NCBI GenBank assembly: GCA_964016885.1 | Contig: CAXHJY010000907.1 | Span: 1 to 64,000 of the forward strand | DNA: 64,000 nucleotides | From: Eledone cirrhosa | Taxonomy: Eukaryota | Direction: 5' to 3' | Shown here: positions 1 through 64,000 of the stretch, one piece after another | How positions within the stretch are numbered: the first letter of the stretch is position 1 | Layout: each line of letters begins with the position of its first letter | Program-made: the position numbers and the translations under genes | Notes under the pieces: model-generated | What the model was told of the DNA's origin: nothing | The model's input: the letters and a program-made list of their open reading frames with translations, nothing else | Database searches by the model: none

Positions 1-349
1 ACTGTAAACTGGCAGTGATACCAATTTATATTTTTTCCAGTCTGGTTGCCTGAAGCCAGCAGAATAACCACCAATGTTTGTTGTAAGTACTATAACAGTT
101 ACAGAGCTCTTGAAATGACAGGCTTAAGGGGGCCAACATACAAATATTAATGTCGGTGTGTATGTGCATGTGAAACATGAACCTCACTTGTCTAAGTAAG
201 CACAATGCAATACTGATCTACTCACTGCTAAGACCTAGTTCTCGCCCCTCCTTCACGGCCACTCTTGATATTACACTTACCATTGTGCTTTCAAGAGAAA
301 GGTTAATTAATTACAAGTGTTCCCATACTCAAATGTCCCTTAGTAAACA

Positions 350-515
350 GGCATGGCTGTGTGGTTAAGATATTCACTTTGAAGTCACGTAGTTCTGGGT
401 TCACTCTCCTATTGTGTGGCACCTCGAACAACTCTCTTCTACTACAGCCTTGAATTGACCAATGACTTGTGAGGGATATTTGGTACAAAGAAACTGCAGA
501 AGCCCATTGTATCTG
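350..515 (+). mobile_element. tRNA-derived SINE (related copies 3785-4130 +, 20990-21245 -, 27102-27450 +, 34108-34260 -, 38790-39062 -, 53055-53380 -, 56265-56495 -)
   Basis: Seen: A-box-like gcatggctgtgtggttaag, B-box-like ctgggttca, shared body ending gaagcccatt. Confidence 0.7.
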
Positions 516-1049
516 TCCAGTCATATTTATGTCCTCTAACTTAGCAGTTCAGCGAAAAACCAAAAACAAAAACAAGAAAATAATTATGTGTCAGTGTTGA
601 TTGAGATGATTGACAAAATGAAGGTGATGCCCCAGCATAGCACCAGTCTAATTACTGAAACCAGTGAAAGAATATATATATTTGTCAGGGTCATTTTCTT
701 TTTGCACAAGCCCCCCCCCCCCCCCCCCCCAAAAAAACCTATGCCAGCATGGGAAGCAGATGCATGATGATGATGATGATGATGCATTAAGGGGGAGACA
801 AGTGAAAAATAACAATGAAAATGCAAGATACATAAACCAAAGTAAATTTGAGTTGTAGGCTTATTTGGCTTAATACAAAAGATGAAGGGAAGAGAAAGTG
901 GTTGTTGAGTCAATAATCAGACATGTTTGAAATAAGAGAGAAAAAAATGAGATAGGCATATGTGAAAAATTAAATAATGACAAATAGGGAAGGTGAAAGG
1001 AGCAAGTCAAACCCTACACCCTTTGGCTTAGCAGTATATCTCAACTGTG

Positions 1050-1352
1050 CCCCATAGACAAGATGGGGAAAGCAGCCAACTCATAAAGGCTCCTTCTTCA
1101 GATAGGATATATTTTGCTTAATTTTGTGGAGGATAGTGTCAGTTCAGATATTGATGACACCAGATTTCTCAACGGTGTCAGGTACAAAAAGGAAGTGATC
1201 GGTCAAGTATTTGGATGTCTTCTGTTCCTTTGCATTACTGTCAGCATATGTCGTTGACTGTCAGGATATGTGGTTGAAGCCAGCAGGTTCCAGTTGTGAG
1301 AGGGAAATCAGTTGCATTAAGGTTCCTTCTGATGAGACCATTCAAGGTGATG
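1050..1352 (-). mobile_element. Old fragment of a restriction-like-endonuclease (CRE-like) non-LTR retrotransposon
   Basis: Seen with frameshifts: LNGLIRRNLNATDFP..QLEPAG and EQKTSKYLTDHFLFVPDTVEKSGV, resembling the LNDIIxRAL..LEPxGL and KxxKY..FVPxAVETxG C-terminal motifs (recalled). Confidence 0.5.
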
Positions 1353-1921
1353 TGAAAAACTATATCCCTTTCTCTACCTTTTTTTACACAATGGAATAAA
1401 CAAAGGAAATATTTGATAAACAAATATTTACAGACTTTGCATGCACCTTATGGTGAAATAAAAACGATATGTTTTTCACTGCACCCAACTAATCTATTGG
1501 AAAGACACAGAAAGACAAAACGATCAGATTGCAGATAAATCTCTTTAGCTACACTTACTCAACAGAAAAGCTGTTACTGTTTCTACACACCAACTTTGAT
1601 ATAACAAACTTTGCATTTGTAATGAGAATATATTTAGTAGTCTATTGCTAACAGAATATAAAATTTATTTGTAATTTGAGAGAAAACTGAAAACACTCTG
1701 GGAATGACATTGAATGGTTTATGCTGACATGACAATAATCTCAACATGAGACAAAAAACATAAATACATATACTGTGCCATACCATGGACCCTTAACTTC
1801 TGTTGGAGTTGGAGGGATGCTGTTGTGATAAATGGCATGTCATGGGCCTTTTATAACCTAATAATGTCCAGCCCTTTCCAGATTGGAACACAAGCAATTT
1901 TTTTTTTTTTTTTTTTCTTTT

Positions 1922-1963
<42 letters not shown>

Positions 1964-2157
1964 ACAGCTGAAGTGGGGGTGACCCCAATACTGGTACTTT
2001 ATTGACTTTGAAAGGGTGAAAGGCAAAGTTTAGTTTGTCGAAATTTGAAAATAAGATTGTAGAGGGATTTAACTTTCTAATTATTATGATGGTATTTGGA
2101 ACATAAATATTCTAACATAAAATTATTATGGAAGCGCTTTAGATGGCTATAAAAACT

Positions 2158-2370
2158 TTAACCCTTTAGCATTTACGTTGCTCTATATTTACCATTGTAT
2201 TTTCATGGTAAAGGTGTCTCACATAATATCGAATCTATGAGATTTTGATGTTATTTATTTTGAGAACAATACCTTAATATCAGTATAAGCAGCCAGTTAC
2301 AGCTGGTTTGAACAGAAAGAGGTGAGAGTATTCTGGCTGGATACAGCCGGTTTAAATGCTAAAGGGTTAA
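2158..2370 (+). mobile_element. TTAA (piggyBac-like) MITE family A, about 205 bp
   Basis: Seen: TTAA TSD and TIR CCCTTTAGCATTTA...TAAATGCTAAAGGG. Nested in a family-B MITE. Confidence 0.9.
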
Positions 2371-2532
2371 AATAATCAGTTTTGCATTGTAGTACAAAGG
2401 GTGGTTTTAGGTGGTTTGTTATGAACAGGGTTACATAAACTGGAGATGATCAGATTAATGTACACCCCACCCTCTGTTGTAAAATAATCTTTCTGCTAAA
2501 GAGAAAAAATTAAACTTTATAACAAAGACATA

Positions 2533-2767
2533 TTAACCCTTTTGATAACAAATCACCTGAAACCAGCCCTGTTTCTATGATACAAAATTGTTTCACAATG
2601 TTTATGATTGTCTAAAAACCTTCCACCATAATCTTGTCTAACAACAGCTTAATAATAAGAAAGTTTGTTATATTATTAAATCCCTCCAAATTCTTGATTA
2701 TTTTTCTAAATGATTTGAAACTAGTATGCAGTGTTTTTCATTAAAAATGTGATAATGAAAGGGTTAA
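2533..2767. mobile_element. TTAA MITE family B, about 235 bp (representative of roughly 25 older copies)
   Basis: Seen: ttaaCCCTTT...AAAGGGttaa ends and shared body (aatgaaagacactgcc, tttggaacataa, ttttgtattgtagaacca). Other copies near 4317, 7221, 8185/10714, 11357, 14071, 16262, 19630, 21470, 22139, 24765, 28487, 29395, 33510, 33740, 34960, 36270, 37325, 48027, 48649, 48837, 51060, 57032, 57275, 59082. Confidence 0.8.
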
Positions 2768-3129
2768 TATCCTGGGCACTATCAGAAATATAAATTTCAA
2801 TAAGAAAGCAAAGCAAATAGTATTGCAATCTCATTTCCACCCAACTCATTAAACCAGGAGAACAGCTAAGTTCATGGAAAAAGTCCATGGTAAAAACATC
2901 CAGGATATTTCTATGAAAACAACAGCAAGCAGGATATTTTAGAAGGGGTGGGGGGACCACTTTTGTATAGTGTTTGTCTAAACAACAGTGAAGATGTATA
3001 TGATGATGATGATGATGATGATAAGACAACATGATGGAGGAGAAGTTATAGAGGAAGTGGTAACCAGTGTTAGGAGGAAAGGATAACAGCTATGAAAAAG
3101 AAATTTACAGGTTTAAGTTAAATTTTAGA

Positions 3130-3760
3130 TGAGGGGATTTAATGGGATTAACTTTTAAATGAGATTCAGGTGTATAAGATGCTAAATGAGAAATTATGTT
3201 GACAGTTTTCTCTACAGTTGCATCGAAGTGCCATACGTTGTGTCTACCTAGAGAAAAGCTGACAGAGTAGCAGAGCAAGTTGAATTAAATAGGTTAACAG
3301 CAGCAAAGCTAGAGAATCTGATAAGTGATATGAATCATTAAAGGTTCAATGGCATCTTTAGATTGTTAGCCGGCTGCAGATGGAGAAGAGAAAATAGCTT
3401 TGTGAAGAATTTAAAATATAATTGATATGCATGGTTTCATTCAGAGATATCAATGTGCTTTAAAGGCAGCAGGTTTAATCCTACGTTTGGTGATGTTCGG
3501 TTTGCAGATAAATTGATTGATGTTGGACTGTGGAAGTGAATGCGTAGAGGAGGAAGGCTGCAAGTGGATGTTTAGCTGCAGTCTTTCTATTACAGGACAC
3601 AAAGAGTTGTTGTGGAGCTGTAGCTACTTCCTCCGGTCACTATGACACTCAAAGTTGGTATGTTGCAATCGTTTCCTTCCTATTTCGTGGGATACTTTGA
3701 CAGGGCTACTACAGGAATCTACCAATAGTTTCTGTGACAGCTAAAATGCATAAATTAAAA
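3130..3760 (-). mobile_element. Highly degraded CR1/L2-like RT remnant
   Basis: Seen: weak remnants such as RHNV and LSVIVTG..FLLY; heavily mutated. Confidence 0.3.
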
Positions 3761-4631
3761 GTCTATCTGGAGTATATGTAAATGCAGCATGGCCAAATGG
3801 TTAAGAGGTTCACTTTGCAATCATTAGGTTCTGGGTTCAATCCCACTGAGTAGCATCTTTGGCAAGTGTCATTTACCATAGCCTTGAGATGACTCATGCC
3901 TTGTGAGTGAAATTTTGTAGACAGAAACTGTTTGGAAGCCCATCAGATAAACTGTATCAATAATTCAAAGAACCAGCCTTGTCATGCCTAATCTCCCAGA
4001 GATTTATGTTAAGGGTATGTATCTGATGTATTTGTTGAATACCGTGCCACTTAAATGTTAATTTTGTGAGCAGGCTGTTCCATTTGTTGAAATGAAAATA
4101 CTCATTGTCAAAATCAACAGAGGGCTCTATTCCTTACATTTCTTGAGTATGTAAAAAAAAAAAAAATAAATAAATAAATAACTCCAAAATTTATACCACA
4201 TACACTTTGTGTATGAATTGCACCTTTCCTTCACAAAAATACATGAAAAACCAGCAAAGGACTTATTAACTGGACCTACAAAATAATATAAGGTGTGGTG
4301 AAATTTATTTTTTACTATTAACCTTGTCTATAGGGTTTAATAATAGCTTTCTCATGATGAAGCTGGTGTGTGTAGCATAACTTAAAGGTTCTTAGATAAT
4401 TATAATGGAAGGTTTTTTTTTTTATTAGAATAATATAAAACACTTTAAAATAAACAGTTTTGTATCTTAAAACCAGGAGCGGTTTCTGGCAATTCTGTAT
4501 CAAACGAATTAAAAGCATTCCAGCTGTGACCACCCCATCTTTTTAGGCTTTTTTGTTAGCTTGACCAAAGAAGTTAATAATATACAATGCTGAATAATAT
4601 TAAAAGTATATTAAAAGTATATGATTATACA

Positions 4632-4984
4632 ATTGAAAGGTTGTGAGATCAATTCTCAGACCGGGTGATGTGTTGTTTCCTTGCGCAAAACACTTTATTT
4701 CACATTGCTCCAATTTACTCAGCTGTAGAAATGAGATGATAGGACTGGGGTCCATATCATTCCACTGCAAAGTGGTCGTGGAGGTGCCACGGCAAAAAAG
4801 CACACAGTCCACACTGTAAAGTGGACGTGTAGGCGCCACGGAAAAAAAGCACCCAGCACTCACTGTAAATGAGGTTGGTGTTAGGAAGGGCATCCAGCTG
4901 TAGAAATCAAGCCAGAATCAGTTCCCATCCCACCCTTGCAAGCAGGGAAAAGCGGACGTAAAATATGATGATGATGATGATGAT
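4632..4984 (+). mobile_element. Same SINE family, head slightly truncated
   Basis: Seen: reverse complement of 42452-42750 plus one extra internal repeat unit. Confidence 0.8.
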
Positions 4985-6544
4985 AGACACACACACTAGT
5001 ACATAATGTTTTGTGGGCAGAATATGTAATGTTCAGTTTCCTTTACCTAACTCTAACAAAACAACATTTGTAGATTATGAAAAATGGGGGGGAGAGAGAA
5101 GCAATTTACAGCCTACACCTATGTAAGTTTATCTGGTTTCCAACAAAGGTATATCTCATAGGAGGTTTCTTGGGTATGTTAATGACTGGAGACCCCAGTC
5201 CTATCATGAAAAGCAACATGAAATATAGTGTCCTGCTCATGAAAAGTGCTCCACCCAGTTTAGGAATTGAACCCACAACTGTATGATCCTGAGCTCAATA
5301 CTCTAACCATAAGTCCAGACATACACTTACATATCATCATCATCACCATATAACATTCATTTTTCCAAGCTAGCATTGGTTAGACAAGTTGTCCTGTTGT
5401 AAAACAAGCCAGATCAGATGACTGTTTCTTGCACATACAGAACTGATTTTAGCTGGTTTCTATGGCTGGATACCCTCCCTAATGCCAACCACATTTACAG
5501 TGTGTGGTGGGTGTTTTTTGTCATGACACCTACATGACCACTTTACAGTGTGGGCTGGGCGCTTTTATCGTGACACCTACACAACCACTTTATATATATA
5601 CATATATATATGAAAGAGATAAACACTGTTGGCATAGAATATTCATTTCTGGTATGAATGAAAGCAGTTTAGAACATTTATCTCTCCCACTCTCTATGTC
5701 TTACATTTGTGTTCCATGTATTCCATATAAGATTTTATAACATTTTTGACAAAGTGCAAAGACATAGAAGAAAGCTGTACAGTTATTATAATATAGATTA
5801 AAAGCGATAATTTCAGTATGAGAGTAGCATCATAACATAGTGTTAAGTAGGAGGGGAAGAAAATGTGATGAAGGAGGATGACAAAACTAATATTAAAAGT
5901 TTAGTGATGTGCTGTTGGGGGTAAGATTTATGGATAAAAAACTGTATGTTGTTTGTGTCTAGATATAGACAGAGACATTGCAGTTTGTATTTATTACATT
6001 AAGACAACATTAGCTCAACAAAGTGAAGCAATGACAACTAATTAAAAGCAAGGAATGAGAATATGCTAAATAAAAGGAAAACGTTATTAGCCTAGCCATC
6101 AACTCCATCAATGTCAACAAGACTAACAAGTTGAAAATGAAGACATGAAGAAGATATTAATTCTAAATAACAGTTACTTCCTACCTGGAAGAAGCAGAAA
6201 TAATAATGAAAATACGTTGAAGATGTCATCAGATAGTAGCACCATCTATTGCTATATCCAGGAGATTAGAAAGAAAGAAAGAATAGCTAAACTAGGGATT
6301 TCCAAAGTGGTCGATATGACTACCCACAGGAGTACAATTGAACTTTTGGACCCAAACCTGGCATTTTTGTTAGAATTGAAAACAAAATAATACAATAATA
6401 TACAGCATACTTATACATAGTCTTTATCTATTTAAATTATAGTTTACTGATTTATTTACTTATTGTTGTATATGCCAAGGGTCAATGAAGGGTGAAGGAT
6501 TCCATGAAGGGGTCTATGTCTAAAAAGTATGGTGATCCCTTGAT

Positions 6545-6942
6545 TAAATTATGTGTGAAGTGTGATATAGCATGGTAGTGAAACATGGGCTGTGACTGCA
6601 GAGAACATGTGTAGATTGGGGAGAGAAATGAAACAACCAAGCTTCGTTGGATGTGCAATGTAAGTATGAGAGAAAGGCAGAGTTTGGAGAAACTGAAGGA
6701 GAAACTGGGTTTAAGAGGAATCCAAGGAGGTAGGCAGGAGAGAAGTGTTGGTACAGATGTGATGCACATGGATTATGATCAATGGGCGAAGAAGTTGCAG
6801 GGAATGCCAGTAGAAGAATAGACCAAATAAGACCTGGATAGAGGTTGTGAGAGCTGACCTCAGATCACTGAGACTCACAAAGGAACGGAACGATGCCATC
6901 CAACCCATGAAAAAACAGGTGTAAAAACTATGATGATGAGTA
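6545..6942 (+). mobile_element. RTE LINE 3' fragment
   Basis: Seen: catggtagtgaaacatgg (HGSETW), cttcgttggatgtgc (LRWMC), ends aacccatg...atgatgatga. Confidence 0.8.
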
Positions 6943-7427
6943 TGAAAGAGTGTTGCATTGGGGCAAGGGGCGGAGACTTTTACCAGTTGGTGGAGAATAT
7001 TCAGCTCAAGGAAGATTTGTCACAGTGTAATTATATCAAATTTCTGAAATTTAAGCTTAACCCATTTTTGGCCATATATCTGTTAACATACACTGTATAT
7101 GTTTTAATTAACTTTGAAAATAATCTAAAATTTTGAATAAAATAACTAATTTTTTCTCATTTTCATTATCAAGTTGGTTTTTGGAGCATAACAAAAGGTT
7201 CTATGATAGAAGGTTTTAATTTAACCCTTTTGTTACCATATTTCTAATGAATTTTTAAAATAAAAAATTCAGAGGAATTTAGTATAACTTTTTCATTTAT
7301 AAGCAGATGACAGGGACATTACATAAAAATGTTTTAATATATATGGATACTTTTGTATTTTAAAACCAGGGGAAGGTTCAGGTGAATTGCTATCAGGAGA
7401 GTTAAATATAAACATTTTAAAATGACA

Positions 7428-7897
7428 TTAATAATGAAAATATTGTGTACAGTGCTCAGGTGCACTACAACTCATCAAAAGTGTATGTATAGTACATAGG
7501 GTAATGTACAAACGTCAGGAAAATGTAGTTTTGGCGAATTTCGGGAACCATGAGGGTTTTAAAGAATGCAGTGTCTCGGCAGCTAACAACTGACGCAGGT
7601 AGTTTGTTCCATGCTTCAGCAACAAATGTTTCAGAAAGTCATGGGAGCTGTGCTCTTTTCTGACTTTGTAGGCATGTCCACGTGTGTTAGACACATGGAG
7701 ATCAAAAAGGTGCTCAGGGTTGTTGTTGGCGAGATGGTTAATAACTTTGTGGGTGTTTACCAAGTCCATTGCCAGACGTTGGAGCTTCAATGAATCCATG
7801 CCCAGAGAAGCAAGGCATTCAGAGTATGGAAGGTGTCTGATGGAGAGTATGCTTGGTTGCACGTCTCTGAACAGTTTTGAGGAGGGCAATGTTAATG
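7428..7897 (-). mobile_element. CR1-clade LINE 3' end
   Basis: Seen: LPYSECLASLGMDSLKLQRLAMDL...NTRGHAYKV, typical of CR1 ORF2 C-termini, followed by a short 3' UTR. Confidence 0.85.
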
Positions 7898-9308
7898 GAC
7901 ATGTTGTATATCATAAAATTAGAGGTACACTTGGGAAGCTTAGTATCAAAAGGGGTTAAAAAACATGACCATATAGACATATGCTCTTTTCCATATCAGT
8001 CTATTTTACTAACATAGAAAATTGAATGTGAAACTGATGGTGGTGGTGATAGTTTTAGAAGGTTGATGATGGTAGTGATGATGCACGACTTGAAAAAGAC
8101 TTATCTCCAGGAAGATAAGAAGTACATATATTCTTGTGGTGATTTAAATTATGAAGTAAGAAGAAACAAAACTTAGATCAGTATTTAACCTTTCTGATAC
8201 CACACTGACTCAAATTGACCCTGGGTCTACAATACAAAATTGTTTTAAAGTGTTTATCTATATATATAAAGGGAAGATGGACATTGTTTAGTGTACCGAA
8301 CTTGCCTGCTACACCGTTCATCCAATTTTCATGAAACCTCACACATATATAAAACTCAACACGTAGAGTGGAATAGGCTACTTGAAATTTTCGAAAAATC
8401 GATAATCGGGCGCTATGACAGAATGTTTTGCGATTCCAATGAAATTTTATGTGAATTCGAACACAAGAACTCTTAGTTTACATCTGGCGCAATAAAAATA
8501 AATTTCACGTGCGTTATTGATTGGACGGCCAGCTGCATGTCTTCCCAGCTGTCTCAGTAAACGACCGACCATTAAAGAGTTTCTTTTCATATTCCACCCT
8601 ATTCAAGTGGAAATACAGTATTATCCCTATCTGAAAAGGGAACCAAATTTAATGGTGTCTTTTGTGAACCTAAAAGCTGTGAGTAAATTTTCAAACAGTC
8701 TTAAATAATCATGCTTTTTGAAAAAAAAATTACTAAATAATACGTTGACCAAGTTGTGTTGTACACATACAATACAAGTAAAAAAATTTACGTTGTACCA
8801 ATGTTTTCCTTTTTTAAACAAAAGATTCTAAAAAATTACTTAATTTATAATAGTCTTTTGCACAGCAAGTGAGTAACTTTTCGGGTGTTTAAACGTAAGT
8901 TCACCAGGGTTTGTGTCTTCATTATTAGCCCACCTCTAATGGCATTTTTTGTTCTGCTTACGACTAAATGTTATGAGCGTATTTGCAATTAATTGCGCAC
9001 ACGTGCACACCTGCATGCAGATAGACACTGACAGCCAATAAAAAATCGATAACTTGCTTATTAAGATATCGGTCAAAAAGAGAGATTGAATGTACTTTAG
9101 AACATTTTTTGAATATATTGTTCTTTTTGGCATGATATGTCAGAAATATAGCTACTATACACTTTGGTTATTTTTTGTAACTAAAAAACGGTTCCTTTTG
9201 GGTGGATACTTAACGAGAAAAATCCTAGGGTTTTGGACAAGTTTGTTTCAGGCGCTGTATAGACGCCTATTTTGTCACACCTTGGTCATGAATTCGTATT
9301 CTTTTCCA

Positions 9309-9567
9309 ATAGATATTTTCCGCTCTATAAGGCTCACCAGGATATAAGGCGTATCATTTAAAATCAGGTCCGCGCAACGGCGTGTAAGGCCAACCAGAAA
9401 ATGCTATCTTCTTTACTTTTAGTCTAGATCTATTACTTCTGTTAGAGCCGTGATTGATTACCATTGTATTATTTATACATAAGGCTCACCGGAGTATAAA
9501 GCGCAGAGCTGTTTTTTGATTAAATTTAATTATTTTAAGTGCAATTTATAGACGGGAAAATTCGGTA
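9309..9567. mobile_element. Tc1/pogo-like MITE nested in the Helitron
   Basis: Seen: imperfect TIRs atagatattttccgctctataa / ttatagacgggaaaattcggta and a repeated internal ataaggctcacc motif. Confidence 0.55.
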
Positions 9568-9669
9568 AGTTATTGTAATCATATTTCCAAACCTTCCCAT
9601 TCACCAGTAACCATGCTAACGAATCTGGTGTCATCTCTCTCTAACCTAACAGCTTCGTTACACGTCGTT

Positions 9670-10228
9670 ATGCCCACACGGAAACGTTCAAGACTTACCT
9701 CCAAAAAAGGTACAGCTATTGCTTTGAGACAACGAATTAGGCGTTCTCAGGTATCAGTTCATTCACAATTGATTAATCCTTTATGCAATATTCTCCCTTA
9801 ATGTTAGCAAGTACTGCGTTTATCCTGACTGTCACCTCTTTTAAGCAACTACAACATTCTAATCGTAGTTATATTAAATTTATTGTCTTACCTTGATTCC
9901 CTTTTGTTCATGTTAGACTTTTCTCATTTACTATTGACACTGCCATTGGCTTAGCTAACCAGTAGAATTAATTAATTTTCTCTAGGAAACACCTGCTGAG
10001 CGTGAATCTCGACTCGCTGATAGACGTCTTTCCCGGCTGGTTGAGTCACCAACATCACGTACGACAAGGCTTGCTAATGTTCGCCTTCGTCGCCAACAAG
10101 CGGTGACGGAGGAATCACCAAGATCCCGTCAGACGAGGCTTGAGGCTGTGGCAAAGGGCAATAACCCTAGATACAATTTTGATCAACTTCTTTTCACCTA
10201 TAGCAAATTTACCGGGACAGGTTTTTAG
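9670..10228 (+). CDS. Spliced Helitron mini-ORF (exons 9670-9750 and 9986-10228), N-terminus of RepHel-type protein with STPR-like repeats, 107 aa
   Basis: Seen: MPTRKRSRLTSKKGTAIALRQRIRRSQ|ETPAERESRLADRRLSRLVESPTSRTTRLANVRLRRQQAVTEESPRSRQTRL...; donor CAG|GTATCA at 9751, branch-like GCTAAC at about 9954-9959, acceptor ttttctctAG at 9985, phase 0. No Rep or Pif1 helicase motifs remain. Confidence 0.7.
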
Positions 10229-11452
10229 CTACTCAAATCTACTTCAGAGATCACGCATTGATGTAAAAAATCAATAAAATTGAAGCGGGGCCCCGACTTT
10301 GCGCAAAAAAACAAGGCAAAGTTACACATGGGAAAACTTTTTACAGGAACGTCCTATATTCTTGAAAACTGTCACAAAAGACTCGCCATTATGCCGCGGT
10401 TAAGATAAAGGCCCTTTTAATTCTTCTTCTGCACATGTGAGCGCAAAAATTGTAAAAAAAAAAAACCCTGAAAGTAATCGACATTTTCACCCTGCTTTAA
10501 ATTCAATATCAAGCGATTTTGACTTCCATCAGTCGTGCAGAGAACAATTTCAACGATACACTGTGTAACTACAATTAATAAATTACACACCTGTGTCTAC
10601 TAACCTATTTTTTCCCACTGAAGTTCGAAGTTTTGAACCTGTGATGCGCGGGAAGTAACTTTCACACATTCTAACAGACCAAAGGTCGACTTACACCCGG
10701 GCACTTCTGCTAGTATTTATATAAAAACCTATCATAATTTTAAGTAGTAACCTTCATTAAGTTATGTTCTAAAGAGCTGCTTAATGACAAAGTTAGTTAC
10801 GTTACTCAACCCTCCAAATTCCTGATTCTTGAAAACTATAGACAGTGTCATTCATTAGAAATATGGTAAGAGGGGGTCATAAGATCTGTTTTAACACTTG
10901 GGTATAGAATGCTGACTTAAGGCGAAAGATGCTGGGGATATTTAGGAAAAATAAGGTAAATGAAGCATATGTGTATGCTTGTTTTATCACCATGGTCACA
11001 TGTAAGAGCGTGCTGCAGATTCTTTTCTTTATTTAACTTCTTGCAATTGGAATTGATGTTTACATATAGATGATGGGAGTCTTGTCACTAAGAGTAAGAG
11101 CCTACCATGTACAAATAAAGAATAATGTGCTTAGAACATGGACTTGAAAAGCAAATACAGTGAAAGGCTTTTTTTTCTGGACATAACTGAAGGAGGCAGC
11201 AAACTTCATTGTTAATAGGGTGTGGGCATGGAGGAGGGAGACCAAGGATTCTTACAGCTGCTGATATATAGTGAGGTAGATGATAATTCAAACAACTGTT
11301 ATAATAATCTCTAGATTACAAAAACTCATAACAGTTAAGGTAAATATAAAGATATATTAACCCTCTTGTGTTACTATATGTTTAATGAAAGACACTGCAC
11401 TTTAAAAATAATCAAGAATTTTGGGGGATTTAGTAGCATAGCTTTCTTCTCA

Positions 11453-11681
11453 TTAACCCTTTAGCATTTATATTACTCTATAAATGCTATTGTATTTTTG
11501 TAGTAAAGGCTTTATCTTACATAATTATTTCACATAATTTCGAATCTATGAGATTTTGATGTTATTTATTTTGAGAATAATATTTTAATGTTAGTATGAG
11601 CGGCCAGTTACAGCCTGTTTGAACAGAAAGAGGTGAGAGAATTCTGTCCGGATACGGCAGGTTTAAATGCTAAAGGGTTAA
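11453..11681 (+). mobile_element. MITE family A copy, nested in family B
   Basis: Seen: TTAA TSDs and the same TIRs and body. Confidence 0.9.
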
Positions 11682-13080
11682 ATTGGTGTTTGGAACATAA
11701 TTTTAGGCTAAAGACTTTTTTAAACTATGAAGGAAAGTTTTTAGATAAATATAAACACTTTAAAGAAAACAATTTTGTACTCTAGAACCAAAAGTGATGT
11801 TGACTAGAGTGTGGTGAGAATATGAGAAAGTCAGAGTGTGGAAAGACAACTAACTCATTGAATGGATTTGAATAGAATATGTGTATGGATGGAAACATAT
11901 TTAGTGTATTGCAGTAACATGACAAGAACACGGACACTAACATTGCTAGAGACATTACAGTGTGTTTGATGACTGTGAAACATTCACTGACTTGGAGTAA
12001 CAGCTATCAATTTTTTTATGAAGATAAAGGAATGTGGCATAGAAAATATTACAAACAAACTGTACATTAGTGATATGTTAAAGTTTGAAAGATGTGTGTG
12101 TATCAAAAAGTTTTAGGGACCTATGTTGTAAAGTTCAAAGGACAGAGCTTTAAGAGATCTGTGTCATGACGTTTGGAGGTGGGGTGGAGCTCATTTCATA
12201 AATAATGTTAAAGAGCTGAGAAAGAAAGGTTTATGTTATGAGTGCTAAGCATTTCATGTGATGAAGGGAGATCTGAGGAAGGTAGAAAGAAAATGGATAT
12301 GAATAAAAGTTACTAACAAACTAGTCATTAAAAGTGAAAAGAGTGAAAGGGCTAAAGATAGAATATCTGAGATGATAGGGGCTGAAATTAAAGTTGAAAC
12401 AACTGGTATAAATAAATAGGAACAGCTAACTCTGCTATGATGAGGGGGAAGCAATGATGTTAAAGTGAGCTCATCTGATTATTAAGGCCATGTAAAACTG
12501 AAACATATGCAGTATAAAAACAAAGAGAGTTGTTTTATGAAAGAAGTGGGGTTACTATTAATAGGGAGACAGTGAAAACATCTGGAAAATGCAAGGAAAA
12601 AAAACCTGGGGCAACTTTTGAGGTCCCAATGGAAATGGGGATTTAAATTGAAATAACAGTGAACAAGAAAATAGTGAAGGATCAGTTTTAGGTTTCAAGG
12701 ATTTCCTTAACATGCCTAATATTTATATATTTATTCTAATGAGAAAGCCTTTTTCAGATAAAGAAAGATATGGAAAATGTGAAGATAAATATATAAGAAG
12801 TAGAGTAAAGCTGATACAGACACTGGCTGGCCAAAATATAACGTTATATAAACAAAAAGGTTTAACAATTACCCTTCTTTCTTACTGTGGCCAATTAAAA
12901 TTAGACAAATTTGCCTGGAATAGGGCTTACATCTACCTCAAGAGGAGAATAAAGACACATTATTTCTAAGTTGATCTCCCACCACCAACACAGCTGTCAC
13001 CACTATGGTTTACTTATACTTAACGGAAATCTTTTTACTGTTTTCAATTTAAGGTTAATTTGTGTGTGTGTGTGTGTGTG

Positions 13081-13149
<69 letters not shown>

Positions 13150-13252
13150 GATATATAATGAAGCCAGCAGTCACTAATAGTAACCATACACATAGCAAGC
13201 TATATAAATTATTCTGATGTAGTTATTGACAGCACACACCCGCAATGCTTCC

Positions 13253-13573
13253 TTAACCCTATAGCATTTACATTATTCTATATTTACTTTGCCTTTCATC
13301 CCTACAGGGTCGATAAAATAAAGTACCAGTAATGCACTGGGTAAGTGCTGGCCTTGTGCCAAAAGTAGAAACAATTATTCTATATTTACTATTGCATTTC
13401 CATAGAGTAAATACTTTATTTCACATAATTACTTCATATAATATTGAATCTATGAGATTTTGATATTATTAATTTTGAGAATAATACTTTAACATAAGTA
13501 TGAGCAGCTGGTTATGGCAGAAAGAGGTGAGAATTCTGGCCGGATATGGCCGGTTTAAATGCAAAAGGGCTAA
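13253..13573 (+). mobile_element. MITE family A copy containing a truncated SINE
   Basis: Seen: family A body interrupted at 13289-13373. Confidence 0.85.
13289..13373 (+). mobile_element. 5'-truncated Meta-domain-like SINE with 17-bp TSD
   Basis: Seen: attattctatatttact at 13272-13288 and 13374-13390; body matches the 3' half of 53639-53838. Confidence 0.85.
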
Positions 13574-14212
13574 TGTTCTGGCAAGGTATAGCCATGTGGT
13601 TAAGGAGTTTGCTTCACAACCACGTGGTTTCAGTATCAACCACACTGCATGATACCAATCATACATGCACCACATACACTGTAGAAGATATAATAATAAT
13701 AAAAAGTTGAAACAAATACTGCATTGAATTTTTCTGATGCTCTACCAATTCTGCCAATCTACAGCCTTTGAAATGATTTCTTTATTAGCCACAACACAGA
13801 GTGGGTTTTATATGGAGTAAAGGAAAGGAGACATCAATAAAGTGAAATCAGTAGGTATAACAATGATAGTATTTGTAATAAATAGTCATAACAATAGAAA
13901 ACAGTAACAACTGTCAGTTAGGAGGAGGGTGGGCATTTTAGGATAATTCTATGAAGAACCATTCACCCACAAAACTCTGGATTACTCTATTTCCATATGG
14001 GAGGAGAAGAAGAAGTACCAAATGTAAAAAACACATTGTATCTTAACTAAATTGATTTAAAAACATTCATTTAACTATTCGTGATTATATTTCTAATGAA
14101 ATACACACTATTTCAATTAATTAATTAATGAAGAATTTTGAAGGATTTACTAAGATTATAAATTATTTCATTAACATATGGCTCTTAAAATTATGTTGGA
14201 AGATTTTTCAAT

Positions 14213-14440
14213 TTAACACTTTAGCATTTAAACCAACCATATCCAGCCAGAATTCTCTCACCTCTTTCTGTTCAAACTGGCTGTAACTGGCCACTCATAC
14301 TGACATTAAGGTATTATTCTCAAAATAAATAATATCAAAATCTCATAGATTTGATATTATGGAAGATATTATGTGAGGTAAAGCCTTTACCATGAAAATA
14401 TAATAGTAAATATAAAGTAATGTACATGCCAAAAGGTTAA
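14213..14440 (-). mobile_element. MITE family A copy (reverse), nested in family B
   Basis: Seen: TTAA ends, reverse-complement body. Confidence 0.9.
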
Positions 14441-15557
14441 ATAGGAGGAACCCTTTAAAATGGGTGGTTTTTGTTGCATAGAATCAGAGCCAGTTTTGAC
14501 CAGGGTTAGTGTGAAAAGAGTTAAACACCGAATAAGCACCACATTGTATATACACTTTCGTACCACATGTTAGAAATTGTACATGATTACCAGTGAAATA
14601 AAATTAAAAACCTGGAGAAAAGAATCTATCTTTATCTATTGCTATTCACATTATTGTAGAAGCCAGACACTCACAGAGCAAGCAGGTGTTACAAGTAATT
14701 GGTTATTCAAGGGTTAATTCTCAAACTGAGTTAATAGATAAATTGAGACTTTTTTTTATATACTTTCTTAAACTATGAAGAAAATAGATGCACAAATAAT
14801 AACAATAATATTAATAATAATGCTTTCTTTATTAATAATAATAATGTTCGATGGAAAGGAATCAATTCTTGGTAAAATTAATATAGATTGATGATTTGGT
14901 TCACTATTTCTTCTTGCATTCATTCCATTTTCTATGTATTTTCTTTCTGTGAGAGTCAACAGGGAAGCTTTGCAGGGTTCTTCAAAGTAAAATATTCTTT
15001 TGAGAGACCCCCTCCTCCCTGCAGCAATATTTATAAACTGCAAGTAGCATTCTTCCCCGCCACTCCTCATGCAGCTTTTGTACACATGCACACACTCAGG
15101 GGTGCTGCTTCTCTTGGCACTGTCTACAGTTACGGGTTTAGGTTTGTCTGGATCACTCACCCACATTCATTCAGTGAAGGTGTGATACGCACAAACACAT
15201 TCACACTAACATGCACTCACATACATTAATGCAAACACAACCACAGTTACACACACACACACACACGCACACAATCTCATGTTAAAAAGAATCAGATCTT
15301 TGAAATCATGAAAAAGGTGGTATATCAGGATAGTAAATTCATATGGGGTTGCTACACTTCATAAAAGCAGTGATGATGAGGGCAGTGGTGATAGTAGTGA
15401 TTGTGGTGGCAATGGTAATGGGGATGTTGGTGATGGTGATAAAAAGAAATGATAATCTCTCCAATTTTCATATTGTATTTGATACTGAGAGGAGATGGTG
15501 TATTGCACGAGATCGGTGATTGTTAAAAATGTCGGCAAGCTCACCAAATTTACTTAC

Positions 15558-15621
15558 ATGAAGCAACAGTGGGAACATTTGATCTCCATTCACATAGAGA
15601 GCAATTTGAAACAACATAGCA
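15558..15621 (-). CDS. Second coding exon of the same host gene (CYVVSNCSLCEWRSNVPTVAS + 1 nt, phase 0 to phase 1)
   Basis: Seen: long pyrimidine tract ctctctttcttctatctctttttctcattactctcAG, donor CAT|GTAAGT, 64 nt open in the frame required by the upstream phase-0 exon. Confidence 0.75.
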
Positions 15622-16309
15622 CTGAGAGTAATGAGAAAAAGAGATAGAAGAAAGAGAGAGTGAATGAGAGAGAAGAGAAGGAGAGTGAATGAGATGGAGC
15701 GTACACAGGAGAGAAATTAAAGCAATTGCTTTGGGCTCGTCTATTTGATCATAGAATTCATACACATAAACTGAGTGAATTCATTATAATGGCTCACTGG
15801 GAGAAAGCAAAACACTGGAACCACTTCAGATACACACACATATGTAATGATTGTAATACTGCAGATAAATGTGTCACCTGGCAATGCCAACTGTGTATAC
15901 ATATTGATTTTGTTTGACTAAGAACAAAAGGAAAAGGATATGTGATGTGATGTGATGTGGCACACATGCCTTTCCTTAAACACGTAGCAGTATAAATGAA
16001 CTGAAATTGTTTCACCTAGCAGTTGAAAACAAGTGGGACATTTAACTTGTTGGAACTTAATCCTATTCTAGTAATTTTACTACAAACACTAGAAATACTG
16101 ATTTCTTATAATTTGTATTATGGAATATACACTCAATTGAATTGACACCAGTATATGACTAACTTATTGATCCTGGAAGGATGAAGGGAAAAAGGCAACT
16201 TTGGCAAGAAAGAAACAAAATAATGAAAAGCATTTAGTTTAGTACTCTGCTACTGCCTGTATCAATCCTTTCATGATCAAACTGCCTTATGGTACTGAGC
16301 TATTTATAT

Positions 16310-16527
16310 TATAAGGGGGTGCTGAAAAGTTCCTGGCTTTGGGTAAAAGAAAATATAGGAGGATCAGTTACCTATGATTTTATTCAACATATTCCCCTCT
16401 CAGATTCACACACTTATTGCAGTGGTCCTTCAGTTTTTCTAAGCCTGGTAAAAATAACTCAAAAGGTTGGGCCTCCAACCAGGCCTGTGTTACTCTTAAA
16501 GCCAGGAACTTTTCAGCATCCTTTGTA
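16310..16527. mobile_element. Mariner-derived MITE, about 220 bp
   Basis: Seen: TA ends, TIRs aagggggtgctgaaaagttcctggcttt / aaagccaggaacttttcagcatccttt; nested in a family B MITE. Confidence 0.85.
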
Positions 16528-16899
16528 AAGTGCTTATATTCATCTAAAAGCCTTCCAACATAATTTTATGTAAGAACCGTTGTCAAGCGAAGTTCCAAAC
16601 ACCAGTTTAATAATGAGAAAGTTAGTTATCTTAAATCCCAGTAAATTCTTGAATATTAAAAAAATTACTTGAAAACTATAGGCAGCATCTTTCATTAGAA
16701 ATATAAGGAAAGGTGTTAAATAATAATTTGGTTTCTATAAAAGGTTAAAGTAAATTTATGAAGGATAACAACAACTAAGACATTGATTGAGAGTAGTTAT
16801 CATAGCAGCCATTGGCAGATATTGAAATTGAAGGAACATTAAAGTATCTTGAAGAGTCAAGTAAATACACTACTTCAAAGCTCCACCCAAAAAATTTCA

Positions 16900-17630
16900 A
16901 AAGAAATAGAAATTTTGCTTTTCATTTGTATTATTCTGTATTTATTGCAATAGAATACAAATCATGATATTTAATCAACAACTGGCTGACTTATTATACA
17001 AATGAAATACTTGTTTAAAAACCATGTAATGTTGATATATATATCATGAATCTTGTTCTTTGATATGATTAATGATAACCAGCATTAGTTTTTCACAATG
17101 TCAGGTAGTAAAGATACAATAAACAAAACACATTAGCAAAACATTCTTGAAAAGTAGAAAGCAACATTATAACTGCCTCACATTAAAAATTGAAGTCTTT
17201 ACTCTCATACAGCAAATTGTCATAATGATCTGTCCAATAGTAAAGATATTACAAACAAAGATATTATTAACAAAGACATGTTTTGGAGATAAGCTCCATC
17301 TCTGGATGTCATTCAAAGCCCTATTTATAAAAAAACAAGAACTCCCAAAACATGCATGATTCCCTACAACAGAATTCAATTATGATAATAAAACATTATA
17401 TTAGTACTATCAACAGTTGATGTGCTGTCATAGAAGGAAATACAAAGAGCTTGACAAGACACTCTCATGTCAGCCTCAGAGTTGAGAAGATGGATGTGAA
17501 ACACAGCTAAAATAAAAGAGGAAGACCAAAGAAAGAAATATTTCATCCTCATATCAGAGCCAACAACAAAGATTGTGCATGCAATGCAGCTGAAGTCAAA
17601 GTTTACTCTAAAAACATTCGTGCTTGTAAA
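16900..17630 (+). mobile_element. Possible very old Penelope-like RT remnant
   Basis: Weak similarity to PLE thumb motifs (IxxFT, KLxxLDV, IYKK); speculative. Confidence 0.25.
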
Positions 17631-17845
17631 CAAAATAAATCAGGGAATGCATGTATAATGGCAAATTTGTAGAGCCAGTAGGATGTAGGGCAAAATGTCT
17701 TGTGGTATTTATTCTGGCTCTGTGCGCTCTGAGTTCAACTTTGCTTTTCTTCCTTTCAGGGTTAATGAAATAAAGTACCAGTACAAGACAGTAGTGGATT
17801 GGGTAAATTATTAGTGTTAGACAAAATGTCTTGTATTATTTGTTC

Positions 17846-18030
17846 TATTGGCAGTATCGGTAGAGGGTCGGACGCCATGCTTTCCAGCATAGTTATGTCC
17901 CTTTACGATCTGAGTTCAAATCCCGCCGAGGTTGACTTTGCCTTTCATCCTTACGGGGTCGATAAAATAAAGTACCAGTAATGCACTGGGTAATTGCTGG
18001 CCTTGTGCCTAAAGTAGAAACAATTATTTG
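17846..18030 (+). mobile_element. Meta-like SINE copy
   Basis: Seen: matches 53648-53830. Confidence 0.75.
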
Positions 18031-19317
18031 TTCTCTACACTCTGAGTTCAAATACCACTGTGGCCAACTTAATTTGATACTTGGGCACCTGTTGCAAGCA
18101 TTCATGTTCAGACTCTGGTTTAATAATGTCTTCCCCATCAGTCTCAGAAGCCCTAAAAAATATCATGGGCACTATCCCTCCCTTCCTCCCTGATTAAACA
18201 ATAAATCTAAAAAAATGCAAGTTGTGTATTTAAGCATTTAAAGAGATTTATTCTGGAGACCAGGGTATCACACATAATTATGAGAATGAAATACTACTGT
18301 TTACGCAGTTTCCTTGCCTAATACACATGGGTACAGTTGTGATTCTCCACTTGCCTACATGACTGCATCTTCCACTAGTGTGTCATTGGTGTCTGGAAGG
18401 AGTCTTGGCCATGCCATGCTGGTGTAAAATCTTTATCATTGTGAGAACACACAAGACACTAGACCTTTGAATGTCATAAGGAATAGAGTGAAGAAAACCA
18501 TTAGCAACCATATTATTGTGGATCACTAAAATCTTGTGACCATCTCATCTTTAATTTTGATTTAGATTTTCGTTTCAATTCTTCACTTAAGTCTACAACA
18601 GATTACTTCAAGAAATTTCTAGATAGCTAAATATGTTAATCACAGAGATTATACTAGGTCATTTAGTACTACCCCACCCCTTTAAAAAAGAAACACACTA
18701 GCTGTTGGGTATAAAACCTTAAATACCCCTGACATGATGCACTATTCCAGTTGTTAAATGTCACTCATCTTTCTTTTTTAACCAAAAGTTTCTGTTCTTT
18801 GCAGTTTTAGACTTAAGGCTACAAAGGTTTCTCCATATTTCCTCCTACTAATTACTGAGAATCTCATTTACAGCACCATTTAATGCACGCACATGGACAC
18901 ATAATGTAATATAGAATTTAAATCATTGAATAATGTTGGCACTTGTGTTTATGATAGACATTACTGTTTATAGTAAACTTGCTTAGCTTCATGTAATCAA
19001 TACCAACAGGCAGTTAATGCAACGTATTTTCTTCTTATTTCATTACATTTTACTGTTGATAGTAAATTTGAAAAGCTACATAGCAATCTCCAAATCTATA
19101 ACATTACTGGCAAAATTCAATTGTAGCAGAAGATGAAAGCTTCATTATGGGAGTAGGAGAATCAAAAATAGCACAGGATTTACATTAAGAAAACTCGTGA
19201 CTATTATACAACCTGACCAAAATGTTTTTTTGAATTGACAAATATTACATATAAAGAGAATAGGATTAAGATTTTCTCAAATAGTGTTTCTAAAAGAAGC
19301 AAAGTATTGTCATGGTA

Positions 19318-19354
<37 letters not shown>

Positions 19355-22300
19355 CATAAACATCAGGAGTTCAAATCTTACTATAGCTATTATGTTGTAC
19401 TTCTAAACAAGTGACAAAATAACTCTTGCCTCAGTTTGCTTGGTCAACAAAAACCAACTAGTTTTATAAAAAAAAACAAAAAAACTATAGAATAAGTATT
19501 TAGATATAAAGTCACTGATAACACAACTAGAAGAACATTTATATTCTAAATTTACAAAATCTTAAACCACTTGTTCTAGATCAGTGGAAAATTTTTTTTA
19601 TGGTTTTGCAAGTTTAGACCACATTTTGCATAACTTTTGATTCCAAACCACCTGAAATTGCATCAGATTCTATGATACAAAGTTGTTTATATTTACCTAG
19701 AAACCTTCCATTATAATTATATCTAAGAACCTTTGTTAAGTAACGTTCCAAATACTAGCATAAGTTACAGTATTTAGTAGTTACATTACTAAATTCTTTA
19801 ATATTCTTGATTATCTAAAAAGATTTTGAAATTATAGGGAGTGTCTTTCATTAGAAATCTGGTAATGAAATAAATAAAATTAAGTCTTGTATCTCAACTA
19901 TGTCATGGCACATGAATTACAATTAAAATGTCACCTCATTGGTGACATGATAAAATGCACCTAGTACATTCTGTAAAGTGGTTGGTGTTAGAAAGGGCAC
20001 TGAGGCATAGGAAACTTGCCAAAAAGGTAGAGATGACTTTTCAATTGTGTCAAAAGCATGTTGACTTCTCTATTGCTGATGCCATGATAAAATGAACAGT
20101 TTATTCTGTCGAGCACAAGATCAGTGGTTCTGATTAAGTACTGACTTGGTCTGTGATGACCTGTCCAAACTTTGCTAGCATGCAAAAATGGCTGTTAAAT
20201 GATAATGATTCTGTTACTTTACCAATGAAAGAAAAGGACACACTAAAATATTACAAAATATGGACAAATTTCTATTCAGTGTCTCACACATAAGCAAACA
20301 CTGCACCTCAAAGTGTGAAACCTTGATTTAGATGTGATTGAACAGGTCATATTTTAAGAATTGTATGTGTGTGTGTGAGAGCCCACAAAACATTTGATTG
20401 ACTAACTCTGTGTCAGAGTATTACAGAAAGCCTACTCATTATCATTTTGAACATTGAAACTCAAGTTTTACCAAACTTCTTAAATCTTTTTAAAGAAATT
20501 TGTCATGACATCCACACCCCCACCGTTTGGTAAAACAAATTATTTTAATGACAAAATATTTTGGTATGTTTATTTTAAAATTTTTTGATTTGTTTCTAAA
20601 TGTACAGTCGCAAAGTTTTATTTTTTGAGGGAAACATTGCAATAATTATCAAATAATCCTAAATCTAACTAAATAAAATAAGTTACTTTCACTCATGACC
20701 CCTTCTTAGGGAAGGCCCACATTAACTAATGATTTATTTATCAAACCTAATGAATTAATACAACTAAATATCTGTCAGGTATATTTTGGTGTTAATAATA
20801 AGCTATTTTATAACAAGATGTCATGAGAGTATAGCAAGTTGGATATTTGCATTGCTATAAGGAGAAAAAAAGATTTTTTCTTTGATACTACTTTAGAATC
20901 ATCATCTCATGATCAATTTTCTTTCCCTTTAAATTTTAGGTTCTATTTATAAGTGCATGGAAGATTTATCCATGTTAACCTCTGTCGATTCTAGTTGAAA
21001 TTATTATGCATGTGGCTGAGTGTTCCATACGCATGCATACCCGTAATGTAGTTCCTAAGGAGATTTGATGTAACAGAGTGTGCAACAAGGCTAGCCTTTG
21101 AATTACAGGTACAACTCATTTTTGCCAGCTGGGTGGACATAAAGCATCGTGAAATAAAGTGTCTTGCTCAAGATCACAAAGTTTCAACAGAAATTGAACT
21201 CACAATCATAAGCCAAACACTCTAACCACTAAGCTACATGCCTTCACCACATCCACACACAACTTAACAAACCCAGAGGCATTTTTTCCATGTCAAATAC
21301 AAGCCATACTACTTGTTTACTTAAAATTAGAATTTTCATAACACATGGAGAGGCTGCTTAAATTTGTTTGTCTAGAATTATGCAGAATCAACACAAATTT
21401 GCTCATGAATAAGACACAAAGTTACCACAGGTAACTTTATCCAGACAAGTGTGGAACCCATTCAACTACTTAACCATACCACCTGAAACTGCCCCTGGTT
21501 CTGATACAAAACTGTTTATTTTAAAGTCTTTAGATTTTATAAAAATTATCATAACTATATGTAAGAACCTTTGTTAAGTTATGTTCCAAACAATAGATTA
21601 ATTACAAGAAAGTTAGTTATAATACTAAATCCCTTAAATTCTTATTTTCAAAATTATTTGTAAATCATAGGCAGAGTCTTTCATTAGAAATAAAAATGGT
21701 AATGAAAGTGTTAAGGAAAAAAGAAAAGAAAAATGATCAGATCAGTTAAATGATGCCATAAACAGGGGCATTGAATTAGATTTTTGTGAAGAAATGTTGT
21801 GCACAGTTACTGATATTATATTTTGCATGCATCAATGGTTTTTATAATAAGAAAAAAGAAAAACAGTGAAGGTGATAGGGTCAGTGGGAGTGATGGAGCA
21901 ATGAAAATGGCTTTTAAAATGTAGCCTCCTCCATTTACAATTTAATTTAGTTGAACAGTAGTAGAATTGGCAGAAAGCCATATGTTTTTGGCTATGAACT
22001 AACACAGATGATGTGATACATAACATCAATGATGGTCTATAATTTGGTCAGTAGAATTGAGCAGAGCCAGGAAAGTACAACTAAGAAAGGTTATAACAAC
22101 AACGACAATTTCAAACTTTGGCACAAGGCCACAGATTTTAACCCTTCATTACTATATTTCTAATGAAAGACACTGCCTATGATTTTCAAATCATTTTGAA
22201 AATTATCAAGAATTTGAAGGGATTTAGTAATATAACTAATTTTCTCAGTTAGTTATATTACATTAGTTGGTGTTTGGAACCTAACTAATGTTCTTACATG

Positions 22301-22738
22301 GGAAATGTGATAAATGTAAGCACTTTACGAGAAATAGTTTTGTATAGTAGAACTAGTACTTGACTGGTACTTTATTTTATCAAACCCCTCCATAAGAAAG
22401 GCAAAAATTCAACCTAGGTAGGATTTGAATGCAAAATATAAAGAGGAGGTAAATACCACAAGGTATTAGGCACTCAACCAATTCTGCCATCCACTATTAT
22501 AATAATAATAATGATTTCGAATTTAAGCACAAGGTCAGCAATTTTGGAAGCGGGGAGTCAATTAAATCAATCCCCAGTTTTTGACTGCTACTTTATTTTA
22601 TCAACCCTGGATAGATAAAAGGCAAAGCTGAAACAAGTACTGCTAAGCAAGTACTGGTGGTCTAACAGCTCTGCCAAACCCATAATAATTTCAAACATAG
22701 GCTCTAGCTGAGCAAGGTAGTCAATCATATCAATCCCA

Positions 22739-23186
22739 ATGGAAAGGAGTGATTGGAAGGAATGGCAATCCTGATCTAAATACTAATTGATAGGCCTTAC
22801 TAGCAATGGACTCTCTATTATGAACACCTTCTTCCAGCATGGAGACATCCACAAATATATATGGTATAAGGGTAATCAAGGACAGAGATCAATAATTGAT
22901 TTTGTTATTGCCTCTGATCTCTTTGATTTGGGGTTGGGTATCTGTGTTGAAGGAGAGGCTCAGCTGTCAACTGATCACCATTTAGTTATTTGCAACTTGA
23001 GACTACATAAAGCCATAGAAGGCCACAAAGCTGGCAGGTCCAGGTCAACCTACAGGATACAGTGGGAAGCATTGGTGGATAAATAAGTCAGGACCAGGTA
23101 TGCAGATACTATTGCATCCAAATTCAGAGAACTCCCTGAGCAAACTAGATATGTTGAAACAGAGTGGAGACTGTTTACATCAGCAG
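22739..23186 (+). mobile_element. Internal LINE APE-endonuclease fragment
   Basis: Seen: WKGVIGRNG, NGLSIMNTFFQH, SIIDFVI, LSTDHHLV motifs. Confidence 0.85.
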
Positions 23187-23820
23187 AATCCCAGTACTTG
23201 ACTGGTACTATAATTTATTGTTCCTAGAAGAACTCACCAGCTTCAAAACAATATTTTGTTAACTAAATGAAATATAAACAAATAATTAACAAAATGTGGG
23301 AAAAGGAATTGTAAGAATTATTAGCCTGTTTATATTAACATCTACATATCAGTCTATATACACCAACACCTACACGTATGTGCGTGTGTATGCATGTATA
23401 TATATAATCTCAACCGCAGCGCACAGTGGTTTCAGCAAGCCTTTTCAAAGGTGTAGTCTACATGAGTACTCCCATGATTAATGGTCTCCCCGGTCACAGC
23501 ACCACAGACTCTCTCTCTCTATGTATTTATATATAGGCTTCTGCATATATATATATATATAGTCTTCTGCATATTTTTTGTCTATCAAATTCCCCCTCAC
23601 AACATATTTTAGTCAACCCAAAGATAGTCACTCAAGGTGCCGCATTGTGGAATTGATCCTGGAACATACACATATACATAGAAAATATTATAATTTTCAT
23701 TTTCCATTGCATGATGTTGCAAAATCAATTCTATTAAAATATTGATTTTAAAAAAAATACTAATTTAATAAAACTTGCTTATTTATAAACAATGTTGTTG
23801 ACTTACGAAACATTAAGAGA

Positions 23821-24032
23821 AATTTGAAATGTGTGCATCCCAACGAAAATGACCATAATAATAGTCAGTTACTATAAATAATAGTTGAAGTATCAACAGA
23901 GAGTGTAAAAAATGGGCAGCACCTATGTTCACTTTTTTCATCTCCATGGCAATTGTACTTGATTTTCACAACTGTATATAGTGATTGATTATTGTTATGG
24001 TCATTTGCATTGGGATGCACACATTTCAAGTT
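23821..24032. mobile_element. MITE with about 55-bp TIRs (second copy 43814-44025)
   Basis: Seen: aatttgaaatgtgtgcatcccaacgaaaatgaccataa / ttatggtcatttgcattgggatgcacacatttcaagtt. Confidence 0.75.
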
Positions 24033-27000
24033 GCTTATTGAAGGGAAAGGGGAAAGCTGATTAAATTGAGCACAATGCATTACTGGTACTTTATTTTATG
24101 ACCCCATAATGGTGAAAGGCAAAGTTAACTTTGGTGGGATTTGAACTTAGAACACTGGGAGAAGGAAGGAACATATACCACAAAGTATACTATCTGATGT
24201 TTCTAGTGATTCGACAAAATCTAGCACCAACATACACACAACAAATTGGCAATCTATTATTCTACCTCCTTCAAATTGCTGGCCTTGTGCCAAAAGTAGA
24301 AACAATTATTATTACCAACATTGTTAGGATATTGAAGTGGCAGAAATAATTGAAAACCTGCACTAAAAATGCCTTAGAGTATTTATTTTTCTCCTGTTAA
24401 GCTGCATGTTAAAAACCCACCCAGCTTGACTTTTGTTTTTCATTTCCATCCTTTTAGCACTGATTAAATTAAAACATCAGAAATTCATTTGACTACATTC
24501 TACAAATCTGAGATGTGGTAATGTGAAATGTGAGAAGTTCTCTTCTTCTTCCTCATTACTAAGTCAAGCACTGGTGTTGATTTCATGAACTGTTTCCTCT
24601 CCCACATTCCTGGCCCTCTCCCTATGTCAGAAGTCATTATGTTTAACACTGTTGTCTGCACTTGAGCCACACTTCTAGCAATAGCATTTGAATTGCTTCA
24701 GGCCTTTCCCTATGCAGATGAAAAATGAATTAATCCAATGGGTGAAGAAGTGCAATAAACATCAACCCTTTTGTTACCATATTTCCAATGAAAGACAGTT
24801 TCCTAAGACTTTCAAATAATTTTGAAAATAAAGAATTTAGAGAACTTTCTCATTATGAAGGTGGTATTTGGAGCAATTTTAACAGTGGTTTTTATATAAA
24901 ATTATGATGGGAAGTTTTAGATAACTTTAATCCCTATTTCTAATGAAAGACACTACCCATGATTTTCAAATTCTGAAAATAATAGAAAATTGGGGATTTA
25001 GTAAAATAACCAACTTTCTAATTATTTAACTAGTATTTGAAACATAAAATTAGTAAAATTAAAATGGAAGTTTCTTGATAAATACAAATGATGGAAACAT
25101 CAATGAGAAGAATACATCTTTGTACCAAATTCAACAACATATAAAAATTATATTGATTTAGAAATAAATAAAAAAATTCTCTATTTTTAATTAAATAGAA
25201 ATTTAACTGAGTGTATTGAAGCAGGACAGAATTTACTCTAGGTAGGATTTTTATAATGAATTCTATCTATCATAGCTGCAATCGCTATTATGCAGTGTTA
25301 CACTACAGATTGCTAGGTTGCTGTGGCCCCGCCACTCACACATACATTAAAATATCTTGAAACTACAGTTATTTCATACAAGTTTGTTTTATAAGCTATG
25401 AAGGTGCATGGCTGAGTAAAGACTTTAATTTTCAATGTGATGCTGTCATAGTGGTTTTATACTTTTCAAGAATGTCTTGCTAATGTAGTTTCATTTAGTA
25501 GGGGACATTAAAAGTTAATACAGAAAAAAATAAAGTATATGACAAGCTAAAAAAAAAAAAAAAAAAAAAAAGAATAATAAAAAAATTAAAATATAACAAA
25601 AAAAAAAAACTGAAAATTATAAATAGCTAACAACAAAAATATTCATGTATGACTATAACCATATTTTGTTTTAATATATCTGGGTAACAGAGTCCACTCT
25701 GTTGCATACATTCAAGCCATGTCTCTGGCTTGGAGATACCTTTCCCTCTATCCAGTCTCAAAGGTCCTGAAAAGAGTCATGGGTGCTGTCTTTTCTTCTC
25801 TCTCTCTCTGACCATTCATGGAGGCCCTGAAAAGGATCATGGGTTCGACTGTTCATTCCTTCCCTATTTCTAAATAGTCTTAGAGGACTTGAAAAGAGCC
25901 AGCACAACCAAGTAAAAATTAAAATAAGATGATATTAAAGTATATCTGTGTGTATCTGGTTTAAAATAGGTACACTATCTCTAACTAAAGATATTAGCAC
26001 CAAGGACACCTGAAATTAAAACATTGCTTCAAAAAGGACTACATGATGAGTATGAAACCTATCATAGGGTTTGCAGGGCTAACCCTTGCTTTAGCAGGTA
26101 AAATGACCTTAAAACACGGATGTTGTTGATACTGATGTTATACTAATCTAACCATTATCAAGCTGAAGTAAGATTGCCTTCTTCTAATATTAGAACTTAC
26201 ATCTGTTGTGAAATAACACAGAAACTGATTGATTTTGTGTGTTTATATATGAATACACACACACAAATGAAATGTTTCAGTTAGTTTAAATACCATAGAA
26301 AAATACTACAGGTTTCCTTTATTCCCTCCTAACTAGATACACACCTGTATATATTCCCTCCTTACTAGATATGAACCTGTACGACAAAAAATTCCACGTA
26401 CCCTATCTTCATTTATTTGCCTTGGTATACTTTCCCTGTTTTAGTTCTCATTTATATGAATTAATTCATCATAACCCAGGTGAGCATTTATTCAGAATTA
26501 CTGCCCTCCAAGATGGGGTGAAGAACAATGTCTCATACACTACATATTTGACATAGTTTCTATGGCTGGATATGCTTGCTTCATAACACCAACCACTTTA
26601 CAGATTACTGAGTGAATTCTATCGTGGCACCAGCACTGATACTTTACAAAGTATACTGTGTGTATTTTACCATGGTACCAGCATTGCAACTTTGCAGAGT
26701 GCACTGGGCAAATTTTATCATGGCACCAGACTACAATTTTACGGAGAGTAGTAGATGAATTTTATCATGGAATCAGCACTACCAAGAGTGTACTGAATGA
26801 ATTATATTGTGGCATCAACCCTAGGGAGGTTGCCATGTCCTTGAAAGGAATTGCTTAAAATTTCAAAACTTTACACATTAAATCTAAAGTGAAACCTATA
26901 TACCAGGTCAAGTCTGTTTACCATCAAACTTTATTAATTAGTCTAGTCTTCTGAGTATAGATTTATGACATACACAATTTTATTTATATCAAAAATCTCT

Positions 27001-27791
27001 ATACATCTATTATAGTTAATTAAATTGACAGAACAGGTGTTTTCATCACTAGATGCTATATCCTAACCAGTCAGTCATATAATAATGGTTGAGTAGTTGT
27101 GAAGGCATGTGGTTTAGTAGTTAGTGTATTGGGCTCACGACTAAGGTCATGAGTTTGATTCCTGGACTAGGTGCCATGTTGTGTCCTAGAGCTAGATCTT
27201 TTATTTTATGTTACTCCAGTCTACTCAGCTAGCAAAAATGAGTTGTGATGACACTAGTGCCAAGCTGAGTTGGCCTTTGCTTTTGCCTTGGACATCATCA
27301 GTGGTGTTGAGAGGGAGACATGCATGCATGCATAACTGTTAGTCTTTGATACAGCCCTCTGCATGGGCGTATGCTTCAGTGAGGTAAATCCATGTTCAGT
27401 TAGTCATAGGTACAAAACTTATGGCCAGCCAAGAACAATGAGGCTTCTTACTCATATGATGGAACTTTAAAACAAATTGAATAATATAACTTTAAACGAG
27501 ACCCAAACAGTGCTAGTAGATTTGAACTTTCATGTGTATGTGCCTATATGTATTGAAAGAAAAAGACACACACAGGTTGGTTTGATAAGCACTAAACATG
27601 CACTGAATTAAGGACTCATATATTAACTTTATACATTCTATGGAGTTAGTATAATATTTGTTATTAATGATGAGTGTTTACTTTGAAGTTTCACTGACCA
27701 ATAATATTGGCTTATCAAAACAGTCAGAGAAACTTTGAAGTAAACAGTTATCATTATTAACAATTATTTTATATCTATACAAGATACATAT

Positions 27792-27804
27792 AAACACACA
27801 CACT

Positions 27805-27887
<83 letters not shown>

Positions 27888-27911
27888 AGGAGTGAGTGAA
27901 GGAGTGTGTTT
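27792..27911. repeat. (CT)n immediately followed by (GA)n, forming an inverted repeat
   Basis: Seen: cactccttct(ct)n c|g (ag)n aaagaaggagtg. Confidence 0.9.
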
Positions 27912-28537
27912 TCAGTCATTTTACATAGCTTTTATGCATCTTTTAATACTCTAATTAGGTACACAACAATTTGCTAGAGAAATATCAAGAACAATAACAA
28001 TTTTCCATGATAAGTAAAGAAAGTGGCAATGGGGTGGGCCGGGATAGAAAAAAATCCGAACTGGAAGTAGAAGCTGAGAATGAAGATAATACAATATATG
28101 TACCACCATTTGAGATTGCTGTGAGAAAGTTATAATCTTGAACTATGCAGATATAACAAAAGGAGGTAACAACAACAACAAAAGAAGAGGAAGAAAGTTT
28201 GATTCTGATACATATGTGAGAAATGTTAAAAGTACATCTCAGTGAGACAGGCAGCTACATGTGCAAGACTGGAATGTCTGCTGAAGTGAGAGAGAAAAAT
28301 GTCTATTAGAACAGATGAACATTGGTCAGAAGAGATAAGTGAAACAAACTGGAATTTTAAGGGATTACCATCATCAAGAGGTTTGAAAAAAATAAAAAAA
28401 AACAAAAAAATTTAGAAAAAGAAAATATAACAAAAAAAGTATATTCTTTAAAATTTAGTAATTTGTGTGAAACAGTTAGGGAACGTTAACACTTTTAATA
28501 CCAAACTGCCAAACATGCTCCTTGATTAGTGTTTATA

Positions 28538-28616
28538 TACAGGGTGTCCCAAAAATATATACACTCTTTAATCAGAATGCTGTTGAAATGTGTATACATT
28601 TTTGGGACACCCTGTA
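28538..28616. mobile_element. 79-bp MADE-like Tc1/mariner mini-element (hairpin)
   Basis: Seen: TAcagggtgtcccaaaaatatatacac ... tgtatacatttttgggacaccctgTA. Confidence 0.85.
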
Positions 28617-29923
28617 TAGATATAAAAACATATCACAATTTAATGTAAGAACCTTTGTTAAGTTATGTTCCAAATATTGGCTTAATAATGAGAATGTTAT
28701 ATTAGTAAATCCTTTCATATTAAATTATAGGCAGTGTCTTTTATTAGAAATATGACAACAAAAGGATTAAGAGAATACCATCATCAAAACTGGGGCCCCT
28801 ATCATTAAAATGCCTGCTGAATATACATACGGGAGGGCTGTAAATTTCATTCTATTTTCCCCCACATAGCGATGGAAACATCTGGCATCCTGGGACCCTA
28901 GATCCTTGCTAGAAAAGTATTCAACGTTCTGATTGCATTGGGGGAAGGAGAATATGAAGCAAAATCAGTTGGGCTGAGTGATACAGTGGTTTTATATATA
29001 TATATAGATATATGTGAAAATAAACATAAAAACAATCTTCCCCTCACTCCCCAGATAGGGAAAACAAAAAAAAACAAAGATACTGTTGACAAGAATTATC
29101 AATAATACACACAAAGTGGATTGATTTCATAAAGAAAGCAACAAAAAAACCAAAAAAAAAACCGATCCTGACTATAATGTAAAGTCCTCCCTTGTGCAGT
29201 GGTAATGATGGTGGTGGTAATTATAAGGACAATTGGTTTAATACTTAGGAAACTGTTTAAATAACACTTGAACATGAAAACTGAGGTGAGCGCTTTGTCA
29301 AGTGGCTTCAATTGGCTGCTTGAAATCAATAAATAATACAACAGTGTTAGCCAGATTTCAACAACAAATCCTCTTTCATATTGTTTCCACTTGTAACCCT
29401 TTCCTTACAATGATATTTCAAATGATTTGCCTATGATTTTCAAATAATTTTGAAAATTATCAAAAAAATGCAGGGATTTAGTAATATAACAAACTTTTTC
29501 ATTATCAATCTGATGTTTAGAATATAACAAATGTTCTTAAAATTATGAAGGAAGGTTTTAAGATAACTAAAAACTTTGAAACAAACAGTTTTGTATTGTA
29601 GAACCATGTATAGTTTTAGGTGGTTTGGTAATGGAAGGGTTAAGAAAGGATATCATGGTTTGGGGGTGACTGAAGATTGCTTTCCTCGAGAAGATCAGAA
29701 GGAGGGCATTTTGCCTGAGAAAGGAACCCTGTGAGGTGGAATGAAATGGCTGATGCCACAGGGGTTATCATTAGCTGCTCTCCACTGCAATGTTTTTGCC
29801 AACTTGTGTATTGTAGCATAGAAGTAACATCCAGCCAAGGGTGTAGTGTTTGCTCTGCTTCCCAATTCTTTTTATTTGCTCCTTACCCACTATTCTCACC
29901 TCCTCTTTGTAAAAATGTACGAA

Positions 29924-29961
<38 letters not shown>

Positions 29962-30074
29962 CGTTGAATCAATAAAATTATTTTCACAATTATTAAAAAT
30001 GATTTCAAGTGCTTCTAAAATGATGAAAAGAAAGTTTTACTCCAGCAGGATTTGAATCATAAAACTAAAGAAAA

Positions 30075-30107
<33 letters not shown>

Positions 30108-30190
30108 CATACATACACATATATTTTTTTTTTTTTTCCTCCCCAATTCCAACCCGCCTGTCCCTTCAATCTATCTTATTTCTCATTTTT

Positions 30191-30226
30191 TCTTTTGATG
30201 AAGGACTAGCGTCCGAAACGTTAAGA
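30191..30226 (+). ncRNA. Minimal (PLE-type) hammerhead motif with a C3-to-U change
   Basis: Seen: tctt / UUGAUGA / a ggac-tagc-gtcc / GAAA cg U U / aaga. Confidence 0.5.
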
Positions 30227-30327
30227 CCTTCCTGCTATTTCAAGCGTTAACCTAATATATTCCTTCCATATACTGTACCGATTGTGTTGTTATTTCTGTT
30301 TACCATTTATATATATTCACATGCACA

Positions 30328-30530
30328 TACGAGGATCGGCTGAAAGGTTCGTAGGCTGACTATAAAGGATTGATGTTAGGGCTGTGAAATCTTGCATGCA
30401 TTAATTTCAACTCTTCTTGTTAATAACTGCACCATTTCTTTCCATGGACTATGTTGAAAAATAAACCTCATTTGATCATTCCATGAGAGTATCATGGTCA
30501 GCCTATCAACTTTTCGGCCGACTGTTGAAT
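30328..30530 (+). mobile_element. Mariner deletion derivative, about 200 bp
   Basis: Seen: TIRs tacgaggatcggctgaaaggttcgtaggctgac / gtcagcctatcaacttttcggccga; retains gactatgttgaaaaataa (DYVEK*), the mariner transposase C-terminus. Confidence 0.85.
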
Positions 30531-30557
30531 GTACTCACACATGTATATGTGCATACA

Positions 30558-32929
30558 CATCATCATCACCGTTTTACGTCTGTTCTTCCATGCTAGCATG
30601 GGTTAGACGAGTTGTCCTGTTGTGGGCAGTGTCTGGTCGGCTGACCATGCCTTGCTCATACAGGAACTGATTTTGGCTTGATTTCTACAGCTGGATGCCC
30701 TTCCTAACACGAACCTCATTTACAGTGAGTGCTGGGGGCTTTTTTCTGTGGCGCCTACACGACCACTTTGCAGTGGGAGGGTGTGGGGGCATATTGTCTA
30801 TATGCTTCAGCTTGTACCCATGGAAGGTCGGGTACTCTGTATTACTGCGTGACGCCAGAGGTCACGGTCGTGTGTCATCGCCTTTGAGAGGTGTAATTGG
30901 GTAAGGTCGGCTTTTATCACCTCATTCCAGGTCTTCTTGGGTCTCCTCACTCCACGGTTTCCATTGACTTCTAGTGCTCTGTACCTTTTTATGCAGCTGT
31001 CATCCTTCATACGCATCACATGTCCATACCAACGCAACCGCCTCTCCTGCACACAGCATTTGATTCCTCTTATGCTCAGTCTCTCTCTCAACTCATTTAT
31101 GCTTTGTCGGTCGCGTATATTACTATTACACATCCATCGGAGCATGCAGGCTTCGTTTCTCTCTAATCTACATAAGTCTTCCACCTTCAGCGCCCAGGTC
31201 TCACTACCATGTAACATTGCTGTTCGTATACACGCATCATACAGTCTGCCTTTCATTTTGAGGGAAAAGCCTTTTGCAGCTAGCAGTGGTAGTAGTTCCC
31301 TGAACTTCTTCCATCCCGTTCTTACATAGTTATTGTACTTTCTGAACACCGACCTCTGATGCTAATTCGGTCACCTAGGTAGCAGAAGCTGTCTACTGTT
31401 TCTACAGAGCCCTCCCAGAGATTGGTGGTACTTGTTTCCTGTGGCTGTTTGCTGCTTGCTGTCCCAGCACAGCTGCTACATGTGAAGCCTACATTCTTAA
31501 TTAAGCTTCCTGAGATCCCGCTACATCTCTTGTGTACCCATTGTTTGCATCTGGGGCAGAGAATGGAGTTCCTACCTACACCTTTCCTACATACTGAGCA
31601 AGGCCATTTCCCTGAAGGGATCTGGGTTCTGTTTTCTCATCTACTTACAAGGACCTTAGTCTTTGTCATGTTGACTTTGAGACCCTTTCTTTCTAGTCCC
31701 TGCTTCCAAGTTTGGAATTTCTTCTCTAGTTCTACCATAGATTCAGCTATAAGTGCGAGGTCATCAGCATACAGGAGTTCCCATGGGCATCCAGTCTTAA
31801 ACTCCTCCGTTATTGCCTACAGGACTATGATGAACAGGAGAGGGCTAAGAACAGAGCCCTGGTGGACACCAACCTGTACGCTAAATTCCTCACTATACTC
31901 ATTGCTAATCCTAACTTTGCTGACTGCTTCCCTATACATGGCTTGTACAGCTTTCACAAGCCATTCATATACTCCTAGTTTTCTAAGAGCCCACCAGATT
32001 ATAGCACGTGGAACTCTGTCAAAGGCTTTCTCGAGATCGACGAATGCCAGGTAGAGTGACTTACTTTTAGCTAGGTACTTTTCCTGTAACTGCCTTACAA
32101 AGAAGAGGGTATCAGTGGTGCCTCTTCCTGGTACAAACCCAAATTGCATCTCATCTAGTTTCACCCGGTCCCTAATCAACTGTGCTATAACTCTTTCTGT
32201 TACTTTCATGACCTGGTCCATCAGCTTTATACCTCTATAGTTTCCGCTATCTAGTTCATCACCTTTACCTTTGTAGGAACTCCCAGTACTCTTCTACATT
32301 GAATGTCTCTATCTGTCGTAGGCGTTGAGTAAAATATCTTTAAATCTGTTACTGGCTAAGGGGTCTTTCAGCTTCCAGATCTTTCTTCTCCAGGTTGGCC
32401 TGTTTCCAGGTTCGTCTAGTTCTGACCGTGAGGTCGCTGACAACTAAGCTATGTTGGGAGGTACATTCCTCACTAGGGAAGGCTTTTGTGTTTGCGACCG
32501 TCCATCTGTCACGTCCTCTAATGAGGATAAAATCTATGACTAGAATGCTCCCCTGATCTATAGGTGATCAGTTGGTTGTCGGGTTTTTTGAAGTTTGTGT
32601 TACATATCGACATGTCATTGGCGTCGCAGAATTCTAGCAGTCTGAATCCTTCTTCATTTCTTGTGCCAACCCCATGGCCTCCATGGACTCTATTGAAGCC
32701 GTCACAGTGTTTACCTACGTGTCAGTTAAAATCTCCTGCGATGATGAGGAAGTCATTGTCGTTTGTTAGAACAGTAGTGTGCATTAGGGACTCGTAAAAC
32801 CTATCCTTAAGTTCGTCTGGCAACACCGATTGGGGTGCGTAAGCTGATATTATTGTGGTAATTGTTTTATTCAGGACTAGTCTGTGTTTAATGATTCTTG
32901 CATTTACCCTGTACACTGAGATTACTTTA
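30558..32929 (-). mobile_element. RTE-clade LINE, 5'-truncated and internally deleted (partial APE endonuclease, RT, 3' UTR, (ATG)n tail)
   Basis: Seen: SAYAPQ/IAGDFN endonuclease motifs (32722-32916), NYRGIKL, QFGF, AFVDLEKAFDRV, GVHQGSVLSPLLF, YADD (31760-31771), LHGSETW, RLRWYGHV. Stops, frameshifts and a deletion near 32275. 3' UTR at 30558-30830. Confidence 0.95.
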
Positions 32930-33478
32930 GCATGGGTTTAGACGGAAATTGTGCCACGTGAGGTAAGATTGGTTGTCTTGCTCGTATAGGACTGTCTGGT
33001 GGGTTTTCTATGGCTGGATGCCCTTCCTAACACCAACCACGTTTACAGTGTGGGCTGGGAGGTTTTTACTGTTACCTACACGGCCACATTACAGCGTGGA
33101 CTGTGTGTTTTTTTGTCGTGACACCTACACGACCTCATTTATTTAGGGCTGGATGTTGTGGCACCAACATAACTTTACAGAGAAAGGGGTGGGGGTAGTG
33201 GGATGGGGGTGTATTTTTGGTTAGGACTGTATTAGGACTGTAGGTTTCGCTTTGTACTTAGGCAAGGCGGGTCTTCTGTATTACTGCGTAGCACCAAAGA
33301 TGACATTGTCTTGGAGAGGTGTAAGTGTGTAAGGTCGGAATTTATCAAATCGTCCCAGGTTTTTACTGGGTCTGCCTACTCCGTAGCTTCCATCTATTTT
33401 GATTGCCCTGCACTTTTTTTTATACAGCTGTCGTCTTTCATGCGCATCACGTTGACCGTACCAACGTAGTCTTCTCTG
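32930..33478 (-). mobile_element. Second RTE 3' fragment (ORF end + 3' UTR) abutting the first
   Basis: Seen: RRLRWYGQ-like coding remnant at 33430-33478 and the same 3' UTR with about 36-bp subrepeats as 30600-30830. Confidence 0.8.
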
Positions 33479-34492
33479 AATTTAGACTTCATTTTGTTAT
33501 TTGGACCATTTTGTTACTCCACCTCCAATGAAAGACATTGCCAATGATTTTCAAATAAATTTGAAAATAATCGAGATTTTGGAAGAATTTAACTAACTTT
33601 CTCATAATTTTGCTGGTGTTTGGAACATAAAAGATTTTAGATAAAATTAAGCAGGAAGATTTTAGATAAATATAAACACTTTAAAACAAACAGCTTAGTA
33701 TGGTAGGACAAGGGATAGTTTGGTATATAAAAAAAAAGTTAACCCTTTTCTGACTATATTTAGAATGAAACACATTATCCTTGTTTAACTGATCTTTAAA
33801 ATAGATAAGAATTTGGAAGGGTTTAATAAAATAACTAACTCCATTATTAAGCTGGCGTTTTGAACATAAAGATTCTTAGATAAAATTATGATGGAAAGGT
33901 TTTAGATAAATATAAATACTGTAAAATAGTCTTTGTATTGTAGAATCAGGGGCAGTTTCCAGCAGTTTGGTATATATTGCTGATATTTGTCGAACTACTA
34001 AGGTGCTGGCATATATATATATATTGTTTATAAAGGACATAACAAACAAATATCAGTGTTTTATTTTCATTATGGAGATGCACATTCACATACACACACA
34101 CACACACAATGGGCTTCCTCGTAGTTTCCATCTACAAAATTCAATCTCGAGGTATTGGTTGACCCAAGACTTACCAGCAGAAAACACTCAATGTGCCACA
34201 AAGTGGAAATGAACTCAGAACCATATGGTTGTAAAGCAAACGTTTTAACCATCAAATATCCCTGTTAAAGCAGACATTATAAATTTGTCTGAGGAGCTCC
34301 AATTAGAGTAATATGATTATGTGACACTCATGCTCCTCTCAAGAGCATTGGTAACAACAATAAAGACTACATCTTAAACACAAAACTTAAAGCTTCTCTA
34401 TTGCAATTGATAATAAAAAGTAAGAAAAAAACTGAAGAAAAATACTAAGTTGAACCAAACCAAGCAGACAGACCTATCACTTATACTTCTTT

Positions 34493-34735
34493 TTAACCCT
34501 TTAGCATTTACATTACTCTATATATACTATTATATTTTCACAGTAATAGCTTTATCTTACATAATATTGAATCTATGAGATTTTGAGAACAATACTTTAA
34601 CATCATTAGGAGTGGCCAGTTAAGGCTGGTTTGAACATAAAGAGGCGAGAGGATTCTGGCTGGTTGTGACTGGTTTGAACAGAAAAAAGAGAGAATTCTG
34701 GTCGGATATGGCCAGTTTAAATGCTAAAGGGTTAA
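34493..34735 (+). mobile_element. MITE family A copy with internal duplication
   Basis: Seen: TTAA ends; ctggtttgaac...gattctgg block repeated. Confidence 0.9.
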
Positions 34736-35103
34736 ACACTATTAAAGTATTCAAGTTTAAACCATGAACTAAAATCTCATTACATGACAGATAATATTAA
34801 ATTTCATGAGTGATATTTCTTTCACTAACCCTTTTATAATTCTTGATTATATTGATAGCTAAAACACAAAGATGACCCCACCCCCACAAAAAGAAAAAGA
34901 AAACACTTTGTACAAAATTGACTTGCTTTAATACTCTCTACCTAAAACAAATGAGTATAGTAATCCTTTTAATAGTAAACCACCAGAAACTGTACCTGAT
35001 TCTATGATACTAAGCTGTTTAATTTAAAGTGTTTATATTTATCTCAAAACATATAATAATTCTGTAGAAAAAGATATGTTCCAAATGCCAGCATTTTTAG
35101 CAT

Positions 35104-35319
35104 TTAACCCTCCGTCATTTAGACCGGCCATATCCAGCTAGAATTCTCTCACCTCTTTCTGTTCATACCGGCTGTAACCGATTGCTCATACTGATGTTAA
35201 GGTATTGTTCTTAAAATAGATAATATCAAAATCTTATAGTTTCGATATTATGTGAGATAAAGCCTTGACCGTGAAAATACAATAGCAAATATAGAGTAAT
35301 GTGACTGTTAAAAGGTTAA
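35104..35319 (-). mobile_element. MITE family A copy (reverse), nested in family B
   Basis: Seen: TTAA ends, reverse-complement body. Confidence 0.85.
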
Positions 35320-36547
35320 ACAACAAGAAAGTTAGTTATAAGTATCTACTTCCAAATTCTTGATTATTTAAAACACACAGGCAGTGTCTTTCATTAGTAA
35401 TGTGGTAACTGCAAGGGTTAATGTTGGTCAATACAATATAGATAACAACTAGAGCCCAATAGATATTTTACAGTTAAAATATAATGGGCCTCATATGTCA
35501 TAGTTGCTTGCTTTTACTCCTGTCTTTAGATCCTGAAAGAACAAACATGAGATATCTGTGTCAATGGCTATTCCAGACTTCCTCACACATCAACACACAA
35601 TTACCTCTTTACTGCATTTTAATTGTGCTGGTTACTTGCCTTTTAATTACCTAAGATCAATCTGTTATTGAATAGCCATGCAACTACTTAATTTAAAGGT
35701 TGATAGACTTTGTTATCCACTAATTAGTAGCAATATTTATATCTAGATACTCAGTGTTAAACATAGTTTTATGTATGATTTTACATGCTTGTTAGGTGAC
35801 AAAGTCAGAAGCTTATCCTGATTTCATGCTTGTTAGGTGACTGAAAGTACAAGCACCATCATGACAGGTGCTCAGAGGGCAGTTGTTCAGAGACCAATGC
35901 AAATATATGTACACTGTGGTTGTGTATGTAGGAAACCCAGAACACTGCTTTGCTCAAGGAGGAGAGGGGAGCTATGATATTATTAAAATGGGCCTGTTTC
36001 CCGGATGAGATGCCAGTACATTGTAGGGTTGAACCCTAGCTTCTGCTATTATTCATTTTCACCTGAGTAAACTTGAGCAACTTAAAATTCCCAGTCTGGA
36101 AATCAAATATGACCTTAATCTTGTAAATGCGACACACTAACAACTAGGCCATGTTTAACGATTAAAACTTCATTGCTCTGCTACAACACTTACAATAAAA
36201 TCACATTAACATCAACCACAGTCTTCCTTATTTTCATAACTGTTCAATGGATTATAGCATCTTACTCATTCTAACCTTTTTAGTACCATATCTCTCATGA
36301 AAATAATCAAGAATTTGGAAAAATTTAGAAAAATAAGAAAATTTGTTGTTATTAAGCTGATATTTGGAATATAAAATTATGATGGAAGATTTTTAGATAA
36401 AACAATTTTACATTGTAGAATCATGGGGAGTTGGTATCAAAAGGATGAACTAGAGGAAGACAAACCATTTTGTCTTGTGAAAGCCTATTTTGTCTCATGA
36501 AATAAATCTAGGTCACTTATTTAATGTGAATCAATCAAACTCTAAAC

Positions 36548-36838
36548 CAGTCATAGGCACCCTGTGGCCCGCAGCCTGCAAAGCTTTCTGAAGGGGTCAC
36601 CTAAGTGAAATCTTTCTGATTTTTTTTACCCCAACTTTTCAATCGTAATTTATCTTTCTATCAGTTTTACTATCAAGGAAAACAACGTGTACGATATTCT
36701 GAAGAAACAAATCAAAACAACCTGAGTTACTGCCGTTTTTTTTAATGTGGGCACGAATGTAAATTAGCGCTTGTAGCCCACCTGATGATGAGCCATATCT
36801 AATGCGGCCCACTTCTCGAAAAAGGTTGCTCATGCCTG
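36548..36838. mobile_element. hAT (Charlie-like) MITE, 291 bp
   Basis: Seen: perfect 8-bp TSD ctctaaac (36540-36547, 36839-36846), CAG...CTG termini, tggcccgc/gcggccc subterminal motifs. Confidence 0.9.
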
Positions 36839-37548
36839 CTCTAAACATAGACCCTCTTATAATTCATGAGTTAGCATTAGGAAACACATTCAATTGTAAA
36901 AATTAAAAAGTTTTGTTTTATTGGTCTCAATCATGACTGCTGTTTATTCTATAAAGTGTTTATATTTATCTAATATCGTTCATTGTATTTTTATAAGCTT
37001 GATAATGAGAAAACTAGTTATTTAATCCCTCCAAATTCTTGCTCATTTTCAAAATGATTTTAAAATTATAAACATTAGAAGTATGGCAATGGAAGATTTA
37101 AGGAGAACAAGTCTTAACTTGGCATAATACAAACATTTATAAGGAAGGAACAGTCTAGTGTACTGACACCAATATATTACTGCTACTGAATAAAGCATTC
37201 CAGTATTTAATGTATGTGTATGAACTTTCACAACAGTACATGGTATCATGATGTTTACTTGACTAAAAAAGCATGGGAATACTCCATGCAATGGATGTTG
37301 GGAGCAAATGTCTCAAACATGAACATTATTATATTTCTAATGAAAGAAACTGCTGATAATTTTCAAATAATTTTAAAAATATATTGTGTAGGGATTTTGT
37401 AATATAACTTTCTCATTACTTATTTAGTGCTTAGAACATAACTTAAGTAAAAATTCTTACATGATTGAAGGGTTTTAATATAAACACTTTAAAACTTGTG
37501 TTATAGAATCAGGGCAGTTTCATGCAGTTTGGTATCAAAAGAGTTAAT

Positions 37549-37745
37549 TTAACCCTTTAGGATTTACATTACTCTATATATATTATTATATTTTCACAGT
37601 AAAGTTTTTACCTCACATAATATTGCATCTATGAGATTTTGATATTATTTATGTTAAGAACAATACCTTAACTACAGCCAGTTTGAACAGAAAGAGGTGA
37701 GAGAATTCTGGCTGGGTACAGCCAGTTTAAATACTAAAAGGTTAA
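37549..37745 (+). mobile_element. MITE family A copy adjoining a family B end
   Basis: Seen: TTAA ends and family A body. Confidence 0.85.
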
Positions 37746-38387
37746 GGAGAAAATTTTTCTTAATTTAAAATAATAAGAGTTGGTGTAGGGGAAGAACAGT
37801 TTAGTGAAGTGGCACCAATATATTACTGTTACTTATTGAGTCATAGACAATCTGAAGAGACCCGGAAAGCATTCCATTTATTTCAGTTAACTTGCTGCTG
37901 CACTCGGGCTTTCATTATTGATAAAGTCTACAAAGCCAAAGAGATTGTATTTCTATTGGAGAAAAAAAGGAAAAAAGTGGTGGAGAGAGAGATAGAGAGG
38001 CGGGGAGAGAATGAAGGAGAGTAGTCAATTTGCATAATATTTACAGTTCACAAACAGAAATCACTTGAAACTATTGATCAGAAATATAAAGAGATGCGTA
38101 AGGTTGTTCATTACAAAGTTATGCCTACAATAAATAAAGCCAATCTCTGAAATTATTTGGAACTATTTAAATTTCTTTAGCAAAAGAAAAAAAAATTCAA
38201 TTTAACCATGGCATGAAATCTATTTTATTTCCTCAAACATATCTCAGAGTGAGTCACCAACCACACTTCAAAAAGCATGCCATATTTCTTTCCATAGAAT
38301 TTAAGAATTCTTCATGCTAAATAAGGGGTTTGGTTACTTGCCCATAAAGAAATAAAGCAAACAAAACTAGTTTGTATAATAGCAGAA

Positions 38388-38740
38388 TAAAAATTGAACT
38401 ATTCCAAACCCTAGTTGAACCAATTCTATTGTATGGAGCTGAAACATTGGGCATTAATGGATGACCTACAAAAGCGATTGGATGGACATAAACCAGACTC
38501 CTTTGCAGAGCACAAAATAAACAATGGAGAGATGTGTCACCCTACAACAAATATACAAAAAGCTGAAGTCAATATTCAAGTAAACTCACTTTCCTAGATG
38601 TCATTGCACACAACTCAGGAATTGCCAACAATGATCTTGGAGTTGCAATGAATGATTGAGAGGTGTGGAAGTCGATCGTAATGTGAATCCCAACTGATTG
38701 AGATTGGTTGTTCAACCATGGTGAAGGATGATGATGATTA
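38388..38740 (+). mobile_element. Degraded RTE-type LINE 3' fragment
   Basis: Seen: KIELFQTLVEPILLYGAET...LQKRLDG remnant, ending in (ATG)n. Confidence 0.6.
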
Positions 38741-39432
38741 TAGTAATTTACTTGGAATGGACCTCTATCAGTTTTGACTGTGACTGTTACAATTGTTTGA
38801 TCAACAGAACAGCCTGCTTGTGAAATTAATGTGTAAATGAGATTGAACAGGACACAATGAGTGACAAAGCTAGCCCTTTGAATTACAAGTACAGCCCATC
38901 TGATAGGCTTTCAAATAGTTTCCATCCATCCAATTTTACTCACCAGGCTTGGGTTGACTTGAGACTGTGGTAAATGTGACTTGCTCAAATGCCACACAGT
39001 GGGATTGAACCCAGGACCTAATGACTGCTAAGCAAACTACTTGGCTATCTGGCCATGCTGTGTCCACAGAAATTTACTTGGTATCTGACTAAAAAGTAAA
39101 TAAACAAACATAGGTTTGTAATATGTACTTGTATAGGTTGTCAGTGAGATGGTTACCAGTTAAAAAGATGCAAAATATATTATTTTGTGTAATGTCTCCA
39201 GCCTGGTCTTAGCTTTGATAGCTATCCCTACACAAGAGCTAAATAACTATAACATCTTATTAATAACAACAATGGTGAGTTAAGAGGGAAAAAAATTCAT
39301 GAAAATACAATGGATGTAGTAAATCTTTATTGTGAATAGACGAGCTGGCAAGTTAATTAGCTACCTGCACATAGCTATATATACATATGTAGCTATACAC
39401 CTCTACATCGACACACACAGCTATACTGTTAC

Positions 39433-39469
<37 letters not shown>

Positions 39470-40721
39470 ACAAACACAGCTTTACTCCCACACATCCTAT
39501 TTATACATATACACAGCCTGTGCTCCCATATATCTATCTCAACACATACACACATACATATAGCCATACACCCATACATCAATGTTGAGAAGAGAGGAGG
39601 TGGCTACAGTGGTTCAAACATGTAATGCTGTCTGTCTATCAGTAGATGACATATGGTAGGTGTTGTGAGTTGGTGGAATGTCTCACACTAGCAGAAGACC
39701 AAGGAAAACTGGAATACAAATACTGAATATACTCATAAGTTGAATACCTCCTCCTGTTTATAATATTTCGGCTTTAGGCTTTGATCCATACATAAGTCAC
39801 ATGCTGCTTTTCATAGATACTATTTACTGCTGGTGCCACAATAAAATGCACCCAATCCACTAGTGGTAGGTGTTATGAACATGTGAGCAGGACATGGTCA
39901 TCCAACCTGTGTAATTCCAATACATGACAACTCATCCAAACCATGCATGTATATATACACACACACATTATATATATATATGTATGTATATCATCATCAT
40001 CACTGTTCAACATCCATTTTTCCATGCTGGCATGGGTTAGACAAGTTATCCTGTTGTGAGCAATACCAGGTCAGGTGACTATGTCTTGCTCAATATATAT
40101 ATATATATATATATAGGAGGGGTGTTTGTTACCATTTCTGTGTTCAGTATTATGAATGTTGTATTAAAAAAAAAAACAATTTAATCATTCAATAAATATA
40201 GATCAGATTGAAATAGGTATTGATAGTGGTTGATATAATTGCCTACAACTGCTGAAGGTGGTGCTGCTGCATGGCCACAGACCAATAATTGAAACTAGTA
40301 AATAAGAATATATGTTTTACAGAGAGAGGGAGAGAGAGAGCTGCATGCATGTAATTTCAACAGCTAAATGTATTGATTAAATTGTTGCCCTAGTTGCCAT
40401 GTAATGTTGACAAAAATACACCATCATATAATATTTTGTCTCACCATTAAAATGGGTGAACTATGTTTCATAGACACTCATATCTAGTGAGGGGGAGAGA
40501 GAGAGAGTGAGAAAGAGAGTAGTGAATAAACTTTACGCTTCAGTTCTACTTTAATTTGTATCAAGGCTTTTTCTTTGTATTAATTGAAAAGGTGAGTTTC
40601 TAAGGATTGAGAAAAAATGGTAACTGGTTTCAATATATCTTGAAATGACAATATTAGCTGGACTTCTGTACATTTTAACATTTCTACAATAACCAGGTTA
40701 CACACACACACACACACACAT

Positions 40722-41132
40722 ACATACAAGTTTATTGTAGACTTATCCATGTGCAAGCTGGAGAGAAATGAAGCAAGCATGCTTCAATGGATGTGCAATG
40801 TTAATGTAAGAGAAAGACAGAGCTTGGATGAACTAAATGAAAAACTAGGTATGAGGAATCAAAAGTAGTGTGCAAGAGAGAAGATTGCATTGGTATGGAC
40901 ATGTGATATGTGATACACATGGTTGGTGATTGCTCAGTAAAGAAGTCTCAGTGGAAATAAACTGCAGAGAAGGAAGGTCAATGAAAACTTGAGCAGAGGT
41001 GGTGAGAGATCTCAAATCTCTGAAACTCACAGTGGAGATGATAAACGATTGCTATATATGGAGAAATGCTGTGCTGAAGAGAACCAATCCAACCCATGCA
41101 AGTGTGGAAAAATGGACGTAAAAATTATGACA
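40722..41132 (+). mobile_element. RTE LINE 3' fragment whose tail is the mariner insertion site
   Basis: Seen: LERNEASMLQWMCN and RLHWYGHV-like coding remnant, 3' end aacccatgcaagtgtggaaaaatggacgtaaa. Confidence 0.85.
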
Positions 41133-41134
41133 TA

Positions 41135-42449
41135 TACAGGGGGGGGGGGGGGGGGGGAAATCAAAAAGTTCGCGGAATTTTATCATAGTAAGAAAAAAAA
41201 TAGATTAAAACAATATTAAACATGTCAGAACATTGTCACTGGGTTTTTACCTTGCTATTAGTCATTTGCAGTCAGTTATGCGTGGACTATTGTACAGTAC
41301 TGACACTCTTTAAAAAACCTCTTTTTGGAACAATGGAAAATAGTTATTTTGAGATAAGATCGAATATCAAGTTTCTGGTGAAACTCAAATGGAAAGGGAC
41401 ACAGATTATGGAGTTTTTAGTTAAAGTTTACAGTACTAGTGCTCCAAAGAAAACTGCTGTCTACAAGTGGATTCAGCGATTCAAACAAGGGAGAAACGAC
41501 TTTGAAGACGACCATCACAGTGGAAGACTAGGAACATAAAAAAATGACAAAAACGTTGAGGCTGCTCAGACTTTAATTGAAGAAGATCGAAGAATAACAG
41601 TTAATCAGTTAGCTAAGTTCCTAGACATTTCATATGGTTTGGCAAATTCAATTCTGCATGATAATTTGGGACTAAGCAAGCTTTCAGCGCGATGGGTCCC
41701 AAAAGCGTTGCGCCCTGATCAGCTGATTCTTTGACGATATTAAACAAAATTGAAGTTGATGAAGAGCATTTCCTGACCAGAATCATCACCGGAGATGGAA
41801 CCTGGATCTACCAGTATGATGCTGAATCCAAACAGCAGTCAAAACAGTGGCTTCCACGTGGATCATTGGGGCCAATCAAGTTCAAATCTCAAAAGTCGGA
41901 TCAAAAAGTGATGGCCACCATTTTCTGGGATTCAGATGGGGTGATACTAATAGATTATCTTGAAGGTCAAAGAACTGTGACAGGAGCTTACTATGCAAAT
42001 GTTTTAAGGGAGCTGAAAGAGGCTTTAGTCAAGAAATGAAAAGCGAAACTTCATGGTGGGATCTCGTTTCACCATGACAATCCACCAGCGCATTCTGCGT
42101 GGGTTGCAAAAGAAGTTCTTCGAGAATTTCGATGGGAAGTGCTTCCTCACCCGCCTTATAGTCCAGATTTAGCCCCATCAGACTTTTTCCTCTTTCCAAA
42201 ACTCAAAGAAATGCTAAAAGGAACCCGTTTTAGTGGTGTTGAAGAAGCTAAAAACACTGCCAACACATGGCTTCGAACAAGGCCTTCAACTTTCTTTAGA
42301 GACGGCTTACGAAGCTGGAAGCATCGCCTTGTCAAGTGTATTGACCTGGATAGCAACTATGTAGAAAAATAAATTGATGGTAAATCATATTTTTTGAAAA
42401 ATAGAATATTTTCTGAAAAATTCCGCGAACTTTTTGATCCCCCCTCGTA
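41135..42449 (+). mobile_element. Full-length mariner (Tc1/mariner, D,D34D) element
   Basis: Seen: TA flanks; TIRs ...ggggaaatcaaaaagttcgcggaattt / aaattccgcgaactttttgatcccccctcg; about 1.3 kb. Confidence 0.95.
41333..42372 (+). pseudogene. Inactivated mariner transposase
   Basis: Seen: MENSYFEIRSNIKF..., WVPKAL, TGDGTW, HDNPPAH and YSPDLAPSD with 34 residues between the 2nd and 3rd Asp, C-terminal NYVEK*. In-frame stops at 41537-41539 and 42037-42039, frameshift/deletion near 41730. Confidence 0.95.
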
Positions 42450-42451
42450 TA

Positions 42452-42904
<453 letters not shown>

Positions 42905-43813
42905 AGTGTACATTTAAACATGGATACATACATGTGTCCACAGTGTAATGTGGTTTGGGATTAGGAAAGGCACTTAGCTGTAGAAACTAAGCCAAAATAT
43001 AGATCTGAAAGAGCAAGATGTAGTCACCTGATTCGACTTGTCTCATAACGAGACAACCTACCTAACCCATGCAAACATGGAGTAACTGATGTTGGACAAT
43101 GATGATGTCTATTGTAGGTTTATCTAATCAATATCATCTACATAACTCATGCAAGCATGGAAAAATGGATGTAAAAACAATGATGATGGTGATATATAAT
43201 ACACCCTATAAGGTGGTTGGTGATTGGAATGGCATCCACTTGTAGAAAACTTGCCAAACAAAGGGTGGAGAGAACTCTTCAGCTGTATGAAAGATATGAC
43301 AACTTCCCCAGTGCTGGTGCTGCAATAAGGTGTACCTGGTGCACTCATTATAGTTTGGCAACATATATAAGCAAGATTCAGGTCTACAGTTCTTCTGAGA
43401 AGTCATTAAATTCAACTAAATACTGAATTGGTCTGTGAAAACCCATCCAACTCTTTCTAACAGGGAAAACGGATGTTAAATGATGATTATGATGATACGT
43501 ACAGATGTATGTATGTGTTCAAATATGGATTCATTTGAGAATTTGCATGTACTGGATTTTTAAGTCCCCACTGCACCCCACCCACCACCCAAAAAGAAGT
43601 TTTTAAAAACCATGCTAATGGAAAAATGGATGATGTGTGTGTGTATATATATATTGAAGAAACGTGAGTGTAAGGGAAGCTGAGCTAGAAAAACTCATTC
43701 AACACATGCAAAAAATGGGAGTATGATAATGATGATATATGCAAATGTTATTGATAGAATAGGTTTAAATCTTAATAAAATTTGCATACATATATATAGT
43801 GGTTGAGTAAAGC

Positions 43814-44025
43814 AAATTTGAAAGGTATGCATCCAAATGCAAATGACCATAATAATAGTTAATCAATATAAAAGATAGTTGAGAAAAACGGGTAAAGTAC
43901 CCCTGGTGATGGAGTGAATAGAAGTGTCTGCAACTAAATTTTTCCATATTCAGAGGTTATTTTCTGAACTAAAATTTATAGTGATTGATTATGGTAATTT
44001 GTATTGGGACGCACACTTTTCAAAT
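43814..44025. mobile_element. Second copy of the long-TIR MITE
   Basis: Seen: same TIR sequence as 23821-24032. Confidence 0.7.
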
Positions 44026-45317
44026 ATCTATCTATACATATATAGATAGATAGATAGATAGATAGATGAGTACATTTTTTTTAATAGACTTCTACCACAA
44101 ACAAAAGACTTCAAAAACAAGTAAAATTTTTGAAGTGAGCTAAATGGTAAATTGTGAATTTTACAAAATATTTTGGAGTTGTACTTGTCTAGCAAGTGAG
44201 TAAAGCAATTATAGTGTGGAAGAACCATTTTAGTCTTAGCCACAGTGGTACTTATTTGGCAAGAGATTTGATCTGAAACTAAAGCATTTACAGCATGGTC
44301 ATTTTGAAACAGGCAGAAAAAAACAAAAAAACAAAGTTAAATTTACCTTAGATTTATCATGTATATTTTTTTGTGTCAAAATGTTCCTCACACTGTTTGT
44401 AACCTGGTCACTGACATGGCACAGTTGCAGTGGAACAGTATCAGTGATCAATGACAAAAATGTTGACACCAAGAAATATATGATAAATCAAAGTGAGCTT
44501 AATAGTTTGTGAATGGCTAAACTAAAATGATTCTTTCAAAATAATATTTCATATCTCAAAGGTTACCATCCAGATCTAAAAGTTATTAATTACAGTAATT
44601 AAAAAAACAAACACCAAAAACAAATTACAAGAACTTTTAAATGAGATATACTCTACAACAAAAATAGTTCATTAAAAGAACTTGATTTTTTTTTTTTTTT
44701 AATCACAACATTGTAATAAAAGATATTTAAATGTTTAAAGTAACTATGTACTCATATGTACTTTTCTTTTTAGTTAAGAGAAAATATAACATCAAGAACA
44801 ACAACAACATAAACATGAAAAATAATATTAATTCCGAAGTTCATGTTTAATTAACTGCCTCAGAAGGAGAAAAAATTGCATTTATGTAATTACATTTCAT
44901 CAAATTTTCTATGGCGAAACTGAGAATGTAATGGTAAGTGAGCAAGGTTGTGTTCAAGTATTTCTCCAACAATTTCTTGTTTGAATTGATAAAATTACAA
45001 AAGGTTTTCTAATTAGCAAAGCAACCAGCCCACACTGTAAAGTGATTGTGTAGTTGCCATGACAAAAAGCACCCAGTACACACTGTAAAGTGGTTGTGTA
45101 ACTGCCATGATAAAAAACACTCAGTACACACTGTAAATGTGGTTGGCATTGGTAAAAGGTATCCAGCTGTAGAAACCAAGTCAAAATCAGTTCTGTAAGA
45201 GCAAGACATGGTCATCTGATCTGGCTTGTCTCACAACAGGACAACTCATCTAACCCATGCTAGCATGGTAAAATGGATGTTAAAAACGGTGATAATGATG
45301 ATGTATGAGTAGACCCC

Positions 45318-46090
45318 TGTACTGGGCATTTGTGGATCTGGAGAGAATCTTTCATGAGGTTCCCTACTCTTATTTAGTGAGCACTAGGGAAGCTTGGTGT
45401 GGACAAAAGGATCATGTGTGGAAGCAGGGTGTGAGTTAGCAGTGAGAATGATGATGAATTTGAAGTCCTCAGTCCACTTGTTTATTATTGTTCTGCAGGC
45501 TATGATGGGGGAGTTTGGAACAGGCATTGTGGGAGCTTATGTGTGCTGATCATCTGGCTCTTATAATTGAATTTGTGTAGAGTTGGAAGCAAAATTACAG
45601 ACATGGAGGAGGAATCTGGACTTAAGGGGGTTGACAGTAAGCTAGGCAAAAACTAAGGCCTTGGTACATGGGAAGGATGATAGGAATCTGATTCCATCAA
45701 GTGAGTCACCTTGTTTATTATGATGAAGAGAAGCAGTAGTTCCATAAGGTGCACATGAAATGTAATAGAATTACAAACAGGTTGACAGAGAAGATAGACT
45801 GTGTGCAGCTGATGCCCAGAGGAAGTTCGCATACATTTTTTCAATTGCCCAGGAGATACTTAAGAGGTTATTGCCAGATTTTGTTGCCTGGATGATCTAG
45901 TCGGCAATATATAGAGAGTGGAGAATGCTCTAAAAGTGTGGTAGCTGGAGGTTCGGAGAACTAATGCCTCTGTTGACAATGCGGGGGGAGGGGAGTTTAG
46001 TTGCATGAATGTGAATGTGGAGCAGAAGCTTAATTTTGCATCTCTTCTCAGAAAAAAATAATATAGCTGCATGATAAGAGCTTGTGATTT
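45318..46090 (+). mobile_element. Degraded RTE RT fragment
   Basis: Seen: gcatttgtggatctggagaga (AFVDLER), LSPL, ADxLALI remnants collinear with the 31-32 kb element. Confidence 0.7.
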
Positions 46091-46164
46091 AGTCCCCAAC
46101 AATGTACTTCACTTCTATGAACCACTTCAAAAACACAGGAGTTCTAACAATAAAAGACACTTAC

Positions 46165-46295
46165 CACTATGTTGCCAGAGCCCTCCGCAAAATGCAGACA
46201 CACTCAGGTAAAATCCAATTTAAGAGATTATTTCTTGATATTGAAGGTTTATTAAGTCTAAATTTAAATAACATAGGCCCACATTTTGACTGCTG
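46165..46295 (-). other. Candidate cassette/non-coding exon inside the long intron
   Basis: Seen: acceptor ccttattttctgtttctttCAG followed by CAGCAG, donor GTG|GTAAGT; 131 nt; frame 0 open for 42 codons then TAG; other frames close earlier. Confidence 0.4.
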
Positions 46296-46344
46296 CTGAA
46301 AGAAACAGAAAATAAGGAAGGTAAAATATAGCTTATAGGAAAAT

Positions 46345-46610
46345 GTACATACATCTTACAATTTATATGAAAATATAGATACATCTTACAATTTATATGA
46401 AAATATACATACATCTTACAATTTATATGAAAATATACATACATCTTACAATTTATATGAAAATATACATACATCTTATAGTTTATATGAAAATACACAT
46501 ACATTTTACAGTTTATATGAAAATATACATTCATCCTACAGTTTATATGAAAATATTCTATATATATTACAGTTTATATGAAAATATTCATACGTACATA
46601 TAGTATATAT
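46345..46610. repeat. 30-bp minisatellite (aaatatacatacatcttacaatttatatga), about 8-9 units
   Basis: Seen directly. Confidence 0.95.
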
Positions 46611-46826
46611 AAAAATATTCTATACATATTATAATCTATATCAGTGGAAGAATTTAAGAGGTCCACACTAAAAAAAAAATAAGTAAATTGGGGGTCCACA
46701 GTAGTATTTTAGTAGTTCATAAGAAAGTATCTTCATCTTTAGAGAAAGAAAACAAAACAAAGCAATTGGGCATAGAATTCCCTAGGGAATTAGAAACCAA
46801 AAGAAATGATATATATGCATGCGCGT

Positions 46827-46859
<33 letters not shown>

Positions 46860-49800
46860 ATTTCCCCCTTTGGGGAACATACACACCTCAAATATATATT
46901 TGTATTATATATATAAGCAATGGTGTTGGTGGTGGAAATAAAATAGTGGTTAGTTCTACAGCCAATGTCTCTAGGGAAAATAATTTGGAGATGGAATTCT
47001 AGTACAGATTGGTCCTGTAACTCCTGGGAGAGGGCATTTCTTTAAACCTGGCAGAGCCCATCACCTCTACAGATCTGAATACAGCAGAATTCTTTCAGAG
47101 AAGGAAAGGCTGATAGATTGGAAGCGAGAAAGAGATATAGAGGAATAATCAACCCCAGTATTGAACTGGTACTTTTTTTTATCAACCTTGAAAGGATGAA
47201 GGGTAAAGTTAACCCCGGTGGGATTTGAACTCAACAATGCAGAGAGTCAGAAAAATACCCTAAAGTATTATCTAACATTCTAATAACTCACTCCACACAC
47301 ACATATATATATATATTTATATATAAAGTCCGCAACCTGAGACTGGGGAATACTCTGTGCATGAGAAGAAGCTATATACATGCACATAAACATCAATTTG
47401 ATAATTCAAATGTTTATAGTATCTTTATGGATGGATAGATCAGTTTGAAAATCTGCAGTAAACTAAAGTAAAAACTTCAATTTTTAATGTGATGCAGTTA
47501 TAGTGATGTTTTACACTATTCAAGAAGGTATTACTAATGTGGTTTTCTGTGGCACTGGATGTTAAGAGTTAAATGAATATAGAAGTAATTTATTTAGTAC
47601 AATAAATAATCAAAACCTGAAAGAGTAATACACATGTTAAGATAATATTAAATCAAAATAACTGAAAAAGATTATTCCAACTGCTCATTTGAAATCCAAA
47701 TGGGTCATTTTTAACCATAATAGAATCCCTGTAACTTACACTGGGTGTAACTACATTATCTCAACTGTAAAAATCTGCTTGCAGCAAGCACAGCATAATC
47801 ATGGCCTAGAAAGCTAGCTCATAATAGAAGAAAAGAAACAAGACATATATACACAGTTTTAAAGATTTGACAGAATATAATGAATACTTTTAAGTCTAAC
47901 ACTACCCACCATACTTCTCTTGCTTTGAAATTATATACAATTTCTTTATGTAAAATGAGAAGACAAAGATGTAGAAGGGAGAAAGAGCTTCAAAGATATT
48001 TCCTGGTAACTTTGTGTAGATGTAATTAAACCATTTCATACCAACCAGTCTGAAACCACCCCCAGTTCTATGAAACTAAGCAGTTTATTTTAATGTGTTT
48101 GGATTTATCTAAAATCTTTCCATCATAATTCTTCATAAGAAAAAAGCCTTTCTTAAGTTATGCTCCAAACACTATCTTAATAATAAGAAAGTTATATTAT
48201 TAAACCCCTTTCAAAATGATTTGATAATGATAGGCAGAGTCTTTCATAAGAATATGATAACAGAAGGGTTAATCTGAAAACGTGTATAAGTTACATCTAA
48301 ATTATTCCAAAGAACTAAAATGTGATTCAATATTTATAGGGAATAAATATAAAAGTAATTAAAGTAAATTGAATATGACAAATACTGCTAAATATAGCTC
48401 TGAATATATTTTTATAACTTCAGTGTTTTCTTATCTAAATTTAGATATTTTAACAAAAAAGCATAAAATATAAATATAAGTTTCATAATTAGGCTTTCCC
48501 AGAATTTGAACATACTTTTTAATTAATGCTGCTAAAATGAACTAATAACCCAAGCTAACATGGAGAAATGGATGTTAAACGACGATGATGATGGTGAAGG
48601 AATGAATTGTCAAAGTTACACAAGCCAAACTTGGAGCATCTTTTCTAATTAACACTTTGATTGTCATATTTCTAATGAGACACTGCATATGATTTTAAAA
48701 TAATTTGGAAAATAATCAATTTGGAGGGATTTAATAATTTAACTAACTTTCTCATTATTAAGTTCATGTTTGGAACATAATTTAAATGTGCTTATATGAA
48801 ATTATGATTGAAGGTTTTTAAATAAATATGAATGCATTAACCCTTTAATAACACAGTTCTAACGAAAGACATTGCCTATGATTTAGAATAATTTTGAAAA
48901 TAATCACGAGTTTGGAGTGGTTTAGTAATAATATTACTAACTTCCTCATTGTTACGTTTGTGTTCAGAATATAAGTTAACAAAGATTTTGATATAAAATT
49001 AAGAGGAGAGGTTTTTCGAAAAATATAAACACTTCAATGCAAACAGTTTTGTATTAGAGAAACAAGGAGTTTCATGTGGTTTGGTTATGTCTTACTAGAG
49101 AGAAATATGTGAAATGCTTTGTTAATCATTTTGAAATCAATCTGGCCAAAATCAGTTCTGGTTTTACGACCCATTTTATAGGGCTCCTATTTAAATTAAA
49201 ATCTTCCAACATAATTTGAAATAAGAACCATCTTAATGAAATAACAATTTTTGTAAATGCTTCAAAATTCTTCATTTATTCATTAAAATAGAGTTTATTT
49301 CATCAGAAATATTGTCATAGAAAGGTAGAAATTCAAACAATAACATCAGATTGAAAATCTGAGCTGGTAAGAGACGATGAAATGATTAGAGTATTCTCAC
49401 TTGTTGGCTTTAAAGATCCAAGAATTTCTATCTACTAATCTTATTGGAGTTTATTTCCCTTGTATGTCTTTAGGGAGCTTTTGTCTACTCCCTATATTAA
49501 ATACATATGACTACAGTAATTTGTATTTTTTATGCAACTGTACAGAAGCTACTAAGTTTATGTTTATCTATTTTCAGCATTTCATTAATTATTAAAATAT
49601 TGTACTGAGTTTAAGTCCTGGAATAGTACTGGCAACTACTCTGGTGTATTTTACATCCAGCCTAAGAGATATAGAAATCAATAGTATGATCAAGAATAGA
49701 ATCTCCCTAGATACCCTTCAGTGGATAATAATAGATCCACAACTGATACCCATGTTCCAGCATTATTATCACTGTTTTTGTTACTATTTGGTACAAGAAG

Positions 49801-52800
49801 AATTGGTGCTGGAACTGAAATAAGGAGCATTTTAAGTTCAGTAATTGTTATATTACAAAAATGAAATGAATAGATAGGCCTTAACTACCACTACACACCT
49901 ATGTCTACTTACTGATTAGTCAGAGAAAGGGTATATCTTCAAACCAGCAACCTAGTGTGAATACTTGCAAAGAAGGCATTCTGTTAAAAGAACCCAAGAG
50001 CTAGATTGGTGAGGAAGAAGAAGAAAAACTTTGTCTAAATGCTTACAACACTGTGGACTGTAAAGGCACCTAAGGGCCAGGTTATGGCATTAATCTGGAT
50101 GACAGTCTATCATTATCATGTAATTCTACTAATTCCTCATTTTAAGTTACATGTAAAAAATTGCAGATTTTTTTTAAAAGGCTGTTAATTAAATCTAATT
50201 AAACATGCTAATGATGAAAAAAAAAACAAAAGACAACAAATTATCTTCTTTTCCTAAATTTGGAATCGAGAAAGTAAATGGAACCAGTTTCTGTTAAACA
50301 TTCAATTTAATAACCATAAATTGTTGTTGGACAGCTTCCATGTTTCAAGCAGGTCTATTGCTTGAAAGTAACCAATTAACTGTTTAAGAGTGACCCACAG
50401 ATTTACCATGCTTATTATATATTGTTTACATATGGCTCACACCATACACACTTATCTTAATTTACAGATTGTATCCACATACTGTATATTCCATCACACT
50501 ATATATAATTTGTACTTAAACATCCCTACTAAACTAACAAAATACAAGCTTAAACTGGCCCAAAACCACACTACACCACAAAAAACCCTTAATACCAGAT
50601 ACCTTTCAATGGGGATCTTAATTTACACAGTATCAGAGGTATGATACAATCTATATAATTTTTCTTTATACAACCCTACTCAATAATAGAATATAAGCCG
50701 TAAAAACATCACACAAAATACAATTATTCAGTTAAATTAAAATTAAAACCACAACAGAAAAACCATTTGTACAAAAGACCTTTCAATAGGAATCTTAGTC
50801 TACACATTGCATGTTCTAAGTGCAGCGAAGCAGTTTCCACATGTTGGTTATAATAATACACTATCCAGCCAGTTTTGTGTGTTAGGAGTTGTTTCAGGTT
50901 TAAGATAGTATACCATATCCCTGTATGTCATAAGAAGTAACTAAAAGGGTTGATACCAAAAAGGACACCCAGCTCTAAAAATGTGCCTAAAAAAGTACTC
51001 ATGTCATGCCAAAGACTAATAATTGCTTTAACAAGGAAAATATCAATCATTCATAATATAAAGCTGTTGTTTAGTACACAACTTAAATGTTCTTACATAA
51101 AATTATGTTGGAAGGTTTTAAGATAAGTATAAATACTTTAAAACAAACAGTTTTGTATTGTAGAACCAAAGACAATTTCAGGCAGTTTGATATGAAAAGG
51201 GTTAACAGCCAAGCAGGCTATGAATTTTTAAAAGTTTGTCCATTTTACTTCACTTTACTGATTGATGCCAGTAATGCTTTTATACAGGACACAGTTGAGA
51301 TATTGTAGTATTGCTCACTACAGAGGGTTTGACTCAGCAGAATATAACCTAGTTAAAATAAAATTACTGATCGAAACAAAGTTAAGTAGTCAGTGATTAG
51401 ATTTGTTTTCAGTAAGATACAACACAAAAATAAGTTATTACAACCTGAGTAATAGTTGCATAGCAACATTTTTCTCTGGCTTTATTTGTTTATTTATTAA
51501 TGATATAATATTGATCCTGCAGTGATAGCTAATAGGTGACACCACTGATTTGATGAAAATCAACTAGTGATAGAGTGAGATTTAACAATCTGATATTAAG
51601 TTATTGAAGAATATAATCTGTTCATTGATGAGAGTATTAACTTACAACAGAAAGTTAACAAGTATATTAAGCTGAAGAGTTTTTACACATCAAATTTCCT
51701 TGGAATTTTCAATGATTTTTTTTTTTAGTAAAACAAATTTGCTACTAAGATAAAAATGGCAAATTTTTAAAAAGCTCTTTAACTCTTATTACCATATTTC
51801 TAATGAAAGACAAACCCTATCATTTAAAAATAAATATATACTTATATTTATATTTCATACAGAAATGACTTCTATACGACTAGTAGTTTCATTTGTTTGA
51901 ATTCATCTCTGATTTCAAAGAAATTAAATTGTTCTAGTCCTGTAGAAGTCATTTCTATGTGAAATAAATATGTACCTTCACTGTATGCAGTACCATATTT
52001 AACTGTGGCTCTCTTCCAAAGAAACATTCTCAACTATATACACACACACATGTGTGTGTGTAAAGGCAAATATGGAAAATATGAGCAATCATAGTTCTGT
52101 ATAGTCTCGAACCATGATAACCTGTCTAACCCATGCAAGTGCGGAAAACTGAACTGTGTGTGTGAGTGTGTGCATGTGTAACTTTTGGATTTACATATGA
52201 AAGAAAAAATAGTTAATGTAATAGAATCTATTTATTAGAAGCTGAGACTCTCTCACCTTCATTGCTACACTGAGATTCCTGTTTCTACTGTGATGTCATA
52301 CCTTCAAATATATACATTCACACACAAACACATAGTGGTTAGTCACATGGAGTGCACCCAGCTGTAGAAATCATGCATAAAAGGGCTGGAAGGACCCTTC
52401 AGTTGTAGTGCATTAACATATATATAATAATAATACAAGGACGAATGGTTACTCCTTCATTACTTTTATTGGTGGGTGACACGCGTTTCGCTACTGATCA
52501 GCTCAAGGTTCGATCTGAATAGATCTAGTCCGACTCTGGAATCAAAAGCTCGTAGGACCTCCATGGTAGTAATGACAGAATATTATATTCCACTCTGTCT
52601 AGTTCTACACCTCGATACTGATGTGAACATAAACATCGAGTGCTCACCCGGGTGAACCTACAGTAACTCCGTGTTACACTCCATGGATATATATATGAGC
52701 CACACCTAAGACAGATGAGTATGCTCACCATCATCATCATCATCATCGTTTAACGTCCGTGTTCCACGCTTGCATGGGTTTGGACGGGGGTTTTCCCACT

Positions 52801-53015
52801 TGAGGCAAGAGTGGTTATCTTGCTCGCATAGGACTATCTGGTGGGTTTTCTACAGCTGGATGCCCTTCCTAACACCAACCACATTTACAGTGTGGGGCTG
52901 GGAGGTTTTTACCGTGTTGCCTACACGGCCACATTACAGCGTGAACTGTGTGTTTTTTGACGTGACACCTACACCTTTGGTTATTCAATTTTTAACTTCA
53001 CTACATATGTGTGTA

Positions 53016-53055
<40 letters not shown>

Positions 53056-53425
53056 AAAGACCCCATCTGTCATGAATAACCATGTTTTTTTGCACCTAGA
53101 AAGGTCCACCTCTGAGGCACAAACCCAGGCAAAATGCTTTTGTGGAAGACCAACAGTCACCTATGCATACCAATCTCTCCTCTTCACACCACTGATGTCG
53201 TCCAAAGGAAAGCCAAAGGCCGATACAGCTTGGCACCAGTAACATCACACATTTCTACAGCTGAGTGAACTGGAGCAACATGAAATAAAGGGTCTTGCTC
53301 AAGGACACAACACATCGCCAAGTCCAGGTGTTGAACTCACCTCAAGATTGTGAATCCAACTCTCCAACCACTAAGCCACACATACATATAAATAAACGAC
53401 AATGATAATTACATATGTATATCTT

Positions 53426-53469
<44 letters not shown>

Positions 53470-53638
53470 TATTGTAAAATATACAATACCACAACAGAGG
53501 TCCGACAAGATTTTGATTTAAGAGCCGGCTTGATTAATACAGATTGAACCTTGAGCTGATTGATAGTGAAACGCGTGTCACTACTCAATAAACATAATGA
53601 AGACATAATAAATCTTCCTTATTATTATTATTATTATA

Positions 53639-53838
53639 GGGCGGTGGATTGGCAGTATTGGTAGAGGGTCGGAGACCATGCTTTCAGCATAGTTACATCC
53701 CTTTACGGACTGAGTTCAAATCCCGCCGAGGTTAACTTTGCCTTTCATCCTTACGGGGTTGATAAGATAAAGTACCAGTAATGTACTGGGTAATTGCTGG
53801 CCTTGTGCCAAAAGTAGAAACAATTATTATTATTATTA
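53639..53838 (+). mobile_element. tRNA-headed SINE with Meta-like central domain, inserted in (ATT)n
   Basis: Seen: B-box-like gagttcaaatccc, core actttgcctttcatccttacggggttgataa..aagtaccag. Near-identical copy at 17846-18030; fragments at 17660-17790, 22100-22720, 24060-24310, 47150-47280, 59570-59900. Confidence 0.75.
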
Positions 53839-54037
53839 TATATAACCCATGTTAGTGTGGAAAGTGAAGTTAAATGATGATGATATGTAAGATATTGAAT
53901 TTGTAAAATTCTTTACGTCTCCAGGGTTTATATGCCTAACTTAAAACTATTTTCCATAGCCAAACAAGGTTGATGCTTTTAACTTTCAAATTCAACCTTC
54001 CTATTGCTCAATGGTTCTAAAAGTAGATTGTTTACTC

Positions 54038-54070
<33 letters not shown>

Positions 54071-54074
<4 letters not shown>

Positions 54075-54354
54075 AAAGTTAAACAAGGTTCAATGAATAC
54101 ATCAAAGAATGAGTTTTACAATAGATTGGAAGCACTCAACAAGTAAAGGTTTTCCAGAGTTAATAATATTAATTCAAAATATTAACAAAATACTACCATG
54201 ACTGAATCTTAACCATCTACTATGTCAGGGTATGTCATGCATCATCCTATTTTATCTGATGAGGATGTACTGTTAAACTTAACTCAGTACCTCTGAAATA
54301 TGTATAATAAAATATAATTGATCACAAGAATATCTATTTTGTTAATATTTTGAA

Positions 54355-54360
<6 letters not shown>
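54071..54360 (+). mobile_element. Penelope-like element remnant between (TA)n tracts
   Basis: Seen: hammerhead motif plus a 26-bp inverted repeat (tattaattcaaaatattaacaaaata at 54167-54192 vs 54335-54360), flanked by TA microsatellites. Known: PLE ends carry hammerheads and inverted tails. Confidence 0.55.
54248..54314 (+). ncRNA. Type I hammerhead ribozyme motif
   Basis: Seen: stem I tattttat/ataaaata (8 bp), CUGAUGA 54256-54262, stem II ggatgtactg/cagtacctct (one mismatch, one G-U), GAAA 54295-54298, short stem III ata/tat, AUA cleavage triplet ending 54306. Confidence 0.7.
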
Positions 54361-54389
<29 letters not shown>

Positions 54390-55347
54390 AGGATTCTAGT
54401 ATTTCTTCCTTAGCTCCTTAACATTTACCAACCTCATTTCACATTTTCCTCTATTCTTAAAGAAAATATTTACCAAAAACACCAGGTTACAAGATGTTTC
54501 TAGTTAAATTTCTCATGTTCTCTGTTCATGTTCAAACCATTTATTTTCAGGGATGCCTGCCTGTATTTTTTATGAGATGGATTGAAACTATACACTTTGC
54601 TTCTCATCATTCCAGAGCTTTAACCAACACAGATTGCTACAGTAACTGTGAAACAAAATATTTTGGATTCTGTTCCACTTTAAATAGGCTATGTGTGTCA
54701 TATGCATAGAAAACTACCAGGTTTCTTAGTACACTGGCAAATACTCACATACTACTTAAGGGGTGTATATGGCAACAGTGTTAAGGGTAGGCCACAGCCT
54801 GTAAAGGATAAAGGAGTGGAATGACTGGGGTAAGGTCAGTGTAGTTTAATGTTGGACTTGTGTTGTTAGAGGTCAGTAGCTGATGGAAATACCACATCAG
54901 TTAAGGAAGTCACACACACACACACACACAAAAATGATGCTGAAACTATGTCAGTAAAGACCCACACAATTATCTATTCTTAACTCTGAACACTGTAATG
55001 ATATAGCTGAAAATATTTCAAAATAGGTTTCTTAATTCAAATGTTTATAGTATCATTACTGGTGGACATATTGTTGTGAATATTAGCAGTAAACTGAAAT
55101 GAAGACTTCACTTTTTTATGTGGTACATGAATTACGCTAGCATAATATTCTTGAAAAGTACAAAACACTAAAAATCAAAGTTTTTACTTTAATGCTACAC
55201 ATTTTTGCAACGGCCTGTCTACTAGTAAAGATATTATAAACTTTTGAATTAACAAACCTGCTTTTAGATATTTTCTGCTAAATCATTTTTGAACATCTAT
55301 GCAGATTTAGTTGACCCCAAACCAAGTTGCATCTCATAGAAAGTTTC

Positions 55348-55519
55348 TTAACCCATTAGCATTTAAACCAATCATATCCGGGCAGAATTCTCTCACCTCT
55401 TTCTGTTCAAACCAGCCATAACCAGCCTCTCATAAAATTCCAAATAATTATGTGAGATAAAGTGTTTACCGTGAAAATACAATAGTAAATATAGAGTAAT
55501 GTAAATACTAAAGGGTCAA
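55348..55519 (-). mobile_element. MITE family A copy (reverse, internally deleted)
   Basis: Seen: ttaacccattagcattta ... tactaaagggtcaa. Confidence 0.8.
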
Positions 55520-56832
55520 ATGTCTTAATGATAGAGGCTCCAGTCCTATCTATCATGAAAGCTACATGAAATGAAGCATCTTGCTTAAGAACAAAACACA
55601 CTGGCAAGACCAAGAATCAAAACTATGACCTTGTGATAGTGAGTCAAAAACTCTAAGCCATTATCTAGGATTCAGTTTGAAGTCCTGAGAATGTTACCAA
55701 AATGACAGCCAGCTGAAAAAAAGTTTGGCGGGTACCACATCTTAAACACTGTAACTATAATAACCAAGATGAAAACATTAACATAAAAATATTAGTTCAT
55801 ATAATATGTACACACTGATATCAATGCCTTGATAAAATACTCCCCCAGCACACAATAAAGTGGTTTGTGTTAGGAAGGGAATCCAGCTGTAGAAACCATG
55901 CTAAACTTGAACATTTGAGCAAGACGTGATCATCTGACCAGTCTGGTCTCAATGTGACAACCTATCCAATCCATACCAACAGAGAAAAGAGACAGTGGTG
56001 AAGAGGTAGTGGTGATGATAATGATGATATATAAATATGTAAACAGTTGTTAAAACTATAACGGATAAAAAATTCTGAATGGTTAGTGATTTAGTTAATG
56101 AACCTATTAAAGTTAAAACTGCCAGAGAAATTTACTATTATGTTACATTCATCATTTTCACTAGACATAATTTCTTAATTGTCATTCATAAATTGTTAGC
56201 CTATTTTACTAGGATGGCCAGTGTGTGTATTAGATCTTTGTTTTACTGATACTGAGAGTTACAGTTGTTCAACAGAACAGCCTGCTTGTGTAAGTGACTG
56301 AGCATTCCACAGACATGTGCACCCTTCATGTAGAATATGTATGTGATAAAGTTGGACCTTTGAAATGCAGATACAACTCATTTTTGAGTGGACTGGAGCA
56401 ACATGAAATAAAGTGCTTTGCCCAATTTGCAACCAGAAATTGAACTCCAGCCTTAGGATTGTAAGCCAAACACCTTAACCAGAACGCCACATGTCTATAT
56501 ATAGTGTAACACACACATACATGTTATGTGTGAGTGTGTGTACACTATATTTTTCTTATCTGCTCAAATTTTTATTTCATTTCTATACAAAATATATAAT
56601 TATAGCAACAGCTAATATGACCCTGCCTCCTCCCCTCTCTTCCTTGAAAAAGTAAGCAACTATACACACACCTCATTGTCTTTTCTTCTTTCACTCCCTC
56701 TCTAGAAACTAATTAACCACACACACATCTTTCTCTTCCTTGAAACAGCAAGTAACAAACTTTAATTGCACCCTGCAATCAAGTTTTATACACTGAACTA
56801 ATTTTCTAATTAACTCATTATCCAACGAGAGT

Positions 56833-56945
56833 ACAACATAGTATAGTATATAGCACAACATAGTATAGTATATAGCACAACATAGTATAATATAGCACAT
56901 CATAGTATAATATAGCATCTATCATATCATAGTATAATATAGCAG
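56833..56945. repeat. About 20-23-bp tandem repeat (caacatagtatagtatatagca)
   Basis: Seen directly, about 5 units. Confidence 0.85.
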
Positions 56946-57593
56946 TTGAATCTATCAATATTAGGCAGGTCATCATTTTGATTGCTATTCAGTAATGGAA
57001 ATCACATGACAATCAGTGTCACTGAAAGGATTAACCCCTTTGTTACCAAACTGCTCCTGGTTCTATTATGAAAAACCTTTAGTGTGTTTTACACTTGAAT
57101 TTAAACTTTTCATTGTAATTTTTTGTAAGATCCTTTTCTTAATTTATGTTCTAAACAACTTAACAATGAGAAAGTTAGTTATATTACTAAATTCCTCCAC
57201 ATCTTTGATTATTTAAAAAATATTTGAAAATCATAAGCAGTGCCTTTCATTAAAAAATATGGTAGCAAAGAGGTAACCCTTTCATTGTATTTTTCATGAA
57301 TGACACTGCCTGTGATTTTCAAATAATTTTGAAAATAGGAATTTTGGAGGAATTTAATAATATAACTAACTTTTTTTATTATTAAACTGGTTTTGTAATG
57401 TAGCTGAACAAAAATGTTTTACATAAAATTATATAAGAACATTTTAAAACAGACAGATTTGTATCATAGAACCAGGGGCAGTTTCAGACAGTTTGGTATC
57501 AAAAGGGTTAACTAGAAAGAGACAATGGCCTCAATATTGTGTCATCTGTGTAATGGCATGACCCATGAGATATATCAAATGTGTTAGTGCGAC

Positions 57594-57802
57594 TTAACCC
57601 TTTAGCATTTCCATTACTCTATATCTACTATTGTATTTCACAGAAAACACTTTATCTCACATAATATCAAATCTATGAGATTTTGACATTTATTTTGAGA
57701 ATACCTTAACATAAGTATGAGCAAGCAGTTACAGCCGGTATGAACAGAAAGAGGTGAGAAAATTCTGGCCAGATATAGCCGGTTTAAATGCTAAAGGGTT
57801 AA
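57594..57802 (+). mobile_element. MITE family A copy
   Basis: Seen: TTAA TSDs and near-perfect TIRs. Confidence 0.9.
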
Positions 57803-58314
57803 TAGTGTGGATATACATGATAAATGCACCCAGTACATTGTGTAAAGTTGTTGGTGATAGGAAAGATATCCAGCCATAGAAAACGTAAACAAAGGGTTGG
57901 GAAGAACTTAACTAAATAAAAGACTTGACAACCTCCCTAGAACTAGTGCCACAATAAAATGCATTCGAAATAGTGCAGCAACATATATAACTAAGACCCC
58001 CACCCCCATCTGAAAGATCCGTATCTCTGCTTAAATATTGATTTAGTCTGTGATGACCCATTCAACCCACGCTAGCAGAGAAGACGGATGTTAAATGAGG
58101 GTAAAAATATATTAACTGTATTTGTGTGACTTCTTCCATTACTACAAAGAAAAAAAGGAGACAAAGAGAGAATTTTTACCTTTAGCAGGGATTTCCAACC
58201 CTTTTTTTGGAGAATACAAACCCCAAATATTATCAAATGATTTATAAAGAACCCTTAAGCTTGCTATTTCATTATATGCATGTGAAATATTACTAAGAGA
58301 CTTATAAAGTACTC

Positions 58315-58520
58315 TTAACCCTTTAGCATTTAAACCGGCTGTATCTGGCCAGAATTCTCTCACTTCTTTCTGTTCTAACCGGCTGTTCATACTGATGTTA
58401 AGGTATTGTTCTCAAAATAAATAATATCAAAATCTCATAGATTCGATATTATGTGAGATAATGCTTTTACTCCAAAAATACAATAGTAAATATAGAGTAA
58501 TGTAAATACTAAACGGTTAA
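58315..58520 (-). mobile_element. MITE family A copy (reverse)
   Basis: Seen: TTAA TSDs and TIRs. Confidence 0.9.
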
Positions 58521-61500
58521 ACTAGGTTCTTCATAATAGGAATCCCAAATACAACTGAGAATCTATATAAAACCTTTAAACTTGATATTTCATGATATGG
58601 ACACAAATATTACTGAGAAACTTAAAAAGAACCCTTAAATATGAACCCCAAATATTTACTGAAAGACTTGAAAAGAACCCTTTAAAAAAAAAAAAAGCTA
58701 TATCATTTCATAAAAGAAAGACATATTAAAATAGAAGCTTTAGAATGTTGTGAAGAACTGTGAACCTTGTAGGAATATCCCTATTTCACAAATCCCTGAA
58801 ATATTTTAGTGAACCATCTGGTTTTCTAAGAACCCTGCTTGGAGACCACTGGTTTATTTATACACATGAAAAAAAAAACATCAGAAACAAAAATGGGATT
58901 TAATTAATTTAGAAGTTTTGAAATTTACCTTAAAATAAGATATTTTAAAATTCAGATTATCATTGTTATTGAGGCAATAGGTTGGGTAGGTCTATCATTC
59001 CTGACATTTTTAATGAATTGTTGAAGCAGGTTTTTGTCAACTGGATGGCTAGCTGCCCCATTTAACATCTTTCATTACTACATTTCTAATGTATATTTTT
59101 AACGATAATCAATAATTTGGAAGGATTTAATGATATAACAACTTTCTTTTGATTAAGCTAATGTTTGGAGATTAGCTTAAAAAAGGATCATACATAAAAT
59201 TATGCAAAAAGGTTTTGAGATAAGTATAAACACTTTAAAAGAAACAGCTTGGTATTGTATAACTAGGGACGGCTGCAGGCAGTTTGATATCAAAAGGGTT
59301 AGTTAATGCTTCAACTCACTCAATAATAAACGCTTTGGCTGGAATATTTGGGTGCATGTCCAAATTATATATGTATAGTATACAGTCTCTCCTGCGATTT
59401 GAACTCAGGAAGCAAGATGGTTTTCAGTGTATAAAGAATGTTTCTAAAGTCGAAATAAAGTAGAGAAAGCAAGTAACTATCAAAAATAATAATAAACGTA
59501 GTATTTCAGGAAGTCTGGTAAGCGAGGCAGACATAGCACAAAAGAAATACTAAAAGGTGATAATAACAATAATAATATCTAACATTGGCAGATGGCCAGG
59601 AAAGTTGGAGCTGGGCTCAGTTCATTTGGACTGGTACATGTTTTATCAAACACAGAAATATCACAAGATAAAACTTGAACTAAAAACATAAAGGGGCATA
59701 ACTAAATCCCTGGAAGGTTTTTATTTTGGTACTCTTGCAAACACAACACAACACATTTTCATAGAAGGAAAACTTGATTGAATTGACCCCAGGTTGAAAG
59801 CAAAGGTAACCCTGACTGGATTTGATCTCAGAATGTAAAGGAGTATAACTAATAACACAAGGTATATTAGCCAGCGCTCTACCGATTCTGCCAAATAATA
59901 TACACAAATAATGAAATTGTTGGAGAAAATGTCCCCTCCTAGTAATAATATTAGTCGTTTGTTTATGAGACCAGCTGAAAAGGACTACACTTTTAAAGCA
60001 AAGAAGGAAATGAATACAAGTCAAGTCGGATTTTCAGCTACCAGTGTGTAGTGAACTGACTACACATCTAAAATTGGGAGAAGTGGGAGGATGTTAAATT
60101 GGAAGGTGTAAAGTGGTGTGAATGGAGTTTGTGTGGTGCACCTTAATATAGACTTCACCTAGCGGCCTACACAATACAACTTTCCCCACACAGATAACAT
60201 ATACCATGTGACTTCTAGTGCCAAGATAATACAGGTACAAGATGGGAGAAGGCTTATAAGATAGAACAAGAGATTACTTTACCATGTCGAAACCATTCTG
60301 CCTGAAATCTTTGCAAAAATAACCAACTGGCCATTTCCTTTCATAATTGTGTGTTATCTACACGCACATTATATATATTAAACAGATAGACACACACACA
60401 AATGACTGAGATCAGTAAAATTAAAAATAAAAGAACCGATTACTTAAAAAAAGATTGAAAACATTTTTAAAATGGGAAAAGCTAGTAAAGTAACCTTGGA
60501 TTAAAAAAAAAAGTAGATAGCGCCTGCGAGGAATAAAAGAATATATATTACACACACACACACACACACTATAAATATGGATGAGATGTTACTAATCAAG
60601 ACCAATAAGACCGTTATTCAACTTAGTACTATGTACTTAAGAAATATAGAGTAGATATTAAGGGCTTTCTGCACTTTTGCTGCTTCGATAGCAAATTTGC
60701 TATCGAAACTATGGCAGAGATCTTTATTATATATATAATCTTTGAGTGATTGTTCTGTTTGTCTTTTTTTTTTTATCTTGAACTATATATATAGAGATAG
60801 ATAGACACCGAGCTAAAAAAAACGTTAATTAATAAGTATATAATAAACATGGTAAAAGTTGAAGCCCCAGCACTCCAACACTTCTCTTCACAAATATATA
60901 TATATATTTACGTCAGTTAGAAGTAGGACTGAGAAAATATACGGTGCTGCCAGCGAGCGAGTGGATGGGAACACGCACACACAAAGCATGCTTCTCGATG
61001 CGCGCACGGACGTGTGTGTGTGTATATATCAAAGAATGCCTATTATTTGTGTGTGTGTGTGTATATATATATATAGAGAGAGAGAGTGTGTGTGTGTTGT
61101 GTTTGTGTGTAGACACCTGAGGTAAAAGCTTCGAAGAAAACAAATATAGAATGTCATGTAAAATGCGTTAGACAAAATTGTTTCTAATATAACGTTTTCT
61201 ATTCATAATAAACAGTGAAGACAGAAAGCGTGCTGTTTGTTATTGTGTCGAACTCCCATCACACGGTCCATTGTAGTTCATTATGGCGAATAGAAACAGA
61301 ATATAGAATAAATAACCTTAGCTGGCAGAAAGAAAAAGGAGACAACGAAAAAATAAAGTCCTATCTTGACATTGTCATTTTTTAATCTGTCGAACAAAAC
61401 AACAAAAACAAAAAACAAACTCTCATTACACTTTAATACAGAACATATCACTACACTTCAATATATCATATTAAACTTTAATACATGATATATACACTCG

Positions 61501-62244
61501 CTACACTTTAATACAGAATATATACACTTTAATACAACATATATTAAACTTTAATACATATTTTAAAGTATGAACACGTTTATTTTGAATGTCTGGCTTT
61601 TAATGACGAAAGGGAAATCACATTGGACAAAGACGTGCTAGTGAAATACAATGGTTAATTTTATTATATCTGATAATCACTGGCAGACTGACCGTTATAA
61701 TGAATACATAGATGGTTAGCTTGTGTTGTGGCTAGATAGGACGTTTATAAATCTCAACACGACTATTGTTATTATATGCAAAAATCAAATCAATGTTAAC
61801 GGATATCAGGAAAATATCCTTGATGTTATCATTATTATTTATTTCAATATATATCAATAAGGCGGTGCCCCAGTATGACCAGCCTGATGACTGAAACTAG
61901 AATATATTTATATATATATTATGTACACAAACACATACGAAAAATGTTATTTATTCTTTCTCTGTAAATAACTGACAATATAATAGAAACAGTATTGGGA
62001 GAGATTACTAGTCGAGTAAAGAAAGAAAAGATTATAAAGAAGGTGAGATGAGATATATTCGAGGTAAGGGAAAACGTGATAAGAGGAGGGGCGGAGGATG
62101 GTGAGAATGATGGTTGATGGTGGGGGAAAATGTTATCTCTCTTAACACAAGAGAACTCCGCACTAACTGCTGCTCTTTCATCTAATTTCTCTGCACTTTT
62201 CTGGGGATGAGGAAAGTGTAAAATGAAAGAGTGAATTTACTCAC

Positions 62245-62289
62245 CGTCAAAGCACCAGTAGGCATTATGAAATGCATCCTGCTCAACAT
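62245..62289 (-). CDS. First coding exon of host gene (MLSRMHFIMPTGALT); full exon 62245-62299
   Basis: Seen: minus-strand acceptor ttctcctccttttccAG before 62299, donor ACG|GTGAGT after 62245, in-frame TAA immediately before ATG 62289, further in-frame ATGs at 62277 and 62265, phase 0. Inference: MPTGALT plus the next exon matches my recollection of a conserved invertebrate family starting MPTGAxTxCYV (possibly DUF7153); not verified by search. Confidence 0.75.
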
Positions 62290-62469
62290 TTATAGCTCTC
62301 TGGAAAAGGAGGAGAAAAGTGAGATGAATCATTTGAAAGGCAGCTGTGTTTCAGTTGACTGAGCAGACAGTAACACACACACACAAGCAGGGATGGCGGT
62401 GAGCAGGCAGAGTGAAAGAACTATAGTAACAGTACTGCTAATGATGATGATGGTGGTTTAGAGGAGTTG

Positions 62470-62810
62470 GTAAACCAACCGCCTGCTAGCTTGCTTGCCT
62501 TGCTCTGCCTGCTTCTGTATGTGTGAGTGTGTGTAGTGTCTATATCTTTGCTTGGTTTGGTCCGCCTGCTTCTGTTTGTGTGTAATGTCTATGTGTAAAT
62601 CTGTATGTGTCTTTGCTTGGCTTGGTCTGACTGCTTCTGTCTGTGTGTATGTCTGTACATGAGCGTAGTGTCTATGTGTAAATTTCTGTGTGTCTTTACT
62701 TGGCTTGGTATATAAGTGTGTAGTGCCTGTGTCTGCCTGCTTCTGTATTTGTGTGTGTGTCTTTACTTGGCTTGGCGTGTATGTCTGTGTCTTTGCTTGC
62801 CAGTCTGCTT
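62470..62810. repeat. Degenerate tandem repeat (gcttggcttgg...ctgcctgcttctgt...gtgtgt) next to the start exon
   Basis: Seen: about 5 diverged units of roughly 60-80 bp. Confidence 0.7.
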
Positions 62811-62970
62811 GTTGGACCACCTCTGGGCAGGGAGTGTAGAACACAGAATGAAAACGACACACGTACACAGTGAAATGGAGAAGAAGGCTTGACAACTAAT
62901 AATCTTAGCATTCAGCTAAAAAAGAAATTCTGGACACACACACACACGTATATTATATATAAACACATAC

Positions 62971-63209
62971 CATCTAGCAAACATTAAGCAGACTGTTTTA
63001 AACCAGAGCCTAGGAATATTCAATACTCAAGCAGGGACTTTGGAGCCAGTCATATAAAGTCATTGATTTAATAGTGGGAGCTAGGCAGCATCCGGATATA
63101 TTTTCCAAACGGTTCGCTCCTTATCTCCTCAGCTGCTAAAGAAGCCAAATATTTGTGTGGGGACTTGTAGTGAATTTTATTGTGATCGCTTCGACGAAGT
63201 AAAATGTTT
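62971..63209 (-). other. Candidate 5' UTR exon of host gene
   Basis: Seen: acceptor tcgtagctttttttttcaccAG, donor ATG|GTATGT, short uORFs only, locally CpG-rich unique sequence 0.7 kb upstream of the ATG exon. Could instead be part of a first exon. Confidence 0.45.
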
Positions 63210-63540
63210 CTGGTGAAAAAAAAGCTACGAGATAGAGAGAAGGGTGAAACTGAAAATATGAAGAATACAAGAGAGAGAACATAAGGTTGCGAGGAATTAG
63301 GAAGGAAGAGAGAGTGTAGGGGGGGGGGGAGACAAGAAATAAGTTGAAGACGGTACGAAAAAGGAGGGAGAGAGACATACATATGTATAAAGATGCAAAT
63401 GTTGAATGGAAGTTAAGAGAGAGGGTGAAAGTGAAGAAGAGAAAGAAACGGAAAGACAAGACGAGGAAATTATGGATAAATAGCAGTGAGGGAGCGCGCA
63501 AATTTTAAGCGCTCGTGTCTGTGTGTGTGTGTGCATATAA
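63210..63540 (-). promoter_or_regulatory. Putative promoter/5' region of the minus-strand gene (CpG-containing, CT-rich on minus strand)
   Basis: Seen: many CpGs (gcgcgc, gcgctcgtg) versus the CpG-poor intron, pyrimidine tracts and (CA)n; position upstream of the first exons. TSS not identifiable. Confidence 0.35.
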
Positions 63541-63548
63541 AATATAAA

Positions 63549-63743
63549 CATATATATATATACATATATATATACACACATATATATATATATATATGTA
63601 CATATATATATATACATATATATATACACACATATATATATATATATATGTACATATATATATATACATATATACATATATATATATATACATATATACA
63701 CACATATATATATATATGTACATATATATATATACATATATAC

Positions 63744-63776
<33 letters not shown>

Positions 63777-63791
63777 CATATATACATATAC

Positions 63792-63890
<99 letters not shown>

Positions 63891-64000
63891 CATATACACA
63901 TATACATATATATATATATATATACATATATATATACATATATACATATACATATATACATATACATATATACATATACATATATATATATACATATATA
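63549..64000. repeat. Compound (TA)n/(TACA)n microsatellite running off the window
   Basis: Seen directly. Confidence 0.99.

What the first reader, a model, noticed from the sequence alone, without database searches (positions are those of the whole stretch)
8257..10713. Non-autonomous Helitron retaining an intact, spliced STPR-repeat mini-gene
Seen: clean Helitron ends and a two-exon ORF (9670-9750, 235-nt GT-AG intron with CTAAC branch-like site, 9986-10228) encoding 107 aa. It has a basic N-terminus (RKRSR..KK) and three E[ST]PxxRxxRL repeats spaced 19 and 23 aa. The two exons are in different genomic frames, so only splicing joins them, and the ORF track misses this. CCAAT boxes and an ATCGATA motif lie upstream (about 8520 and 9035-9052). 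Known: STPR repeats (23 aa, silkworm FMBP-1) bind AT-rich DNA and similar repeats occur at Helitron RepHel N-termini. Inference: a Rep/helicase-less derivative could still express a small nuclear DNA-binding peptide (possible trans-regulator of Helitrons or co-option substrate), antisense to the host gene.
Basis: partly seen in the sequence, partly recalled or inferred. Interest (0 to 1): 0.72.

Follow-up and report, generated by a model that had tools for sequence, protein, structure and literature searches.

The report
Helitron deletion derivative keeping transposase start
This is one of about 250 copies of a rolling-circle transposon (Helitron) that lost 5.7 kb of its middle; its apparent mini-gene is the first 79 codons of the parent's transposase gene run into non-coding DNA, it is broken in half of the copies examined, and it is likely a leftover rather than a working gene.

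Summary
The element and the spliced 107-aa frame are real, but the 'mini-gene' is the stump of the transposase (RepHel) gene. I found the 8.2-kb autonomous parent (13 places). The majority of 11 parent copies gives a 1507-aa RepHel through the same exon 1 and 235-nt intron. A 5.7-kb deletion at a TTG microhomology (10140-10142) cuts it after codon 79; the last 28 residues come from DNA 1.4 kb past the parent's stop. 250 places carry this junction. Only 29 of 58 copies keep the frame, and changes accumulate neutrally (dN/dS about 1.4, 10 stops). The intron is supported by comparison: a 27-codon first exon recurs in distant RepHel families. No RNA run was available. Only one STPR-like repeat is complete, and Pfam STPRs scores below cut-off. 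The window copy has lost its 3' hairpin and has a changed +5 donor base. No host gene was found. A repressor like the P-element's KP protein is not excluded (about 7%). The scan earlier noted Helitron STPR repeats on other DNA (e1-8825714). Ordinary; low interest.

The parts
8257..10713 (+). Non-autonomous Helitron (HLE1 type), one of about 250 copies of a single internal-deletion family
   Evidence: 96% to the parent majority over both segments
8257..9669 (+). 5' terminus (TC) and upstream non-coding region inherited whole from the parent; likely holds the RepHel promoter (inferred, start site unknown). Private deletions of 16 nt (8506) and 20 nt (9634)
9035..9051 (+). CCAAT and ATCGATA motifs. 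ATCGATA is kept in 8 of 8 parent and 6 of 7 sister-family copies printed; CCAAT in 7 of 8 parent and 0 of 7 sister copies
9670..9750 (+). RepHel exon 1: 27 codons, basic leader (likely nuclear localisation signal, inferred)
   Evidence: the same 27-codon exon in distant RepHel families
9751..9985 (+). RepHel intron 1, phase 0, 235 nt, GT-AG; donor +5 base (9755) is C here, G in siblings
   Evidence: splicing not seen in RNA
9986..10141 (+). Start of RepHel exon 2, residues 28-79: a 19-aa repeat, one full 23-aa STPR-like repeat, and the first 10 residues of a third
10140..10142 (+). Deletion junction: TTG microhomology joining parent position about 1959 to about 7651 (5.7 kb lost: rest of the repeats, zinc finger, Rep, helicase)
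10142..10228 (+). 28 read-through codons and stop, from parent DNA 1404 nt beyond the RepHel stop; the frame is closed upstream in the parent
10273..10278 (+). AATAAA 45 nt after the stop, a possible poly(A) signal (untested)
10696..10713 (+). 3' terminus CTAG with the hairpin collapsed by a 10-nt deletion between two CCGGG
8185..8256 (.). Left half of a dispersed host repeat split by the insertion
10714..10863 (.). Right half of the same host repeat

Best explanation
The element is a non-autonomous Helitron made by one 5.7-kb internal deletion of an 8.2-kb autonomous Helitron, and its 107-aa frame is 79 residues of the parent's transposase start plus 28 residues of non-coding read-through, likely a functionless leftover. 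Shown: parent, junction, copy number, neutral decay of the frame. Inferred: the deletion arose once by microhomology joining; parent transposase acting in trans on the retained ends then copied the short element in a star-like burst (copies about 0.9% from their majority). Copies with an intact promoter and donor may still make the spliced RNA and peptide as a by-product (untested). The window copy, without its hairpin, would terminate transposition poorly and is likely a dead end.
For: Parent: 11 copies share the element's 5' 1.9 kb, and 9 of them also its 3' segment within the stretch fetched. Their majority gives a 1507-aa frame through the same exons. Single copies match Pfam Helitron_like_N (E 1.8e-58) and PIF1 (E 4.2e-57) and Helraiser 7lcc (E 8e-109). 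Family majority is 98.3% identical to parent majority on both sides of the junction. Counts: 250 junction places against 13 parent-interior places. Frame intact in 16 of 30 and 13 of 28 copies. Substitutions N/S/stop 67/16/6 against 59.2/20.5/3.6 expected from the element's own non-coding rates (dN/dS 1.45, p=0.21); second sample 47/12/4 (1.36, p=0.38; 5 of 28 copies skipped as partial). Exon indels 34 per kb, upstream DNA 38.7 per kb. 534 singleton variants against 100 shared in 55 of 58 copies. Control: a sister derivative with no exon match in 18 of 18 loci examined also reached about 200 places, so spread needs no peptide.
Against: Neutral decay per copy is also expected if 250 redundant copies made a trans-acting peptide, so it does not exclude function during the burst. 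The whole upstream region, a splice-competent intron in most copies, a last-exon stop and a nearby AATAAA survive, so expression is plausible. Half the copies are still intact. Founder against parent shows only 2 codon changes (both missense), too few to test selection. The first sample was picked by likeness to the window copy and the second by an exact junction match.
Confidence: 0.85

Rival explanations
1. KP-like trans-regulator: the spliced N-terminal stump is made from many copies, enters the nucleus, binds Helitron DNA or full-length RepHel and damps transposition.
For: Same anatomy as the KP element of Drosophila (199 transposase residues plus 8 others; binds P elements and represses; PMC4938643, passages). 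The derivative outnumbers the parent about 19 to 1. A second sister family also keeps exon 1, intron, repeats and zinc finger. Repeats keep E1, T/S2, R6, R9, L10 of STPR.
Against: Only one complete 23-aa unit; FMBP-1 binding was shown with three or four (PMC4856987, passages). The zinc finger is lost; in Helraiser DNA binding maps to the N-terminal 489 aa as a whole (PMC4778049, passages). Pfam STPRs 13.8 bits against cut-off 27. No constraint on the frame.
Confidence: 0.07
2. The family acts as a mobile promoter and exon trap: promoter, ATG, exon 1 and donor splice into downstream host exons, as HelibatN3 does in bats.
For: All 5' parts are retained; HelibatN3 precedent (PMC4778049, passages).
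Against: The element has its own acceptor 235 nt downstream. In this window no host exon was found and the donor +5 base is changed.
Confidence: 0.06
3. This particular copy has been co-opted by the host as a small DNA-binding protein gene.
For: Its frame is open; STPR domains occur in host genes across animals (PMC4856987, passages).
Against: It differs from the family majority by 4 missense and 1 silent change, a changed donor base and a 20-nt deletion 35 nt before the ATG. At 0.8% divergence an open frame is the common state.
Confidence: 0.02

Closest known systems
Non-autonomous HLE1 Helitrons (deletion derivatives)
   Same: TC and CTAG ends, 3' hairpin (in siblings), A|T target, no Rep or helicase, ends shared with an autonomous partner, length near the Repbase mean of about 2 kb (PMC11417382, passages).
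   Different: Keeps the first exon, intron and part of exon 2 of RepHel; the window copy lacks the hairpin.
Helraiser (bat Helibat1, PDB 7lcc)
   Same: The parent RepHel aligns from the N-terminal repeats through Rep (E 8e-109); 1507 aa against 1496 aa.
   Different: The parent's leader is on a separate exon; the window element keeps only 79 residues.
KP element of the Drosophila P family
   Same: Internal deletion leaving the transposase N-terminus plus a short foreign tail; outnumbers the full element (KP abundance partly recalled; structure from PMC4938643).
   Different: KP keeps 199 residues and has shown binding and repression; here 79 residues, zinc finger lost, no function shown, different transposon class.
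STPR domain (FMBP-1, ZNF821; Pfam PF21107)
   Same: E1, T/S2, R6, R9, L10 in three repeat starts; the only PDB match for exon 2 is FMBP-1, at E=4. STPRs are a known HLE1 domain (PMC11417382, passages).
   Different: One 23-aa unit only; Y16 and R20 absent; below Pfam cut-off.

Membership tests
Non-autonomous HLE1 Helitron | 5' TC and 3' CTRR termini | tested here: met
   CTAG then T in 27 of 29 siblings, A|TC at the printed position in 18 of 29, most others in TA runs
Non-autonomous HLE1 Helitron | Insertion between A and T, no target duplication | tested here: met
   12 host-repeat paralogues align across the joined flanks; empty-site joints in DNA contigs
Non-autonomous HLE1 Helitron | Subterminal 3' hairpin | tested here: met
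   Met for the family (213 exact 40-nt ends; 28 of 29 siblings keep the stretch); secondarily lost in the window copy
Non-autonomous HLE1 Helitron | Dispersed copies sharing ends with an autonomous RepHel element; no Rep or helicase of its own | tested here: met
STPR domain (PF21107) | Score above Pfam cut-off (27 bits) | tested here: not met
   Exon 2: 13.8 bits, E 0.079; parent copies 19.4 and 24.2 bits. The joined 107-aa peptide was not scanned
STPR domain (PF21107) | Three or more tandem 23-residue repeats | tested here: not met
   Units of 19, 23 and 10 (cut) residues
STPR domain (PF21107) | Conserved E1, T/S2, R9 in each repeat | tested here: met
   3 of 3 repeat starts
STPR domain (PF21107) | Binding to AT-rich DNA | not testable with these tools
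   needs a binding assay
KP-like truncated-transposase repressor | Deletion leaves a translatable transposase N-terminus | tested here: met
KP-like truncated-transposase repressor | Complete DNA-binding region retained | tested here: not met
   Zinc finger and part of the repeats deleted
KP-like truncated-transposase repressor | Expressed and represses transposition | not testable with these tools
   No RNA holder listed

The most novel reading that the evidence does not exclude
A Helitron counterpart of the KP element: deletion derivatives that keep promoter, exon 1, intron and STPR-like repeats flood the germ line with a truncated RepHel that occupies Helitron ends and shuts the family down. 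This would fit 250 derivatives against 13 parents, none of the 11 fetched with an unbroken frame.
Probability: 0.07. Interest if true: 0.65.

Novelty: new member of a known kind. Interest (0 to 1): 0.2.

Why it matters
As it stands, little: it is an ordinary deletion derivative. It is useful for annotation. It fixes a family with its parent and shows that several RepHel families in this genome start with a 27-codon exon and a phase-0 intron, which ORF-only annotation misses. If the KP-like reading were true, it would be a protein-based self-regulation of Helitrons; searches listed no paper on that (listings and abstract starts only).

Tried and rejected
RNA: no RNA holder listed. Four contig sets of unknown kind (one study) were laid: no 9750-9986 joint, and one 1421-nt contig holds the intron. 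Run X1 covers repeats deeply and unique DNA hardly at all, so it looks like low-coverage DNA. None of this counts for or against expression. Parent search by Pfam PF14214 and 10 long-frame loci: no DNA match to the element; these are other Helitron families. Host gene: Pfam on 147 and 150 minus-strand frames and two splice-signal scans found none. The weak hits (Asp at 62461-62895 on a low-complexity frame, PHYHIP_C, VKGC, Reticulon) are below cut-off and were rejected. Plus-strand frames were not scanned. AT skew is positive in 29 of 32 bins, which would fit an intron of a minus-strand gene, but this is inference only. Splice-site retention across copies is not more than expected at 1% divergence (3 acceptor changes in 58 copies). 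Shared frameshift in L004, L180, L205 lies in a T run and is not backed by other shared variants for all three. Look-ups of earlier findings by place and by sequence were empty. No structure prediction was run. PMC13282606 (passages) lists recently active Helitrons in an octopus but says nothing on this family; the host species was not established here. No supplements were read; Repbase and Dfam could not be searched, so the family may already be catalogued.

Full report
Observation. The element runs from A|TC at 8257 to CTAG|T at 10713, and the two exons join to a 107-aa frame with repeats at residues 28, 47 and 70. It sits inside a dispersed host repeat: 12 paralogues align across the joined flanks with no duplication, and DNA contigs show matching empty sites. 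The window copy is slightly damaged. It lacks 10 nt of the 3' hairpin that 28 of 29 siblings keep, has C at donor position +5, and has deletions of 16, 20 and 11 nt. In Helraiser the hairpin is the transposition terminator, and its deletion cut transposition to 8.8% (PMC4778049, passages).

Family. A DNA search of the genome gave 961 candidates, of which 40 were scored; 35 of 42 matches were near full length at 93-100%. The deletion junction occurs at 250 places with up to 2 mismatches, and the reversed control at 0. Thirty copies lie on average 0.9% from their majority. Variants are mostly private (534 singletons, 78 shared by two, 22 by three or more; 55 of 58 copies). That pattern indicates a recent burst from one or a few templates (inferred).

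Parent. Loose ends and back-joints in DNA contigs pointed to a seam near 10140. Patterns taken from them found two sister derivative families. One shares only the termini and the 3' 570 nt (220 places, which would include the parents; no exon match upstream of the 3' segment in 18 of 18 loci). The other keeps exon 1, intron, a longer repeat array and the zinc finger. A search with that zinc-finger region led to 11 copies of an 8.2-kb element. None of the 11 has an unbroken frame, but their majority gives a 1507-aa protein through the same 81-nt exon and 235-nt intron. Single copies match Helitron_like_N, PIF1 and Pif1_2B above cut-off and STPRs below it, and Helraiser at E 8e-109. Ten of the 11 lie 1.2-2.1% from their majority and one 13.75%. 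A parent-interior marker occurs at 13 places.

What the mini-gene is. Family majority and parent majority are 98.3% identical over parent positions 25-1959 and 7651-8247, joined at a TTG microhomology. Residues 1-79 are RepHel. Residues 80-107 are read from DNA 1404 nt past the parent's stop, where the frame is closed upstream. With the local stop frequency a run of 28 open codons has a chance of about 0.20. An 'intact' frame from ATG to stop is therefore the automatic result of the deletion.

Is the intron real? No RNA could be tested. Comparison supports it. The parent's long frame begins just after a stop and has no Met before the repeats, so it needs the upstream exon. Among 20 loci of distant RepHel families (40-57% identity over the stretches matched), 15 have an MP-K/R leader with GT right after codon 27. 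Six of those 15 also show a T-rich AG directly before the first ET repeat, at intron lengths of 93-129 nt. Two more loci have a shortened leader and three gave no leader. Other RepHel families carry a similar leader fused in frame to the repeats.

Selection. The frame is intact in 16 of 30 copies and in 13 of 28 further copies, two duplicate loci dropped. Distinct substitutions were N 67, S 16, stop 6 against 59.2, 20.5 and 3.6 expected from the element's non-coding rates (dN/dS 1.45, p=0.21). The second sample gave 47, 12 and 4 (1.36, p=0.38; 5 partial copies skipped). Indels are as frequent in exons as upstream (34 against 38.7 per kb). The intron had the fewest substitutions (0.5%), possibly from low CpG content, which I did not test. 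Founder and parent differ at 2 of 79 codons, both missense. Caveat: redundancy over 250 copies would hide selection on a trans-acting product.

Could the peptide work? The repeat starts keep E1, T/S2, R6, R9 and L10 but not Y16 or R20. In FMBP-1 repeats are strictly 23 residues and three suffice for binding (PMC4856987, passages). Here the units are 19, 23 and a cut 10. Exon 2 scores 13.8 bits on PF21107 against a cut-off of 27 and E=4 to FMBP-1 in the PDB. STPRs are a reported HLE1 domain (PMC11417382, passages). The zinc finger is gone, and Helraiser needs its N-terminal 489 aa to bind DNA. The closest functional precedent is the KP element (PMC4938643, passages). Paper searches for a Helitron equivalent listed none (listings only).

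Promoter and host. CCAAT is at chance level and is not kept in the sister family; ATCGATA is kept in 14 of 15 related copies printed and may belong to the parent's promoter (inferred). No host gene was found on the minus strand, so 'antisense' is unconfirmed.

Verdict. An ordinary young non-autonomous Helitron whose mini-gene is a transposase stump (confidence 0.85). New member of a known kind; interest 0.2. The boldest reading not excluded is a KP-like repressor (0.07).

Noticed in passing
G000 loci L159-L178; window 9670-9985: Several RepHel families at 40-57% identity share a 27-codon first exon and a phase-0 intron of differing length (93, about 128, 235 nt) before the STPR-like repeats; other families in the genome are intronless there.
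   Followed up: partly
L107, L108, L149-L152, L154-L158: A sister deletion family keeps exon 1, intron, up to about 8 repeats and the zinc finger, with exon-2 frames up to 324 aa. It is a better KP-like candidate than the window's family; selection and copy number were not tested.
   Followed up: partly
L087, L089-L104, L106: Another non-autonomous family, mostly 2-3.5 kb where the 5' end was found, with the same termini and a GC-richer interior; about 200 places.
   Followed up: partly
G000:C2:315526157-315531310 (L046-L047): A 1718-aa open RepHel frame with 11 STPR matches (174 bits) and no intron, possibly an intact autonomous Helitron of another family.
   Followed up: partly
G000:C20:3.5-5.2 Mb; also C27, C19, C16: At least 14 near-equal Helitron_like_N matches on C20, all on the minus strand, about 80-210 kb apart, most with the same 362-aa frame; looks like a large tandem segmental array.
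   Followed up: no
window 30807-32293 (-): Broken retroelement with a PHD finger (E 7e-08) and reverse transcriptase (E 2e-20).
   Followed up: no
window 9326-9352 and 9478-9505: A duplicated TATAAGGCTCACC-type motif in the Helitron's upstream region; from memory it resembles the end of a pogo/Tc2-like DNA transposon (recalled, not tested).
   Followed up: no
window 46273-46586: Tandem array of about eight 30-nt units.
   Followed up: no
window 62245-62299 (-): Short exon-like stretch with a GTGAGT donor and an open frame; no homology test was run.
   Followed up: no
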